The notes beneath the pieces were generated by a model. The model ran no database searches, was not told the origin of the DNA, and saw only the letters and a list, made by a program, of their open reading frames with translations. Below, one piece after another: positions 1 through 64,000 of a stretch of DNA of 64,000 nucleotides. Position numbers and translations under genes: made by a program. Origin of the DNA: Trypanosoma brucei (lineage: Eukaryota); NCBI GenBank assembly GCA_000002445.1, contig CM000207.1:2144001-2208000 (forward strand), written 5' to 3'. The number at the start of each line of letters is the position of its first letter. The stretch's first letter is position 1.

Positions 1-768
1 ACCGGGATGAAGGCTGCAAACAGCGATGCCGTGGTGCCGGGCAATGTGGTGAGCGTGATATATATTGAGCAGCTTACTGGTCCCATAACGGGCAAAGGCG
101 TATAGGAGTGTAGACGACGTTAGTGCGCCAAGGGCGTTAGCCTCACCACTATTGAGTGCCTTCAGAGCCTCTAATAGGCGACCGTTAAGTTTACAATCAG
201 CTGCTCCCCGGGAGAACAGCAAACGCAGGAATCCACCTTCATGTAACACCAGCTGTGGGTATCGGTGAGCCGCAGAGGAAACGTATACCACACGGCCCCT
301 GCTTTGCTTCAATACGGGTATAAGCAGCTCAGTTAAAAGCAGAGGGCCGAGAAAATTAACCGCCGTGTGAAGCTCCAGTTGCGGATTGAACCGACTGAAC
401 TCCAATCGTCGACGCATCATACCAGCGTTGTTGACCAACACGTCAAGACGATCATAAGATGCCCTAAACCGGTCCACAAAACGACGTACACTACTGAAGT
501 CATCACACTCGATGCAGAACCTCCCGTCGACGATGACTGTGGAGGGCACCTCCCTATACTCTTGACCTTTCGTATCCTTAAGCCGTTGTTGCTCTGCCTT
601 TTCCCTAATCCTCCCCGCGGTTATTTCGCTGAGTGACGCATCCCGACAGGTACATATCACGCGATACCCCTCTACCGCCAGTCCTACCGCAGTCCAGAAC
701 CCGATGCCGGAGTTCGTCCCCGTTACGATAGCAACGGGCCGCTCCTCATCCTTCATGTCCCGCGTCAT
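1..768 (-). CDS. Short-chain dehydrogenase/reductase (SDR), 5' part only. The start ATG is at 768-766 and the C-terminus lies beyond the window edge. It is not in the supplied ORF track because it runs off the edge.
   Basis: Manual minus-strand translation from the ATG at 768 gives MTRDMKDEERPVAIVTGTNSGIGFWTAVGL..VLVNNAGMM..YAFARYGTSKLLNIYHAHHIARHHGIAVCSLHPG. It carries the SDR hallmarks: the TGxxxGIG Rossmann motif near the N-terminus, NNAG, and the Y-x-x-x-K catalytic pair (YGTSK). The frame is open for all 256 codons to position 1. Confidence 0.75.
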   Translation of the reverse strand, partial: MTRDMKDEERPVAIVTGTNSGIGFWTAVGLAVEGYRVICTCRDASLSEITAGRIREKAEQQRLKDTKGQEYREVPSTVIVDGRFCIECDDFSSVRRFVDRFRASYDRLDVLVNNAGMMRRRLEFSRFNPQLELHTAVNFLGPLLLTELLIPVLKQSRGRVVYVSSAAHRYPQLVLHEGGFLRLLFSRGAADCKLNGRLLEALKALNSGEANALGALTSSTLLYAFARYGTSKLLNIYHAHHIARHHGIAVCSLHPG

Positions 769-1810
769 GACAAACACGGAACGTGACTCATCCACTACAG
801 AAGATGTTGGTTTGTCCCGACTAACATTACTGTCTGTGCCTTTACGGCAACTCACTTCATCTCCTCGCCTTCGCGGCCTTGCTCTGTTGCGCACACCGCT
901 AGCCACCAGCCGTTGTAGCACAAGCCACACCGGCACTGCTACCACCAGAAATTGATTAGGCAAAAACGCAAATGAAGCAGCGGCCGCGCAAGCAGTACAT
1001 AAAGCTCCCAACTCACTATGGTAACCAGCCGGCACGAAACCCAACCCAACACCCATTCCCTTTTCCCACTCTTCACCACTATTTGTTTTCCCCTACCCTA
1101 TTCAATCGTTGAAACTTTAGCGTTTCTTTTGTCCTTTCCAGTAATTTCCCCCTTCGTAAATCACACTCCCTTAATTCCCCACAAATATATACATATTATG
1201 GAAGAAGATGTCAGTAAAGAGAGGAAACAAAAAAAAAATCCGTTACAGTGTTATAAAGTTTGGCATTTCAAAAAATTGTGTTGCACAGACAAGAGGAGGC
1301 ATCAAAGCAATTAAAATACGTGAGTGAATCATACAGCACGAGCATTGAATAAAAACAGAGATGTCTAGTTCACAAAACTTGATGATCGAATGAAGGCATC
1401 TGCGGCACAACAACGATGGAGCAAATTTTGCAGTTGAGCCGTCAAACATGGACATTCAAGTGCAGAAGTTGGATGAGGGAAAAAGGGAAGGAAACGGAAG
1501 GGTTTGATGAAAGTAAAATAAAAAGAAAGTAAAAGCGATTAATCACAATCGCTTTAGTGCCTCCACATGAATTTGCAATACAAAGAATGTGTCATCATGT
1601 CCCTCCTCCTTCCTTCCCTTTATCAAATACACTGAAAAGGGTTTTGTCATAAGAGGGTTCCTCTGAGAGAGTTTAGTTACCGCCATGCAGCTGCGGAAGT
1701 ATCGGCAACCTCTACTCGCTTCACAGAACGTAACATCCAACCGTATTTTCACACACAAATGCGAACACAAAACTCTGATTCTTCCCTCCCCTTTCCTTTC
1801 CCTCCTTCCA

Positions 1811-1863
1811 CACAAACACACACACACACACACATATAAATAAATATATATATATATATATAT
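1811..1863. repeat. Compound microsatellite, (CA)n followed by (TA)n.
   Basis: cacaaacacacacacacacacacacatataaataaatatatatatatatatatat. Confidence 0.9.
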
Positions 1864-2354
1864 GCAAATACCCTTGACACTCAACTCCCTTAATTCCGTC
1901 CTCTTTGTTTCATTTCCCACTTAAGTTTATCTCTCCTTCCTTTTTTTTTTTCGTTCGGTTCATCATCCGCACATATGGACAGGTTGAGATGCGCGTCGCT
2001 AAATCGTAAGCTCTTGCATAAAGCACAAAAAAAAAAACAAAACGCTGTGAGCTTAACAGGAAATAAACGAGTAACAACTCAGGGATCTATACAACTCAGC
2101 ATATAACAAGTCTTGAAAATATATATACTCCACAGCTCTCACCGTTGCAACCGGTTGGGTCCAAAGAAGAAAAAAAGTGAGAGGACACAGACAGAGAGAA
2201 AGCTATAGAAAGAGAGAGAGAGAGCCGTGTCTGTGGGAAAGTAAATTAAAGGGGAGGGAAGGAAAAAAAAAAGAAACAAAACAAGTATGAGCGAACGACA
2301 TAAAACAAAACAAAACGCAGAACGATCACGTGAATATGGGAAGTACACACCAGC

Positions 2355-2972
2355 TCACATGACGGTGCAACACCCAGAGTTTGTTTTCTTGGCTTGCTTG
2401 TAGAAGGTTTTGCTCGCCATTCCCAAATCCTCACTTTGTGCGACGAGGTCATCAATTTTCTGCCCGCGTTCAATAATCTGATCAATGGCGTTGTACATGA
2501 TAACTTTGGTGTCTTCTATATCTCGTTTGATCTTCAGAATCTTATCCTGTTCTTCTGGTTTCTGGTATTTCTCCAAAGTTTCCGTCAAATGTGGCCAACT
2601 GAGGAAGTTATCTTCCTTCCCATCAACGAGGTCGTATTTGCCGCGAAATGTGGTTTGGAATTGCTGAACGAGATCACCAAGTAACGTAAATGCCACACGG
2701 GAGTTATATTCCACATCACTAATGGCTAAAGCAACCAACCCATCGAATGTCGCATGAGCAAAGACAACATTGCCATTTTCTGTTATTTGTGTTTTAACAC
2801 CTTTGGCCACGCGGTTCGATACGGTACGGGTGAGAAACACTATGAATTCCCTTGCGGAGTTCCGCTGGAAGAATCCAAATGAACTAACGTCGATGGCCTG
2901 AGAGCATATGACGGGTTGCTTCTCCACACCACTTGGGTAGGGTTTTACAATTGCCAGGGAGTAAAGCTTCAT
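2355..2972 (-). CDS. YKT6: Ykt6-like longin R-SNARE, 205 aa. Start moved to MKLYSLAIV; the 44 residues before it in the ORF are encoded by T-rich intergenic sequence.
   Basis: N-terminal longin-like domain (MKLYSLAIVKP...VFAHATFDGLVALAISDVEYNSRVAFTLLGDL). C-terminal SNARE heptads (DIEDTKVIMYNAIDQIIERGQKIDDLVAQSEDL). The terminal ...KKTNSGCCTVM matches the CCxxM lipidation box of Ykt6 (CCAIM). Confidence 0.8.
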   Translation of the reverse strand: MKLYSLAIVKPYPSGVEKQPVICSQAIDVSSFGFFQRNSAREFIVFLTRTVSNRVAKGVKTQITENGNVVFAHATFDGLVALAISDVEYNSRVAFTLLGDLVQQFQTTFRGKYDLVDGKEDNFLSWPHLTETLEKYQKPEEQDKILKIKRDIEDTKVIMYNAIDQIIERGQKIDDLVAQSEDLGMASKTFYKQAKKTNSGCCTVM

Positions 2973-3027
2973 CGCAATGTTAATAATAAAAACAAAATCA
3001 ACAACTACGACAATATATGTATGCGCA

Positions 3028-3052
3028 CCAAAGAAGGCAAACGAAAAAAAAA
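3028..3052 (-). promoter_or_regulatory. Polypyrimidine tract on the transcribed strand upstream of the YKT6-like gene. Candidate trans-splicing and polyadenylation signal.
   Basis: Plus strand ccaaagaaggcaaacgaaaaaaaaa is a U-rich tract on the minus strand. It lies about 60-80 nt upstream of the ATG at 2972, with AG dinucleotides downstream. Confidence 0.45.
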
Positions 3053-3600
3053 TTCTTCTACCACAGACCTCTTCTTTTTTGTTCCCCACTTTGTGCTCCT
3101 CCACTTCTCAGACGCCTATGTTTTTTTTTCTTTTTCTTTTATAGCAATTAGAACACAAAGTAGAAAAGAAGAGTTAAATACGCTTATATATACTTATGTA
3201 TGTCACTTAAACGTAGCAGAGCTGCTGCCCACGTATAAATAATCAGTAAAGTAATACGTGAATTGTTAGAGCTGATTATATGTCAAATTTAACTCTCAGC
3301 TCCCGCCCTCCCCTTTTTTTCTTGCTTTTCTCTTGTGATATAATTGGTGATGGCGCCTTCTTTTTCCTTTTTTCCTTCTCCCTTTCTGCTTTTGTTGTTG
3401 TTGTTGTTGCTTTTATTGTCAATGCTGACCGGAATCGGCGGTTTTCAACTACCTTTCCTCCTTCCACGCGCGACACAAGAAGAAAGAAACTAAATTAAGG
3501 GAAAATATCAGTAACAATGATAATAATGATAATAATAGAATGAGAATGTAGGATAAGGCAACCAGGAAAGAAAAAGCGTATGTGAACGCAAACATATGCA

Positions 3601-3650
3601 TATATATATATATATATATACTAACACACATAAATATATATATATATATA
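3601..3650. repeat. (TA)10, then a spacer, then (TA)8.
   Basis: tatatatatatatatatata ctaacacacataaa tatatatatatatata. Confidence 0.9.
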
Positions 3651-4584
3651 CACGGTGATGTTTGATGATGAAAGAACTTAAGTAAGACGGGGGAGGAAAG
3701 GGGAGAAACAAACAAATAATAAGAAAACAACAACAACAACAGCAACAAAAAAGAAAAGAAAGGTGTCACAATCTGCTTCCATTTTGTACTTAAAAGCGGA
3801 ATGACTGTTTCTTTGTTCTTCCTTCTTTTTTTTTCCTTTTTTCAAGTGAACCAAAGCACAGACGCTCATAAATTATATTCCCATGCCTCTTCCCTTTTTC
3901 CTCCATTACTCGCAATTTACTTCGCACATCAAATCGCCGATACTTCCCCCTCCCTTTTTTTTAAATCCGGCTCTCTTTTTTTTAAAAAAAAATGAAGAGA
4001 AACATATGAGGTATATAACTTTTTAATTATAATAATAATAACAGTAACATAACAGCAATAACAACAAATGAGTCGTAAAACAGCTGCGAAGGAATGAAAT
4101 GAAATGATGAGTAAGCCGAGCGGTCTCAAAGGAAACAATACGAAACTGAGCAACCACACGGAACACACGTCAAAAAAACGAACCAAAAGGAAATTATAAA
4201 AAAAGAGAGGGAGAGAGAGAGAGAGAGCGGGAACCAAACACATATGCCCACAAATAAAAATCCAGCAAAAAGAAAAAAAACGGCCGAAAAGAAAAAAAAG
4301 AAAAGAAGAACATGAAACTTTAAAAGGGGAAAATAGAGCAATCAACACACACATAAATATGTATATTTCTTTCAATATCCGTATATAAGACGTGACAAAT
4401 GCTCGAGAGTAATGATCTCACATCCCAGAACCACAATGACACCAAATAGTAATCAGAAAACGTCACCACCACCTCCATAAGGAGAAAGACACCAATACAA
4501 TGTCATCAAACAAGTACAAATATAAAAACAACTCTGAAAGAATGAATATTACTTTTCTTTTTTAAAAAAAAGAAAAAAGAAAAA

Positions 4585-4612
4585 GGAACAAGGAACAAGG
4601 AACAAGGAACAA
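4585..4612. repeat. 7-bp tandem repeat (GGAACAA)x4.
   Basis: ggaacaaggaacaaggaacaaggaacaa, about 20 nt beyond the stop of the downstream gene on the minus strand. Confidence 0.9.
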
Positions 4613-4630
4613 GAGGTTTTATTGCTCCCA

Positions 4631-5575
4631 TTACGCGGAATTCAACTCCTCCCGCAGCATTTCACGACCCACAGGAGTGTACAAACTCAAATCCACGAGG
4701 AAGCGTTGTGCTAACGATATATCCACATCATTTCCCGTAAAGCGTGCACTGACTTCCTTGCAATTGTCCGGGACGGAAAATACCGATGGATGCGGTTCCG
4801 CGGGGACAAAATTATAAAAGTCCAACGTGACAGTTGTGTCCTGCATGAGGCGCTCAAGTTTGTCTTCGTATGGCCCTTCAGGGACTGCCACTTCATCAAA
4901 GAAAAGACCTCCAAAATACCGCCAGTTCGGAAGCGTCATGGGGCTTCCCGTCAATTCCTTTAACGCAGTCTGCCGCCGTCGTATTTGTACCCGCCATGGC
5001 ACGGCATGAAATGTACCATTGCGAATAAAATAATCCACCTCCTGCAATGGGCCCACACCACTTCGGCTATACCCCGTGTAGCGCCAAACCTTCACACCAC
5101 GGACGAGACTTGACTCCGCGTGCCTAACAAACTCATCCGGAACTCCAAACCCCGTAAGGCCGCGGTTTAACGCAAACGAGCGACAAGAAATTCTCTCTTC
5201 ACCTCCCCTACCACTTTTCTTTTCGCTACTATTGTTATTATTGTTGTTATTATTATTGTTGTTATTGTTGTTGCCGCTGGCGGTGGTGGTGGTGATGGGC
5301 TCGATGCTTTCGAACACGAAACCGCGTCCCAGTTTACCATCTGCAACAAATGAGTACTGAAATCCCATAAAAAAGTTATCGACGCGCAACCTCTTGGATT
5401 CATTGGAGGCGTAAATGTTTCCACTCTGTGCTACGGGTGGGGAAGAAATGAAAGGAATTGTGGTACCGGTAGTGACGTAAAAGCTGGGAGGAAATGGCAA
5501 CAACACGGCTGCAACCGAATCCAAACACGCAGCCAGCAGAAACACATTTGCTACGAGCATAGCGGCTGGTATCAT
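4631..5575 (-). CDS. Hypothetical secretory or membrane protein, 314 aa, with an N-terminal hydrophobic signal/anchor and an internal poly-Asn run. The ORF-track start at 5689 is rejected because that extension is encoded by a polypyrimidine tract.
   Basis: ORF 4631..5689 in the track. The first 38 residues (MIHFLLFVCVFFSFFSLPLRF...) come from the minus-strand polypyrimidine tract, so I use the start at MIPAAMLVANVFLLAACLDSVAAVLL, a signal-peptide-like segment. A 14-residue Asn run is encoded by (AAT/AAC)n at 5221-5272. No recognisable catalytic motif. Confidence 0.7.
   Translation of the reverse strand: MIPAAMLVANVFLLAACLDSVAAVLLPFPPSFYVTTGTTIPFISSPPVAQSGNIYASNESKRLRVDNFFMGFQYSFVADGKLGRGFVFESIEPITTTTASGNNNNNNNNNNNNNNSSEKKSGRGGEERISCRSFALNRGLTGFGVPDEFVRHAESSLVRGVKVWRYTGYSRSGVGPLQEVDYFIRNGTFHAVPWRVQIRRRQTALKELTGSPMTLPNWRYFGGLFFDEVAVPEGPYEDKLERLMQDTTVTLDFYNFVPAEPHPSVFSVPDNCKEVSARFTGNDVDISLAQRFLVDLSLYTPVGREMLREELNSA
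5221..5272 (-). repeat. Coding trinucleotide (AAY)n microsatellite encoding poly-Asn.
   Basis: Plus strand (ATT/GTT)n: tattgttattattgttgttattattattgttgttattgttgttg. It encodes the N14 run in the 4631..5575 CDS. Confidence 0.9.
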
Positions 5576-5632
5576 GAGGTGATAACCTTTTATGTCTTTC
5601 ACTATATAAAACCTTGGGGTGTGGCAAAACCG

Positions 5633-5661
5633 AAGGGGGAGGGAGAAAAAAGAAAAAAAAA
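5633..5661 (-). promoter_or_regulatory. Polypyrimidine tract upstream of the poly-Asn secretory protein gene. Candidate splice-acceptor signal.
   Basis: Plus strand aagggggagggagaaaaaagaaaaaaaaa is polyY on the minus strand. It lies about 60-90 nt upstream of the chosen ATG at 5575. Confidence 0.45.
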
Positions 5662-5860
5662 CACACACAAATAACAGAAAATGAATCAAATAAAACGAGT
5701 TAAAAGACAGACAAAAGTCTCCATAAAATAAAAAGCGGCCTTGTGACCGTCACTTACCCCATGGAATTTAACAATAAATGCGTTATGCGAAGAGAATACG
5801 GAATAAAAATGTTGGCCGGGCGTGGCTGCGGGGAACCACACGTATAAATATGAACAGATC

Positions 5861-5908
5861 TATATATATATATATATATAGATAGATAGATAGATATAGA
5901 TATATAGA
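5861..5908. repeat. (TA)10 followed by (GATA)n.
   Basis: tatatatatatatatatata gatagatagatagatatagatatatagatg. Confidence 0.9.
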
Positions 5909-7950
5909 TGCGTGTATGGAATGAAAATGGAAAAAAGCAAAAACTTGGCAACTGTTGTAAGACGTGTAATCGATGTATTGGCGAGTGGGTGGGGGCATAT
6001 GTGTGTGTGGGAGGGGAGGGCGATCCTGCCACTATATAAAAAAAAGAAACAAAAAAAAGGAAACAAAACAAAACAAAGTTGGAAAAGCAGGAAACAAATG
6101 GAAGGATAAATAAATTTATCAGCTTGTTTGTTTTGGGTTTGGTTTGTTAAACCTCATCATGCACTTCTACCAGCCATACACACATACACACACACACACA
6201 TACAAACACCGCCAACACACCTTGCAAGTCCTCTGTGCATATTTCATATATATATATATATATATTATCCAACACACAAATGCACAAACGACAAAGAGAG
6301 TGTAACCAAATTTGCAATGCGTAAAAAAAAAAAAAATTACTTCCCCTTGATTCCTTGCGTTTTTTATTCCTTCTTATTTCTTTTCCTATAATTCCGCTTT
6401 CTTTTGCATATCCCATTAGGTTTTTTTTTCTGTTTGTATTCCAATTACGCCACTACTCTTTCCTCCTTTACCTTCACCTTTCTGTTCGTTTCTTTTCTTT
6501 TCTTTTCTTTTTCTCTTTTTTCTCTTTCTCTTTATCTCTTTTCCTCTACCTCCTCCCGCAACCAGCCTTTGAAGAAATATTAAAACAACCAAACAAAATA
6601 CCTTAACAAGAAAAGTAAAAAAAAGAAACAAACAAAAAGGTGAAGGTACAAGCAAAGAAAAGAAAGAAGTGGAATTGGGAGTAATCATGATGATGATTAT
6701 GTGTTGTGAGCCATAAGCCATGAAGCCGAACGCCAACAACAAATACAAAAGTAAAAAGGGAAAATGAAAGTGAAAGAGTGAAGGTCAGAAATTGGAACAT
6801 CAGCAGTAACAAATAAAGAGAAAAGGAAACCACAAGGTTTCATATCACATGTAAAAAAAAAAAAAAGAAAAAAAACTAGTAGAATCAGAGAACAACAACA
6901 ACAAAAAAAGGAAAAGAAACTCCTTCACCATCGAAGGGAGAGGGAAAAAGAAAATGAAAAAAAAAAAGAGAAACAGAGAAAGAAATAAAGAAATAAAGGA
7001 GGAAATCCCTTCCCCTTCTCCTTCTCATCCTTCCCTTTCCCTTTCTTTTTCTTTTTCTTTTTCTCTCTCATTCATTCATCATCTTTTTCAAAACAAACAC
7101 AAAATGCAACCAAAGCAAATATATATATATATATTACACAATCACACCTATGCACAAATACAAACACCTGACATGTAATGCAACAGGCAATTTATGTTTT
7201 TTTTATTTATTTTTTTTGTTCTTCCTCTTCTCGCCTTCTTTCTTTTTTTTTTCTCTTCTCCCTTCGTATATATCACGTTCCGTTGTTCATCATTGATTCC
7301 CTCACCGCCAAATTACATAAAAACACAAAACCGAAACGCCCCGTTAGTCGCGTGGTTTCAAGGGATGGTTACAGTTGCTGCAGTAAATTCGAGTCACAAT
7401 GTAGAGGTGTTGGAACAAAGCGTAAAACAGAAAGAAAAAAAAACAAAGTCAAATGAACAAACAAATAAAAAAAAGAAGAAACGAACTTTAAAAAAAAAAA
7501 AATCACGCCCTCCATGTACAAACAAGGGGCCAAGAATCAAAGGAAGTGGTCACAACTACGACCACACATCTATCTTTATCCTTTCCCCCTCATTCTGTGC
7601 AGGATATGCACTGACAGGAGAAAAGAGGGAATATTTTTTTTAATAAAAAAAAAAAGAAAGAAGAGAGTGAAGAATGTGAAGGGGAAAGGGAAAGGGAAGA
7701 ACTAAAGGATGAAGATTTTTTTAAAAAAAAAAAAGGGCACCAACCAACTAACAGCGAGCGCCTTTGAACCTTCCTCCCACAATTTCCCACCGTTTTTTTT
7801 CTGTTCCCTTCCCATTTTTTTTATTTAAAAAAAAAACTCCCTACTTGTCTTTTATCGCGTATGGTTTGGTTGCGGTTGGTGTCAATAGTAGCGTCGACAA
7901 ATATAAATAAACAAATATATATATATACAAATATATATATATATATACTG

Positions 7951-9588
7951 CTACCGGTTCCTATGCTTACGTCGGTTCACCTTCTCACTACCGCCACTAA
8001 CGGCCCCTACTGTTGCCTGTAGTTGCCGAAGCAGTGAGACGCCGTTACCGCCGTCAGATTTAAAGTGCAGTGCTCCCGAAGGTTTCTGCGCTACTGTCCC
8101 CGAGGCGGGGCGCTTCCATTGCTGGCTTTGAAGGCCGATAAGCTGCCGTAATTCCTCAGATGCCGTTAGTTGAGGTTCCACAGCGGGGTGACGGGAGTCG
8201 GGTCCCTTCTGAAGGTCCGGATGCGTCGAGAAGAGTGGCACATCCTCCGGTAGTCCCAATACATCCAACATGCCGCCGCCGCCACGAACTGCCGTGCACC
8301 CCGCAGCTTTTGTTGCTTGTTGTGGCGACTTTGAGGATCTGACAACAGCAACCTTCTGGTATTTTTCCTTTTGTTTTTGTCCCATTACGGGGGTGCTCCA
8401 ACGGTTGGCATGCCCTCGCCGGCATTTGTCCTTGCGTGAGCAGGGACGCTTGCCATCATCGGGGTCGTGACTAAAGCGGCATGCATCCCTGGTGCAGCCT
8501 ACACTAATATTCTCGCAGCATAGTCGAGTTTCCCAAAAAAATGTCTCCGATGGTTTCATCGCTGCAGCGTCCGTATCCGGTTCCTCTCTTCTATCACTTG
8601 ACCTATGTTCACTGCGGTCCTTCTTCGCATTGTTTCCCTCACTCCTTTTCCTACTATTGCTCCTGTCATCGTTCCTGTTTCTGTTGTTGTTGTTGTTGTC
8701 GTCGTCGTCATTACCGTTACCGCTACCGTTACCGTTGGTGTTGGCGTTGGCATTATTGTAGGCAGCACCCTTCATGTGGTCGGTAACATCTGACAGTTTC
8801 GCTCCTTCGTTTAGTTGTTTTTCCTTAGCCTCTTCCTTTCTTTTAGCAATCGCGAGCAACCGCTCCTGAGCGGCGCGAATCAAAGGTTCATGGGAGTCTG
8901 TGCGAAGCACTTCCTTCAGTACTTCCATTGCCATCTCAAGGCCCCTGTCATTCGCTTGCCGCTCCGGATCATTGAAAGACTCCGGACAAAGTGCAATATC
9001 GGGATGAGAGCATTTATCGGGTGAGTCATCCACAATGATGGTGTTTACAGCGTTAAAACTCTTTGGGTACGAGTCAAATATCCTTTGCAAATTCTTCACC
9101 GTATGATAAGGTTTATCAGGAGTTGGCCGCGCGCCGCATGAATCACGATACAGTTGAAAAAGCAAACGGTCCTGATACCCGTTGAGCACCTTGTCAATAA
9201 TAGGAATGGAGGTGCGCTCCAACCCGCTTGTCCACACGGCCACAACAAAATTGTTCATGACAAACCGCACGAATTCCTCCACACCGGGGCGATCAGCAAA
9301 ACTTCCCCGACCGCGTGCCACAAGCACACCATTCAAGTCAAGCACCAGAAGGAAGGCCCGATGCACGCTGTCAAGACGTACAGTTACATCATATCCATGA
9401 CGGGTGGCTATCACTGCGGTATCATTTACTTCATCAAGTGAAACAACGACGCCAATTTCCGAGCGCCCGTTCGACAGTTGCACGCGGACGTACTGGTCAA
9501 CTTCAAAACGCTTCGTGCGTATGGCACATGGGGCAAAATGCTCCATTGATAGACAAAATGGTGCAACGTTGTGAGATTCAATAAACAA
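7951..9588 (-). CDS. FCP1/NIF-family (HAD) phosphatase-like protein with an Asn/Asp-rich low-complexity linker and a C-terminal CCCH-type zinc finger, 545 aa.
   Basis: The NIF domain is clear: LLVLDLNGVLVARGRGSFADRPGVEEFVRFVMNNFVVAVWTSGLERTSIPIIDKVL ... NTIIVDDSPDKCSHPDIALCPESF. Against SCP1/Dullard these align as VVIDLDETLV ... RPHVDEFL ... LILDNSPASY. The catalytic box reads D-L-N-G-V, not D-x-D-x-T/V. The linker is NNANANTNGNGSGNGNDDDDNNNNNRNRNDD. The finger is C-x7-C-x4-C-x3-H (CCENISVGCTRDACRFSH), followed by further Cys/His residues. Confidence 0.85.
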   Translation of the reverse strand: MFIESHNVAPFCLSMEHFAPCAIRTKRFEVDQYVRVQLSNGRSEIGVVVSLDEVNDTAVIATRHGYDVTVRLDSVHRAFLLVLDLNGVLVARGRGSFADRPGVEEFVRFVMNNFVVAVWTSGLERTSIPIIDKVLNGYQDRLLFQLYRDSCGARPTPDKPYHTVKNLQRIFDSYPKSFNAVNTIIVDDSPDKCSHPDIALCPESFNDPERQANDRGLEMAMEVLKEVLRTDSHEPLIRAAQERLLAIAKRKEEAKEKQLNEGAKLSDVTDHMKGAAYNNANANTNGNGSGNGNDDDDNNNNNRNRNDDRSNSRKRSEGNNAKKDRSEHRSSDRREEPDTDAAAMKPSETFFWETRLCCENISVGCTRDACRFSHDPDDGKRPCSRKDKCRRGHANRWSTPVMGQKQKEKYQKVAVVRSSKSPQQATKAAGCTAVRGGGGMLDVLGLPEDVPLFSTHPDLQKGPDSRHPAVEPQLTASEELRQLIGLQSQQWKRPASGTVAQKPSGALHFKSDGGNGVSLLRQLQATVGAVSGGSEKVNRRKHRNR

Positions 9589-10525
9589 CCCGGAACCTTT
9601 CTTTTCTTTTTTTTTATTTTGTTGTTGTTGATGTTGTTGATGTTAAAACAAATCTTTATATTTATTTATATGTTTATATACTTTATCGGTTCGTGTCCCC
9701 CGCCCCCTCGTTACGGGATCTCCTGTGAACACGCACACGTAATCAAACAAACTTCAAGACAAAACAGAGGGAGGAATTGGAGGATGGAATGACAGTTGTT
9801 TATTGTTCCTGTTCCTCCCTTTGTTTTGCGGTATCGTCACAACACCTCTTTCCCTTTTTATGCTTGTACACAAATATATAAATATAAATAAATATATGTG
9901 TCGGTGTTTATTTGTATGTGCAGTACTTTTCCTGCTTTCTGTAGGGAGTGCTTTTTGTGTTTGTTTTCGGGTGGGGGTTTTGTGTCACTGGTGCGGAAGA
10001 AAAAAAAAAAAGAACGATAGTGTGATTGTATGCGTCTGCTTGAAAGTGATTGGAAAATATATAAATTAACCGTTCCACTAGCCAATCACACTTTGAAGCT
10101 AATCTTTTTTTTTTTAAATCGAAAGAAAGGAATAGAAAGCAAAGAAAGAAAATAAATAAATAAAAGTGGGGAGAATTTTTCTTCCACGAAAAAAAAAAAA
10201 GAAACAATTGTATAAACAAACAAACAAACTTCATCCTTCAAAGAAAATTTTAGTAGTAGTAAAGTGTGTAAAAGAAAATTGACCAAAAAGGTTTATTTAT
10301 TTTTCACTTTCTCCCGCTTCCTTCCCCCCCCCCCCCACCCTCCTCTCTCCTTTTCCTGTGTTCCTTTTTTTTTTCTTTTCCTCCCTCTTTTCTCCCTGTA
10401 GTGGGAGGAATTAAGAGGAGGAAAAAAAAACAGAGTGAAATTGCACAAAATTTTCGGTGGTAGCAGGTGGGAAGGAAGAAACACAAAATTAAACAGTGAA
10501 AAGTGGAATAAAAGAGGAAAGGAGC

Positions 10526-10570
10526 ACACACACACACACACACACACATATATAGAGAGAGAGAGAGGGA
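10526..10570. repeat. Compound microsatellite, (CA)12 then (TA)n then (GA)n.
   Basis: cacacacacacacacacacacaca tatata gagagagagagagaggga. Confidence 0.9.
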
Positions 10571-11107
10571 GACAAAATATTATACAGCACAAAAATTAAC
10601 ACCATAATGCTACAGTTTCATCATTATTATGAAAGGCGGTTAGTAACTTGAGTGACATATGCTCATGTTAAATACTTTTTTTTTCATTTTCTCATTACTC
10701 CCCATCTGTTATTATTATTATTATTATTATCATAATTGTCATCACTAATGTTAGCTGCATCTCCCCACGCCCCCCTCCTTTTCCCTTCTCAAGTTATAAC
10801 AATGACAATAATAACACTATGACGCGCAGTGAGAAAATGAGAAGGGAAATACATTAGGCATCGCCGCCTCCTCCACATAAAAGAAAAAAAATCATAAATT
10901 TACACAAGCACAGACATATGGGAACAGAAGAGGCCAACAACAACAAAAAGGGGGGGCATGATAACAATAATATGATAAGGGTAACGAGAATGAAAATTAC
11001 ACGTAGATGTGAATATGCGTGCGCACGCGAGAAAATAATGACAACAATAATAATAGTAATAGTGGTAATAAAGCAAGTAAAGAAGGAAAGACAACATATG
11101 TGGACAC

Positions 11108-12670
11108 TTAACTTGGTTCAACGTATGACCGCCACAGCAACAACACCGCCCACAACCCAACAAGCCCCATAACCGATATATTAAACCACATCGGATACAC
11201 CTGCATCCATGTCACCTCATCAGCCGCCCGAAGTATATCTGCGCCACCGCCCCACGTCTCATTAACATGTGATCGCAACAATTCTCGAATACCATCACGT
11301 AACGTCATGAAAGAGGCCTTTCGCTGCCTTTTACTGTTCGTATTATTCCCTTTTTCTTTTGTTCCGTTAGAAAGGTTCCCACCCTTCGTTAACCGTTCCC
11401 GCTGCTTATCATTCCTCTCTTCCTCCTCTTCCTCCCTCTTCATGTCATCCAACGCATCCTTAGTCACGACACGCATATTAATTACGTCGAGTCTTATGAG
11501 TTGTATAAACAAAGAAACTAACATCGACTCGATATCCTTTTGGGATCCAATTGTAATTTCGACACTCTCAAGTGGATCACAAAAGCGTCTCCCCGGGAGT
11601 TCAGAAGCAAAGACCTTGACAGTGGGAGCAATGTGGATCACCTCCAGTCGGCATGGCACACCATAAAATCGAATGCGTGGAACAAGTAATTGAGATCGCG
11701 GCGCCTTTGCACGGAAAAGCATCAGCACCGGACTACAGCTCACAACAGACATGTGACCATGCTCGCATAAACGGCGGTACAGGAAAGGAAGAAGATCGAA
11801 CATGATATTATAATCCCTACAACGTTTACAGTTATCCGAGTAGTAATACACCAATGCAGGAGGTGTCACCAGAGGGGGAGGTAAGTACGGATATGAGCGG
11901 CGTCTGAAGAATTCTCTGGGCAGCCCAATGTTAGATTTACCGGACTGATTATGCGTCCCCGTCGAGTTTGAAGAGGAAAACAATACCGGTGGTTCTATGT
12001 GTGGTCCAATGAGTCTCTCCAAATCCACCCATGGAATATACGGAGGTCCGACATGACGGTCACGAGCGACAGCCGCTTGTGCTTCCAGCCACCACTCCCT
12101 CACTGCCTGCACATAATGGGCAATTTGTTCCGGCTCACTGTCCTGTTCCTCAAGATTAATGGCGCGCACAATATGTCGCCCCCTCACATTCCATGCGTAG
12201 TATTCAGTGGCCTGTGCAATAATCCCCGGTTTAACCATTAGCCACGGCATATTCTGATACGTTTCCTTCACCCTCTTGGCATACACAGTCCTCACATCTT
12301 CCGTGTCATTTGCAATACCTTCCAAGTTGTTGGTTAATCTTAAAACCTCATCCATTACGAAGTTGTGTGCCTCAGGAAACATACCCACCGTGCGGTTGGC
12401 GCGAATCCATTGCTCCATCTCCAAACGAAGTGACTGTTCATCAAATGACGACCACGGCTTTTGGCAGAGGGCACTGCAAAAAAGGGAAGAAGGCAACATG
12501 CGACGCGCCAATCGGTAATGGAAATGATGCACCAGGGGAAGACTGGGACATTGAGATGTCAAAGTGCTTCTTTTCTCTGGTATGCAGTCCGCAACAACCG
12601 CGCGGGTGACGACAAGAGAAAAAAATGATAAGGTAACTAAAATTATCCAAGTTTTCATATTGCATTGCAT
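11108..12670 (-). CDS. Hypothetical type I membrane protein, 520 aa, with a signal peptide, a C-terminal transmembrane segment, and a possible thioredoxin-like CxxC (CKRC) segment. Start moved to MQCNMKTW.
   Basis: ORF 11108..12856. The first 62 residues (..KVKKVKKKIKKKERG..REEEEEEGGG..) are encoded by a minus-strand polypurine stretch (a (CCT)n tract on the plus strand), so I start at MQCNMKTWIILVTLSFFSLVVTRAVVA, which looks like a signal peptide. The protein has an internal YYYSDNCKRCRDY CxxC box, an acidic stretch (REEEEEERNDKQRER), and a C-terminal hydrophobic segment VMGLVGLWAVLLLW. Confidence 0.75.
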   Translation of the reverse strand: MQCNMKTWIILVTLSFFSLVVTRAVVADCIPEKRSTLTSQCPSLPLVHHFHYRLARRMLPSSLFCSALCQKPWSSFDEQSLRLEMEQWIRANRTVGMFPEAHNFVMDEVLRLTNNLEGIANDTEDVRTVYAKRVKETYQNMPWLMVKPGIIAQATEYYAWNVRGRHIVRAINLEEQDSEPEQIAHYVQAVREWWLEAQAAVARDRHVGPPYIPWVDLERLIGPHIEPPVLFSSSNSTGTHNQSGKSNIGLPREFFRRRSYPYLPPPLVTPPALVYYYSDNCKRCRDYNIMFDLLPFLYRRLCEHGHMSVVSCSPVLMLFRAKAPRSQLLVPRIRFYGVPCRLEVIHIAPTVKVFASELPGRRFCDPLESVEITIGSQKDIESMLVSLFIQLIRLDVINMRVVTKDALDDMKREEEEEERNDKQRERLTKGGNLSNGTKEKGNNTNSKRQRKASFMTLRDGIRELLRSHVNETWGGGADILRAADEVTWMQVYPMWFNISVMGLVGLWAVLLLWRSYVEPS

Positions 12671-12710
12671 TTTTGCGTATTTACTCCTGCTATTTCTTAC
12701 TTTCCCTCCC

Positions 12711-12732
12711 CCCTCCTCCTCCTCCTCCTCCC
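12711..12732. repeat. (CCT)n trinucleotide repeat in intergenic DNA.
   Basis: ccctcctcctcctcctcctcctccc. On the minus strand this is (GAG)n. It explains the spurious poly-Glu N-terminal extension of the 11108..12856 ORF. Confidence 0.9.
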
Positions 12733-13622
12733 TTTTATTCTTCCTTGTATAATTGATGGTGTCGCCCCTTTCTTTTTTTTTTATTTTCTTTTTTACTTTT
12801 TTCACCTTCCTACTTCTTTCCCCTTCTACTACGCCGCTACACGGGCCACCAAACACCTAAGGCAGGAAGAGGTTAATGTTCAAGGGAATGAAAATTCAAA
12901 CGCAAAAGGAAGATAATAAGAAGAGAGAAAAATACAACAAGTGTAAATGTGCGAAAACAGAAAAAACGGTCATATGGAAGAATATATATATATATACGTG
13001 CATATATATAATATTTTTGTATGCGCCCTATGTAGTGACAGGCACTCTGCGTCACTGTTGCTGCGAAACACAGTGGCGGAAGAAGAAAATGCAACACATA
13101 AACATAAGAGGCGGGAACAGTAATGTATGAGTCGCTAAACAAAAAAAAAATAATAATAATAATGAAATGGTAGCGAGAAGAGGCAGCGAAGTGAGGTCCC
13201 CGGGTCAACTCTCCCGCTTATTCCTTTTCTTCATCATCTTGCCAAATTATAAATGAACACATAAAAATGTTCCCACCCCTTCACTATGTAGTAGCTAATG
13301 CAGTTTCCCCTTTCCTTGTAATTTTTTTCTTTGGTTTTACTTTTTCCCCTCCCCGCTTGTCTGCCTTCCACATGCAACGGGACACCATAACAGATCAAAA
13401 ATTAAGGAAAAAAAAATGCCGCAACACCTGAGGAACGTGGCGGCCCAACGCTAACGTCACCAACTAACCACATCAACAATAAGTTCACACATTTCACATC
13501 CCCATGATTTACAGACGGCAAAAATACAAAACAAGGTAACCTGAAAAATTAGTGAACAAAACAAAAGGAGTTAAGTGCACAACAATCAAACAAAGTCACA
13601 GAGTGCAGGTGTAAGAAAACAC

Positions 13623-14258
13623 CTACTGCAACCCTGAAGTGCGATATAGTGCCAACATGATCATTCCACATGGCCTATCGCACAACGCTGACATAAGTGA
13701 CTCGGCCCCAGCTTCTGAACGAACATTTTTCCCACGGAAAACCAAACACCACGTCCGATCACCGATTAAACCCACTTTTGCCATAACTTGGCTGGTGAGC
13801 GCAAGCGCAACATCTGCCTGGTGACTTGTATGATCCCCCATGTCTTCCATGGCCCTGTAATGAGTCCTACGTGGCGGTACGGTAAATGTGAAAAGATAAC
13901 TCCTCCCGGTGTCCCCACAAGTGACGTTAACCTCCACCTGCTGCAAAACACCGGAACCACCCGTAATGCTATCGTCTGCAACGTCACTAAACATCTGCTG
14001 CCTGCAAGTGAGTCGCTTCTTCGTCTCCTCATGTGCATCGGCCAATGCGTGAACGGCGTTGCACCATAAGTTGAACCGACGAGACGCGCCCTCCGTTCCT
14101 CCCAAAGAACTCCGCACAACACAATCACCTGGAGGCACCACGCCACAGGAACTAGGAAAGACGCTCAGCTGCATCACTTCACATTCTGATGTGAGTGAAT
14201 CATCACGCCGGCGCTTCGCTCTGCCATGGAAGGTGGGGATTTGACTTCCAGTTGCCAT
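13623..14258 (-). CDS. Hypothetical protein, 211 aa.
   Basis: Longest minus-strand ORF in this gap, co-oriented with the transcription unit. No recognisable domain. A shorter overlapping ORF in another frame (13766..14146) makes this assignment uncertain. Confidence 0.45.
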   Translation of the reverse strand: MATGSQIPTFHGRAKRRRDDSLTSECEVMQLSVFPSSCGVVPPGDCVVRSSLGGTEGASRRFNLWCNAVHALADAHEETKKRLTCRQQMFSDVADDSITGGSGVLQQVEVNVTCGDTGRSYLFTFTVPPRRTHYRAMEDMGDHTSHQADVALALTSQVMAKVGLIGDRTWCLVFRGKNVRSEAGAESLMSALCDRPCGMIMLALYRTSGLQ

Positions 14259-15780
14259 GAAAAATAATTACCACAACTGCAACTTCACCCTCTCCCCTCT
14301 TCTTTTCCCCTCTGACTTTTTCTTCTTACTTATTTTTACTTCCTTTTTTTTTTTGTTAATTATTAATATTTTCTTTTTCTTCTGCCTTCTTCCCTCGTCT
14401 AACTGTCGCGCCTTCCACAACTACTGCTGCCGCTGTAACCAACAGCAATCTAGCAGATGGATGGCTGTGAATGGGAATGGGAAGAAAGGAGAAACGGTGG
14501 CTTTACCGGCTATGTAACAGAAATTTTTCTTTAAAAAAAAAAAACAATGCACAAAAATGTTATGAGTATCCGTAACTATGGACCCAGTGCATAAATGCAC
14601 CAGTTACGTTGAGGATGGCGAGTTACCCCACTTTTCTTTTGCTTTTTTTTTTTTGATGATCAAATGATTGAACGATTGTTCACCGTCGATCCCCCCTCGC
14701 AATTGAAGAGCGACACCAAAAGGAGTGTAACCTCCCTCTAATGTGTAATAAACCTAAAGTTAAAAAAAAATTTTAAAAAAAGACAAAGGACAGCAAGAGA
14801 ATAATTATTTAAAGGTGTATAATGGAAAGGGAGGAAACGGCATGATTAAAGAGGAAAAAAAAACGGCAGCAGTACCCAATAATATAAATTGATTTATTGA
14901 TATATAAACGCCTTCAGTCTTGACGTCCAAGGCGGTAATAAATAAAGATAAGAGAACGAAAAGGAAATAAAAAGGAGTGGAAGGAAAGGCGTCGTCACGC
15001 CCACAGATATGTATGTTATTGCATATGGGCATCAGAAAACACACACGCACACACACACAAACAAACAAACAAATAGACTACTACAAATGCCATCAAAGTG
15101 GTGGCATTGTAAAGCGAGACAAAATCAATAAAAGAAATATGTCTAAACAAAACAAAGTAAAAATAAATAAGATGTGGATGAGAAACCCTCCTACAGCAAG
15201 AGGAAAGAGGTGAATGAAAAGAAGCATATGCATACGCTGCTAAAAAATTGCAACATATTCAAACCTTCATTCCACATCCTCCTAAACACTTGGTCGCCAA
15301 CACCCTAACGTGATAATATTTCCCCTCTCCCCCTTTAGATCTACTCTTTCCTCATCTTCATTCCATTTCTTTTTTCTTTTCCTTCTCTCTTCTTCTTTTA
15401 AAGCTCCCCCATTATCAAGCACTTTCCTTTTCCTTTGTTGTTATCCTACTCCACTAGAATTGAACAAATAACGGTTTTACATACGAGACGAGGTACATAT
15501 ATATATATATATATACGCCAACGATGGCGGTTCTCATAGCGATAGCCATAATGGCCTGTTAGCGTTAATCATGATAATTGACGTGGCTAAGATTACCATC
15601 AAAACCAGGGATACATACGCACGTAATTTTGTTCCTTTTTTGCTTTTACCTTCCCCCTTTGCTCCCATAATACCAGCACCCCTGCATCATTCCTGTAAGT
15701 GCGGATGAAAAGGCGGAGGAAAAAAGGAAATAAAAAAAAAATTAAACATTTAGCGTGAGAACAGTAGGATTAAGATTCAT

Positions 15781-15802
15781 CATCATCATCATCATCATCA
15801 CA
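15781..15802. repeat. (ATC)7 trinucleotide repeat.
   Basis: catcatcatcatcatcatcatca. Confidence 0.9.
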
Positions 15803-16124
15803 CGCTAACAAATTCCAAACTCTCACCATCACTCTTGCTTTCCCCCCCCCCTTTCTTCCTCCCTTTACACCTTCATCACTCTTTCACTACTACAACTTCC
15901 ATGTATGTTCATCCTATCTTTTTTTCCGGTACCCCCTTCTATTAAATGCCAATAAAGATACATATGCACCAACATGGCCACGCAAACATGCGCGTACACT
16001 TAACCATTACGAAAAGGAAAAGGAAGAAAATGGAGAAATATCTTGCTCACACAGACACACACACACAAAAAAAAAAAAGAAAAAAAATCATGCACGCATA
16101 TCCTGAAGAACTGCATCGCTTTCC

Positions 16125-17018
16125 CTATAGTTTTCCCAAATATATCGTCTTATCATCCACCCAGCGGTACGGCGGTACCTCCAAGTTAAGAGGGGCGGGA
16201 CCTTGACGAATACGACCTGAAGCGTCGTAATGACTGCCGTGACACGGACAGAAGAAGCCACCAAAGAGACCCTCGTTAGGAATGGGAATGCACCCGAGAT
16301 GAGTGCAAATAGCGATGACAACAGCCATTTCACGATGGTCAGGGAAGCGGGCCTCGTCCGTTTCGGGATGCTTCAGTGCACTGAGTGGAGTCCCCAGCAC
16401 ATCATTCATTTGGCGCTCTGAGCGGCGATAAACAAACACGGGTTTGCCCCGCCATACTACAGTCTTGCATTCACGGTCCTCTAGCTCACCCACCTCAGCC
16501 TCAATGTTCATTTGACCAACCATGGACATGGCCGGCTGTCCAACGTACCACAGCGGCAACACGGCATACCGCACCATAAGAATAACAAATCCCAACAATG
16601 CAGAATTCAGCGCATAGTCTGTGACGCGCGCACGGTCCTCTAATTCATTAGGCAACTTCGGTTTCAATATGTACTTGCGGAAAAACTCCTCGTCCCACAT
16701 GGAAGCGTCGTAATCCTTGAGAGCGACGCCGGCTGTGGCCTCAATGCGTCCCTCACGAGATCCCTCCGGATATGTGTTGAGAACAACCTCAGAAGAGGTA
16801 TCCACTGAACACAACGTTGGGTCGGAGTATTTGGCGTATCGGCCGTACTTGTCTGCCATCTCCTTCGATACGGGTGGTTTTAGAAATTCGTCGGACCATG
16901 AATTCACGGGTCTGTCCTTTACAGTTAATGGGTTGGAACCTTCAAGTTGCTTAAAGACCAGCGATACGCGAAGGAATGCCGTGGGTTGGAAAGCTGATAT
17001 GCAGGACCTGCGGAACAT
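16125..17018 (-). CDS. RISP: Rieske iron-sulfur protein of the cytochrome bc1 complex, mitochondrial precursor, 297 aa.
   Basis: Both 2Fe-2S ligand boxes are present in canonical spacing: CTHLGC and CPCHGSHYD. The Rieske C-terminus matches (GRIRQGPAPLNLEVPPYRW). The N-terminal presequence MFRRSCISAFQPTAFLRVSL is basic and hydroxylated. A hydrophobic anchor LLGFVILMVRYAVLPLW is present. Confidence 0.95.
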   Translation of the reverse strand: MFRRSCISAFQPTAFLRVSLVFKQLEGSNPLTVKDRPVNSWSDEFLKPPVSKEMADKYGRYAKYSDPTLCSVDTSSEVVLNTYPEGSREGRIEATAGVALKDYDASMWDEEFFRKYILKPKLPNELEDRARVTDYALNSALLGFVILMVRYAVLPLWYVGQPAMSMVGQMNIEAEVGELEDRECKTVVWRGKPVFVYRRSERQMNDVLGTPLSALKHPETDEARFPDHREMAVVIAICTHLGCIPIPNEGLFGGFFCPCHGSHYDASGRIRQGPAPLNLEVPPYRWVDDKTIYLGKL

Positions 17019-17230
17019 TTAAAGTGCTTGTAGTTTCTTTTTCTCTCTCCCTCTCTTAGAGCGTATATATTTGCCGCCGTCTGGAGAATACAACTGGTAC
17101 GGGGTTCACCTCACACGTTAACGGAAACAAATGGTAACACTGCAAGGAAACCAATTTCCCTTTTTGTGAGTAATAATAGATAATACCACTGATTGCTTTG
17201 TACGCGCATCGTAATAGAAGTAGGTGGATT

Positions 17231-17268
17231 GAAAAGAAGAAAGTAAAAAAGAAAAGAAAGAGAAAAAA
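17231..17268 (-). promoter_or_regulatory. Polypyrimidine tract upstream of the Rieske gene.
   Basis: Plus strand gaaaagaagaaagtaaaaaagaaaagaaagagaaaaaa is a pure polyY tract on the minus strand, about 210-250 nt upstream of the ATG at 17018. Confidence 0.4.
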
Positions 17269-17708
17269 TTAACAAATATATAAACATATTTGCTCCCACA
17301 GCTGTGTAGACACTAAACGAGCAAATATACGGAAGGAATTATACTTATCAACAAGGAGCTCATGCGGATAAAAAAAATTCGCGCACGAAAGGGACAACTT
17401 TGAGAGAACCAAGGGGTCCCACACACCAGCAACACATAACGGAGCAAACGCTCCAGCCTTCACAATAACTGGTTATCGCTATTGTAAATCAACAGCAAAT
17501 AGAAAACCAAATATATAAATATACACACAACTAGAAAGGAGAAACACAAAAGGGGAGCGACGATGACAGCAACACTCGCATCCACCCCTCATACATTCAA
17601 CAACTCGATTCGAATAGATTCGCCTCCGTGAGGGCTCCACTTTCTCAAAGCAAACTCCTACAAAACACACATGCAAAAGCAAAAAAAAAAAACATCCACC
17701 AGATGAAG

Positions 17709-19676
17709 TTACACAGCACTCACTGAGGGATACATCGGCAACCCAACCATGAAAGCAGCACGACGTGTGCTCCCATTTGTTGTTGCCACAATAACAGGTG
17801 TGCGTGCCCGGGAGGAGCGCAAGCGGGATGACTTAAAAAGCACTGGGGGACCAGTGCCGTCACCATCGCATATGTTTCTTTCGTTATGGTCACTATGATG
17901 TTTGAGAAAACTCGAGCTTTGACTGTTGTTGCTTCCCCACTTTTCCTCCGTCATGGCTTCAACGACACCTGAAACTAAAAGGTCCAATTCGCCCTGTCCC
18001 TTGACGGATGCCGATTCGCCTGTTAGTCGCCCATTTGTTACAGAGACAATCTTTTCCAATTGCTTTGCAACGAGCACACTCGCATAATGGGCATCACTCA
18101 ACAATGGGGGGTTGGAGCAACTTGGCTCAACCCGCGCAGAATCAGGAGCCAAGAAGAATCTTTCTTGACTTTCCTCCAATAGAGCCACTTCATCCTGGAG
18201 GCCAAGCAGAGTAACACCACCACAGTGCTCCTTCATGGATATTGAATAGGGGCTCAGCAGACGGTTACTCTCCAGTGCCGTTTGTTTAGTGGTGGTGTTA
18301 TGCATCAATGCCAGAAGCACACGACGTGAGTGGAAACGCCGAGAGCCCTGATCCTCCAGCGCAGAATGGGCGATGTCGAGGAGGACAGAGTACGGTACAA
18401 CAACCTCGCGATGTTTTGCAAGCTGTAGCAGGCGGTTAAAGTGTTGAAGAACGAAACAAGAGTCGGGTACCACAATGTCGTGATGAAGTCGGCGGCGAAT
18501 AATAAATTCAACGCGCTCTGCTGCACCTTCAATATCTGTACCACCAAACACTTCACCGTTTGGGTCCGTCCATCGAGACGCACCTAGCCTATTCTCCTCG
18601 GGTTCCTTGCTTCTTCGTTGGCCAACTCGGGAATCGGTCCTCGCCCTCATGCTGTAACGCCGCGGTAGAACGTCGTGAGCCTCGCCAGGGAGAACCAACG
18701 TGGCCGCAGCCCGACGTATAAAAAGTGCATCCCACGATGCTGTGACGCAATGCATAAACTTCAATGGTTGTTTACATAGCGGCCGCATGGACTCGGTGAG
18801 GGCCTCAAGAGAGGCAAGCTTCTTCTCTTGTATGCTACTCAAACCCTCACTACCAGCAAAACGACCAAAGTCTTCAAACAACAGTCGTTCTCGAGCCAAC
18901 TCGCTTGTGGGTGTCGTGAAGACCAGCGGGTGGTTCAGCACCGCACGACCAAGGTCTATAAGAGGCTCAATTTCAACCTCAGATGCGAGACGGACGTCTT
19001 CCACCACGCGACGCATCTGCGAAAGAAGATAATAAAGACCCAGCTGACCACCTAATCGCTGCGTGGTGCGTAGTAGCTGTATATTTTGTTGAAACTGAAT
19101 GCGGAACTGCTCTGCTTCCGATAGCTGTGTCAGTTCCAAGCCTGCTATTGAATAAATCCCTGCAGCACCACCTTTAGTGGGAAACCATGTCCTGACAACA
19201 CTGTCACCGCCGCACGAAGTGTCCAAACTACACTGTGCCACGGCAGCCTCAATACCAACATCACCAACACAGTCCCCACGCTCAGCTGCTATAATTTCAG
19301 CCACAATCATACTTTGATGTACGCGGTGGGGTTGCTGACGCAGTGCCAATAAAGCAAGTTCATCACTAGAAAGCCCCTGCAGCGACTTGGGGCTTAAACC
19401 CGCCGATGCCGAAGGGAGGCGTCGCAACTTTCGGGGATGCCACTCCATCGCGTGTCCACAACGGTTCAACAGCCCGTGGACGCGAAGGGCCTCAGACGCT
19501 TTGCGATGCAGTAAACAAACCCGCATGCATTCGCTTACCGCCTCGTGAAAAAGCCCAACATCGCACGTGCTACGACTGGGCCCAAGGAGGGTGTAAACAA
19601 CTTGAAGGGCAGCCTCCCACGGCGTCATCGTATCGCTGCATGCGGCTCTGAAGAGGCCTTTAATCCGCCCATCCAT
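17709..19676 (-). CDS. Hypothetical protein, 655 aa.
   Basis: A 1968-nt open frame on the transcribed strand with no recognisable motif. The real start could instead be MTPWEAAL, 16 codons in. Confidence 0.75.
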   Translation of the reverse strand: MDGRIKGLFRAACSDTMTPWEAALQVVYTLLGPSRSTCDVGLFHEAVSECMRVCLLHRKASEALRVHGLLNRCGHAMEWHPRKLRRLPSASAGLSPKSLQGLSSDELALLALRQQPHRVHQSMIVAEIIAAERGDCVGDVGIEAAVAQCSLDTSCGGDSVVRTWFPTKGGAAGIYSIAGLELTQLSEAEQFRIQFQQNIQLLRTTQRLGGQLGLYYLLSQMRRVVEDVRLASEVEIEPLIDLGRAVLNHPLVFTTPTSELARERLLFEDFGRFAGSEGLSSIQEKKLASLEALTESMRPLCKQPLKFMHCVTASWDALFIRRAAATLVLPGEAHDVLPRRYSMRARTDSRVGQRRSKEPEENRLGASRWTDPNGEVFGGTDIEGAAERVEFIIRRRLHHDIVVPDSCFVLQHFNRLLQLAKHREVVVPYSVLLDIAHSALEDQGSRRFHSRRVLLALMHNTTTKQTALESNRLLSPYSISMKEHCGGVTLLGLQDEVALLEESQERFFLAPDSARVEPSCSNPPLLSDAHYASVLVAKQLEKIVSVTNGRLTGESASVKGQGELDLLVSGVVEAMTEEKWGSNNSQSSSFLKHHSDHNERNICDGDGTGPPVLFKSSRLRSSRARTPVIVATTNGSTRRAAFMVGLPMYPSVSAV

Positions 19677-20049
19677 TCCGTAGGAGTGATATGTATTCCA
19701 CCCTCACCTCGCTGCAAGAACCGGTGGACAGGATTGAGAAATAAAAAAAAAACAAAGGAACAAAAAGATGAAACTTGCCGCACTCATGTCGATACCACAC
19801 ACATAAAATAGCAAAACAAATACAACAACAAAACACACACTCGAAATGCAAATTAAAAAGAAGAGAGTTGGGAGACGCCCAGAAACCGGGAGGGAGAACA
19901 AAGAAACCTCCCTCCAATAACGGAACGCACACTCCCCATTACGAGTGAGCAAAAACTCACAAACGAACGGAGTGCGAGTTGAAAGGGGGGTATTGTTCGC
20001 GACAACTTCGGCTTGTACGGGAGCCTTGACGCGAATACCGGGCGCTCCT

Positions 20050-21051
20050 TCAATCAGTTAAAACACAAAGTGGAGAGGAAACGAACAGCTGATCCGCCGA
20101 TGTCACGGAAAACGTGTCATTGAACTTCGGACTCCACAACTTGCGTGGCCACTTCCTCTTCGCGGAGCGATCAGGGGCCTTCACAGCTTTTAGCCCCCTC
20201 CGCACACGAATCGTAGCGGTCACCTCGTAGCGCTCTCGCGACGCCCAAGCTAAGAGTAACTCCACAGGACACACCTTCTCAATCCACTGCTGCACAAGCT
20301 TCCGGGCTATCGCCTCACTCACTGTTGAGGGCCGCCAGACGGTAACGCCCTTCACTCCACCTTCTGTTGCCGCACTGTAAACAAATGTGGCGCCGACGTC
20401 TCCATCACGACCGCTACCAGCCAAACTACTGTAAGTATTCCCACCAGTCCCTTCTATTCTTCCATACCTTTCCCACGCGTCCAATACAGGGGTCTTTAGT
20501 GTGGCAAGTATAAACATGAGCAGAACCACTAGAAAATTTCTTTCGCCAAGCCGCCTAGACGCCCTGCGCTTCACCTTAAATCTTATCTCAAACATGTCGT
20601 TATGCCCCTGCGGCAAAAATGGCTCCGTCCATGAAAATTTTTCACAGAGAGTTTCGGTGGCATGAATGCGGCACGCTGCGTGGTAAAGCACCTTAGCTGA
20701 CGCGCAGTGCACGAGACGGAGTGCGACTTCTGACAATGAGAACAGCTCCGATGATTCCCACCTATTTAAAACCTCTTCACCATGGGTATCGTAAACATAT
20801 CTCAATTTCCCATCCATTAACACTTCGTAAGAGCGGGCGACGGCGCAGAATGCCTCTCTTGCCCTCGGGTTATTTGGGTTCTTATCGGGATGAAGCTGAA
20901 GAACTAAACTATGGTAGCTGCGTCGAATGGTTCTCTCATCCGCATCTTTGGGAACTTGCAACACCTCGTAGTACTTGCTGCGGTTCTCGAGAATCCAATT
21001 GATGCGAGTGTCATCCATCACTAGAAAACGATGAGTTTGTGTACAAGTCAC
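20050..21051 (-). CDS. J-domain (DnaJ-like) co-chaperone with a downstream transmembrane segment, 333 aa. The start may be the ATG at 21018 (MDDTRINW).
   Basis: J domain with the HPD tripeptide: YYEVLQVPKDADERTIRRSYHSLVLQLHPDKNPNNPRAREAFCAVARSYEVLMDGKLRYVYDTHGEE. Hydrophobic stretch NFLVVLLMFILATLKTPVL. Confidence 0.85.
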   Translation of the reverse strand: MTCTQTHRFLVMDDTRINWILENRSKYYEVLQVPKDADERTIRRSYHSLVLQLHPDKNPNNPRAREAFCAVARSYEVLMDGKLRYVYDTHGEEVLNRWESSELFSLSEVALRLVHCASAKVLYHAACRIHATETLCEKFSWTEPFLPQGHNDMFEIRFKVKRRASRRLGERNFLVVLLMFILATLKTPVLDAWERYGRIEGTGGNTYSSLAGSGRDGDVGATFVYSAATEGGVKGVTVWRPSTVSEAIARKLVQQWIEKVCPVELLLAWASRERYEVTATIRVRRGLKAVKAPDRSAKRKWPRKLWSPKFNDTFSVTSADQLFVSSPLCVLTD

Positions 21052-21849
21052 CTACTCTCTTCTCCCAGTAGATACGCAATGTGATATGTCTCTTTCCCTA
21101 CCACTTCCTGCACACAAGCGCAATGATAATACGTATTCGCTGCTTCGTGGTGTAGTGCGAGTATTACTTGACACAGAAGCCACCGCCCGATGTCTGACAC
21201 GGGCAAATGGCCTTTAAAAAAAAAGAATGCACTTTACCTTATCACCATCACGCCGCGGGTATGTGGGTGACGTTAGTGGAGAAAAATAAAATGAAAATAA
21301 AAAAACAATGGGACAAAAAACAAAAACGAAAGAGTAAAATGCTAGCAAGGTCACATATATGTATGCATTTGCATTAGAAGATGTGGCATCCACAAAACTG
21401 AGCACGCAAAACAAAAAAAATCGAGTGAAATCACAAAAAGGGCACAGAAATCTCGAGAATTGAACATCTCATATCACGCAGGAAGAAAACGGGAGAACAC
21501 AGTAAGTGCTTCCAAAACCTTTCCACACCCCGAAAACTAAACTCACTCTGTATGTCTGTGTTGAAGTAAGATAGATTGTGAAAAAAGATGGGACGCTAGA
21601 GAACAGTAATAAGTTTTAAACTAAACAATGAATAAATCGAAAACATTCGGCTACGAATGTGAAAATTTAAAAAAATGGATGTTTGCCGAGGCCTAACGGC
21701 AGCAACCTGCTTCACGTTGGTATCCTTGCAAGTGACACGAAAAAAAAAATGAACACGCTTAAACAAACACAAAAAATAAAAGAGAGAAACCAGTGGCACA
21801 GTCACAGGGGGGGGCTCAGTGGCTGGTTGGAGCGCACCACACAAATCTT

Positions 21850-24800
21850 TCAGGAAGCAACCATGAGCTCACCACCACCTTCTGCAGCTCTGAACACGAT
21901 ATCGCGCTCCATATCGATACTTATTGCCTCTACCGGCCAACGCAAGTAGAAATCTTTTGCGCGGTTGACGGGAAACGGTCCACAACGCTCCGCTTGCAAC
22001 TCACACGCCTCAAGGACTGCCCGCACCGCTTCATAAACATTTAGAGACGGGCGATTGAACTGAGCAACAGTTGCAGCACTACCCGAAACCAGTAACTCAC
22101 GCGGTCGCTTGGCACCGTTACACAGTTTGGATTCCTCCCCCAGTCCTGAGAGAAACACGGCAACCGCCTCCCGAAGCCCACCCGCTTCTGCCCATGAGGG
22201 CCAAGCGTTTAGAAGGGCCGCAAACACCCAGCCACCCTCAGCTACACCCACGGAATGTACCGGATCATTTCCCTGCTTCTCAGACCTGGTACCAGCAACC
22301 ACTACTCCGGTAAGCAGAAAAAAAAGGCCCAAAGCCTCTAGAGAGCATGATAAGTGTGGGAATTTCCCCAACAGCTCGTGGCACACACGAGATGCAGCAA
22401 CGGTCTCGCAGTGGTAAAACATCAATTCGCTTACCCACGTGAGAAGCAGTGGCGCCGCCACTTCCAAAAATTGGTTCATCGCGGAAGACCAACAACACTT
22501 CATGCGATGTTCAACGCTGCAGATTACAAACGCACGCAACGTTAAATTTCCCGGCGCAACTTTGGACCACTCGTTTAATGGGATTTGAACAGCAGAGTGG
22601 TGCCGGCCAACCCCACAGCGCATCATTTCACCCTCCACCATCCAACAGACCGTTGCCCTCGCTGCTTCAATACAGGGAGACACATCCCCGCCCTTCACCA
22701 TGTGGTTTAACTCCGCCCCCAGCTCCACCTCATGACGTAGAGCAAACTCGCTACGATGCGCACGTCTCAGCAAGAGAAATATCGTCATCCACATGTACAC
22801 TTGTCCACTCGGTTGCCTCACGTTCTGAAGTGCCCATTTGAAAAGTGTGTGGTCGCAGCAGCTCGCCACACTCAGGGGAAGCCGAGAAAGCGACAAAGCA
22901 ACAAGCCGTGCAGCATGCCCTACCAAAAACGGCGCGGCTTCCCTGTAGAGTAGCAGTGGTGTCAGGTGCTGCTCGAGAAGTAAGCGAACGAACTCAATAA
23001 TCACCGTGGTATCAGTACTTTCCTCTGCATGTAAACATCGACACAAGAAAGAAATGATGCGGCAACTGAGCGGGTGGTCATTTGAGGCAGTACGCCGCCG
23101 CAGCGTGTTAAACAGCAATGACAAAAACAACCCGCAGCCAGCAGCATGATTCACAACAAGGGAACAAAGAGTAACCTGATCCTTGTCTCGATGTTGGGAA
23201 CCGGTGAAGAGATAATCATGTGCTTCTTCTATGCGTCCCTGTTCCCTATCACTCTCAATTTGAATGATGGCACTTGAAACAAGGGCAGCCAGCAGTGCCT
23301 TGCCCCACGTTCGAGCCCCTAGCGCTTCTAACCATTGGGGTTCTGCGGAACGGAACATCTGCAGGTGCGATAGACGTAGCTCCTCTGATACGACAGAAGC
23401 ACCACTGACAGAAACGCAGGCGTTTAAATGAGAAATATCACGTTGTGGTTGCTCTCCCCCCCACTTATGGATTGCCAAAGATACCTTCAAAGCGGAAAAC
23501 TCGGCCACGGAACAGCGGTCCTCGCTTGGAATTACATCATCACCCGTCCTGTACGCACCACTATAACCACCCGACGCAAACACCTGCCTCGCACCTTCAG
23601 TGAAGAGCGGAACAAGCGAGAGCTGTTCAAATAAAAAGGAATCGAGCTGCCCACTCCCCAGTGGCTGCTCACATCCCGCGGTGGCTAGGGCTAACAGAAA
23701 CGAAGCCGCCCAGTGTGGGTGCCGGCGCAAGGAGTTATTGACAAGCAGTTGCGGAGACATTAAGCCATCAGCCCCTTTCACGAAGGTAAAGTAAATCTGT
23801 CCATCTTCCCCCGTCAAGTCACGATTTGCAGGAGCTAAAAGCAGGAAATCATTCATGACACTAACGCGGAGATCTGAGAACGAAGACGGTACGCTGAGCA
23901 GCAACGTCAGGAGGTTGCCCCGGAGAAGGTGGCACACCTTTTGTTCGAGCTGACTGTCACCTATGCCGAAGTCGTCTCCCTTACCAACGAGACGTCTAAT
24001 CACGGTGGACCCCATCTTCAAGATGGCATCACCCAAACTACTGTCAAACACGAGTCTGGTATCCGGTATACCTCCGTCATTCCGTATCTGAAACTGACGT
24101 AGTGCCTCCCCCAGAAGGCCTACAACCAACTGCATGAGCAGCACTTCACACCCAGGAAGCAAAAAGGCCGCCACACAAATAAGACTGTGGAGCGCCCCGC
24201 ACGGGATTGTACGGAATTCGCTGGGGAACAACTGCTGGTCAGCGTGGTAGTTACCACCCGCTTCAGTACCCGCCGTAGCCTCCCCGCAGAGCTCCCACAC
24301 GACGTGCAACAAAGTGTTTGTCAACATAGAAATAGTTTCAGGAAGAAGAGAGGCACCTCCACAATTCTCATGTTTGCATGCTCGCTCAAGACAGAGACAT
24401 TCCAACAGAAAGCAGTGGAAGGATACGGAACTTCCATCGCGCACGCTGCGCACTATTTTTTCGGCGACATCGTTAAGGTTGGTATGGCGGTCAATAACGG
24501 CGTCCACGAAGTGCGGGCCTCTCACCGCGTCCTCAAATGCCTTCCCACTGATAGATGAAACCTCAAACAATACGCACAACAACGGTCCGTAGGGCACACT
24601 ACCACTTGGTAGGTTGTTTAGCAGTCCCACCAAAGCAGGCGCTGTATCAGCTGAGGCGGTTCTCAGTGCTTCAATAATGTAATCAGACAGATCAGGGCAT
24701 TCACCCAAGAGAGGCTTCTCCACAAATAGCTCTCTTAGCGCCTCAGCCGCTGCCACCACAACATCTCCATTAAGATGCAGCAGCAAAATAATTAAGTTAC

Positions 24801-25881
24801 GCGCAAGCCCCAGCGCGTCGCTCAAAGGCAATCCGTAGCTATCACTCTTGCCGCCCGCAGTGCCAGCAGCAGCATCATGGTGCGGCAGAGGGGTGGTAGT
24901 AAACAGCGCCGTACGCGTTGTCCCGTACTGCAAAACGAAACGCGTGAGGTAAAGAGCATTCGCAACTACCGGCTCCTCCCCACGAAACGTTTCCAACGCC
25001 CACGTAAGATAGGTCAAGAAAGGTGACCTCCGAACACCCCACGAAGAAGCAGGGAGTGCATTTGCTAGACTCTCGAGCCATACAGGGTGTTTGGCGCACG
25101 CCTCGAAGGCCAGGTGGAGCAGATAAAGCAAGAGCTCCACTCGGAACGCATCTGTCAGTGCTGTAGTGAGAGAACACATGTGTGGCACGCAGTGCTCCGC
25201 AACACACCACAGAAAAGGGGGACTCGCCTCCGCCAGGTCCGTTAGCAAAAGAAGCGGCAGAGGAACGGAGAAATCATCCGCTGTGACTTTTACCTCCTGT
25301 GATAACCCAGCAAGGACTGTTTCGCATAGGCATATCGAGAGACCCACTGGCGGCTGCGACAACAGCGTTGTATGTCCCTGGACAGTAAAGTCGTAACTGC
25401 GCCCATCCATGCCAAGACACTCCGTGTGACAAAAAAGGCCACTCTCTGTTGCTTCCTCAAGCAGAGTAAAAACAAGAGCAAGCACCGACAGGCCGGCTTT
25501 GTACAGCGGCATGTGGTGGTGAAGCGAGATGCAACGGCAAATCTTCGCCCCGAGATCCTGCAACAAACCCGCGAATCGCAAGAGTAAATCCCACGGTGGC
25601 GACGACAAGCAACCCTGTGCAGGGACGTCGACAAAGGAGCTTTCGTGCAGGGAGTTCGTGCGGTGTTTGACAAGCACTGGGGAAAAGGTGTATTGTAACG
25701 ATAGCATGATATCCTGTAAAGCCTGCACGACGTGCAACGCGGGAAGTTTGTCGAGTCGATCAACCAAACAGGATGCACAAAGCGTGTGGTGAGGGGGAAA
25801 CTCCCGCTGCGCATTCTTTGGCTCCAACAGGAGAATCATATGCTGTGGATCACAACACTCATCTACTTCCCACTCGCTCAT
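21850..25881 (-). CDS. Large hypothetical protein, 1343 aa, leucine-rich and probably alpha-helical repeat. Start moved to MSEWEVDECC.
   Basis: ORF 21850..26055. The first 58 residues include ..YINNSLYIY.., encoded by AT-rich intergenic DNA, so I use the start at 25881 (MSEWEVDECCDPQHMILLLEP). No catalytic signature. Confidence 0.85.
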   Translation of the reverse strand: MSEWEVDECCDPQHMILLLEPKNAQREFPPHHTLCASCLVDRLDKLPALHVVQALQDIMLSLQYTFSPVLVKHRTNSLHESSFVDVPAQGCLSSPPWDLLLRFAGLLQDLGAKICRCISLHHHMPLYKAGLSVLALVFTLLEEATESGLFCHTECLGMDGRSYDFTVQGHTTLLSQPPVGLSICLCETVLAGLSQEVKVTADDFSVPLPLLLLTDLAEASPPFLWCVAEHCVPHMCSLTTALTDAFRVELLLYLLHLAFEACAKHPVWLESLANALPASSWGVRRSPFLTYLTWALETFRGEEPVVANALYLTRFVLQYGTTRTALFTTTPLPHHDAAAGTAGGKSDSYGLPLSDALGLARNLIILLLHLNGDVVVAAAEALRELFVEKPLLGECPDLSDYIIEALRTASADTAPALVGLLNNLPSGSVPYGPLLCVLFEVSSISGKAFEDAVRGPHFVDAVIDRHTNLNDVAEKIVRSVRDGSSVSFHCFLLECLCLERACKHENCGGASLLPETISMLTNTLLHVVWELCGEATAGTEAGGNYHADQQLFPSEFRTIPCGALHSLICVAAFLLPGCEVLLMQLVVGLLGEALRQFQIRNDGGIPDTRLVFDSSLGDAILKMGSTVIRRLVGKGDDFGIGDSQLEQKVCHLLRGNLLTLLLSVPSSFSDLRVSVMNDFLLLAPANRDLTGEDGQIYFTFVKGADGLMSPQLLVNNSLRRHPHWAASFLLALATAGCEQPLGSGQLDSFLFEQLSLVPLFTEGARQVFASGGYSGAYRTGDDVIPSEDRCSVAEFSALKVSLAIHKWGGEQPQRDISHLNACVSVSGASVVSEELRLSHLQMFRSAEPQWLEALGARTWGKALLAALVSSAIIQIESDREQGRIEEAHDYLFTGSQHRDKDQVTLCSLVVNHAAGCGLFLSLLFNTLRRRTASNDHPLSCRIISFLCRCLHAEESTDTTVIIEFVRLLLEQHLTPLLLYREAAPFLVGHAARLVALSLSRLPLSVASCCDHTLFKWALQNVRQPSGQVYMWMTIFLLLRRAHRSEFALRHEVELGAELNHMVKGGDVSPCIEAARATVCWMVEGEMMRCGVGRHHSAVQIPLNEWSKVAPGNLTLRAFVICSVEHRMKCCWSSAMNQFLEVAAPLLLTWVSELMFYHCETVAASRVCHELLGKFPHLSCSLEALGLFFLLTGVVVAGTRSEKQGNDPVHSVGVAEGGWVFAALLNAWPSWAEAGGLREAVAVFLSGLGEESKLCNGAKRPRELLVSGSAATVAQFNRPSLNVYEAVRAVLEACELQAERCGPFPVNRAKDFYLRWPVEAISIDMERDIVFRAAEGGGELMVAS

Positions 25882-26608
25882 ATAAATATATAATGAATTA
25901 TTGATATACGTATGTGTACGTTGACCAGGCCTGGGGGAGTGGTGAAAGCGGAGCGAAAGAGAGAAAGGAACAGAAAGAAAAAATATAAAATAAACGAAAC
26001 GCAGATATGGCTCGTCACTAAGAAAACGCGAGAAATTAGCAGTGGAAAGCAACACCTTGAACTCTTGTCCGTTATAACAAAACTTACCGAACGTATCCCC
26101 GACGCAGTGCGATACACAAACACCCCCTCAGTGGGATAAAAGAGGTTATAACGTCGGGAAGGGACATATGAATAAACAAACAAATAAATGAAGGAGTAAA
26201 CAAATGATAAGACGAAGATAGACTAATGAGAAAACCATCGGTGTGCAGCTGAATGACACATATTTTTTTTTCTCAGACGAAGCGATAGTGCCCGCTCAGG
26301 GACTTCGAGGGTTACTGTAACACCACCTACGCGTGCCCATTCCCACGCATACACAATCTTTTTACGACACTGCGGTTACGCAATAATAATCACGCAGCGA
26401 AGCATATAGAAATACAGGAAAAAATAAAACAGTATTATATGTAAGTGTAAATGACTGACGATAAAGTTGAAAATATTCTTCCCTTCACCAACCAACCAAC
26501 CAACCAACACCTCCATCGCAACAACAACAACGACAACGACAAAGCCTCGGCAGCACATCGACCAAAACCCCTGCGATTGTCTCCCCTGCGCTCCCATCGC
26601 AACGTAAC

Positions 26609-27769
26609 CTATTCCCTGGGTTTTTGGACGTCTGGTGACCCACCACGAGCACTAAGCGCCTCAAGTACCTCCGGGTACGCTACGACGTAATACGTCGTTC
26701 CATAGTGCATATTCCTAAGTTCCTTTATTTCCAGACGTGACTCCTTCAAGTACTCCCTAATAGGTGAATTCCACTTACAGCCGTGTGTGTTTACGCTGTG
26801 TCGCTCCTCAAAATAGTCGAGAAACCAGTTGATTGGTAAATACGGGCTTTTGCCGTGCTCAAGTAGAAGAATAAGACCACTTGATTTAACGACGCGCTGC
26901 ATCTGCCGTAGAGCCTTGAGAGGATCATGAAGCGAACACAGTCCAAACATGTCAACTACGCAGTCAAACTCACCATCAGCAAACATCTCAAGGTTCTCTG
27001 AGCGCACACGGCGCACGTCATACTTGGGATATGCCGTCTGTGGTATGCGATACCGAATGGCCTGAAGCTGCTGGGCGTTTGCATCACACATAACAATCTC
27101 ATGGACAGCGTATGGGTACGCCCCAATGTTCTGTCCGTGACCGGCAGCGAGTTCAAGCACCCTGCCGTACGTTTGCTGAAGGAGCTCCTCCCTGAGCTGT
27201 CGCACTTCCTTCGGTTGCTCCACCCATATTCGAAAGAAGGTCAGCACCCCACCCACTAGTGAGATGCAGAACACAACGGCGCTCCAAGTTTTCACACGTT
27301 CCTTCAGGGGAAGTTTCGCACGCTGCAGGCGGAAGTACTCGCGTTGCTGGTAGTACTCGTGATGCCAAAAGGGTTTCACATGGGTGGGAATATCATCTGT
27401 GTAGTCGTAGAAGTTTTGCTTCCCTCTCGAAAGAATGGGAGGGTACGTTGTATCCCACCGCCAAATAAGAGCCTCAGGCTCCTTGTCCCTTCCATCCCTT
27501 GCCAAGGCGTGCCGAGCATACTCCAGCACCACGTCATCCGATGGTTCGAGGAACCCCTCTCTCCTCTCCACACCCATATTTACGTTCGTAATTGACGAAC
27601 TCTTATCAGAACTGGGGCTGACTTCAGGAGCAACGCCCTCCGTTGATGCCTCCTCCCGACCGCTGCCACCTCCAGATTTCGTGCCCTGAAACCTACGAGC
27701 AGTGGTCACCACGGCACGAAGCGGGCCCGCTGCACCGCTCCTCATACATGGAATAAACCGCCGGAACAT
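26609..27769 (-). CDS. SAM-dependent methyltransferase, 386 aa, with an N-terminal presequence-like region and one predicted transmembrane segment. It resembles an Oms1-like membrane methyltransferase. Start moved to MFRRFIPC.
   Basis: Methyltransferase motif I is RVLELAAGHGQNIG, motif post-I is VMCDAN, motif II is FDCVVDMFGLCSL, and motif III is GLILLLEHG. Hydrophobic segment AVVFCISLVGGVLTFF. The N-terminus MFRRFIPCMRSGAAGPLRAVVTTARRF resembles a mitochondrial targeting sequence. Confidence 0.85.
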   Translation of the reverse strand: MFRRFIPCMRSGAAGPLRAVVTTARRFQGTKSGGGSGREEASTEGVAPEVSPSSDKSSSITNVNMGVERREGFLEPSDDVVLEYARHALARDGRDKEPEALIWRWDTTYPPILSRGKQNFYDYTDDIPTHVKPFWHHEYYQQREYFRLQRAKLPLKERVKTWSAVVFCISLVGGVLTFFRIWVEQPKEVRQLREELLQQTYGRVLELAAGHGQNIGAYPYAVHEIVMCDANAQQLQAIRYRIPQTAYPKYDVRRVRSENLEMFADGEFDCVVDMFGLCSLHDPLKALRQMQRVVKSSGLILLLEHGKSPYLPINWFLDYFEERHSVNTHGCKWNSPIREYLKESRLEIKELRNMHYGTTYYVVAYPEVLEALSARGGSPDVQKPRE

Positions 27770-28793
27770 TTGCGAGTCTAATAATGATAAAAGTACCCGC
27801 ACTATTTTTCCCCCCTCCCTTTTCGTCTCCTTTCCGTTGACCACTTATTGATGAGTAAACCCCCTTCCTCCTCGCCCCTAACACTAAGTAGCAAAGGGAT
27901 TGGTAACGAGCAAAGTGAAAAGGAAAAAAAAAAGTAGCACTGCACACGCTCGTGGTAAAAGCCCTGTACAACATGAGGGATCAAAGCAAGCGACGGAAAT
28001 AAAGGAAGCAGAAAACAGTAGCTAATAGGGAAAAGTCGGAAGTGGTCACATGACCAAAACCCCTTCCGGGTGTATGCAATTGCACTTGGGAATAAGTAAA
28101 GAGTAAGAGGAAGGGAGAAACAGACGGGGAGGGAGTTCAATATCTTTACCCAACCATGCCACCCTTGTGCACGCACCATCATCTAATGGATGATCGTGCA
28201 ATAACAAAACAATGGGACGATGCACCACTACCGGTAAGGTAACTCAAGTTATCTTACCGGTAACTGAGACTCTCTCCCCCCCCCCTCACGAATAAGGAAG
28301 AACCGTCCCATATTCGCATCAGCAAAACGGGGACAAGAGAGTAGGGGTAAATATTTTTTAAAAAAGAAACTGCTTGGCCGTTTCCTCTGCCTCGCTTAAT
28401 GATATGACTATAAAGTCACGCTTTCTACACACGTTGAACAATGTCGTAATACTATATTTATTTATCTCTGGATGTGCATACGCGCCTTCGAATGAATAAA
28501 CGTAGAAGCAGAACAACAACTCACTGGCGGATTTTTTCTTTAAAAATAAAAAAATAGGACCAATGCGACTAGCATACATATATATGATATATGCAAATAC
28601 AGTCCCCCACTACCCCTACGATGGATAGTCAGTAAACCCTCAACAACATTCCTACCATCCCACTCACTAGTCATTAAGGACAAAGGAAGGATAAGGGGGT
28701 GAAAACTAAACCGTCCACTTCCGGTGTGTCATAAAGAAATTAAAAAACGGTGGGAAGGGTGGGTCATAGACATCTCCCCAGGGGTCAACTCGC

Positions 28794-30296
28794 TCACTTG
28801 CGGCCGGGTTTACCCTGCGAAAATTTCATACAATAGCTCATCGGGTATCCGGGTCGCGCCGGTTTATTTTCTTTCTTTGGTGGTGGCGGCGGGGCTGGCT
28901 GATGGTGTGGTTCCGGTTGGTAATACGCCTGTTGTGGTGGTTGGTAATACGCCTGTTGTGGTGGTTGGTAATACGCCTGTTGTGGTGGTTGGTAATACGC
29001 CTGTTGTGGTGGTTGATAATACGCCTGTTGTGGTGGTTGGTAATACGCCTGTTGTTGGGGCGCCGGGTGCGATGATGGGTACTGCGTCGGTGGGTAAACC
29101 TCTCCTGAAGCCCTTCCTCCGTCAGAAACCCCCGGATTTGATTTACCGTTGCTGGTTGATGCAACAGGGATCCCCATTACTGGCTGAGAGTGTGGCTGAG
29201 ATACGGAAGCAGGGAGTGTTGCTTCGTGTGGTTGTTGATATGCCGGATGGGGCGCCCACGGTTGAACATACTCCTGAGGCAAATGCTGCACCAGGCTTGC
29301 GTTCATGGTAAGGGGGCCAAAGAGAGAAAATTGCTTGTACAAGTCAACCGGTTTTGAGCTTGATAATTGTGGTACCTGCTTATAGCCCTTCTGGCGAAGC
29401 ACCTCCCTCGTCTTCATAAATATGTCGATGTAGCTGTATCCTGTAGTATTAAGTAATGCCCAAGTGAAGGCCTGCGTAGCCGCGCCGCCCGCAGCTACGG
29501 TTCCGTTACCGAAGGACGAAGTGTTGGTTACGTCCGCACTTGTCCCAGAGTCTTCACAGCCACTGAACATTACCACATCACCCCGAGAGTAGTTATCCTT
29601 CCGTACCATCCGCATTTCGTGTCGCTGGTTAGATGAGACATTCCTGCCGGCCACGAATGCAAAGGGGAGGTCCAGCAACGAGGCGGAATGACAGCAGTCA
29701 AACACTGCGGTCATGCGCACGCCGGCCGGTAGCCCCTTGATCATCAGTTCAAACAAATCATCATCTAGAATGGCGCCTGCCTTATCGTAGTCTAAGGGCA
29801 CAAGGCACTGGTCCATCTTTTCGTTCGAGTCACGTCCTCCCTTCGTCTCCGCTCCATGTCCAGAGAAGTGGAAAAACAAAACGTCCCCTGGGCGTACATC
29901 GTACACAAGCCATGCCATGTACTTGATAATGTTCTCACGGGTTGGCATGGCCGTGAAGTTTGGAAAGCGGCGGTCATCCACAAGGATGCAGCACTCAGAT
30001 ATGGGGAACTCAATTCTCTGCAGTGTTTGAAGCATATGCATCACGTCATTAACACACCCACCGAGTTGTGCACTCGAGCCCGTGTAGTTGATTCCAATGA
30101 AGAGTGCCTTCACACGTCCCTCCGTGTAGGGTCTGGGAGCCCGGTAAGGAACCACTGGACGACATTGGTGCGCCTCTCCCATCGCCTTCTTTACATCCAC
30201 GCGCTTCGGCCGTGGAACCCTGCCAATGCTGTTAACCACATAAGGCAGGACTGCGGTCGCAACCTGTCCAAATAGCAAAGCGAGAGCTGCGTCCAT
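28794..30296 (-). CDS. MCA5: Metacaspase (clan CD, family C14) with a C-terminal Pro/Gln/Tyr-rich repeat tail, 500 aa. Consistent with T. brucei MCA5.
   Basis: Catalytic His box HFSGHGAE and Cys box VFDCCHSASLLD. The C-terminus is a tandem (QQAYYQPP) repeat of about 6 copies, then PPPPPKKENKP. Confidence 0.95.
   Translation of the reverse strand: MDAALALLFGQVATAVLPYVVNSIGRVPRPKRVDVKKAMGEAHQCRPVVPYRAPRPYTEGRVKALFIGINYTGSSAQLGGCVNDVMHMLQTLQRIEFPISECCILVDDRRFPNFTAMPTRENIIKYMAWLVYDVRPGDVLFFHFSGHGAETKGGRDSNEKMDQCLVPLDYDKAGAILDDDLFELMIKGLPAGVRMTAVFDCCHSASLLDLPFAFVAGRNVSSNQRHEMRMVRKDNYSRGDVVMFSGCEDSGTSADVTNTSSFGNGTVAAGGAATQAFTWALLNTTGYSYIDIFMKTREVLRQKGYKQVPQLSSSKPVDLYKQFSLFGPLTMNASLVQHLPQEYVQPWAPHPAYQQPHEATLPASVSQPHSQPVMGIPVASTSNGKSNPGVSDGGRASGEVYPPTQYPSSHPAPQQQAYYQPPQQAYYQPPQQAYYQPPQQAYYQPPQQAYYQPPQQAYYQPEPHHQPAPPPPPKKENKPARPGYPMSYCMKFSQGKPGRK
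28917..29058 (-). repeat. 24-bp tandem repeat, about 5.8 copies, inside the MCA5 coding region. It encodes (P-P-Q-Q-A-Y-Y-Q)n.
   Basis: Plus-strand unit ttggtaatacgcctgttgtggtgg repeated head-to-tail from 28917. The fifth copy has a single G>A change (ttgAtaat). Confidence 0.9.
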
Positions 30297-31423
30297 TGCT
30301 TTCTGTATTTTATCTTAAATGCTTCACCCTCTTTTCCCGAACAACTCAACTATTCTGATCCAAGTGCAAGGGAGTTAAGCAGGGAGTATTAAATGCTGAG
30401 TACGTACAAACTCACCCAACCACAAGCTTTGAATCCAATCGTCAGCCTGTGTTGCACACGCTTTCGAGAACAATATCTCCACGGTCTGTATGACTATGGG
30501 CTCTCGCAACTCTCTCCTCTAACTAAGAAGAAAGACACAACAGAAAAATTATAATGATTTTTAGCGGTCACGTTGCTCTTTCCTGGTGTCCTTACAATAA
30601 ATGCCAACCACTACATTTTCACCCAGTTCCGTGGCAGTGAGAACAAATATCAAAAAAAAGTGAAAAATAGATGAGTGTAATCTGGCCTCACCTTCGCAGC
30701 CAGAAACAACAGTAACACAATACTAACAAAAAAGATGCGTTAAGGGAGTTCAGCAACCTCCCTCTCTCAAATTACTCACACACATGCGTACCAGGCGACT
30801 CCTCCAACACGCAGACACAACGAACTCACAAGGGAAATACAAAACATAATCAACATGAACCACTCCAAAAAACAGATAAACAAGGGGGAAGGACGTTGGG
30901 GGTCGAATGAAAACGTGCATAAAACGAAGCTGGGGTGAAGAGGCAATGACTCACCCAAACTTGCGAGGAAAACAACATTTTTTGCGAGTGTCTCGAGATG
31001 CCTGCCGTCTCATAAGCGGCAAATGCAATGCTCGCTAACTGACCAGGGCCAACCCTCGGATACGAAACATTAGGAAGGCACGCACAGCGGAATATGCGCT
31101 TGCGTTAGCGTACATGTCCCCCTTCCTCTACTTTTGTGACATTCGTCCACGTGGCAAAAAAGCATATTAATCCACTGTTTTCACAGCGCCGACGGGCGAT
31201 GCCTGTCTCTGCTACCCGGCGCACTGCAGTTGTTTCATCGTGTGAACGTCACAAACCAGCGGGGAGTTGAGACTGCCACACGAAAGGGAGAACAAGTGCG
31301 GCAGGACCTCGGACCCTGCCGGTTCAAACTTTTCTCACACCCCGCTGAAAAAAAAAAAACTTTGCAAGAGACTAGTCTGAATTGGCAAACTCAAACTCCA
31401 GCTTTACCATCACTTGACTTCAC

Positions 31424-32002
31424 CTAACCCCTGAGGCCGCCTCGGTGTTGCAGCAATGATTCATCCGAAAGAATCGTACAACCGGGAGTCCTACCACACA
31501 CACGTTTGTACATTTGTCGGCTGCTATCTAGTGCCTTCTTCAAAGGGCTCACACGTTCTTTTGAATCTCGTGACGAAGGGACTGATGCAGGTATTGGTTT
31601 CTCCGACCTCGGCCCCGCGCCAGATGTTGTGGACGAACCACCAGTATGCTCCGCCGCCCCCTGGAACACGGGGCAACTCTCCCTATCATTATCGGCACCG
31701 GTACCCCTCTCAGTAACTTTTTTTATCTCCTCCTCAAACTTAGCGCTTTCAGCAAGAACCGCCCCAATCTCTGTGTTAAGTCTTAAAACCTTCTCGGTAA
31801 GTTCGTTGCAATCATCACTACATTCCTTTAGCTCTTTCTTTCTCAGCAGCCGACGCGCGGCTTCCGCCTGTGTTGAACGAGATTCCGCCGCACAGGAGCC
31901 GTGGTGGTAACCAAACCATAAACAAAGAACAAACAGCACGGTTATAATACCCAGAGCCATTGGTCGGATGAACTGCTGATCATTCCGACGCTGCTTCCAC
32001 AT
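31424..32002 (-). CDS. Hypothetical small membrane-anchored protein, 192 aa.
   Basis: ORF on the transcribed strand. Hydrophobic segment MALGIITVLFVLCLWFGY followed by a charged coiled-coil-like region. No homology recognised. GC-rich with overlapping ORFs in other frames, so coding status is uncertain. Confidence 0.45.
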   Translation of the reverse strand: MWKQRRNDQQFIRPMALGIITVLFVLCLWFGYHHGSCAAESRSTQAEAARRLLRKKELKECSDDCNELTEKVLRLNTEIGAVLAESAKFEEEIKKVTERGTGADNDRESCPVFQGAAEHTGGSSTTSGAGPRSEKPIPASVPSSRDSKERVSPLKKALDSSRQMYKRVCGRTPGCTILSDESLLQHRGGLRG

Positions 32003-32744
32003 TTGTGCCCGAGTTTCAGGGGCAAATCTTCTATAAGAGTCGCCCTACTACGAATGCAGTGTATTTGACGTTCTGAAGCACACCCTCTTTTGCTTCCCGC
32101 TCAGTGTGCCAGCGTCAGGACGCCAACGGAATAGGCAAAGACAGCTAGAGTAAAAGGAAACAAAAAGAGATGAATTACGAAAAGATAAGGAAAAGGAACA
32201 AGCAATATTGCAACCGGGGGCACAAATGCACCAAGGATTATCGTCAGTAACAGTAATCGTCAAAGGAACGGGACGTGATGACAGCGCAGAAGGCTGTCTC
32301 CTCACAACTCCCCCCCCCCTACTCCTTACTTGCATGTGTCCAGTTACTGCTCGCTTACTGCTGAACAGTACTTTGCACCCCAACCCCCCCCCTCCTCATT
32401 CACTCGCATGCACTTTTATTTATCTATTTTTTCGAATTCATCCCGTTATGCATTACAAGCCGTGAGTTCACCCAATTCCTTCGTAGGTGTACCTCAACTC
32501 TAAACTCACATCACCTTTACGCATGCATAGCCTCGTTCTACCCCCACCCTTTGCGATCAGTAAAACTGTCTGCAACAACACAGCGGTTGCGATCCCATAA
32601 ATGGAGAAGGAAGGAAAGAGACAAAATCTGTAAGAAATAAGGGGGAGCAGAGAAGATCATACTTTCCAGTAAACACAAGTGGGCACAAATACTACCACGT
32701 GTGCCCAGGAATAGGAAATCATAAATGATCGGAAATGGAGATGA

Positions 32745-32745
32745 A

Positions 32746-32770
<25 letters not shown>
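32745..32770. repeat. (TA)13 dinucleotide repeat.
   Basis: atatatatatatatatatatatatat immediately downstream (on the minus strand) of the 32843..35101 gene. Confidence 0.9.
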
Positions 32771-32777
<7 letters not shown>

Positions 32778-32842
32778 GGTCGTTTCCTCCACTCTATACA
32801 AGACATCACACAAGGGTCTAGACATGCAGCCACACTTATCCC

Positions 32843-35101
32843 CTATAGAAGCCTCATCAGCTTCTCACGAATGGGTGCCGCTTTGACGTTGTAGCTGGCT
32901 AGATTTCCCGAGTGAGCCGCGAACATAAGCTCCAACGCGCTACTAAGCCGTGGGAGGAGTGTCCGTGGCCGCAGAGAACGAGGAAGGTTGATTGCAATGC
33001 TAGCCGCACGATCCAGCACGGAAAGAATCACCTCCGGATGCATGCGAACCGAAGCTGCACACTGAAGAACTCTGTCAGCTGCACGAAGTAAGTGCTGCAC
33101 GACCCCAACAGGTAAACTGGCGGAGGATCCGCCGCCTCGTTGTGCGCTAGCACAGGCTTTGCGATACTCAAATAGGGCCGCACATGCGCACAGGACATTC
33201 AGCATGCGTAGGTTTTGACTCGCATCGACAGAAATAAATGAGCTGCTCAACGCTTGACCCACACGTTGCACCTCGTCTGACAACAGGGCGTTGGGAGTGC
33301 GCAGGATCTCCTCAAAATGTACCTGAACGGATTTAGACTGTTGGCTCTCCAACGCAAGCCACACAGCGGACGCAGTGTCGCCACACGTCATCTTTTCACG
33401 GATCAACTTTCTGTTAAGTACGTCAACGGCCTTGTGCCTGTAGAAATCAACGGCGCTAATCCACCTGCTTACGGTAGCACTCGCCGGATATTTGTCGTGC
33501 AGCAGTCGACGGAGAGCAACCTGAAAAGGACTGTTATCCTCCCACGATGTCTGGATAAACGTTTGGAGGGACAAAGACGTGTACCGATCACGCACCGCGT
33601 TCGATGTCTGGCCAATCACGGTGCGGTAGAGCTCAGCAGGATTCATGAAGGGTGAGTACACTGTGTAAGTAGCTGCCGTACGCCACAGAAGTGGATGCCA
33701 CCTGAAGAGTTCAACGTAGTCCCTAATGAGCTCATTTCGGGTGAAGGTGACAGAAATTTGATCCACAGGTGCGCCCATGGGAGGTGCACAGATGTCGGCC
33801 ACGTGTGCTGCCATGAAAAGTAAAGAAAAGCCACGAAGACTTTTGCCTCCCATGGGCAACTCAACCGCATCTCCCAACAGATGGTCATCTCCACTGTCAG
33901 TGATGCTAACATCCTCCCCATAAACACCCGACACATCCTCACTGCCATCACCAACATCTTCACCTAGACTAGCAATGCTCGAAACTGGGCTAGAAACAAA
34001 GTTGCTATCACCATCCTGGCCCTTCAGTCTTCCGGTGGCCGGAACCGACTGAATATGCTCATTTCGACGCACTGCATCGCGTACAAACTGCATAACACCA
34101 ACTACATCAGCCACGCACCGGCAGCCAAGTAGCTGTTCCACGACGGCGACGTACCACGGTCCCTTCACCGTACCTTCCCATGAATCCCAAGCCGTGCGGA
34201 ACAAGTGATGCATCTGTTGCAACGTCATGGGCGGCCCACAAACCACGCAAACAGCGGCTACGTAATCCACCACATCAAGATTAAGCAGGCAACACATATG
34301 CAACACCAGCGCTGCATCCCCACTAACCATGAGAAGGAGATCTAGGCAAAGGGACTTCAACTGCTGCGCCACCTGCATTGCGACGCCACCCTTCCTGTTC
34401 GCATTCCCTAAGATACGCTTACAGTCAACAAGTAACCGGTTCGCGGTGTCTGCCCAGGCAGCGTGCACTACACCGCTAGCTGGTGGGTGGAGCAACAAGT
34501 GAATGACATCCGCCAGCGCGCTCTCCTCCTCTGCACTGAATATATCCAAACTGAAAGTGCGCAAGTATTCCATAAATGTGCTGAGGAGTTGCGCACTGAT
34601 TGGAAACAACCCTGCCAGAAAGCAGCGCTGCATAGCGACCATGCATGGTCCAACGATCTCCATGAGGACGCCCTCTTTTCCAGGTGTTGACGAGCTGAGC
34701 TCGTTAAGAATCTGTTCCACACCTTCAGGGTGCACGAACCTGGAACGATACCAATCCACGTACAACCCATTCACCACGAGGCCGTCGTCGCCACACCCTT
34801 CGAGGACGCCAAGCACGATAGAGACAAGCTCCCACACAACCCCAACCGTCAGATCAAAAGGCACCTCGTCACTAACCGCCTTGAGCCGCAAAAAGAAGAG
34901 GTCCGACCACTGGCAAAGAGTTTCCGGGGTCGCAGCAGCAGAAGTTTGTTCTCCCCAAAGCGCCTTCATCTCACGGGGTTGACCATCGGGCAATTCCACG
35001 TACGAGGCAAAGCGATGTCGTTGCAAATGGACGAAAGCGTCAAAACCAGACCGTACCGCCGTGATAAATGAGGGGGGCAGACCGGATGCCGTGCACCTCA
35101 T
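32843..35101 (-). CDS. Hypothetical protein, 752 aa.
   Basis: A 2259-nt open frame co-oriented with its neighbours. No recognisable motif. Confidence 0.8.
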   Translation of the reverse strand: MRCTASGLPPSFITAVRSGFDAFVHLQRHRFASYVELPDGQPREMKALWGEQTSAAATPETLCQWSDLFFLRLKAVSDEVPFDLTVGVVWELVSIVLGVLEGCGDDGLVVNGLYVDWYRSRFVHPEGVEQILNELSSSTPGKEGVLMEIVGPCMVAMQRCFLAGLFPISAQLLSTFMEYLRTFSLDIFSAEEESALADVIHLLLHPPASGVVHAAWADTANRLLVDCKRILGNANRKGGVAMQVAQQLKSLCLDLLLMVSGDAALVLHMCCLLNLDVVDYVAAVCVVCGPPMTLQQMHHLFRTAWDSWEGTVKGPWYVAVVEQLLGCRCVADVVGVMQFVRDAVRRNEHIQSVPATGRLKGQDGDSNFVSSPVSSIASLGEDVGDGSEDVSGVYGEDVSITDSGDDHLLGDAVELPMGGKSLRGFSLLFMAAHVADICAPPMGAPVDQISVTFTRNELIRDYVELFRWHPLLWRTAATYTVYSPFMNPAELYRTVIGQTSNAVRDRYTSLSLQTFIQTSWEDNSPFQVALRRLLHDKYPASATVSRWISAVDFYRHKAVDVLNRKLIREKMTCGDTASAVWLALESQQSKSVQVHFEEILRTPNALLSDEVQRVGQALSSSFISVDASQNLRMLNVLCACAALFEYRKACASAQRGGGSSASLPVGVVQHLLRAADRVLQCAASVRMHPEVILSVLDRAASIAINLPRSLRPRTLLPRLSSALELMFAAHSGNLASYNVKAAPIREKLMRLL

Positions 35102-35651
35102 TCTACACTCCTCCCAACTTGCTTACAGTTGCAAATGTGGTCGCGCGCAAACCTAACTGCTCACACTGTCTCTGTGTTGACGGAAAATGAAATCGTACGA
35201 GAAGGAAGTAGCACTGTCTCTCTTCAGACTGCGCACTCAACGATATAACGGGACAAAGGGAGGAATGTACATCATAAACAAGCACTCACGTTCGTTTAAT
35301 CCCCGTTCAAAGCGCAGGCTACACATCAAAAGCAGAGCAGCAGCTCCACATATACGTATATATACACGTGGTCGGGTCGTATCATGGGGAAGAGTGGTTC
35401 GGCAAAGAACAGCACCACTCGATGCAGAAGTCCATCGAGTAACAACTGGTACGCACACACAAAAACAAACAAACCTAGAACTCTCAGACTGCTTTTCCGC
35501 AAACCGCAGTGGAAAAACAACAACAACAACAACAAACATCAGACAACCCTCACACCCACTTTCACCACCACAACTATCACCCCCCCAAAAAAAAAAAAGG
35601 AAAACAAAGCACAACTACGAATTACACTCAACATGGAGCTAACAAGGCAAA

Positions 35652-38159
35652 CTACTGCACGTCCTTGTTGCACTCCGTAGCTTCCTCCTTGCCAGTGTCG
35701 TCTACCACCTCCACAACATCGGGAAGCATTATTTCACCCTTTGTCATCTCCGCACCTGTCGCATCGTCCAAAAAGACTGCCCTACCAACATCGGGCTGAG
35801 GCGTAGTATTGAGTTTGGCGCCGGTGGTGCTAGACTCGCTAGAGCTGTCAAGTGGAAGCCGCAGCAGCACACGGAGGGCCAGTAAAGGCAGCTCCTTCTG
35901 ACACCCCCATACAAAAGCAGCCCCTGTAAACACAACCCCAAGCACGAAGAACACTTCCCCCACAAGGTAGGCGGTAAAGTCGCCAATCGTGCGATCGAGA
36001 AGAATGGCAACGAGCCCTTTCGCCGCGGACACCCACGCTACGGTTGACCATCGTGGATCTGCTGTGAAGAACTCAAGGAAGACAGTGGTTGAAACCCATG
36101 GAAAGGCTATATACAGAGTCAAGTTGTACAATTTAGATAGTACACCAACAACTGACAACCCAAAGAGTGTAAATATCAGAACCGTGTGCGCAACAGTGTA
36201 CCTCAAAAGCACCACGGAGTGCAGCTTAGCAAACAACGTCAGCATGACCATGTATTTGCCACCAGGCCAACGGCCCACAAAGCTTGTGTAGCCCGTACCA
36301 TCACGGGTGGCGATGTCGTGTAATTCATTTCGCATGGCTATCAAAACAATGGCCGTCTGAATGAGTGCCACAAAAGAGTGGGTGCAAAATGTCGTGCCAG
36401 TGTAGAGAGACACTACGCAGAATAGGCCGTTACAAACAGCACAAACGGTGGCAAAGAACACATTGACCATCCTGCAAACACCCGAGAAAAACCACCACAG
36501 CAGCCCCCACGCAGCCTGTGCCTCCGCAGCAAGCAACTCCTTCTGCAAGCGATACAGATATGCAAGCGGAGAGCAGAGGGCGTCCCCAATGCGAGACAAG
36601 TCGTAATCCAGAAAAAAAAGCGACAGCGTTTGAAGCATCCAGGATAAAGTAAGCTGCAGTGCACCGTACAGTGTCTGTAACGGCCAGCGTACGACCACTG
36701 TCAAAATCACTTGTACAATATTTAGGCAGTACAACACCAAATGCCACTCTGCGCGCAAAGTCCAAAGAAGCACGCGCCAAAGACCCGGGACGAGCTCCAA
36801 CGCATCCAGCACCAACCGGACCGTCTCGAAGACACAATCGACAGACCTAACACCAAGTTGAAAGCGCTGGTCTTCAGCGTGCTCCAGGAGAGATTTCGCA
36901 CACAAAGTCGAGTTAGTGCCCTTCACAGCGCGACAGTACGCTCCCGTCACAAACACGCCCACGTCCTCCAATAGCTGAAGGACGTCCGGCATGAGGTTCC
37001 AGCACGTCCAAATTATCGTTTGGACGAAAGCAAGAGAATTTGCGACTACTGTAGCTGCGATGGGGATGACGACACGGTCGGCGATGAATGCAGCGCCTTC
37101 GGGTATGTTCCGCACTGCCATGGGTAAATACCATACGCAGCGAAAGAAATATGGTACTTCAGCCCTTAACGCCGTCGGGACAAGGGTAGGATCCCCCACG
37201 AGCTTCGAGAAGCGATAACTCACCGCACTAGGAAGGCACAGCAAAACGTCAATCTCGTCCTTGAGAATCGACTTACCAACTGCCTGCAGTTGCGACAAAG
37301 CGTCAGCACATTTGTCTGCATGGAGAATGCTAACCACAGCCTTGAAGTTGCCATCAGCATAAAACTCTACGGTAACGTTTTCAAATGTTGTGCTGGCGTC
37401 CAGGGTTAAGCAACGGGAAAAGGTTTTCCCGTTGCTATTGCCATCCCTAGCACTCGAAGGGAGGCCACAACGCAGAGTGACATCTTCCAACCGACCACTT
37501 TCTCCGAGAAGAGCCACCTGGTGCAAAGGCAGGAAACCTCCGTTAGCACCATCACCAAGACAACTCTCCATGGAACCGATGCGGGTGTTGGTGGCAAATG
37601 AAACTAAAGTGTGACGCCGCATGCCTAGTTGTCGTGTCACGGCGCCGGCTTGAGTGGGAATTGTACCAGCAACCGCCCCGCTGCATGGCTGCCGTGTCAA
37701 CGTCACGTCGTTGTACATCACGAGAAGATGTTCCGGACCGGTGGCTTCCCCCGTTGGCCAAAGGGCTATTTGTCCACGGTACCGTGAGGTCCATGTCCTA
37801 GCCTTAGGTGGAAGTGTGACGTGAACGGTGTGGCTGAGCTGCTCCAAACACTGACCGGCCAAGAGGAAACAGAATAAGAAGGTGGTAGCGCCACGCTCCC
37901 ACGTCCTCACCCCAGAAACCAGTGCAAGCCCCGCCCCAGCCGATACAAGAAACCATGAGATGCTGGAGAGTGACAAGGAGACCAGCAAGCAAACAGGTAG
38001 ACATATGAGACTAATGTAATGCCATCGGAGGTTTATGAACCACGACGGAAGCCGGGATACGGTGGACGCAACATGTTGCACCAAAAAGACAAGTCCAATT
38101 GTAGCCAAAGAAACACTGAAAGCGATATGCAGATCCCTCTCCTCCAATGTTACCCGCAT
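35652..38159 (-). CDS. Polytopic integral membrane protein of unknown function, 835 aa.
   Basis: Many hydrophobic helix-length segments, for example LATIGLVFLVQHV, ISLICLPVCLLVSLSL, WFLVSAGAGLALV, LLWWFFSGVCRMVNVFFATVCAV, LIFTLFGLSVVGVL and FFVLGVVFTGAAFVW. These are separated by a soluble region of about 230 aa. No catalytic signature recognised. Confidence 0.8.
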   Translation of the reverse strand: MRVTLEERDLHIAFSVSLATIGLVFLVQHVASTVSRLPSWFINLRWHYISLICLPVCLLVSLSLSSISWFLVSAGAGLALVSGVRTWERGATTFLFCFLLAGQCLEQLSHTVHVTLPPKARTWTSRYRGQIALWPTGEATGPEHLLVMYNDVTLTRQPCSGAVAGTIPTQAGAVTRQLGMRRHTLVSFATNTRIGSMESCLGDGANGGFLPLHQVALLGESGRLEDVTLRCGLPSSARDGNSNGKTFSRCLTLDASTTFENVTVEFYADGNFKAVVSILHADKCADALSQLQAVGKSILKDEIDVLLCLPSAVSYRFSKLVGDPTLVPTALRAEVPYFFRCVWYLPMAVRNIPEGAAFIADRVVIPIAATVVANSLAFVQTIIWTCWNLMPDVLQLLEDVGVFVTGAYCRAVKGTNSTLCAKSLLEHAEDQRFQLGVRSVDCVFETVRLVLDALELVPGLWRVLLWTLRAEWHLVLYCLNIVQVILTVVVRWPLQTLYGALQLTLSWMLQTLSLFFLDYDLSRIGDALCSPLAYLYRLQKELLAAEAQAAWGLLWWFFSGVCRMVNVFFATVCAVCNGLFCVVSLYTGTTFCTHSFVALIQTAIVLIAMRNELHDIATRDGTGYTSFVGRWPGGKYMVMLTLFAKLHSVVLLRYTVAHTVLIFTLFGLSVVGVLSKLYNLTLYIAFPWVSTTVFLEFFTADPRWSTVAWVSAAKGLVAILLDRTIGDFTAYLVGEVFFVLGVVFTGAAFVWGCQKELPLLALRVLLRLPLDSSSESSTTGAKLNTTPQPDVGRAVFLDDATGAEMTKGEIMLPDVVEVVDDTGKEEATECNKDVQ

Positions 38160-39048
38160 GACGATATCTGGTGTCCTTCAAAAGTTCTACGCCAGTCCAC
38201 TCTACTTCTGTAATCAACTAGGTACAGGTCGGTGTCCCCCTTCCCCCCCTCCCACGTCCCAGAGAATTACCCTTGGCAACCAGTGCCCTTCTCAAAGTCG
38301 CACCTCCTTTCCTCCCCCCTCTGGAGGCACACATTTGGATATAAACAAAAGAAACCAACCGAGAGAAAAGGGAAATGGGGATACGCAAAAGTACGTGTAC
38401 ATCATGGGGTTTAAGTGAATTAAGAACCCTGACGTCTGAAATTGGGGTGGAGCATCGTCTTTGTTACGATGCCTGTGCATATATGTGCACGCAACAAAGG
38501 ATAGGTGGTTCAAGTGGAAGAAGGGGCGATGAAAAATTCACGGGCACCAACGCAACAGCGGAAAGAAAAATAATCGCACACTGAGAGGCGAGTTCAGGGG
38601 TAGTACAACCAGAAAAGGAACAGAGGCAAGAAAGAAAACGCTGGCCCCATACAAATGTGTTCAAAAAAGGGGGAAGAAACTTTAACACAACAGTTCCGAG
38701 CAAAATTAAAACGTCAAGTCTCTCAACCATCCACTGATTTTTTCGGTATGAAAGTAAAACACAGTGCCACTGGTGATATTTTCAAAGGGGACGTTTAAAC
38801 CAGGCACCACTTTAATACTTAAAAAGAAAAAGGGGAGTGAAGCGGATATGCGAGAGGAAAAACTAGTCCCAAATCAAAAACCACAATACGCACAACGTTA
38901 TATGCGAACTTACACACAGGGAGGCCCTCATGGAAAAAAGTGCATTGTTTATGCCTTTGAGTCACAGACAGACAGGTACTTTCTTGTCGTTCCCTTTCTC
39001 TCTCCAAGAAACCGAATCACTAAAAGCACTAGAAAATTTGCTTCGCCA

Positions 39049-42000
39049 CTAGCAACTCTCAGTGACACGCGTATTTACCTCCCGCTTAATGCGTTCCAAG
39101 TGACCCAGTATCTCGATCTTCCAGTTGCTGCTACTCTGCACAGCACAGTTTACCCCCGTCATGTCACTACTGCAGCCAAAAGCGTCCTCCTCACTTCCTA
39201 CACTTCCACTGCCTACACATTCGGGCGCGGCCACCAGACGCTGCTGCACAACTTTCCACCGGTCGGAATCCTCACGATGCCATTCAACGACACTCGCCGA
39301 CACCTCTCGAACAAGTGCCATTGCTGCATCATCACTATAAACATTGGTGGTTGCCTCACGCATTACACATGGATATGCTGATGCGCCTTCGGCAACAACA
39401 GGGGCTCTGGAAAGCGTTGTGTCCATCCGCAGGCAAACGTTGTCAACGAATCTGGCGTATTCTTCACCCACGATGGAATGCAACGCGTGTATATTACTTT
39501 TGTCAACTTTGTTAAGGTGCCAAATCATCAAAAGTAACACCCCGACTTCGACTGTATCTCCTCTAGTAACGGCGTTGCCGAGGTGAAAAAGAAGAATTCG
39601 TATCGTTCTCGGCCTATTCTCGTTGGCCTCCAACACCTGCCTAAGCGCCACGGGTTTCAACTTGCCAAAAGCTTCCGTTGTTGTCAGGAGCATGTAACTC
39701 AGATGATCACGCGTCTCGAAGAGGCGGCTGTATTCCCTCATGCGCATGCGAACCCACGAATCGTTTCTAACGGCTATGGCATTAATGCAGTTCACAATGC
39801 TCAACACCAATGGAACGGGAGGTGGGGAAAGGATATCCTCGATGCTCCGAAAGAGGAGGTCGAGATTCTGTACGATGTTCATTGCTTCTGCACGGTTGCT
39901 AAACCCGTGGTGATTCAACGCAAAGTGTGAAGCAATATCTTCGAGGATAATCCTCCTGAAAATAGTCGGATGTCTCCCCCGAACGATATCGCGCACAACA
40001 CCGGCGCTGGAGTTGCAACCAAGGTCCCGTATGGCAAGACGGGTGGCCGCGCGGCGAATACGCTTCTCGATACCGGCGAATATCCGTGGCCTCTGGGATG
40101 CCAAAAGGCCTTCGCCGGTGTAGCTGCTTCGTGAAGTCGGACTCGCCATCACGTGCTGTATCGAGTCCCACAGTAACGTCAACCACGGGAAGGTCAACAG
40201 CATTTCGCTGCTCTTGGGACAACCCACAATTTTCTCAATGTAGGTTAGCACCCGAAGGGCAACTACGGCCGGTGACTCACGCTCTCCGCAGACTGAGGAG
40301 GAGGAAGGGATACCGGTGAACGAACTCCCACGCTGGACATTACCCTGCCCAGAAACAGCGAACGTGAACTCCCCCGTAACGACCGCCGCGTCCAGTATGT
40401 CCTCACAGGATTCTTCCATGTGGTTATTCATGTTCTGAAGCAGACACTCGAGGAGGCGAAGAAGTGGGTAGATCACCTGGGGTTCCCGAAGTACACCCTC
40501 ACTGTATGCCCGGACACGGGACAACTCATGAACCTCGCACAGTTGATACTGACTACAGTCGCCTCCAGAACCCTCACAGAATGATCCAAAGCCGTACTCC
40601 CGCCGCGCCATGCGCAACGGCTGATGAATCAGGCAGGGCAAATAACCTTGCGAGCCAACCACATGCAACCGTTTTTCGGTTGTTGATACACCAGCAACTT
40701 CATGAGGTAAATTGTCTCGTCGACTCCCCAAGGACGCAGTCCGTATTTGTCTTGCCCTTTCAAGGCCGCCGCTTGCTGCGGGTAGGAATGCTCCAAATGC
40801 CATTTGAAACAAGCAGTTGAATGTGGCCATACCAATGGGAACACATGCGGCTTCAGGGCCGGCCATCACAGCGGCAAGTACCTCATACCCCCGGCTATTA
40901 ATGAATTTTTTGTGGGAATCCTCCCTGCTGTGAAGAATCAGAGACAGAATGCGAAGCGCTAACACCCGAATAACCTCACTACCATGACTCTTCCCCCCAG
41001 CCAACAATATCAGGAAGGAGGCGCCAGTGTTGTCAAAAGCACTCTCAATCAAGTCACATACAGTGGTGTCAGTGCGCGCGATGTCAAACAACATATGAAG
41101 CACAACCGCCTTTACACGTTCATGCGTTTTGCTAACGGCCTCAATCAACAGAAATTTCAACACTTGTTCAATCTCCCGCGGTTCCTTGCACAACCTTTCC
41201 ACAAGAACGATCAGATTCCCCACACATTCTAGAGGAAGAGACACGCTCATATTCAGTAAGCGCTCAAAACGACCGGGGACCAACCGGAATATTGCAACAT
41301 TCTCTGGGAAGAGGAGTGTATCACTAAGTTCGCGCAACAAGCACGATGCATCGTGTGGTCCAAGCCCCCCTCTATCAACGAGATCGAGCATCAGAGAGAG
41401 AATGCTTTGCGTGGTATCATGGTTGCGCATTATCTTTCCACCGCGCGGGATGGTACAGGATATCAGGAGCGCGGGTACATCAACTGGCATATGACGCCAG
41501 GAGAGCAATGCCCCTCGTAGCCGCTCAATAACACCCCCATCTATGATCCGGTCGATGCCCCCGTCTATCGTGGATAACTTCATTGTCGTGCAGAGGAAGC
41601 GCACGCATAGCCTGGCAACTACGGGAAAACTCTCCGCAGCTGCCCCGGCCCCCGCCACGGTCCGAACCGCCCAACCTGCCACATCATGGTGCGCGAAGAT
41701 TTCACCCATATTTGGTGGCAAAAACGTAGTCAAATTTGACACAGACAAGTTCTGGGGTCGCTGCCTGATCTCATCAACAACCTTGATAATGGGAACATCC
41801 TCCCCGAAGGAAACTCCGCACAGCACGTTCAACGGAAGGTAACACGACGCCGCCGCTTCAGACAGAGACTTTGGGCCCAAATCGTACAATTTCATGACCT
41901 CCTCCATCGTTAGCGCACGGTCCAACAGCTCCATGCTCGCGGCAAAACCGAAGAATGAAGGGACACCAAGAACTCCACCAAGAGAAATTTTCACCACCTT

Positions 42001-44175
42001 CTCCTTTGAAACGGCCTCATAGGTGTCATGGGGAAAGCGCACCTCCACCCGACATCCGTTGACGCACACCGTAAAACCTGCGGGATGCTGCGTGAAGACA
42101 ACATGGGACCATGTATCAGCCTGAAATGAGACACCAGGTACCTTAACGTTCGTTACCTCTTCGAAAATACGGAACCGAACCACTAAACCACACAACCGGC
42201 CGTTGGCCACGATTACCAGGGTCACTGACACGCCACATTGCGCATATTCACAGCAAAATAGGGGGCTCCCCTCACGCCACACGCACTTCGGGTGCAACCA
42301 CGAGACACAAGTGTAGGTTGAAAAGAGGCTGCCAAAACGGTCCCAATCAAGACTGCACCTTATGCAACTGGCGCCAGAAAAGTACAGCGCACCCCGAGGA
42401 AACGAAGTGCAGCCGAGTACGTGCAGAAACGACTCTACGATGTTAACATCAGCCGCTAACACGCGTTGCGAACACATTTTCCCCACCCCATCCATGAGCC
42501 TCTTCATCACTCTCTCATTTGCATGGAGTGATGTGAGTAGGTTCAGCAGAGCTACAGAGGCTTCAATTGACCGAGCACTCAACGGATGGATCGTGCACGA
42601 CAAGACACTCGGAGACTCCGCACAGGAAAAAACACTCTCCTCATTGCTTGCAATGCATGCCAAGAGAGCGTCAATAACGGGGCCCTCTGCAAGCACCTTG
42701 GCGTTCTGGGGTGCGGCCGTGCAGAGCAACGCAAGTGTGAAAATCACATATCGATAGATGCAATCTGTAATATCTCCTCCTGAGTTCACACAAAGTAGGG
42801 CTTCGGCAACGAGTGAACAGCCATCCCCTGTGAGTACGCAGTCAAACAGCAACGAAGCCAACTGCCAAACACCCGATGACTCGCCCGTCATCAGCGTCTC
42901 CCAAAATGAGGGAAACGATTCAACAGCCCTGCCGGTGGGTCTAACAACCGCCAAATAACTCATGGAAGGAGCCAGAGATGAAAACGTCGCAGCCAGTGAG
43001 GAAGTCTTTGGGTATATCACACTGTCGGCAATGGTACCGTGACATTTAAGGCTTCCAAAGAAAGTCTCCCTGCTGCGGGAGAAACTGTTGGTTGCTGCGA
43101 CCTCGACTAGAACGTCCACGAGCACAAAAACCCACGTTTCCTCACTTCCAATGATAGGACCGGCGGAGCCTCCTGGGTTACTCGTTGGCATTTCCATCTC
43201 AAGACGAAGGTTGTGCAGACTCGATGCTGTTCTGACCCACGCCGCCATGAATTTCTCACGATGTCGACTGCGACACATCGCCTTGCTCTCCGCGCAGCTG
43301 CGTAGTACAACCTTCAGCAGATCGAAATAAGCCAGGCATCCCGTTAACCGTATCCCACGAATATCCTGTTCCCCAGTGGCATCTCCAGCGAGAGCTGAAC
43401 ATGTGCAAATAAGGTCGGACAGGAAGGCATCTCCGTCGCGTTGAAAGAGGGAGACCTCTTCTTGCCTCGCGCCGTATTCACCGCGGGAAATGGCAGCAGC
43501 GAGAACTGAAACCAAATGCACTTGCTGGGGCACAACCGAAAATACTCTTCCTTCCTCACTACACTTCAGCAGAAGCGAACGGGAAGCGGAAACGCCTTCC
43601 CCCAATAGTGCCGCGTTGTATCCCATAACGTCCGCCAACGCTGTGGAGAAGGCCTGCCGCATCTTCTTGCTCAATGGAACGTGAACAAAGAACTTCATCA
43701 TATGCGTTACGATGCCACGCTGAGAAAACACCTTCGCGGCACCTTCACCAATCCTCTGAAGAAGCTCTGACAGCAGTCTGGCGCATCCTATCAATGCCGA
43801 CTCACCAACATCCCTCTGCTTGTCGCCACGTGTACCAGGAGCAGATGGGGTTGACAAAATGTAAGGCGCGTCACCTTGGCGGTGTGCAGGGTGAGAACCG
43901 TTTCCACCATATTCTGCATGCTCAGCGGTCGTTCCACTACAACAGTTAAGCTGCGAAACAAGTTCTTCACTGAAACTTGTCACCCACAAGTCAACCGTAC
44001 GCAGGTCTATGGACGCTTGCCTCCGAAAACAGTCCTCAAGCGTTTCTAAGGTCGAAAAAAGTATTTTTTGTTGAGATTGCGCCCCAAGCTGAGGAAATGA
44101 CATGGCTCGCCGCACTCCGCTGACGGCCTGCCGTGCTAAAAAGAGCAGATCCTCTTTGCTCAGTGACCTCATCAT
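39049..44175 (-). CDS. Very large hypothetical protein, 1708 aa.
   Basis: A 5127-nt uninterrupted ORF on the transcribed strand. Leucine-rich and helical in character. No motif I can name with confidence. Confidence 0.9.
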   Translation of the reverse strand: MMRSLSKEDLLFLARQAVSGVRRAMSFPQLGAQSQQKILFSTLETLEDCFRRQASIDLRTVDLWVTSFSEELVSQLNCCSGTTAEHAEYGGNGSHPAHRQGDAPYILSTPSAPGTRGDKQRDVGESALIGCARLLSELLQRIGEGAAKVFSQRGIVTHMMKFFVHVPLSKKMRQAFSTALADVMGYNAALLGEGVSASRSLLLKCSEEGRVFSVVPQQVHLVSVLAAAISRGEYGARQEEVSLFQRDGDAFLSDLICTCSALAGDATGEQDIRGIRLTGCLAYFDLLKVVLRSCAESKAMCRSRHREKFMAAWVRTASSLHNLRLEMEMPTSNPGGSAGPIIGSEETWVFVLVDVLVEVAATNSFSRSRETFFGSLKCHGTIADSVIYPKTSSLAATFSSLAPSMSYLAVVRPTGRAVESFPSFWETLMTGESSGVWQLASLLFDCVLTGDGCSLVAEALLCVNSGGDITDCIYRYVIFTLALLCTAAPQNAKVLAEGPVIDALLACIASNEESVFSCAESPSVLSCTIHPLSARSIEASVALLNLLTSLHANERVMKRLMDGVGKMCSQRVLAADVNIVESFLHVLGCTSFPRGALYFSGASCIRCSLDWDRFGSLFSTYTCVSWLHPKCVWREGSPLFCCEYAQCGVSVTLVIVANGRLCGLVVRFRIFEEVTNVKVPGVSFQADTWSHVVFTQHPAGFTVCVNGCRVEVRFPHDTYEAVSKEKVVKISLGGVLGVPSFFGFAASMELLDRALTMEEVMKLYDLGPKSLSEAAASCYLPLNVLCGVSFGEDVPIIKVVDEIRQRPQNLSVSNLTTFLPPNMGEIFAHHDVAGWAVRTVAGAGAAAESFPVVARLCVRFLCTTMKLSTIDGGIDRIIDGGVIERLRGALLSWRHMPVDVPALLISCTIPRGGKIMRNHDTTQSILSLMLDLVDRGGLGPHDASCLLRELSDTLLFPENVAIFRLVPGRFERLLNMSVSLPLECVGNLIVLVERLCKEPREIEQVLKFLLIEAVSKTHERVKAVVLHMLFDIARTDTTVCDLIESAFDNTGASFLILLAGGKSHGSEVIRVLALRILSLILHSREDSHKKFINSRGYEVLAAVMAGPEAACVPIGMATFNCLFQMAFGAFLPAASGGLERARQIRTASLGSRRDNLPHEVAGVSTTEKRLHVVGSQGYLPCLIHQPLRMARREYGFGSFCEGSGGDCSQYQLCEVHELSRVRAYSEGVLREPQVIYPLLRLLECLLQNMNNHMEESCEDILDAAVVTGEFTFAVSGQGNVQRGSSFTGIPSSSSVCGERESPAVVALRVLTYIEKIVGCPKSSEMLLTFPWLTLLWDSIQHVMASPTSRSSYTGEGLLASQRPRIFAGIEKRIRRAATRLAIRDLGCNSSAGVVRDIVRGRHPTIFRRIILEDIASHFALNHHGFSNRAEAMNIVQNLDLLFRSIEDILSPPPVPLVLSIVNCINAIAVRNDSWVRMRMREYSRLFETRDHLSYMLLTTTEAFGKLKPVALRQVLEANENRPRTIRILLFHLGNAVTRGDTVEVGVLLLMIWHLNKVDKSNIHALHSIVGEEYARFVDNVCLRMDTTLSRAPVVAEGASAYPCVMREATTNVYSDDAAMALVREVSASVVEWHREDSDRWKVVQQRLVAAPECVGSGSVGSEEDAFGCSSDMTGVNCAVQSSSNWKIEILGHLERIKREVNTRVTESC

Positions 44176-44757
44176 CCGTCAATAGAAAAAGGGAGGGAAA
44201 GAAAGTGACGGTAAGACGCAAGCCACGGGGCGAAGAGGGACCACACTTTCCCCTTTGGGTGTACCTGGTCCTCCCCTTCACTCTCGCTATTAATATATAT
44301 ATAAAGATACCCGCCACTGGAGTGTTCCTTCCCTAGCCCTTCAACCTACTTAACAGGGCACTTTCTAAACCCTTCTCAAGCAAAGAATGTGTTCACAAGA
44401 ATTCAAGCAAAGGGAGTGTAAAGACAAAAAGGAGGGGTTAAGTAACTCTAGCAGGCACATTTTCGGAGGAGACAGAGTAGAGCGGATGTCAAAGATTTTT
44501 TAAAAAGAAAAAAGAAGACAAAAAACAACAATGGCAGCAATGGATGCGTTCAGTACTTTATGTGCCTATCTAGCAATGTGAAAAGGATCAAGGAAAGGGC
44601 TCTAAAATAGTCTAGTGAGTCTCCTAGCGATCTGTCTTTTCTCACTCTTCCTTATCATTCTTCATAATCAGCCCCCATCCATGTCCAGAGGGGCATGGTC
44701 GAAATAATGGCATGGCAGAAAAAACGTGGGATCTATAAAAAATATCGCTCTACCGAA

Positions 44758-46164
44758 CTAAAACATTGCACAGCATGGCGATGACTTGGGACGCCTCTGA
44801 TTAGGCAGTGATGCACACACCATATCAGATCCAGTATACGTTCCCACTGAGCGGCCACTGCCGCGACAAGCTGCACCGTCTTGAGAAGGCATGTTCTCAC
44901 CAGAATGCCGCGCGTTGCTCCGCTGACTGACAACACGGGAGTTCTCAGTGGTCACATCCCTCATCTCCTCTAGGGAGGGAATGGACAGTACCCTCCAACC
45001 GGTATGCGTCTCATTGGTGCGGCCGGTGAAGCCGCTGGATCCCGGGGGCCACTCCTGCGTCCCCTCGGGGCCCCTCGTACTCTCCCTTGCAACTGGAAAT
45101 GCCGAAAAGGCAGCCGTTGTAGAATGCGGGTCCAAGTGCAATGCTCCGACCGGCATTTCAGCGGAACCCTGCTGATATGCATTAGGAGCATAGGGTGATT
45201 CCATTGCGTCCTCCATCGGTGGTGGGGAATAACCCGGATTTGTCGACACAACTTGAGACGGGGGGGATTCGAAATGTGCGACACTTGTTGCTCTTGTGAC
45301 GGCACCGCTCAGACAAGGAGAGGGAGCAGTCGTTTTGGGAGGCGCAATGCCTCGGGACGTCCGCTCCTGACTGCTAACAAGTCCCTCGAGCACACCTGGA
45401 AGGGGTGAAGGCTCCCGCTTCCTCCCCTCAGCAAGTGGTTGACGGGCCTCGCTGACAGCAGAAGTACTGGGACTCCGCGGAGCGGTGGCGTGCGGTGGGG
45501 CCCCTCTTGCCCTCGAACTGTCACCACTCATCTTAGATTCCGCCACAACCGTTTTTCTGCCCTTGTCGGTTGCACCTGATGAACGAGAATGAGGTGGGAA
45601 GTCCTGTCCACTGATCCTCGATGACTCCATAAACCTGGACCTGCCGCTCGACCGCTTGGACGAGACGACTGGATCCACAGGCTCCCCGTCGACGGCCAGG
45701 CACTTCATCAGTAGTTCCTCCAAGTCACGCAGCTTAACGATGTTAGTACCGTGAGGATCCAAAAAGTCTATGATAGCCTCTGCTTCACAAGATGTTAATT
45801 CTGACGCAGCCGAGGTCGCGAGGATTATGCGGAATTCAGTTCGGCTTAGTTCCCCATTGCCCCGAACATCAAAGGCATCCCTGTAGCACTTTATGGTGGC
45901 GTCATCAAGCGCCCTCGTCCCCTCGAGCATAGCACACATCTGAAGAAATAACGGATATGTCACGCGGCCACACCACCCAGTGGTAACGGAAACGACCTGT
46001 TGCAAGTAGTGAGCAGTGGGATAGTAACCCATCTCGTGTGCTGCTGCCATAACAAAGCACGGTGGAATGAAAGCATCGCCATCAGGTGCGACAATATGAA
46101 AGGTGTTGAAAACGTCCCCAGCCATTGCCTTAATCACACCTGATCCCCTCGCTGAGGCGGTCAT
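44758..46164 (-). CDS. EF-hand calcium-binding domain protein with a Ser/Pro-rich disordered C-terminal half, 468 aa. Start moved to MTASARG.
   Basis: ORF 44758..46305, but the first 47 residues (..IVDIYIYIYVFFP) are encoded by a (TA)n intergenic repeat. EF-hand loops are DAFDVRGNGELSRTEF and DFLDPHGTNIVKLRDLEE. The C-terminus is rich in S, P, T and R. Confidence 0.8.
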   Translation of the reverse strand: MTASARGSGVIKAMAGDVFNTFHIVAPDGDAFIPPCFVMAAAHEMGYYPTAHYLQQVVSVTTGWCGRVTYPLFLQMCAMLEGTRALDDATIKCYRDAFDVRGNGELSRTEFRIILATSAASELTSCEAEAIIDFLDPHGTNIVKLRDLEELLMKCLAVDGEPVDPVVSSKRSSGRSRFMESSRISGQDFPPHSRSSGATDKGRKTVVAESKMSGDSSRARGAPPHATAPRSPSTSAVSEARQPLAEGRKREPSPLPGVLEGLVSSQERTSRGIAPPKTTAPSPCLSGAVTRATSVAHFESPPSQVVSTNPGYSPPPMEDAMESPYAPNAYQQGSAEMPVGALHLDPHSTTAAFSAFPVARESTRGPEGTQEWPPGSSGFTGRTNETHTGWRVLSIPSLEEMRDVTTENSRVVSQRSNARHSGENMPSQDGAACRGSGRSVGTYTGSDMVCASLPNQRRPKSSPCCAMF

Positions 46165-46230
46165 TGGGAAGAATACGTAGATATATATATATATGTCAAC
46201 TATACACAATAATAAGTGTTCAACGAGCCG

Positions 46231-46262
46231 AAGAAAAAAAAAGAAAAGAAAAGGGAAAGAAG
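46231..46262 (-). promoter_or_regulatory. Polypyrimidine tract upstream of the EF-hand protein gene.
   Basis: Plus strand gaagaaaaaaaaagaaaagaaaagggaaagaag is polyY on the minus strand, about 70-100 nt upstream of the ATG at 46164. Confidence 0.45.
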
Positions 46263-46410
46263 CTATGCAAGAGCCTCCTGCTTCAGCGCGGCCATCCGCA
46301 TTCAAGACACTTCACCAGAGCAAAGAAATACACGGGTCAGCTGGAAAAAAAAGGATAAACAATAAGACTAATAAGAATAAACAATGTATCTATCGGGTGT
46401 CGCAACATCC

Positions 46411-48393
46411 TCATAGAAGCTCACGGTGTCTGGCAATTTGCTCGTCTCTCAACCTAATTGCCTCCTGCAGTACGCTAATCTGCTCCGTTTGTGCTCTTAG
46501 AGTGTTATCCTTCGTAGCAAGCGCCACAAGCACTCGCTCGTTAATGCTCGTCAATTCAGCATTATGCTTTTGTTCTATGCTTCGTTGCTCTAAAGCGGCT
46601 GCGTTCTTCACAGCCTGGAGCTCTATGGTGACTTTCTCCAGCTCATGCTGCATGGCACCCACTTCCTCCACGTGTTTGATCTCAAACTGACGCAGTTTTC
46701 GCTGCCACTCCGAATCTAGCACATGCATCCTTGCCTCATCCTCAGCTCGTACTTTCTCCTGTATCTCCTTCACTCGCTGATTTGTTAAGTCCGAGGTTTC
46801 GCGCAAACGTGACATTTCTTCCTCCTTCCGTCCAATTTCCTCTACAACACTCCTCAAATTGCCCTGCAGCAGCTCGACTTCCGCCCGAAGCCGTTCATTT
46901 TCGCGACCCATCTGCGCACAGCGGTCGCGGAGGACGCTGTCGGCCCCATGTGATTCCATCAGGGTCTGTAGATGTTGCTGCTCTGCGCGACGGGTAACCT
47001 CTGCAACAGCGGCATCACGCTCCGCCTCGAATTTATGCCGTAACTCTTCCTCGCGAGCGGCCAAGTACTGCACATTGTACGCCTTCGTCTCTTGCTCCCG
47101 TCGGCTGAACTCCAGCATAAGTTTCTCTTTGAGGTCAGAAACAATCTGGTTCGAGTTGGCCGTAATGTTCGCTACCTCCCGGGCTACCTCATCATGTATT
47201 TTTGCCTTTTCCGTTGCAGCGGCTTCACGTAAAGTGAACACCTCTTTTTGCAGCTGTGAAATTTCGCGCTGCATCGTATTCTTCCGGTCTTCTGCAAATA
47301 TCTCCAAATCGTCGTGCTTCTGCTTAGCGAGGCGCCGCTCCTCCTCCAACTGGCGATTCACGCGGTCCATCTCCTCCTTGAGTCGATCCCGGAACTCCTG
47401 TTGCTCTCGAGCCCGAGTTGCAGATGCCTCACGCTCCAACCGCGCCCTGGACTCTTCGAGTGTCGCCTCCTTTGCCGCAATAACCTCATCCCGCTGTCGT
47501 AGTTCGTTCTCGAACTCTTCCCGCATACGCGCCTTTTCCGCCTTGTGCCTGTTCAACAACAACACGATATCAGGCTCTAACGACTGGAGGGTGTTCTCCT
47601 TTATGCGTTTCGCCTCGGCTATCCTCCACTTCTCGCGAGCAGCCTTCTCCTGAGCTTGCCACCGGGTCTTAAGTTGCGCTATGGCGGTCGCGTTCGCAGA
47701 CTCAAGTCTGGCGATCTCCTCCTCCCGCCGAGACATCTCTTGCCGTAGTTGAGACGTAACAGACTCCACTGCCTGGGTCAACTGCGACCTTTCGCGCTGA
47801 AACTCTTGCACCACGCGTTCGTAGTTGCGCTCCGTCTCCCGTAGCTTCTTGCGGAGCCCTTCCAGCTCGTTGCGAGCCGCGGCTTCCTGGCTTCCAAGAC
47901 GCTCCGCTTCCCTCTCCCGCGCCATCTTGACTCGCTCCTTCAGTTCTTCGTTTTCAGCCCTCAGCTCATCATTGCTGAACTGTAAGGCAGATATTTTAGC
48001 CTTGATACCGTGGTAAACATCGCTGCGAACGTCGGGTCCACACCCTATTATGTGCGACGTAAGACATGAAGCCGAACCGCCAAACGGTGGTAACTGCGTA
48101 GAAGGCTGTAGTAGGGCAGCCGACGGTGCCAACGCCACACCACCATCCGAAATATTTGCTGGCATGTATACGTCACGGCACGCTGAAGGGCCAAATGATG
48201 CGGGAAACGGGGGTCTCGTAGAAACAACGTCATCTAGGTATGAAAGAATGTTCGACACCTTTGCCTCGTTAAGCTCCCTGAGGTCGGAAAAAACACTACT
48301 AGTCGCGGTTCCTCCACCCCCTGCCGTCAACCCCAACCCACCAGTTCCTGACATATGTCCAACTGGAACCCTCAATCCCTCACACACATCCAT
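46411..48393 (-). CDS. Long coiled-coil protein, 660 aa.
   Basis: The N-terminal ~130 aa are Gly/Ser/Pro-rich. They are followed by about 500 aa of continuous heptad-like charged sequence (..ELKERVKMAREREAERLGSQEAAARNELEGLRKKLRETERNYERVVQEFQRERSQL..). The antisense strand gives a spurious 264-aa Ser/Arg-rich ORF. Confidence 0.8.
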   Translation of the reverse strand: MDVCEGLRVPVGHMSGTGGLGLTAGGGGTATSSVFSDLRELNEAKVSNILSYLDDVVSTRPPFPASFGPSACRDVYMPANISDGGVALAPSAALLQPSTQLPPFGGSASCLTSHIIGCGPDVRSDVYHGIKAKISALQFSNDELRAENEELKERVKMAREREAERLGSQEAAARNELEGLRKKLRETERNYERVVQEFQRERSQLTQAVESVTSQLRQEMSRREEEIARLESANATAIAQLKTRWQAQEKAAREKWRIAEAKRIKENTLQSLEPDIVLLLNRHKAEKARMREEFENELRQRDEVIAAKEATLEESRARLEREASATRAREQQEFRDRLKEEMDRVNRQLEEERRLAKQKHDDLEIFAEDRKNTMQREISQLQKEVFTLREAAATEKAKIHDEVAREVANITANSNQIVSDLKEKLMLEFSRREQETKAYNVQYLAAREEELRHKFEAERDAAVAEVTRRAEQQHLQTLMESHGADSVLRDRCAQMGRENERLRAEVELLQGNLRSVVEEIGRKEEEMSRLRETSDLTNQRVKEIQEKVRAEDEARMHVLDSEWQRKLRQFEIKHVEEVGAMQHELEKVTIELQAVKNAAALEQRSIEQKHNAELTSINERVLVALATKDNTLRAQTEQISVLQEAIRLRDEQIARHRELL

Positions 48394-48770
48394 GCCAAAC
48401 TACGCCGTCTTCCTCAAATGAAACCTACAAGGTTTGTTCAGGTGGTCGCCACCGACACCGCACAGCTGCTGCCGCTGGATTTCGTTTCCTTCCTTCCCTT
48501 TACCGTCAGGCAGATGAACCAAGGAAAGAAAATAGATCAAGTCGCGCAATGGAAAATCAGTTTAGAGAAAAATGAAGAACAACAATACCGAAATCAGTGA
48601 GTGGAAAAGCACGGGAGCAAGAGAACAATGACGAGCATTAGGTTCCGTGTAGAAAAAGCGACGCAAAAGCACGGGAAAAAAGCATATCAAAGAAACAACA
48701 ACAGCAATGACGAAAACTAAGAAAAAAAGCAAACATAAGGTTTGGTGGTGCCCAGATAAATAAGTGAAAC

Positions 48771-51137
48771 TCACGCACGGCGGGACTTCGTCATTAAGGA
48801 AACCAACGAAGAAATCTTGGAGACGTGCCGCACGGTCGGTCGCCCGTGTGGACAGTTCCACGGCTGTTCCAGCTCACCCATTCGGTCCACGACTGACCGC
48901 ATTTTCTTCTCACTAAGCATCGTTCCAACCATAATGCTAGAACGGCATGCCTTAGTTGCCATTGAGTGCCACACACATCGCATCGGTTTACTGATCGTAT
49001 TGTAATGCACTAACTGCCTAATCAGCTCTACGACGTTCTGCGGGTCCACAACCTCGTAAGGAATCACAGGCACTGATAGCACCAGCAACTTATTGGTGTC
49101 GTCACTCCGCTGCACGATGAAGCCGTGTTGCCGCAGTTCTTCAGCATGATCAACAGCCAAATCCACAGCCTGGGGCTCCATCGACACAGGTACTGGAGAA
49201 AAGAGGGGTTGTGGCCTGGCTACATAATGACTCATTAGATGTTCATAGTTGCCTTTCTCATCGGCAGCGTGCTGGTCGATCACAAAGATGTTGTCGTCCA
49301 GTGAAGTTACAATGAAGCCATGGTTGAACTGACCATGTACAACCATATTTTTGAACGACTCCTTCCCCAAATACAACGTGAGCTCCTCCTCGGTTTGTTT
49401 CTGAAGCCTCGAAAACTTTCGAACACCTCCCCCATCGGAAGGTTGGGACGGAGCCGCCCATTCTCCAAGGGAGTGAACCAGTGGCATCTCAGCCAAAACT
49501 GAAAATGGAGGAAACCTCACAGAAGAGCGAGGGGGACCGGGTCGCTGTTGATTCGTATCGTCGGTAACGTAATTCACAACTGCATCATCAGTCCCCATCA
49601 TCTCTTCCGGTCCGAGCTCCCGGGGATCTTCTTCACCCCAGCTGCTACCATCAGTGTCACCGGTATTTCCTTCTTCCGCTGAGGACTCCAACCGCTGCCT
49701 CTTCTGGGTTGGCTCAAAGGTCAAGGGATACTCCAAGACTGATTCAACAGAACCTGCAGAACGCTCCGATGGTGCACGGTTGGTGGTGCTGGTTGGGGAA
49801 GCGGTAGCATCAGGGGAGGATGTCCGTCCAATAGGCGAGCTTCCAGACAACAGTTGACTTAAGCAAACGGAGGGCTGCACCTGCGCCACCGCAGCATTGT
49901 CAATAAGGTTGTCTCCCTGCGATGTTTCCCGCCGCTGATAGATGAACTGTGCAATAGATGTAGCAGAAAGAGGCGTTTGTGTAGGCATTGTCTCCTGTGT
50001 GTTCCTGCGCTCCGGTACGTGTCTCCATCCGCCTTCGTTGCGCACGGGCAGATCTATTCCGTCAGTTGATGCCTGGAACGTTCGAAGACCGCATGTACGA
50101 ACCTCCCCAGCATGTCTCTCCTCATCCGAAATGAGAACTTTGCGTTTGTCAGGAACTAAATTCACATCGTAGGGAAGTGACTCACCAGAGCTGACATGCA
50201 GGAAGAAGGCAGGAAATGTGCGCTGCGCGGCGTTTGGCAGGGATTCGGCGTAGGCATCGTTAACCGCCTTGGCCATCATGGGGAGGTCAACAAGCCTCCC
50301 ATCCAGTGCAAACACTTGCATATCGGAGGAAAGTCTGCCGGCATTCCCCTTCGAAACATAACCCGTAATTGTCCCAAAAGTCAGTTCCCACTCCACACGC
50401 TCCATGTTGGCGATAACACGTCCACCGTACGCCTCAGCAAGGGCTCGCTGGGGGTCGCCCGTCCCCGTCAACGACACCAGAGTAACGGGGGCACTGTCAG
50501 GTCCCGCACGATGGGTCATCAACAAGCGCACGTGGGGGTGTGAAAGGGCGTACTGCTTCATCAGTAGGGTAGCGGCGAGAAGCTGCTTCTTCCTACCCCG
50601 TACGAAATCCTTGTGACGCACCGGAAGAGCCGCAAAGAGTTTGCTAACGACAACGGTTGTGCCTACGTCCCTCCGTTCACTCGTTACCTTTACAGTCGTA
50701 CGGCGGGAATTACTGTCGTACGCGATCAGTAGTGCAGTAGGTCGGGTTGATTCTGACATTGTGCATATGGACAACTCGCTAAGGTGAGCCAAAGAGTGGA
50801 GCGCTTCGCCACGAAAACCCAGTGTTTGCGCCGCCTGCGACGAAAGACCACTGTCGCCCCCCCTTCGTTTTGTTGTCGCCCTCGAGGCTAGCAGGGGCAG
50901 GGAAGCATCCTCTTTCAGTCGGCCCTCGCTGTCTAGCAGATAAGATAAGTCCATGCCACTTCCATCATCTTCCACGGTAATATTTCCAGCGCCGCTATCC
51001 TCCACACGTATTGCAACGGTACGGGCACCGGCATCTAGGCTATTCTCTACCAACTCTTTCACGACGCTGGAAAGATTCGTAATTACCTGCCCTGCACTCA
51101 ACTTGCGCGAACTTCCCTCGTCCAAAAGGGTAATCAT
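48771..51137 (-). CDS. PMS1: DNA mismatch repair protein of the MutL family, PMS1/PMS2-type, 788 aa.
   Basis: N-terminal GHKL ATPase motifs KELVENSLDAGA and VEDDGSGM. The MutL transducer region is present. The C-terminal endonuclease motif DQHAADEKGNYE matches DQHA-x2-E-x4-E, and a ..CPHGRPT.. motif lies near the C-terminus. Confidence 0.95.
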   Translation of the reverse strand: MITLLDEGSSRKLSAGQVITNLSSVVKELVENSLDAGARTVAIRVEDSGAGNITVEDDGSGMDLSYLLDSEGRLKEDASLPLLASRATTKRRGGDSGLSSQAAQTLGFRGEALHSLAHLSELSICTMSESTRPTALLIAYDSNSRRTTVKVTSERRDVGTTVVVSKLFAALPVRHKDFVRGRKKQLLAATLLMKQYALSHPHVRLLMTHRAGPDSAPVTLVSLTGTGDPQRALAEAYGGRVIANMERVEWELTFGTITGYVSKGNAGRLSSDMQVFALDGRLVDLPMMAKAVNDAYAESLPNAAQRTFPAFFLHVSSGESLPYDVNLVPDKRKVLISDEERHAGEVRTCGLRTFQASTDGIDLPVRNEGGWRHVPERRNTQETMPTQTPLSATSIAQFIYQRRETSQGDNLIDNAAVAQVQPSVCLSQLLSGSSPIGRTSSPDATASPTSTTNRAPSERSAGSVESVLEYPLTFEPTQKRQRLESSAEEGNTGDTDGSSWGEEDPRELGPEEMMGTDDAVVNYVTDDTNQQRPGPPRSSVRFPPFSVLAEMPLVHSLGEWAAPSQPSDGGGVRKFSRLQKQTEEELTLYLGKESFKNMVVHGQFNHGFIVTSLDDNIFVIDQHAADEKGNYEHLMSHYVARPQPLFSPVPVSMEPQAVDLAVDHAEELRQHGFIVQRSDDTNKLLVLSVPVIPYEVVDPQNVVELIRQLVHYNTISKPMRCVWHSMATKACRSSIMVGTMLSEKKMRSVVDRMGELEQPWNCPHGRPTVRHVSKISSLVSLMTKSRRA

Positions 51138-51287
51138 GCCCCTTGCTTACCTCTTTCTTCACAACCTTCTCCCCCCACTATGGGCGTTGCTCTATCTTCA
51201 AATTTATACGCTGTTTCAATTCCGCAAGGAGGAAATTGAAGTCTTTGGTGTCTCAGGATCATAGAAAGGTTTCTCCGACTGAGTGGC

Positions 51288-51345
51288 GGAAGAAATAGAA
51301 AGCTTGGAGGAAAGGAAAGAAAGATCAGGGGGAAACGAAAATAAA
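51288..51345 (-). promoter_or_regulatory. Polypyrimidine tract upstream of PMS1 and downstream of RPL26. Candidate joint polyadenylation and trans-splicing signal.
   Basis: Plus strand ggaagaaatagaaagcttggaggaaaggaaagaaagatcagggggaaacgaaaataaa is pyrimidine-rich on the minus strand. It sits between the RPL26 stop at 51569 and the PMS1 ATG at 51137. Confidence 0.4.
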
Positions 51346-51568
51346 TGTTTGATCCTCTTTCTCAAACCGAGACCAGGGTTCGGCAACAAGCGCGCAATGG
51401 TGCACGTGTGGGGGGGGGCAGCAGTGTGGCTCCACATCGAGTCGTAAAAAGAGACGTTAGCACAGAAAAATGAAGAATAAACGTCAGAAATATCACGAGG
51501 TGTTCCTAAGTGAAACAGCAGGTAAAGAAGTCGGTAAACCTCGGTGGCTCCGTAGACCCCCGTCTTCT

Positions 51569-52000
51569 TTAGTCCATCTGCTGCATGGCCTTCTCAGCAG
51601 CGGTCACCTTTCCCTTTGATTTGTCGGTCTTCGTGCTGCGGTCCTTGCGCTCGAGGATTGCCTTCCGCCTGGTGTTGAGCTTCAGTTTCGTGATTTCCAC
51701 GTTGGAGGTGTGTACACCGACGGGAACGGTGGTGCCGTTCGCCTTCTCGCAACTCACCTTGTCAATGTGAATAACCCACTTGAGGCGGTAGCATGCGGTG
51801 ACTCTGCCCTCACGGCCCTTGAACTTCCCACGCTTAACACGCACCTCGTCGTCCTTGCGCACAGGCATCGAGCGCACGTTGTACTTGGCGCGTAGCTCCT
51901 TAGAGAGTGGGGCACTCATGAGGATGCGGCGGACATGACTGGGCGCTTGGAAGTGTGCGCGACGGGCCTTTCGGCGGTTCCTGCACTTGATGCCAACCAT
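51569..52000 (-). CDS. RPL26: 60S ribosomal protein L26 (uL24), 143 aa.
   Basis: ..[59 protein letters not shown].. matches the conserved L26 (KOW-domain) N-terminus. Confidence 0.95.
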
Positions 52001-53121
52001 AGCTCACACCTAGAAACACTTCGGTTACACAGTAGAGGGAGCCGTGAAATAATGTAAGAGGGAGTGGGAAACAGTTTGCTTCCTAGGAAATCACAGAGCA
52101 AAAACACCCACGAGTTTACACATCACAAACGCGAGTAAGGCAGTTCTATGACGTCGCAGAGAGACAACTCATCATTATGCTACAGACGGTAGGGCGGGTT
52201 TTTTGACCAGTTCAACGAGGGGAAGATGACAAAGGGCTCGCAAACGGGGAAGTGGGAGACAGGTGGCACCAGGGATCCCATCGACGTGACCGACGTGACA
52301 TGTGCCTCATGGAACAACGCCAGGAATTCCATTGGCAACCCACACATAAATGCACAGGGGTCTCTACATCCCTTCCCAGCCATCACGTAGCACACGACAG
52401 GAAGCGCCCCTCACCACGCGATAGTTAAAGGTCTCTACCACTAGGGGAGGGTCGGAGGCAAAGGGGTTTCCGACATTCTTGGGCTGTCATTGATGAGGGT
52501 TTATGACCTTCAGCCCAGATATGCCCACGAACCAACACCAACACACAGTGTCACGCAACGGTTCGGAACGAAACCATCCCTCAAACCCTTCTCCCGCAAT
52601 AGGTGTAGAAAGGTTGGCGACAACCGCATATTACAATTGCAATCTTCCCCTTCTTAGATACCCCGCACCTCCACAAAAGCAGATGTGCGGATGGACATAC
52701 ACACTGTTATGGGCAGGGAAATCACACGAACCCCCTCCCTAAATGGGAGTTCCCATGAGGCCTTGCACCAACGGCCTGCTTGTAAACAAGGGAGGTCTCA
52801 CGGGCCGTCGAAAAACAAAACGACAACAGCTATGCCCGCAAACATACGCACAAATACACACACGCAGTATATACGTATATGTGCATACTTTACAGGAGAA
52901 CGGAAAATGGATGAAGGGGAGAAAAACATTCGGAACAGCGTTCGATTGCGGCCACTGAAAGCAAAAAGAGGATGAGCAACAGAGCCGCTCCACATCCTAA
53001 GATGGTCCCTTCTTTCCCCTCCCTCTCACCCAGCCCCCCCCTCATTCCCTCCTCTTCTCCACTCCATATACCGCACTGCAACCTATTTTTTCCTTTTTTC
53101 CTTCTCTTGTGCATATCATTT

Positions 53122-54219
53122 TTAAGCAAAACCAGTGGACTGGTTCAGTCTATGGGCAACGAGAGAGGCATGGGTTTGAACAAATGTTTGCTCAAGCTCT
53201 GCCACAGGCTCCTTTAGAGAAACCTCCTCCCCTCTCAGTTCATTTATCTCCCTTCCCAACCTCTCCAGCTCCAGTGCCTGGGAATCAATGACACCCGCGC
53301 ACGCGGACACCTGCTCCCTCAGAATCTTCTTCTGATAACGCAACTGTTGTTCCGATTTCTCAGAACCCTCCAAAAGTCTCAAGAGCTCATTCACCCTTGC
53401 CTCTAAGCAGCGAACCTCCATGTCCTGTCCATTCCTGCTCGTAGCCCGGCGAGTGGCCGATGAATTGGACAAGGTGTCGCACGCAGATTTCGATGTTGAT
53501 TGGTCTTCAGCTGCCCTTGCGCTCCTAGAGCGATGTACCTTGAACATTTGATTTCCTGAGGCTTGCGAAAGTGGAGTTCGGTCAAGGCGCGCGAGCCTCG
53601 GCAGTGCCTCTAAAAGCATCGGAACGGCCTTGGGTTCGCACATGACAGGATTCCCCCTCAACTCAAGGTGACGCAGCCCCCGCATGCTCTTCAGATACGG
53701 CAATTCATTTGGGTCTTCAACGCGGTTAGAACTCAAATCAAGAGTATGAAGCTGCTGAAGACCAACGAATGGGCACATCGAATCGATCAAATTACCTTGG
53801 CACGACAACGTCGTCAGAAATTTTGGTAACTCACCAAGGTTAGGACTAGTGATAGTATTGAAACTGATATTCAATTCCTGCAACTTGGGGCTGGCTGCAG
53901 CCAACCCCCACAGACCTCGCAATGCGTTGTGCGACAAGTTCAGGCTCGTTAATGAGCTGGGAAGGAAAGCAACGTCGAACGTCTGAAGGGAATTGTTTGA
54001 CAGATTTAACACCGCCAAACCCGCCAACAAGTTCCCACCGATAAAGGTTGTAATGTTGTTGTGGGACAAATCCAACGTCCGTATAGCTAAGTGCCGCTGA
54101 TTTTTTGATGCACCCCCCTCGTAGAAAGCGCCATCAGACGCCCCGTGCAGCAGAGTCGAGGCGTCAAAACTCTGAATGCCCCGTCTAGTCAGTGTCAGTT
54201 CCATAGCTCCCCCCTCCAC
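53122..54219 (-). CDS. Leucine-rich repeat protein with a C-terminal coiled coil, 365 aa.
   Basis: Consecutive LxxLxLxxN repeats: LDLSHNNITTF, LNLSNNSLQTF, LNLSHNALRGL, LNISFNTITS and LDLSSNRVED. C-terminal heptad region EARVNELLRLLEGSEKSEQQLRYQKKILREQ. Confidence 0.8.
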   Translation of the reverse strand: MEGGAMELTLTRRGIQSFDASTLLHGASDGAFYEGGASKNQRHLAIRTLDLSHNNITTFIGGNLLAGLAVLNLSNNSLQTFDVAFLPSSLTSLNLSHNALRGLWGLAAASPKLQELNISFNTITSPNLGELPKFLTTLSCQGNLIDSMCPFVGLQQLHTLDLSSNRVEDPNELPYLKSMRGLRHLELRGNPVMCEPKAVPMLLEALPRLARLDRTPLSQASGNQMFKVHRSRSARAAEDQSTSKSACDTLSNSSATRRATSRNGQDMEVRCLEARVNELLRLLEGSEKSEQQLRYQKKILREQVSACAGVIDSQALELERLGREINELRGEEVSLKEPVAELEQTFVQTHASLVAHRLNQSTGFA

Positions 54220-54641
54220 GCAACTGAACGTGATACGCCGCCACTCTACGGTGCGGTAGATGCGCTGAGGTCACAAAGCCGTGCCCTCGTGGTTTAAGGG
54301 CCCTACAAGCGACTTATTATGTTAATAAGGTATGGTTTTTATGCCAGCACAAAGAAGAAAACAGAGAATACCCATAATGAAGGTGGTACTCAGCATATGT
54401 GGCAAATGTCCTCACAGTGGGTTTCATAACCTTTTGCCCACTCCAATCACTCGCATCTTTTCCTGCCTTAGACAGGGAACCGTCACTGCAAGCTGTCTCT
54501 CCTTACTCATTTTTCTGCGTTACTGTTGCTAAAGTTTAATTTTTAACCGTTTATTAAACAAAACACTAGGGAGTTCCTCCTCAAGACAAGCAACGAGACA
54601 AGGAGGAACGGTAAAAGTGGCGGAAGGCATGGTACTGGCCT

Positions 54642-55730
54642 CTATCCACTCTTCTTCCAGACATTCACCATGTTACTTCCCACACATGTAATGAGAGTTG
54701 TGGGAGGCAAGTCCTTCCCAACTGAGGACCACTCCTGCTTTGTTGCGCACGACACCCCGAAGTACATCTCCAATAACATCACCGCAGAAACCAAACCACA
54801 CGTAAATTGGCCAAACCGAACCGTGGACACTTCGTCTGGGCTGAGCCCCATGAGAAGCAGTACCAGCATTTGGTGGTGGGCATCAACGCATCCACACTCA
54901 AATACTTGGTCTAACAACAACTCGGCGGCGCGCTTCCCAACATCTTCAGGAAGCTCTTTAGGCGCCGCGGTGGACTCCTGTGAGATGACACACTGTTTGC
55001 TGGTCGTCTCTGCAACAAGAACGACCCCGTAGCCACTGGATCGGTCCCCGTACGACCCCTTACTGTTGTCCATATCCGTCACAACATAGACGTCAGGGAG
55101 CAGATTCAATAGAACACCCTTAGCAGCTGTGGCCGCTCGTTGAACAAGGTCCGCTGCCACACGTGCACCAAACGAAATTCCACGAATGCGTCGGACCCGT
55201 CCCCTCACCACGGCCTCCGCTGCTGTTAGACGCCTCACAGCTTTGCATTGCACTTCGATAGCACCACCACCACCTGGATATACCCCACGGCGTATAATCC
55301 GCACGCTGCAGTCTACGCCAAAGAGCTGTAACCAACGTGTGGTTACAGTCCGCAAGGTATCGACCGAAAGGTCCTCTTCACTTTGCGTTGACCCGACAAG
55401 AGTAAGTCGCGTGTCAAACTTCGCAAATGGAAGAAGAAGCAAAGCGGCTTCAGCAATGTAAGTTACGCATCGGCAGCTCGGGACTTCATGCGAAAAAGTA
55501 CCGCCAAGTATCATACCGGGGTAGAACGTCAGCGCAGTGTTACTGTCCGTACATTCAAACTTCGAGCCACTCGTCACACGGTCAATGAACTTGAGGAAGT
55601 TCGCCTCAGCCAACTGGATACCCTGGGGTTCGTCATCGTCGTGAATGCCCAAAATTCGGATTGGTTTGCTAGTGAGTATGCTGCACACAATATGATGACG
55701 AAAGAGGCTGCTTCCCTCGAACGTTAGCAT
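54642..55730 (-). CDS. RCL1: RNA 3'-terminal phosphate cyclase-like protein (RCL1, involved in 18S rRNA processing), 362 aa.
   Basis: Collinear with human RCL1: LFRHHIVCSILTSKPIRI aligns to LRQRLVLSTLSGRPVKI, IRRGVYPGGGGAIEV to VRRGMPPGGGGEVVF, RRIRGISFGARV to KRIRGMAYSVRV, VVLVAETTS to LSLVAETTS, and CGCVDAHHQMLVLLLM to GGCVDSTNQSLALLLM. Confidence 0.9.
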   Translation of the reverse strand: MLTFEGSSLFRHHIVCSILTSKPIRILGIHDDDEPQGIQLAEANFLKFIDRVTSGSKFECTDSNTALTFYPGMILGGTFSHEVPSCRCVTYIAEAALLLLPFAKFDTRLTLVGSTQSEEDLSVDTLRTVTTRWLQLFGVDCSVRIIRRGVYPGGGGAIEVQCKAVRRLTAAEAVVRGRVRRIRGISFGARVAADLVQRAATAAKGVLLNLLPDVYVVTDMDNSKGSYGDRSSGYGVVLVAETTSKQCVISQESTAAPKELPEDVGKRAAELLLDQVFECGCVDAHHQMLVLLLMGLSPDEVSTVRFGQFTCGLVSAVMLLEMYFGVSCATKQEWSSVGKDLPPTTLITCVGSNMVNVWKKSG

Positions 55731-56140
55731 CCCTCCAACAAGTCTTTGTTTAGCATTTAACAGGAAAAAGCGAAGATAAGTAGTAAAAGGCAGGAAAACA
55801 AAGAAAGAGAGGGACGTATTTCAACACAGCAATATATATGCCTTGGAGACGGGGTAGCCGTTTATTCGCCAACTCCTCCGTAGGGCCGAGAAGTCATGGA
55901 AAGCCAATTAACGATAAAGGAAAGAGGCAAAATAGAGCACACCACGCAGACCTGTGTACAAAACGAGACGATTTCCCTTATGCGTCCGCTCCACCAACCT
56001 CACACCGCAGCCAACCTTGTAAATACTACTCTGTTTGATGCCTTGCATGTCAGCACCTCTTAGTATTGCGATCTCACCCAACAACTCTCCGGAAGGTCAT
56101 ATGGGCGGCTCTACCCTTTTGTGGAAGTGAAAGAATTCTA

Positions 56141-57295
56141 CTACAAGAACCTCCACCAAGGCGTTGGGGGATTTGAACCACTATTAAAAGACCCCGCCTC
56201 CCTAGCCTCCTCAGCACTAGCGCCTTTGTCAGAGCTCTCCAGGAAATTGTAGGAAATTTTCCTGCCAAATTTCTCCTCATCGTATCCGTGGGATATGCTC
56301 TTATACAGCTTCCACGGCATAGGGACGATATGGGACTTAGCCAGTGTGCACAGTTCTCCGCATTCCACGACGATGAACTCCTTTTTCGGCGAATTACCGT
56401 GTTTGGAGCCTGCGGAGTTAATGCGCTCGATAACGTCGAAACCTCCAATGACCAAAGCGAATATTTGAGGAGCGTAGTCTCCCGCGGAAACGTGGATGGC
56501 AAAGTTTGGACTCTCCTTGTTTGTCCCATATGCGATGGACGACAGCGCCCCACGCCACGACCCCGTACCCAAGTATTCTGTTGGTAAATAGTGGGGGCTG
56601 AAGCCAGGTACATCGTGAGTCATCTCCCTGCCGTCACCAAATATGAGGCAATGCCGTGGGACAATGGCGCTCAGTTGCATACCCCGAAAGGATTCGCCGT
56701 TCCCTCCACTTCCCGTGCAGCGGCGATGAAAGTACTCACAGTAGTGGGGACAGTTCTCGTTAAGCAACCCAATCACTATTCGACCAATGTCCATCCCATT
56801 CTCGGTAATATCAAAGTAGACTACGCTGCCTATTCGTAAGTCAGCTGGCATATGGTCCACGCCACGCAACATACGTTCGCTGGAAAGTTGCGTCCGATAA
56901 AATACGTAAAAAATGATAAGCAACAGAAAGAATATACCTAGGCGAATCACCGTCATGATAATGGCGTACTGCCGCGCATGCTCCTCACACCAAGCCATCA
57001 TTACAAGTTCGAGGTCAGTCAGGACGCGTCGCGGAAGGGGAACCTCCTCTATAAGAGTTAGCGGTAATCTCTTCACGCGCGTCACTGCGTTACCACCGTC
57101 GTCGTGTATGACAATGGGGCCAACCCCCGCCGACCGGTCACCACAGCCGCTCCCCTGCAGCCACCGAGCCGAACCACAGATGCGCGCTCGCTGATGCTGA
57201 AGGGGTAATTTGACTACCACAACTCGGCCCAGAGTCGTGCCGTGTAGGGCCCTCACAGGCCCTATGTGTGGCACCCGTCGAACGAGCGCGCTCAT
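56141..57295 (-). CDS. Cyclophilin-type peptidyl-prolyl isomerase-like protein with an N-terminal presequence-like region and a transmembrane anchor, 384 aa. The catalytic site appears divergent.
   Basis: The cyclophilin fold is recognisable: VYFDITENGMDIGRIVIGLLNENCP aligns to [25 protein letters not shown], and NFAIHVSAGDYAPQIFALVIGGFDVIERINSAGSKHGNSPKKEFIVVECGEL aligns to [54 protein letters not shown]. Hydrophobic segment IIMTVIRLGIFFLLLIIFYVF. By eye the Arg55, Trp121 and His126 equivalents are not conserved. Confidence 0.85.
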   Translation of the reverse strand: MSALVRRVPHIGPVRALHGTTLGRVVVVKLPLQHQRARICGSARWLQGSGCGDRSAGVGPIVIHDDGGNAVTRVKRLPLTLIEEVPLPRRVLTDLELVMMAWCEEHARQYAIIMTVIRLGIFFLLLIIFYVFYRTQLSSERMLRGVDHMPADLRIGSVVYFDITENGMDIGRIVIGLLNENCPHYCEYFHRRCTGSGGNGESFRGMQLSAIVPRHCLIFGDGREMTHDVPGFSPHYLPTEYLGTGSWRGALSSIAYGTNKESPNFAIHVSAGDYAPQIFALVIGGFDVIERINSAGSKHGNSPKKEFIVVECGELCTLAKSHIVPMPWKLYKSISHGYDEEKFGRKISYNFLESSDKGASAEEAREAGSFNSGSNPPTPWWRFL

Positions 57296-58141
57296 GGGGA
57301 ACTAATTAGTTACGATTACCGTTGTTACGCTTCTACGTAATGACTTCTTTTTCACTGATACGAGACGAAAAAATCTTGTTGCGAAGCTGGACACCCTCCG
57401 TAAATAGGTTGGCAGCTTACCAACGCCCTCAAACTCGTTTACCCGACCTGACCGCCACAGGTTCAGACTCGAGAGTGATGCTAAGATAGGTAAATTGGCA
57501 GAGAACAAACGAAATGAAGATTTTATCCCCTAATGAAGGTAACGTGACGTGAAGATCAGTGAAACGCGGATGCCACCAGGCTTCCCCCCTTCCCCCAACC
57601 CCTCCACAGATGCATCCGTGCCGACACTAGGGGAAGACATGAAAATAAAAGTAGGGGAGCGACAATCACGGCATGTGAAACATCGCAGGATTATGCAAAA
57701 AAAAAAACACTCGAGAGAGCGAGGAAGTTGCCTCGTTGGAAAACAGTGAGAAAGTGAAATATCTCAACACCTGAACACACAACAAGTTCGATGTTTGTCG
57801 CACCGCAACCGCAACTGCCGCGCGGTCCCTTCCGTATTTCTTATTACACTTCACCGCAAGTGCATTCCTTCAATTCCTTCGCCTCCATATACACAGAGAA
57901 AGGTGAATAAAGAAAAATATAGCCCACAACTCCGTTATCTGGTTTCTCAACGGACAAGGGGAAAAAAAAGAATTCGACACACCTGCTCAATACCTACGCG
58001 GTTGTACGTCGAATGCTATATCTCCACCGACTTAACATTTCGCCGCTCTCTCATAGCTTAGGTGCTTACACTCTGTTCTCTTTCGCCCCCCCCCCTTTAT
58101 TGCAGCTTGGGCAATTTCCTTCCCACATCCACAGCAAAATC

Positions 58142-59191
58142 CTACTCCGTGACAACATTCCCTCTTTTCTTCTCCCTGATTCTAGCCGTGCACTCAGCCC
58201 TCACAGGATCAAAGTACGGATGGTCCATTGCCTCTAACGCCTGGACGCGCTTGACATGATCGTACTGAAGCAGTTGATCGAGGAAATCCAACGCTTCTTT
58301 CGGACACAGATGTTGATTCTCTTGCGTAACGAACATCGTCCAAGGCTTCTTACCATGTCGCCCAACCGCAGTTTCCAGGTGCTGGGGAAGTGTTAGGTTG
58401 TACTTGTGGAGGTACTCAAACAGCTCATCGGTTCCTAACACTTTGGCGATACGGACCAGTTGATCATTGTTGTCCTTTCCATGAAAGAAAGGCTCCCTCA
58501 TGAATATCATGCCAGCAAGCATGCAGCCAAGAGACCACATATCAAGCCGGTAGTCGTACATTGGCAGCTCCACTAAGAGCTCGGGGCCTTTGAAGTAACG
58601 AGACGCCACTCTGGCATTGTACGGCGTGAGAGGATGGAAGAACTCAGCCAAACCCCAGTCAATGAGAATCAGGTCCCGCTTTTTATGATCGATTGCAATG
58701 TTGTTAGGTTTCACATCACGATGCATTATTCCCATTGAGTGGGCATACTCTAGCGCTTGAAGAACACCAAATATGTAGTAGCGCACGTCATAATCAGAAA
58801 ATGTGGGGAATACCGTTCGAAAGTCAGAGGCCTCAACGTACTCAAATATAAATGAAGGTGTTTTGCTGCAGGGATCTCTCACTACATCGTAGAGCTCAAC
58901 AATGTTGGGGCCCCCTTGCAAGTTTTGAAGCACCTTCAGCTCTCGGAGTATTTTCTTCTTCTTCACGGGTTTAAGCACCTTAATCACCACCTGACGTCGA
59001 ACCTTCGTATCCCAACCTAGGAACACGTCACTGTACTTCCCCCGTCCAATTTTCTCGATGATCTCGTAGCGCTCAGGTGAGCTCCACTGTATGCGGGCTG
59101 ACTCATAGTCCCAATACTCACGGGGTTTTTCAACGTTGGCACGAGCGTACCGATGCGCACCGTCTGTGTTAGGTTGCGAAGAGACGGACAT
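58142..59191 (-). CDS. CK2A1: Casein kinase II catalytic subunit alpha, 349 aa. Start moved to MSVSSQP.
   Basis: GRGKYSDVF glycine loop, basic cluster [12 protein letters not shown], catalytic loop [26 protein letters not shown] (the CK2-specific DWG), and GPELLV. All are CK2-alpha hallmarks. The 18 residues upstream in the ORF ([18 protein letters not shown]) are encoded by the polyY tract. Confidence 0.95.
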
Positions 59192-59634
59192 TTTTATCAG
59201 CCAATAGCCTTTAGCACCACGAAAAAAAAAAAGAATGAGCGACAAAGCACTTCAAAAATGAGAATAATGATAAGGATCCCCCATGACACGAAAGAGGCTA
59301 ATGAGAGTTTCAAACCAGCCCTCCTCCTGGCTTTTCTCCTTCGATTCATTTTCTCAATATTATTATCCCCTCCTCCAGCACAAGAGCAGCAGTTCTCTTT
59401 TCTCCAAAAGGAGCTTGCTGCAATCCATGACTTGGAAAAAAAAACTACTGTTCAGAGAAACCGCACTCTCTGATGCACAATACGCAGGAGAGACGGTACT
59501 AAATACAGTTGACTGGATGGCAATTCGGCGGTCACTTTCTCAATTTTTCACACTACGATGGTAATAGAAAAAGGTTGGGAAACGACCCCTGTATCGCCAT
59601 CCAATCAGTTGCACTTAACGCTTTGGTTACGTGA

Positions 59635-60291
59635 TTACCCCATATGTTCCACGGTTAGAGGCAACAGAGGTAATCGAGGTACAGCCTCCATACTCATTAG
59701 TCGTGAAACGGTATTCTGGGTCATCTCGAGGCTTTCGGCACCACCACCTAGAGCTAGAAGGTCACACCATATCGGGTCATTTTCATCAATGACCACCACA
59801 TCCTGTGGCTCTCTTGCACACAGCAACGCCGGAATCACCTCATGTCCCTCAACGCTTCCTTCAGCTGCGGGAAGCTCGCCAATGTAAGTGTCAACACTCT
59901 GCAAAAATACACCGGAAGCGAAGAACTGTGGCGTAACTCCCCCAAGATTAGAGGAGGAAATTGTGGTAGATCGTGTTAGGCCTCCACACGTTGACACTGC
60001 CGACGGCATCCCATCCCGACTGTACAGATTCCCAAACTCAGTTGAATTTCTCCACGTGCTGCTGTTTTGAGTTGAAGACACTCTGCCATCTGTACGCGAC
60101 CTCCCGACAGTCACCGGTGCTTTCCCCCTCAACCTGCAGTCGTCCCGACATGAGCCTGTTAAGACGACGCGCCGAGAGCATGGGTCGGCCACCAGATTTG
60201 GGGACGATGGGTGATCGTTTGTGTCACTGGTACGACTCGACTGAGACAAGGGTTGCATTTCCAGTGGTATGGACTGTCCTCCCCTGAACAT
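59635..60291 (-). CDS. Hypothetical Ser/Thr-rich protein, 218 aa.
   Basis: Minus-strand ORF between CK2A and the USP gene. No motif recognised. Low-complexity Ser/Thr-rich composition. Confidence 0.4.
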   Translation of the reverse strand: MFRGGQSIPLEMQPLSQSSRTSDTNDHPSSPNLVADPCSRRVVLTGSCRDDCRLRGKAPVTVGRSRTDGRVSSTQNSSTWRNSTEFGNLYSRDGMPSAVSTCGGLTRSTTISSSNLGGVTPQFFASGVFLQSVDTYIGELPAAEGSVEGHEVIPALLCAREPQDVVVIDENDPIWCDLLALGGGAESLEMTQNTVSRLMSMEAVPRLPLLPLTVEHMG

Positions 60292-60631
60292 TGACAGTTA
60301 TTTTTTAAAAAAATGATGAGGAAAGGGACAACGGGACTAGAAAGCCCTCGGTCTTATTTTAACTCGTTGCACCGCCGAATGCAATAGTGCTACAGAATAC
60401 ACTATCAGTTAACCCACAGATGATCCCCCAGCTACAACTGCTACAAGCAAAACAAAAAAGGAAAGGAAAAAAGTAATATTAAAGACACGGGACAGGTAGA
60501 AAGCAATTGTGATAAGCATCACTGATACATAGAGCACGTCATATATGATATAGCAAATGACTTTCTGCCAGCACGCTCGAACCGAGAGCAACACAAAGCG
60601 TAACCATGCACTGTCACCCGAAAGAGTCGCT

Positions 60632-63600
60632 TTAATTGTGGATAACAACCTTATCCTCTTTCCTTGCACATCTTTTCGATAACGGAGCGTGTTCCAAGCC
60701 GAGGAAGGCCATCTTCGTAGGGGGTTGTTTGTTGGGCTGGTAATGATGTTCGTCACAAAAATCGAATAGCTGTTTTCCCATCGCGACAGTGGGCAGCACC
60801 TCTAGAACACGATCTTCCTTGACAAGAGCCATCTTCCAGTCAACCACTGCAGCTTCACTTAAACCTAGCTTCATCGCTATACGCTGAAGGAGTGATGGTG
60901 CCATCTCGTCATGACCAATGTAGATACTGAAAGGATTGCCATGCGTGTCAACAGGGTTCGCACGATTACGTAGCAGTGTAAAGTGATGTACTTGGATAAT
61001 GGACTGATTTTGGGGGGGAACACCATCTATGGGTTTAGGCAACTCCTCAATGCGATATTCCGCACTCTCCTCAAATGTGGAGCGATTAAATGTTTGTGCA
61101 TGATCCTTATCAAAAACATTGTAAATCCTCCCACACCACACGTCCACCAACCGGAGGGTTCGCCACGCCTCCTGTGGGTCCAGGCTTGCGTAGTAGTTTA
61201 ATTCAGATTGAGTCATCTCCCCAGTCTGGGGCTCCTTCTCCCTGTCACTCCTCACAGACTGAGAAACGGCTAGTGAGTTAACGGACTCGGTGGCCCTCAC
61301 ATCACTGATCTCTTTCACGCATTGGCCGAAAAGCGCTTTTGGTGTAATTTGCTCTTCACGTGGCATCAACACCCAGTATTCACCGATGGGTCTTACACAA
61401 CTGCCAAACAGCTTGAACTGAAGCGAATGAGCCGCCTCAATTTCCGTTACCGTGTACTTACAGTACTCGTAGTAAAGAATTTTCGAGAGTGGTATAGAAC
61501 GTTGAACAGGAGGGGAAAGCAACCTCGTGAGATTCGAGCGATCACTTCGGCGCCCCTTCATGAAATACGGCAATCGAGTTTCTGGATTATACATCGTAAA
61601 ACGAACACGATCATAATTGTCTGATTGACCAATCAGTCGAGCAACATATCGCTGGAGCTGTTCATACGTCATGTCATCTGCCAACTGCGCATCAACAAGA
61701 GTAGGGTACGAGGGGGGTGAATTTAGCTTGATCTCCACGGGGATACGACGCCTGAGAAAATGCTGAAAACTAACAATATCGGAATAAAATATATTACGCG
61801 CATCGACCCCCGGTGTCTCCTCCTGCCAAATAAGTGTGTCACCGGACTGTAGGTACTGCTGAGAAGATAAAAATTTCCCCTGTTCATCTTCGATGAGTAC
61901 GGTTAATTTATTCACGGATTTGTTAATGTCCCTGTCGTAGCCAGAACCACCAAGCGACAAGGGAAGAAAGGGAGCCACCGTCGGTGTCCTGACTTCTTCA
62001 ACGCTCTTCAAACATACGCCAGTCAAGTGATGATCACGCGTTTTGGCCACGTCGTCTGCAATCCCCGCTATGGCGCTCCGTACAAAGGATTCCATCTTTT
62101 CGAAAACGTCTGAAAATTCAACCCTCTTCTTGCGGGATATCACTGTGCAACCAACAAAGTGAACCTTCAGCTGCATAGGAGTGTAAACTTTGTGGTGAAT
62201 TAAGTCATGTTCCAGCTCTTCATCTCCATCTACCTCGATGCAATGCGCATTAGCTGCGTTAACAACGAGAACACAACATTCCTTATCCCCACCTAATACG
62301 TCAGACACGGCAAGTCTCCCTGAAACACGCCGATGCAAAGAAAAGCGATTGCGTACACCTTTCGATGCTACGTACCACAGAGTTTGCTCGGAACTGCGGA
62401 CCCCCAGCTTATCATCAACAAATGAGTTAAACGCTGGAAGGGCCTCGGAACTCAGAAGCACCCTAAGGGTTCTTTGGGACGGAAATTGCGCCCCAGCAGG
62501 TCGTCGGCAGGAAAGAAACTCATTTTTAGCCACAATATCATGGGGTTCTATAAAGTGGATGCGACCGTACAAATGGTCCTCAGCCTTCTCCCTGAGTCTT
62601 TTTTCACGCTCTTCGCGCTCTCTCTCCAACTGCTGTGCAACGTGCAACGGAACATCCTTCAACTCGACAGGCCGCAACATCTGCTTTAACTGAGACGTTC
62701 GGATGTATACCAACATGTAAGCGTTGGCTATGCTCGGAACCTGAGAACCCCAGTAGTTTATTCTTGATCCTCCAAAGTTTGTTTCGAAAACATCCCGAAG
62801 TGACGCCTGACTCACAACACCATCATTGAACCTGTACCACGCATCTGAGCACCATATAAAGCAAAAATAGTGCCCAAACCCAGCATTGGAGCCCGAATGA
62901 ACTAGCACGCTACAAAGGGTGTAGTGAACTTCATCCAACGAGGCGTGAGGCACGTACTTAGACAGGTCCAGTGTGTGGTAATAAACCCAACGACTCAGAA
63001 CCTTCGTCTCACCTTTTTGCGGATCGTAATCGAATCGTGTCAAATGAAGAATTAGAATCGGTGGGGTAAGCTTCAGACGAACACCCTTTTCTGCACAGTG
63101 GTAAGTCTTTTGGCCGTCGTGTTCGAGGCAATATTTGTTCTTTCCATCAAGGACCTCCACTTGGAAAAATTTATCCAAACTAGCGTATATATCTGTCGTA
63201 TTCTTCACAACCAACTGTATATCGTAAAAAAGTTGCTCCTTTGCCCCATAGTAACCCACTTCACCGACACGAACAAAACTTTCTAAGATTCCAACAAATA
63301 ATCGACTAATGGCATTGCTTGCAATCTCTTCCACCGTAAAACCATTATCTGACTTTCGCACTCCTCCTAACTTGTTTTCCAACTTATCAAGCAGTTCACA
63401 TGTCAATTCGTGAACGTCATGCTGGACAAAACTGTCGCTTGAACTCCATCCAAAAGACTCGGTAAGCTCAGTAGTATCAGCAGCCTCACTCCCCGTTTGG
63501 AGATGGCAGAACAACCTCTGTAATGCATACGGAATAGACTTCGTTGCCTTAATATTTACATCGTTTTTCTCCTCAGCTTCTTCTGCTGTAGGTATTTGAT

Positions 63601-63994
63601 AAATTGCCAACCGAAACTCGGAAATGTGGAACAATGTCTGGAGGAGCGAATTCAAGTAACATGTCGCTCCCTGATTCAATAACCCATTATACTTCGTTCT
63701 CCGCCTTTTGTGCTCGTTTACTGCGTTACTCGATACTGTTTCGTCACTTATTATACCTTCGGCCTTCCCATCCACAAAAATGTCGCTGTTGACAACCGTT
63801 GGAGCAAGTAAAGAAGTTCTCCGGAGAGAAGGGCTCCACAGACGCGCACTCAGGCGGGTGTGAACTATCTGGAATCCCTCACATCCTGAGCCACTGCGCG
63901 ACGTAACATGATGTATCGCCCGCATGAAAACGGGATTAAGTGAATGATGGATGCCACACTCAGCCAATAAGGCCACACGATTTCGACCTGTCAT
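60632..63994 (-). CDS. Ubiquitin carboxyl-terminal hydrolase (USP/UBP family deubiquitinase), at least 1120 aa. The frame is still open at the window edge, so the true start may lie beyond 64000.
   Basis: Cys box GLLNQGATCYLNSLLQTLFH, QQDVHEL motif (here VQHDVHEL), and His box GSNAGFGHYFCFIWCSDAWYRFNDGVV. A C-terminal extension of about 650 aa follows the catalytic core. The six bases upstream of the ATG at 63994 are in frame with no stop. Confidence 0.9.
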   Translation of the reverse strand: MTGRNRVALLAECGIHHSLNPVFMRAIHHVTSRSGSGCEGFQIVHTRLSARLWSPSLRRTSLLAPTVVNSDIFVDGKAEGIISDETVSSNAVNEHKRRRTKYNGLLNQGATCYLNSLLQTLFHISEFRLAIYQIPTAEEAEEKNDVNIKATKSIPYALQRLFCHLQTGSEAADTTELTESFGWSSSDSFVQHDVHELTCELLDKLENKLGGVRKSDNGFTVEEIASNAISRLFVGILESFVRVGEVGYYGAKEQLFYDIQLVVKNTTDIYASLDKFFQVEVLDGKNKYCLEHDGQKTYHCAEKGVRLKLTPPILILHLTRFDYDPQKGETKVLSRWVYYHTLDLSKYVPHASLDEVHYTLCSVLVHSGSNAGFGHYFCFIWCSDAWYRFNDGVVSQASLRDVFETNFGGSRINYWGSQVPSIANAYMLVYIRTSQLKQMLRPVELKDVPLHVAQQLEREREEREKRLREKAEDHLYGRIHFIEPHDIVAKNEFLSCRRPAGAQFPSQRTLRVLLSSEALPAFNSFVDDKLGVRSSEQTLWYVASKGVRNRFSLHRRVSGRLAVSDVLGGDKECCVLVVNAANAHCIEVDGDEELEHDLIHHKVYTPMQLKVHFVGCTVISRKKRVEFSDVFEKMESFVRSAIAGIADDVAKTRDHHLTGVCLKSVEEVRTPTVAPFLPLSLGGSGYDRDINKSVNKLTVLIEDEQGKFLSSQQYLQSGDTLIWQEETPGVDARNIFYSDIVSFQHFLRRRIPVEIKLNSPPSYPTLVDAQLADDMTYEQLQRYVARLIGQSDNYDRVRFTMYNPETRLPYFMKGRRSDRSNLTRLLSPPVQRSIPLSKILYYEYCKYTVTEIEAAHSLQFKLFGSCVRPIGEYWVLMPREEQITPKALFGQCVKEISDVRATESVNSLAVSQSVRSDREKEPQTGEMTQSELNYYASLDPQEAWRTLRLVDVWCGRIYNVFDKDHAQTFNRSTFEESAEYRIEELPKPIDGVPPQNQSIIQVHHFTLLRNRANPVDTHGNPFSIYIGHDEMAPSLLQRIAMKLGLSEAAVVDWKMALVKEDRVLEVLPTVAMGKQLFDFCDEHHYQPNKQPPTKMAFLGLEHAPLSKRCARKEDKVVIHN

Positions 63995-64000
63995 AGCCGC

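What the first reader, a model, noticed from the sequence alone, without database searches (positions are those of the whole stretch)
7951..9588. NIF/FCP1-family phosphatase-like protein with a D-x-N substituted catalytic box fused to a CCCH-type zinc finger
The NIF (CTD-phosphatase-like HAD) fold is unmistakable (LLVLDLNGVLV ... IIVDDSPD). In the catalytic DxDx(T/V) box, the second Asp, which is the general acid/base in SCP1/FCP1/Dullard, is replaced by Asn (D-L-N-G-V). The same polypeptide carries a long Asn/Asp/Gly low-complexity linker and a C-terminal C-x7-C-x4-C-x3-H finger (CCENISVGCTRDACRFSH) with further Cys/His residues after it. A candidate pseudo-phosphatase or low-activity phosphatase joined to an RNA-binding-type zinc finger is an unusual architecture. 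It could act as a phospho-dependent or RNA-dependent regulator. Its 3' flank is also unusually long at about 2.3 kb.
Basis: partly seen in the sequence, partly recalled or inferred. Interest (0 to 1): 0.6.

Follow-up and report, generated by a model that had tools for sequence, protein, structure and literature searches.

The report
Known trypanosome NIF-CCCH granule protein
This is the already catalogued Trypanosoma brucei gene Tb927.9.14120, an mRNA-granule repressor protein; its phosphatase-like domain carries a strictly conserved Asp-to-Asn change that marks a whole, little-studied subfamily found in plants, fungi and kinetoplastids and probably makes it a phosphate binder, not a normal phosphatase.

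Summary
The sequence features are real. The ORF (true ATG at 9546, stop at 7951, minus strand, 531 aa, 59.07 kDa) has a clear NIF/FCP1-type HAD domain with motif I reading D70-L-N72-G-V. It also has a low-complexity N/D/G linker and a C-x7-C-x4-C-x3-H finger.

It is not new. Published cloning primers and the published mass identify it as T. brucei Tb927.9.14120 (old Tb09.211.4670). This gene was listed as a CCCH protein in 2010. It scored as a repressor in a 2014 tethering screen. It was later reported in nuclear-periphery granules and stress granules, and as a proximity partner of the decapping enzyme ALPH1.

What I add:
- The Asn is not a private substitution. It is invariant in all 58 close relatives that cover motif I and in 100 of 101 more distant relatives (plants, fungi). 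The nucleophile Asp, motif II Thr/Ser, motif III Lys and motif IV Asp-Asp are all kept.
- An unnoticed N-terminal Tudor-like barrel precedes the NIF domain.
- The finger fails Pfam thresholds in this protein but is homologous to true CCCH fingers at family level. It has been lost in T. vivax and T. congolense.

Most likely this is an Mg2+/phosphate-binding, catalytically crippled adaptor in mRNA decay or repression complexes. The 2.3 kb 3' flank is long but ordinary.

The parts
7951..9546 (-). Coding sequence of T. brucei Tb927.9.14120 (531 codons plus stop). ATG at 9546-9544, TAG at 7953-7951.
   Evidence: The published ORF primers ATGGAGCATTTTGCCCC and CTACCGGTTCCTATGCTT match uniquely at both ends. 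The computed mass of 59,066 Da equals the 59.066 kDa published for Tb927.9.14120.
9373..9513 (-).
   Evidence: AlphaFold2 gives four or five strands with pLDDT 93-97. Foldseek matches the PHF1, PHF19 and MTF2 Tudor domains with target TM-score 0.79-0.86, rmsd 0.8-1.5 A over about 50 residues, and E about 1e-3. The family-invariant residues are Q18, V20, I31, G32, T48, G51 and Y52. Only one conserved aromatic is among them, so no obvious aromatic cage.
8902..9351 (-). NIF / FCP1-homology HAD domain (aa 66-215).
   Evidence: Pfam PF03031, E=1.2e-17. Foldseek to CTDNEP1 8ujl at E=3.6e-9 and to SCP1 3l0y/1ta0 with target TM-score 0.70.
9325..9339 (-). Motif I, D70-L-N72-G-V74. D70 is the nucleophile position. 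N72 (AAT, 9331-9333) replaces the general acid/base Asp.
   Evidence: Profile alignment to UBLCP1 (LDIDYTL) and CTDNEP1 (LDLDETL). D-x-N is present in 158 of the 159 motif-I-covering stretches among the relatives examined.
9226..9234 (-). Motif II, W105-T106-S107.
   Evidence: It aligns to F-T-A-S of CTDNEP1. Position 106 is T or S in 118 of the 119 distant relatives (one gap), and W and S are nearly invariant.
9094..9096 (-). Motif III, Lys151.
   Evidence: It aligns to the K of CTDNEP1 'IKDLS'. It is K in every relative that covers the column (59 of 59 close relatives; 116 of 119 distant ones, the other 3 being gaps).
9025..9030 (-). Motif IV, D173-D174 (the Mg2+ ligands in HAD enzymes).
   Evidence: It aligns to ILDNSP of CTDNEP1 and MFDD of UBLCP1. 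It is DD in about 95% of distant relatives. The following K178 is also nearly invariant.
8773..8889 (-). Long conserved helix after the NIF domain (aa 220-258; P221, L222 and I223 invariant or nearly so).
   Evidence: AlphaFold2 helix 220-258 with pLDDT above 90 up to about aa 250. Invariant columns are listed.
8557..8772 (-). Disordered N/D/G/R/S-rich low-complexity linker (aa 259-330). It is specific to T. brucei and varies in length between strains.
   Evidence: pLDDT below 50. It is absent from the other species in alignment A1. Composition is given. A 98%-identical copy carries a 6-nt in-frame insertion here.
8410..8520 (-). Zinc-finger module (aa 343-379): C343, C344, x6, C351, x4, C356, x3, H360, DPDDG, then C369, x5, C375, x3, H379.
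   Evidence: The eight ligand positions and the D-D-G turn are invariant or nearly so in the 31 orthologues that have a finger. pLDDT is 88-93. The family profile hits TTP, TIS11d, CPSF30 and MBNL1 at E 3e-11 to 5e-8. PF00642 is reached by 27 of 47 orthologues but not by this protein.
7996..8043 (-). Short conserved C-terminal helix (aa 502-517, ..GVSLLRQLQATV..) within an otherwise disordered tail.
   Evidence: The LLRQLQA-like motif is conserved from Bodo to Trypanosoma. AlphaFold2 predicts helix 502-517 with pLDDT about 65-77. Its partner is unknown.
5690..7950 (-). 3' flank: the 3' UTR of this gene plus the 5' processing region of the next gene in the polycistron. It is AT-rich and low-complexity.
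   Evidence: Length 2261 nt, against a window median of 728 and a range of 105-2546. It contains only simple repeats. No Rfam family and no large ORF lie here. Where the 3' UTR ends is inferred, not shown.

Best explanation
The ORF is Trypanosoma brucei Tb927.9.14120, a kinetoplastid-conserved protein of cytoplasmic mRNA granules.

From N to C terminus it has:
- a Tudor-like barrel;
- a NIF/FCP1-type HAD domain;
- a long helix;
- a species-specific disordered linker;
- a CCCH zinc-finger module;
- a disordered tail with one short conserved helix.

The NIF domain belongs to a eukaryote-wide subfamily (kinetoplastids, plants, fungi). In this subfamily motif I is D-x-N-G-(T/V) instead of D-x-D-x-(T/V). 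The nucleophile Asp, the motif II Thr/Ser, the motif III Lys and the motif IV Asp-Asp are all strictly kept. Only the general acid/base Asp is replaced, and always by Asn.

Shown:
- the gene's identity, its architecture and this conservation pattern (this work);
- repression of a reporter mRNA when fragments of the protein are tethered to it (published);
- reported localisation to nuclear-periphery granules, and to starvation stress granules (published);
- BioID proximity to the decapping enzyme ALPH1 that depends on ALPH1's N-terminal region (published).

Inferred:
- The pocket still binds Mg2+ and a phosphoryl group but cannot turn over phosphomonoesters at a normal rate.
- The domain therefore works as a phospho-ligand reader or trap, or as a very slow phosphatase. 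It docks the protein onto a phosphorylated partner in decay or repression complexes.
- The finger adds an auxiliary and evolutionarily dispensable RNA or protein contact. The conserved barrel-plus-NIF core carries the essential function.
For: Identity:
- The published primers match the ORF ends, and the mass is 59.066 kDa.
- The T. cruzi and L. major orthologue masses, 56.16 and 64.46 kDa, match the 2010 CCCH table row Tb09.211.4670 / Tc..506999.120 / LmjF35.1510, class 7/4, 7/4, 7/5.

Fold and motif:
-.

Conservation:
- DLNG (one DING) is present in all 58 close relatives that cover the motif.
- D-x-N is present in 100 of 101 distant relatives.
- D70, T/S106, S107, K151, D173, D174 and K178 are conserved at about 95-100%.
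- The relatives include Sphagnum, Papaver, Erigeron and Cunninghamella.
- Fungal NIF proteins with DXNXT were independently classed as pseudophosphatases (PMC13216928).

Effect of D+2 to N:
- Tt Pah2 D148N (DxNxT) binds Mg2+ and tungstate but is completely inactive (PMC12657724).

Cell biology, all from the literature:
- PMC10415143.
- PMC4055773, Table S3 sheet 2: PGKB ratios 2.77, 3.15 and 2.05.

Finger is dispensable:
- The cysteines are lost in T. vivax, T. congolense and four further orthologues, while the barrel and NIF domain are unchanged.

Between two T. brucei-group copies:
- aa 1-265 show 0 nonsynonymous and 3 synonymous changes.
- The rest shows 6 nonsynonymous and 0 synonymous changes.
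Against: - No activity or ligand-binding measurement exists for this protein or any D-x-N relative that I could find.
- Perfect retention of the nucleophile and the metal and phosphate ligands fits a working enzyme with altered chemistry equally well.
- The ALPH1 proximity is 'class B' significance only.
- The tethering effect is moderate and comes from fragments of the protein.
- The Pah2 result is from a different HAD family and was obtained in a truncated (delta-helix) construct that had also lost membrane binding.
- I could not inspect the model coordinates. The geometry of the pocket and the position of the barrel relative to it are therefore unknown.
Confidence: 0.55

Rival explanations
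1. The D-x-N NIF domain is a working hydrolase or phosphotransferase with altered chemistry. It acts on substrates whose leaving group needs no protonation (phosphoanhydrides such as nucleotide or cap-derived di/triphosphates, pyrophosphate or acyl phosphates), or it uses another residue or a partner protein as the general acid/base.
For: - Every catalytic HAD residue except the general acid is invariant across kinetoplastids, plants and fungi, and the replacement is always Asn, not random drift.
- D-x-N-G-T resembles the D-K-T-G-T box of P-type ATPases. Those also lack the acid and use a phosphoanhydride donor (my own knowledge; a lead, not a test).
- The protein lies close to ALPH1, an enzyme that cleaves the cap triphosphate bridge.
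- The 2026 fungal paper stresses that motif degeneration does not always abolish activity.
Against: - Engineered D+2-to-N HAD phosphatases are inactive.
- No family-wide candidate for a replacement acid is visible in the alignment. K178 is the only extra invariant residue, and H181 is kinetoplastid-only.
- No biochemical data exist.
Confidence: 0.25
2. The protein is primarily a sequence-specific RNA-binding regulator working through its CCCH finger. The NIF domain is a passive scaffold.
For: - The finger family profile matches the RNA-binding fingers of TTP, TIS11d, CPSF30 and MBNL1.
- The protein is in RNA granules and represses when tethered.
- It gave a positive signal on 1 of 3 poly(A)+ RNA protein-array slides.
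Against: - The finger cysteines are lost in T. vivax and T. congolense and in four more orthologues, whereas the NIF pocket is invariant.
- In Trypanosoma the finger has lost the Gly and the aromatic residue before the third Cys, and it fails Pfam thresholds.
- The array signal was not reproducible: ratios 1.04, 1.53 and 1.32 on one sheet, and 0 of 3 slides positive on a second sheet.
- A passive scaffold would not be expected to keep D70, T106, K151, D173 and D174 across eukaryotes.
Confidence: 0.12
3. The Asn is functionally neutral decay. The whole NIF domain is an inert structural remnant and only the disordered C-terminal half matters, for example by driving condensation into granules.
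For: - The C-terminal half is disordered and low-complexity, which is typical of granule proteins.
- The tethering hits came from fragments.
Against: - The N-terminal 260 residues are by far the most conserved part: 61% mean column identity across Kinetoplastea.
- Between two T. brucei-group copies this part shows no amino-acid change, against 6 changes in the tail.
- The linker is absent outside T. brucei.
Confidence: 0.05

Closest known systems
[quoted passage not shown]
   Same: It is the same gene. The primer matches are exact, the ORF is 1596 nt on the minus strand, the mass is 59.066 kDa and the finger is C-x7-C-x4-C-x3-H.
   Different: Nothing differs at the sequence level. None of the papers I could search mentions the D-x-N box, the Tudor-like barrel or the link to plant and fungal D-x-N proteins.
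Fungal NIF-domain 'DXNXT' pseudophosphatases (S. pombe, Aspergillus, Neurospora, Talaromyces; PMC13216928, 2026)
   Same: They have the same motif I substitution in the same Pfam domain. A fungal (Cunninghamella) protein with D-x-N is among the closest non-kinetoplastid relatives.
   Different: That paper calls the group fungal-specific, but the subfamily also contains land-plant and kinetoplastid proteins. Among 133 further relatives scanned with Pfam (mostly non-kinetoplastid), none has a CCCH finger, and the barrel is matched only by the closest of them.
SCP1/CTDSP1, CTDNEP1 (Dullard), FCP1 and UBLCP1: active DxDx(T/V) NIF phosphatases
   Same: They share the fold (Foldseek E 4e-9 to 1e-5; target TM-score up to 0.70), the nucleophile Asp, and motifs II to IV.
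   Different: The general acid/base Asp is Asn here. Sequence identity is only about 20%. This protein has no BRCT, UBL or membrane anchor. Instead it has a Tudor-like barrel and a CCCH finger.
TIM50 (yeast and human), the classic HAD-fold pseudophosphatase
   Same: It has the NIF fold (Foldseek 4qqf/3qle, E about 2e-7) and a non-canonical motif I. UniRef automatically names several orthologues 'TIM50'.
   Different: Fungal TIM50 lacks the canonical DXDX(T/V) residues altogether, whereas this protein keeps everything except D+2. This protein shows no sign of a presequence or a transmembrane segment, and it has been localised to cytoplasmic granules. The TIM50 name is an annotation artefact.
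TTP/TIS11d, CPSF30 and MBNL1 CCCH zinc fingers
   Same: The ligand order and spacing match, as does the K-T-x-L-C...C-x-F-x-H context. The family profile gives E 3e-11 to 5e-8.
   Different: There is a single finger, not a tandem pair. Trypanosoma has x4 instead of x5 between the second and third Cys and has lost the (F/Y)-G before the third Cys. It also has an extra invariant Cys next to the first ligand and a trailing C-x5-C-x3-H triad, which suggests a second zinc site (not demonstrated).

Membership tests
NIF / FCP1-homology HAD phosphatases (Pfam PF03031) | HAD Rossmann-like fold with the NIF-specific insertion; profile match above the gathering score | tested here: met
   64.4 bits against a cutoff of 21.8. 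Foldseek matches SCP1, CTDNEP1, TIM50, UBLCP1 and Fcp1.
NIF / FCP1-homology HAD phosphatases (Pfam PF03031) | Motif I D-x-D-x-(T/V): nucleophile Asp plus general acid/base Asp at +2 | tested here: not met
   The motif reads D70-L-N72-G-V74. N72 aligns with the second Asp of UBLCP1 and CTDNEP1. It is Asn in 158 of the 159 motif-I-covering stretches examined.
NIF / FCP1-homology HAD phosphatases (Pfam PF03031) | Motif II Ser/Thr, motif III Lys, motif IV acidic pair | tested here: met
   T106/S107, K151 and D173-D174 are invariant in the orthologues and about 95-100% conserved in distant relatives.
NIF / FCP1-homology HAD phosphatases (Pfam PF03031) | Mg2+-dependent phosphoserine/phosphothreonine phosphatase activity | not testable with these tools
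   I found no published assay for this protein. An engineered DxNxT Pah2 is inactive.
D-x-N ('DXNXT') NIF pseudophosphatase subfamily | Asn at D+2 with the nucleophile retained, and nearest relatives sharing the substitution | tested here: met
   Every motif-I-covering stretch among the 179 proteins examined (the best representative-library hits plus the earlier orthologues) is D-x-N (158), with one D-x-K and no D-x-D. W-[TS]-S and DD-S-x-x-K are also shared.
D-x-N ('DXNXT') NIF pseudophosphatase subfamily | Lack of catalytic activity (the 'pseudo' in the name) | not testable with these tools
   This is predicted from the motif only, both here and in PMC13216928.
CCCH zinc finger (Pfam PF00642 and relatives) | C-x7-8-C-x4-5-C-x3-H ligand pattern | tested here: met
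   C343-x7-C351-x4-C356-x3-H360. Only 64 of 200,000 shuffles give such a pattern. All ligands are invariant in the 31 orthologues that carry a finger.
CCCH zinc finger (Pfam PF00642 and relatives) | Profile match above the curated threshold | tested here: not met
   This protein has no PF00642 hit at E<=1, and zf-CCCH_2 gives E=0.27, or 12.3 bits against a cutoff of 25.8. At family level, 27 of 47 orthologues hit PF00642 (best 3.4e-8), and the family profile hits TTP and CPSF30 at about 1e-11. It is therefore homologous but degenerate in Trypanosoma.
CCCH zinc finger (Pfam PF00642 and relatives) | Zinc binding and single-stranded RNA binding | not testable with these tools
Tudor domain (methyl-lysine/arginine readers) | Five-stranded SH3-like barrel | tested here: met
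   Foldseek matches the PHF1, PHF19 and MTF2 Tudor domains with target TM-score 0.79-0.86 and rmsd about 1 A, but E is only about 1e-3. pLDDT is 93-97.
Tudor domain (methyl-lysine/arginine readers) | Aromatic cage of three to four conserved aromatic residues | tested here: inconclusive
   Only Y52 is a conserved aromatic among the invariant barrel residues. I could not inspect the coordinates, and no Pfam Tudor hit was found. The barrel is best called Tudor-like.
TIM50 (name given to orthologues by UniRef) | Mitochondrial inner-membrane protein with a presequence and a transmembrane anchor | not tested
   I ran no targeting-signal or transmembrane prediction. Published tagging places the protein in cytoplasmic and stress granules. 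The name comes from an automatic rule.

The most novel reading that the evidence does not exclude
The D-x-N-G-(T/V) NIF domains form a distinct functional class of HAD modules. Like P-type ATPases (D-K-T-G-T), they would accept a phosphoryl group on the conserved Asp from a phosphoanhydride or acyl phosphate. Lacking the general acid/base, they would hold it as a long-lived aspartyl phosphate. The domain would then be a phospho-switch, or a processing enzyme for cap-derived or 5'-end phosphoanhydrides. In kinetoplastids it would be wired to the ALPH1 decapping complex through the barrel and the CCCH finger.
Probability: 0.1. Interest if true: 0.75.

Novelty: already known. Interest (0 to 1): 0.3.

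Why it matters
The gene itself is annotated and has appeared in several T. brucei screens, so the window does not reveal a new element.

The useful residue is a hypothesis about a neglected protein class. A NIF subfamily with more than 1000 sequence clusters spans plants, fungi and kinetoplastids. It keeps every HAD catalytic residue except the general acid, which is always Asn. That pattern is not what simple decay to a dead scaffold predicts.

In trypanosomes this domain sits in a repressor found near the unusual ApaH-like decapping enzyme. If the pocket reads or slowly processes a phosphorylated ligand, it would link phospho-signalling to mRNA decay. That matters in an organism that regulates genes almost entirely after transcription.

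It would also correct two points in the record. One is the 'TIM50' labels on the orthologues. The other is the 'fungal-specific' label given to the DXNXT group.

Tried and rejected
- phmmer of the single protein against PDB sequences gave only a spurious low-complexity hit to RSC4. The orthologue profile was needed.
- An exact-sequence look-up of the window protein found no contig. The 98% copy sits on an unnamed 2.2 kb Logan contig, so the organism could not be named that way. Identity came from the published primers and mass instead.
- The afdb50 fold library was unavailable.
- Rfam on the whole window found nothing. Tandem-repeat scanning of the flanks found only simple repeats. The long 3' flank hides no recognisable element.
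- Pfam on seven neighbouring ORFs showed unrelated genes (longin/synaptobrevin, Rieske, DnaJ), so there is no functional clustering.
- Literature searches for the old T. brucei ID and for the Leishmania and T. cruzi orthologue IDs returned nothing.
- The 'NLI interacting factor' gene in a T. cruzi UBP1 paper is a different locus.
- I rejected the TIM50 name carried by orthologues as an automatic annotation.
- I rejected a methyl-lysine-reader role for the barrel as unsupported, because no aromatic cage is conserved.
Full report
**What is in the sequence**

The window has the layout of a trypanosomatid polycistron. All 23 ORFs of at least 200 aa lie on the minus strand and are separated by AT-rich, low-complexity spacers. 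The flagged ORF runs from 9588 to 7951 on the minus strand, but the TTG at 9588 is only a mechanical start. The first ATG is at 9546 and gives 531 aa, 59,066 Da and pI 8.9.

**Identity**

- A 2010 catalogue of TriTryp CCCH proteins lists an unnamed 'conserved' protein, Tb09.211.4670 / Tc00.1047053506999.120 / LmjF35.1510. It has one finger of class 7/4 (T. brucei), 7/4 (T. cruzi) and 7/5 (L. major), and masses of 59.1, 56.2 and 64.4 kDa (PMC2873481, Table S1).
- My masses for the window protein and for its T. cruzi and L. major orthologues are 59.07, 56.16 and 64.46 kDa.
- The Gateway primers published for Tb927.9.14120 are ATGGAGCATTTTGCCCC and CTACCGGTTCCTATGCTT (PMC4055773, Table S6). They match the window once each, exactly at the ATG (9530-9546, minus) and over the stop codon (7951-7968, plus).
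- The MaxQuant mass given for Tb927.9.14120 is 59.066 kDa (PMC10415143, Table S1).
- The window is therefore T. brucei chromosome 9, and the ORF is Tb927.9.14120.

**What the literature already says**

Erben et al. 2014 annotate the gene as 'NIF superfamily phosphatase domain'. They list it among the best repressors in a genome-wide tethering screen, with PGKB survival ratios of 2.77, 3.15 and 2.05. On their protein microarray it bound poly(A)+ RNA on only one of three slides (ratios 1.04, 1.53 and 1.32). It bound on none of three slides in a second sheet.

Kramer and colleagues call it an NLI-interacting-factor-like phosphatase with a CCCH motif. They report three things (PMC10415143 and PMC6326799):
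- It is a post-transcriptional repressor.
- It is a component of nuclear-periphery granules and of starvation stress granules.
- It is a BioID partner of the decapping enzyme ALPH1 at class B significance. The signal is lost when ALPH1's N-terminal region is removed or when only the catalytic domain is used.

The NIF-plus-CCCH architecture is therefore published. No paper I could search mentions the D-x-N box.

**The NIF domain and the D-x-N box**

Pfam NIF matches at E=1.3e-17. An AlphaFold2 model built on 47 orthologues has pLDDT above 90 for aa 11-260. Foldseek matches it to CTDNEP1, SCP1/2/3, TIM50, UBLCP1 and Fcp1.

A profile of 20 orthologues aligns LDLNGvL to LDIDYTL of UBLCP1 and to LDLDETL of CTDNEP1. 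The same alignment gives the other motifs:

| Position | Role | Equivalent in canonical NIF enzymes |
|---|---|---|
| D70 | nucleophile | first Asp of motif I |
| N72 | general acid/base position | second Asp of motif I |
| T106 | motif II | Thr |
| K151 | motif III | Lys |
| D173-D174 | motif IV | acidic pair |

**The Asn is a subfamily hallmark, not a private change**

DLNG is present in every kinetoplastid orthologue that covers the motif (one sequence has DING). A profile search of 1.84 billion cluster representatives returned 3864 hits at E<=1e-3 and 1144 at E<=1e-10.

I realigned all 179 proteins collected up to that point. Of the 159 stretches that cover motif I, 158 read D-x-N, one reads D-x-K and none reads D-x-D. 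The named relatives include Sphagnum, Papaver, Erigeron and the fungus Cunninghamella.

In the 119 more distant relatives:
- The nucleophile Asp is present in 101 of the 101 that cover it.
- Motif II is W-[TS]-S. Position 106 is T or S in 118 (one gap) and S107 is S in 113.
- K151 is present in 116 of the 116 that cover it.
- D173 is present in 108 and D174 in 109.
- An extra Lys (K178) is present in 111.

A 2026 survey of fungal pseudophosphatases independently describes a NIF-domain group with a 'DXNXT' motif. It calls the group fungal-specific (PMC13216928). My search shows that the group is much wider.

**What the Asn is likely to do**

In the lipin-type HAD phosphatase Tt Pah2, the engineered DxDxT-to-DxNxT mutant (D148N) still binds Mg2+ and tungstate in crystals. 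It is 'completely inactive' (PMC12657724), although in a truncated construct that also fails to bind membranes.

By analogy, the D-x-N NIF pocket should bind metal and a phosphoryl group but not turn over phosphomonoesters. The strict retention of all other catalytic residues across eukaryotes argues that the pocket is used. It argues against an inert relic. It cannot distinguish a phospho-ligand reader or trap from an enzyme with altered chemistry, so I keep the latter as the main rival.

**Other parts of the protein**

1. Barrel. Residues 12-58 form a small beta-barrel with pLDDT 93-97. Foldseek matches it to the Tudor domains of PHF1, PHF19 and MTF2 (target TM-score 0.79-0.86, rmsd about 1 A, E about 1e-3).
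   - It is conserved throughout the kinetoplastid orthologues.
   - In the profile search, the N-terminal profile positions are matched only by the closest relatives.
   - Only one aromatic residue (Y52) is conserved, so a methyl-lysine cage is unlikely.

2. Linker. The N/D/G-rich linker (aa 259-330) is found only in T. brucei and is disordered. A 98%-identical copy from another sample has a 6-nt insertion there.
   - All six amino-acid differences between the two copies lie after aa 265.
   - The three synonymous differences lie in aa 48-119.

3. Finger. C343-x7-C351-x4-C356-x3-H360 is unlikely by chance (64 of 200,000 shuffles).
   - It fails Pfam thresholds in this protein, but 27 of 47 orthologues reach PF00642.
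   - The family profile hits TTP, TIS11d, CPSF30 and MBNL1 at 3e-11 to 5e-8.
   - Bodonid orthologues have a textbook C-x8-C-x5-C-x3-H with K(Y/F)G. Trypanosoma has lost one residue and the aromatic-Gly pair.
   - Eight ligand positions (C343, C344, C351, C356, H360, C369, C375, H379) and a D-D-G turn are invariant or nearly so. This suggests a two-zinc module, but structure searches were uninformative.
   - The cysteines are lost in T. vivax, T. congolense and four other orthologues, while the barrel and NIF domain are unchanged. The finger is therefore dispensable in some lineages.
   - None of 133 further D-x-N relatives scanned (mostly non-kinetoplastid) carries a CCCH finger, so the fusion appears specific to kinetoplastids.

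4. C-terminal helix. A short helix (aa 502-517, LLRQLQA) is conserved from Bodo to Trypanosoma. Its partner is unknown.

**Surroundings**

The 3' flank is 2261 nt. This is the second longest of 22 inter-ORF intervals in the window (median 728, maximum 2546). It contains only simple repeats, no Rfam family and no large ORF. It is best read as a long 3' UTR plus the processing signals of the next gene, which is common in T. brucei (my own knowledge). Neighbouring genes are unrelated in function.

**Verdict**

The object is an already annotated and partly characterised gene.

The new points are modest but real:
- The Asn defines a pan-eukaryotic NIF subfamily with an otherwise intact active site.
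- The protein has an unreported Tudor-like barrel.
- The finger is degenerate and evolutionarily dispensable.

My best explanation is a catalytically crippled, phosphate-binding adaptor in mRNA repression or decay complexes (confidence about 0.55). The main rival is an enzyme with altered chemistry (0.25). Simple biochemistry on the N-terminal 260 residues, with N72D and D70N controls, would decide between them.

Noticed in passing
window 1-64000: All 23 ORFs of at least 200 aa lie on the minus strand. The window is one directional polycistronic unit of T. brucei chromosome 9. Neighbours include a longin/synaptobrevin SNARE (2355-3104), a Rieske protein (16125-17018) and a DnaJ protein (20050-21051).
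   Followed up: partly
window 8557-8772 (-); L001: The AAC/GAC-rich tract encoding the N/D/G linker varies in length. A 98%-identical copy (Logan ERR7929156) has a 6-nt in-frame insertion. All six amino-acid differences between the two copies lie after aa 265, and the three synonymous differences lie in aa 48-119.
   Followed up: yes
orthologues P0006 (T. vivax), P0046 (T. congolense), P0040, P0043, P0044, P0045: The zinc-finger cysteines are lost in these orthologues, while the barrel and the DLNG NIF domain stay unchanged where the sequence covers them. P0046 is only a C-terminal fragment (302 aa), which probably reflects a truncated gene model.
   Followed up: partly
window 8410-8520 (-): An invariant Cys doublet (C343, C344) and a trailing C369-x5-C375-x3-H379 triad give eight conserved ligands. 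This could mean two zinc sites sharing the doublet. Structure searches could not test it.
   Followed up: partly
P0047 (EukProt, 1141 aa): One relative carries ASF1 histone-chaperone and BMT5-like methyltransferase domains upstream of the barrel-NIF unit. This is most likely a gene-model merger of neighbouring genes and not a real fusion.
   Followed up: no
orthologues P0003, P0004, P0005, P0015 and others: UniRef names many orthologues 'Mitochondrial import inner membrane translocase subunit TIM50'. This appears to be a rule-based mislabel of a cytoplasmic granule protein.
   Followed up: partly
window 7915-7947: An (AT)16 microsatellite begins only a few bases after the stop codon. Further AT-rich and pyrimidine-rich simple repeats fill the 3' flank (5856-7265).
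   Followed up: no
window 11108-12856 (-): The upstream neighbour (582-aa ORF from a mechanical GTG start) has no Pfam domain. By eye it shows a hydrophobic stretch near each end, so it may be a membrane protein.
   Followed up: no
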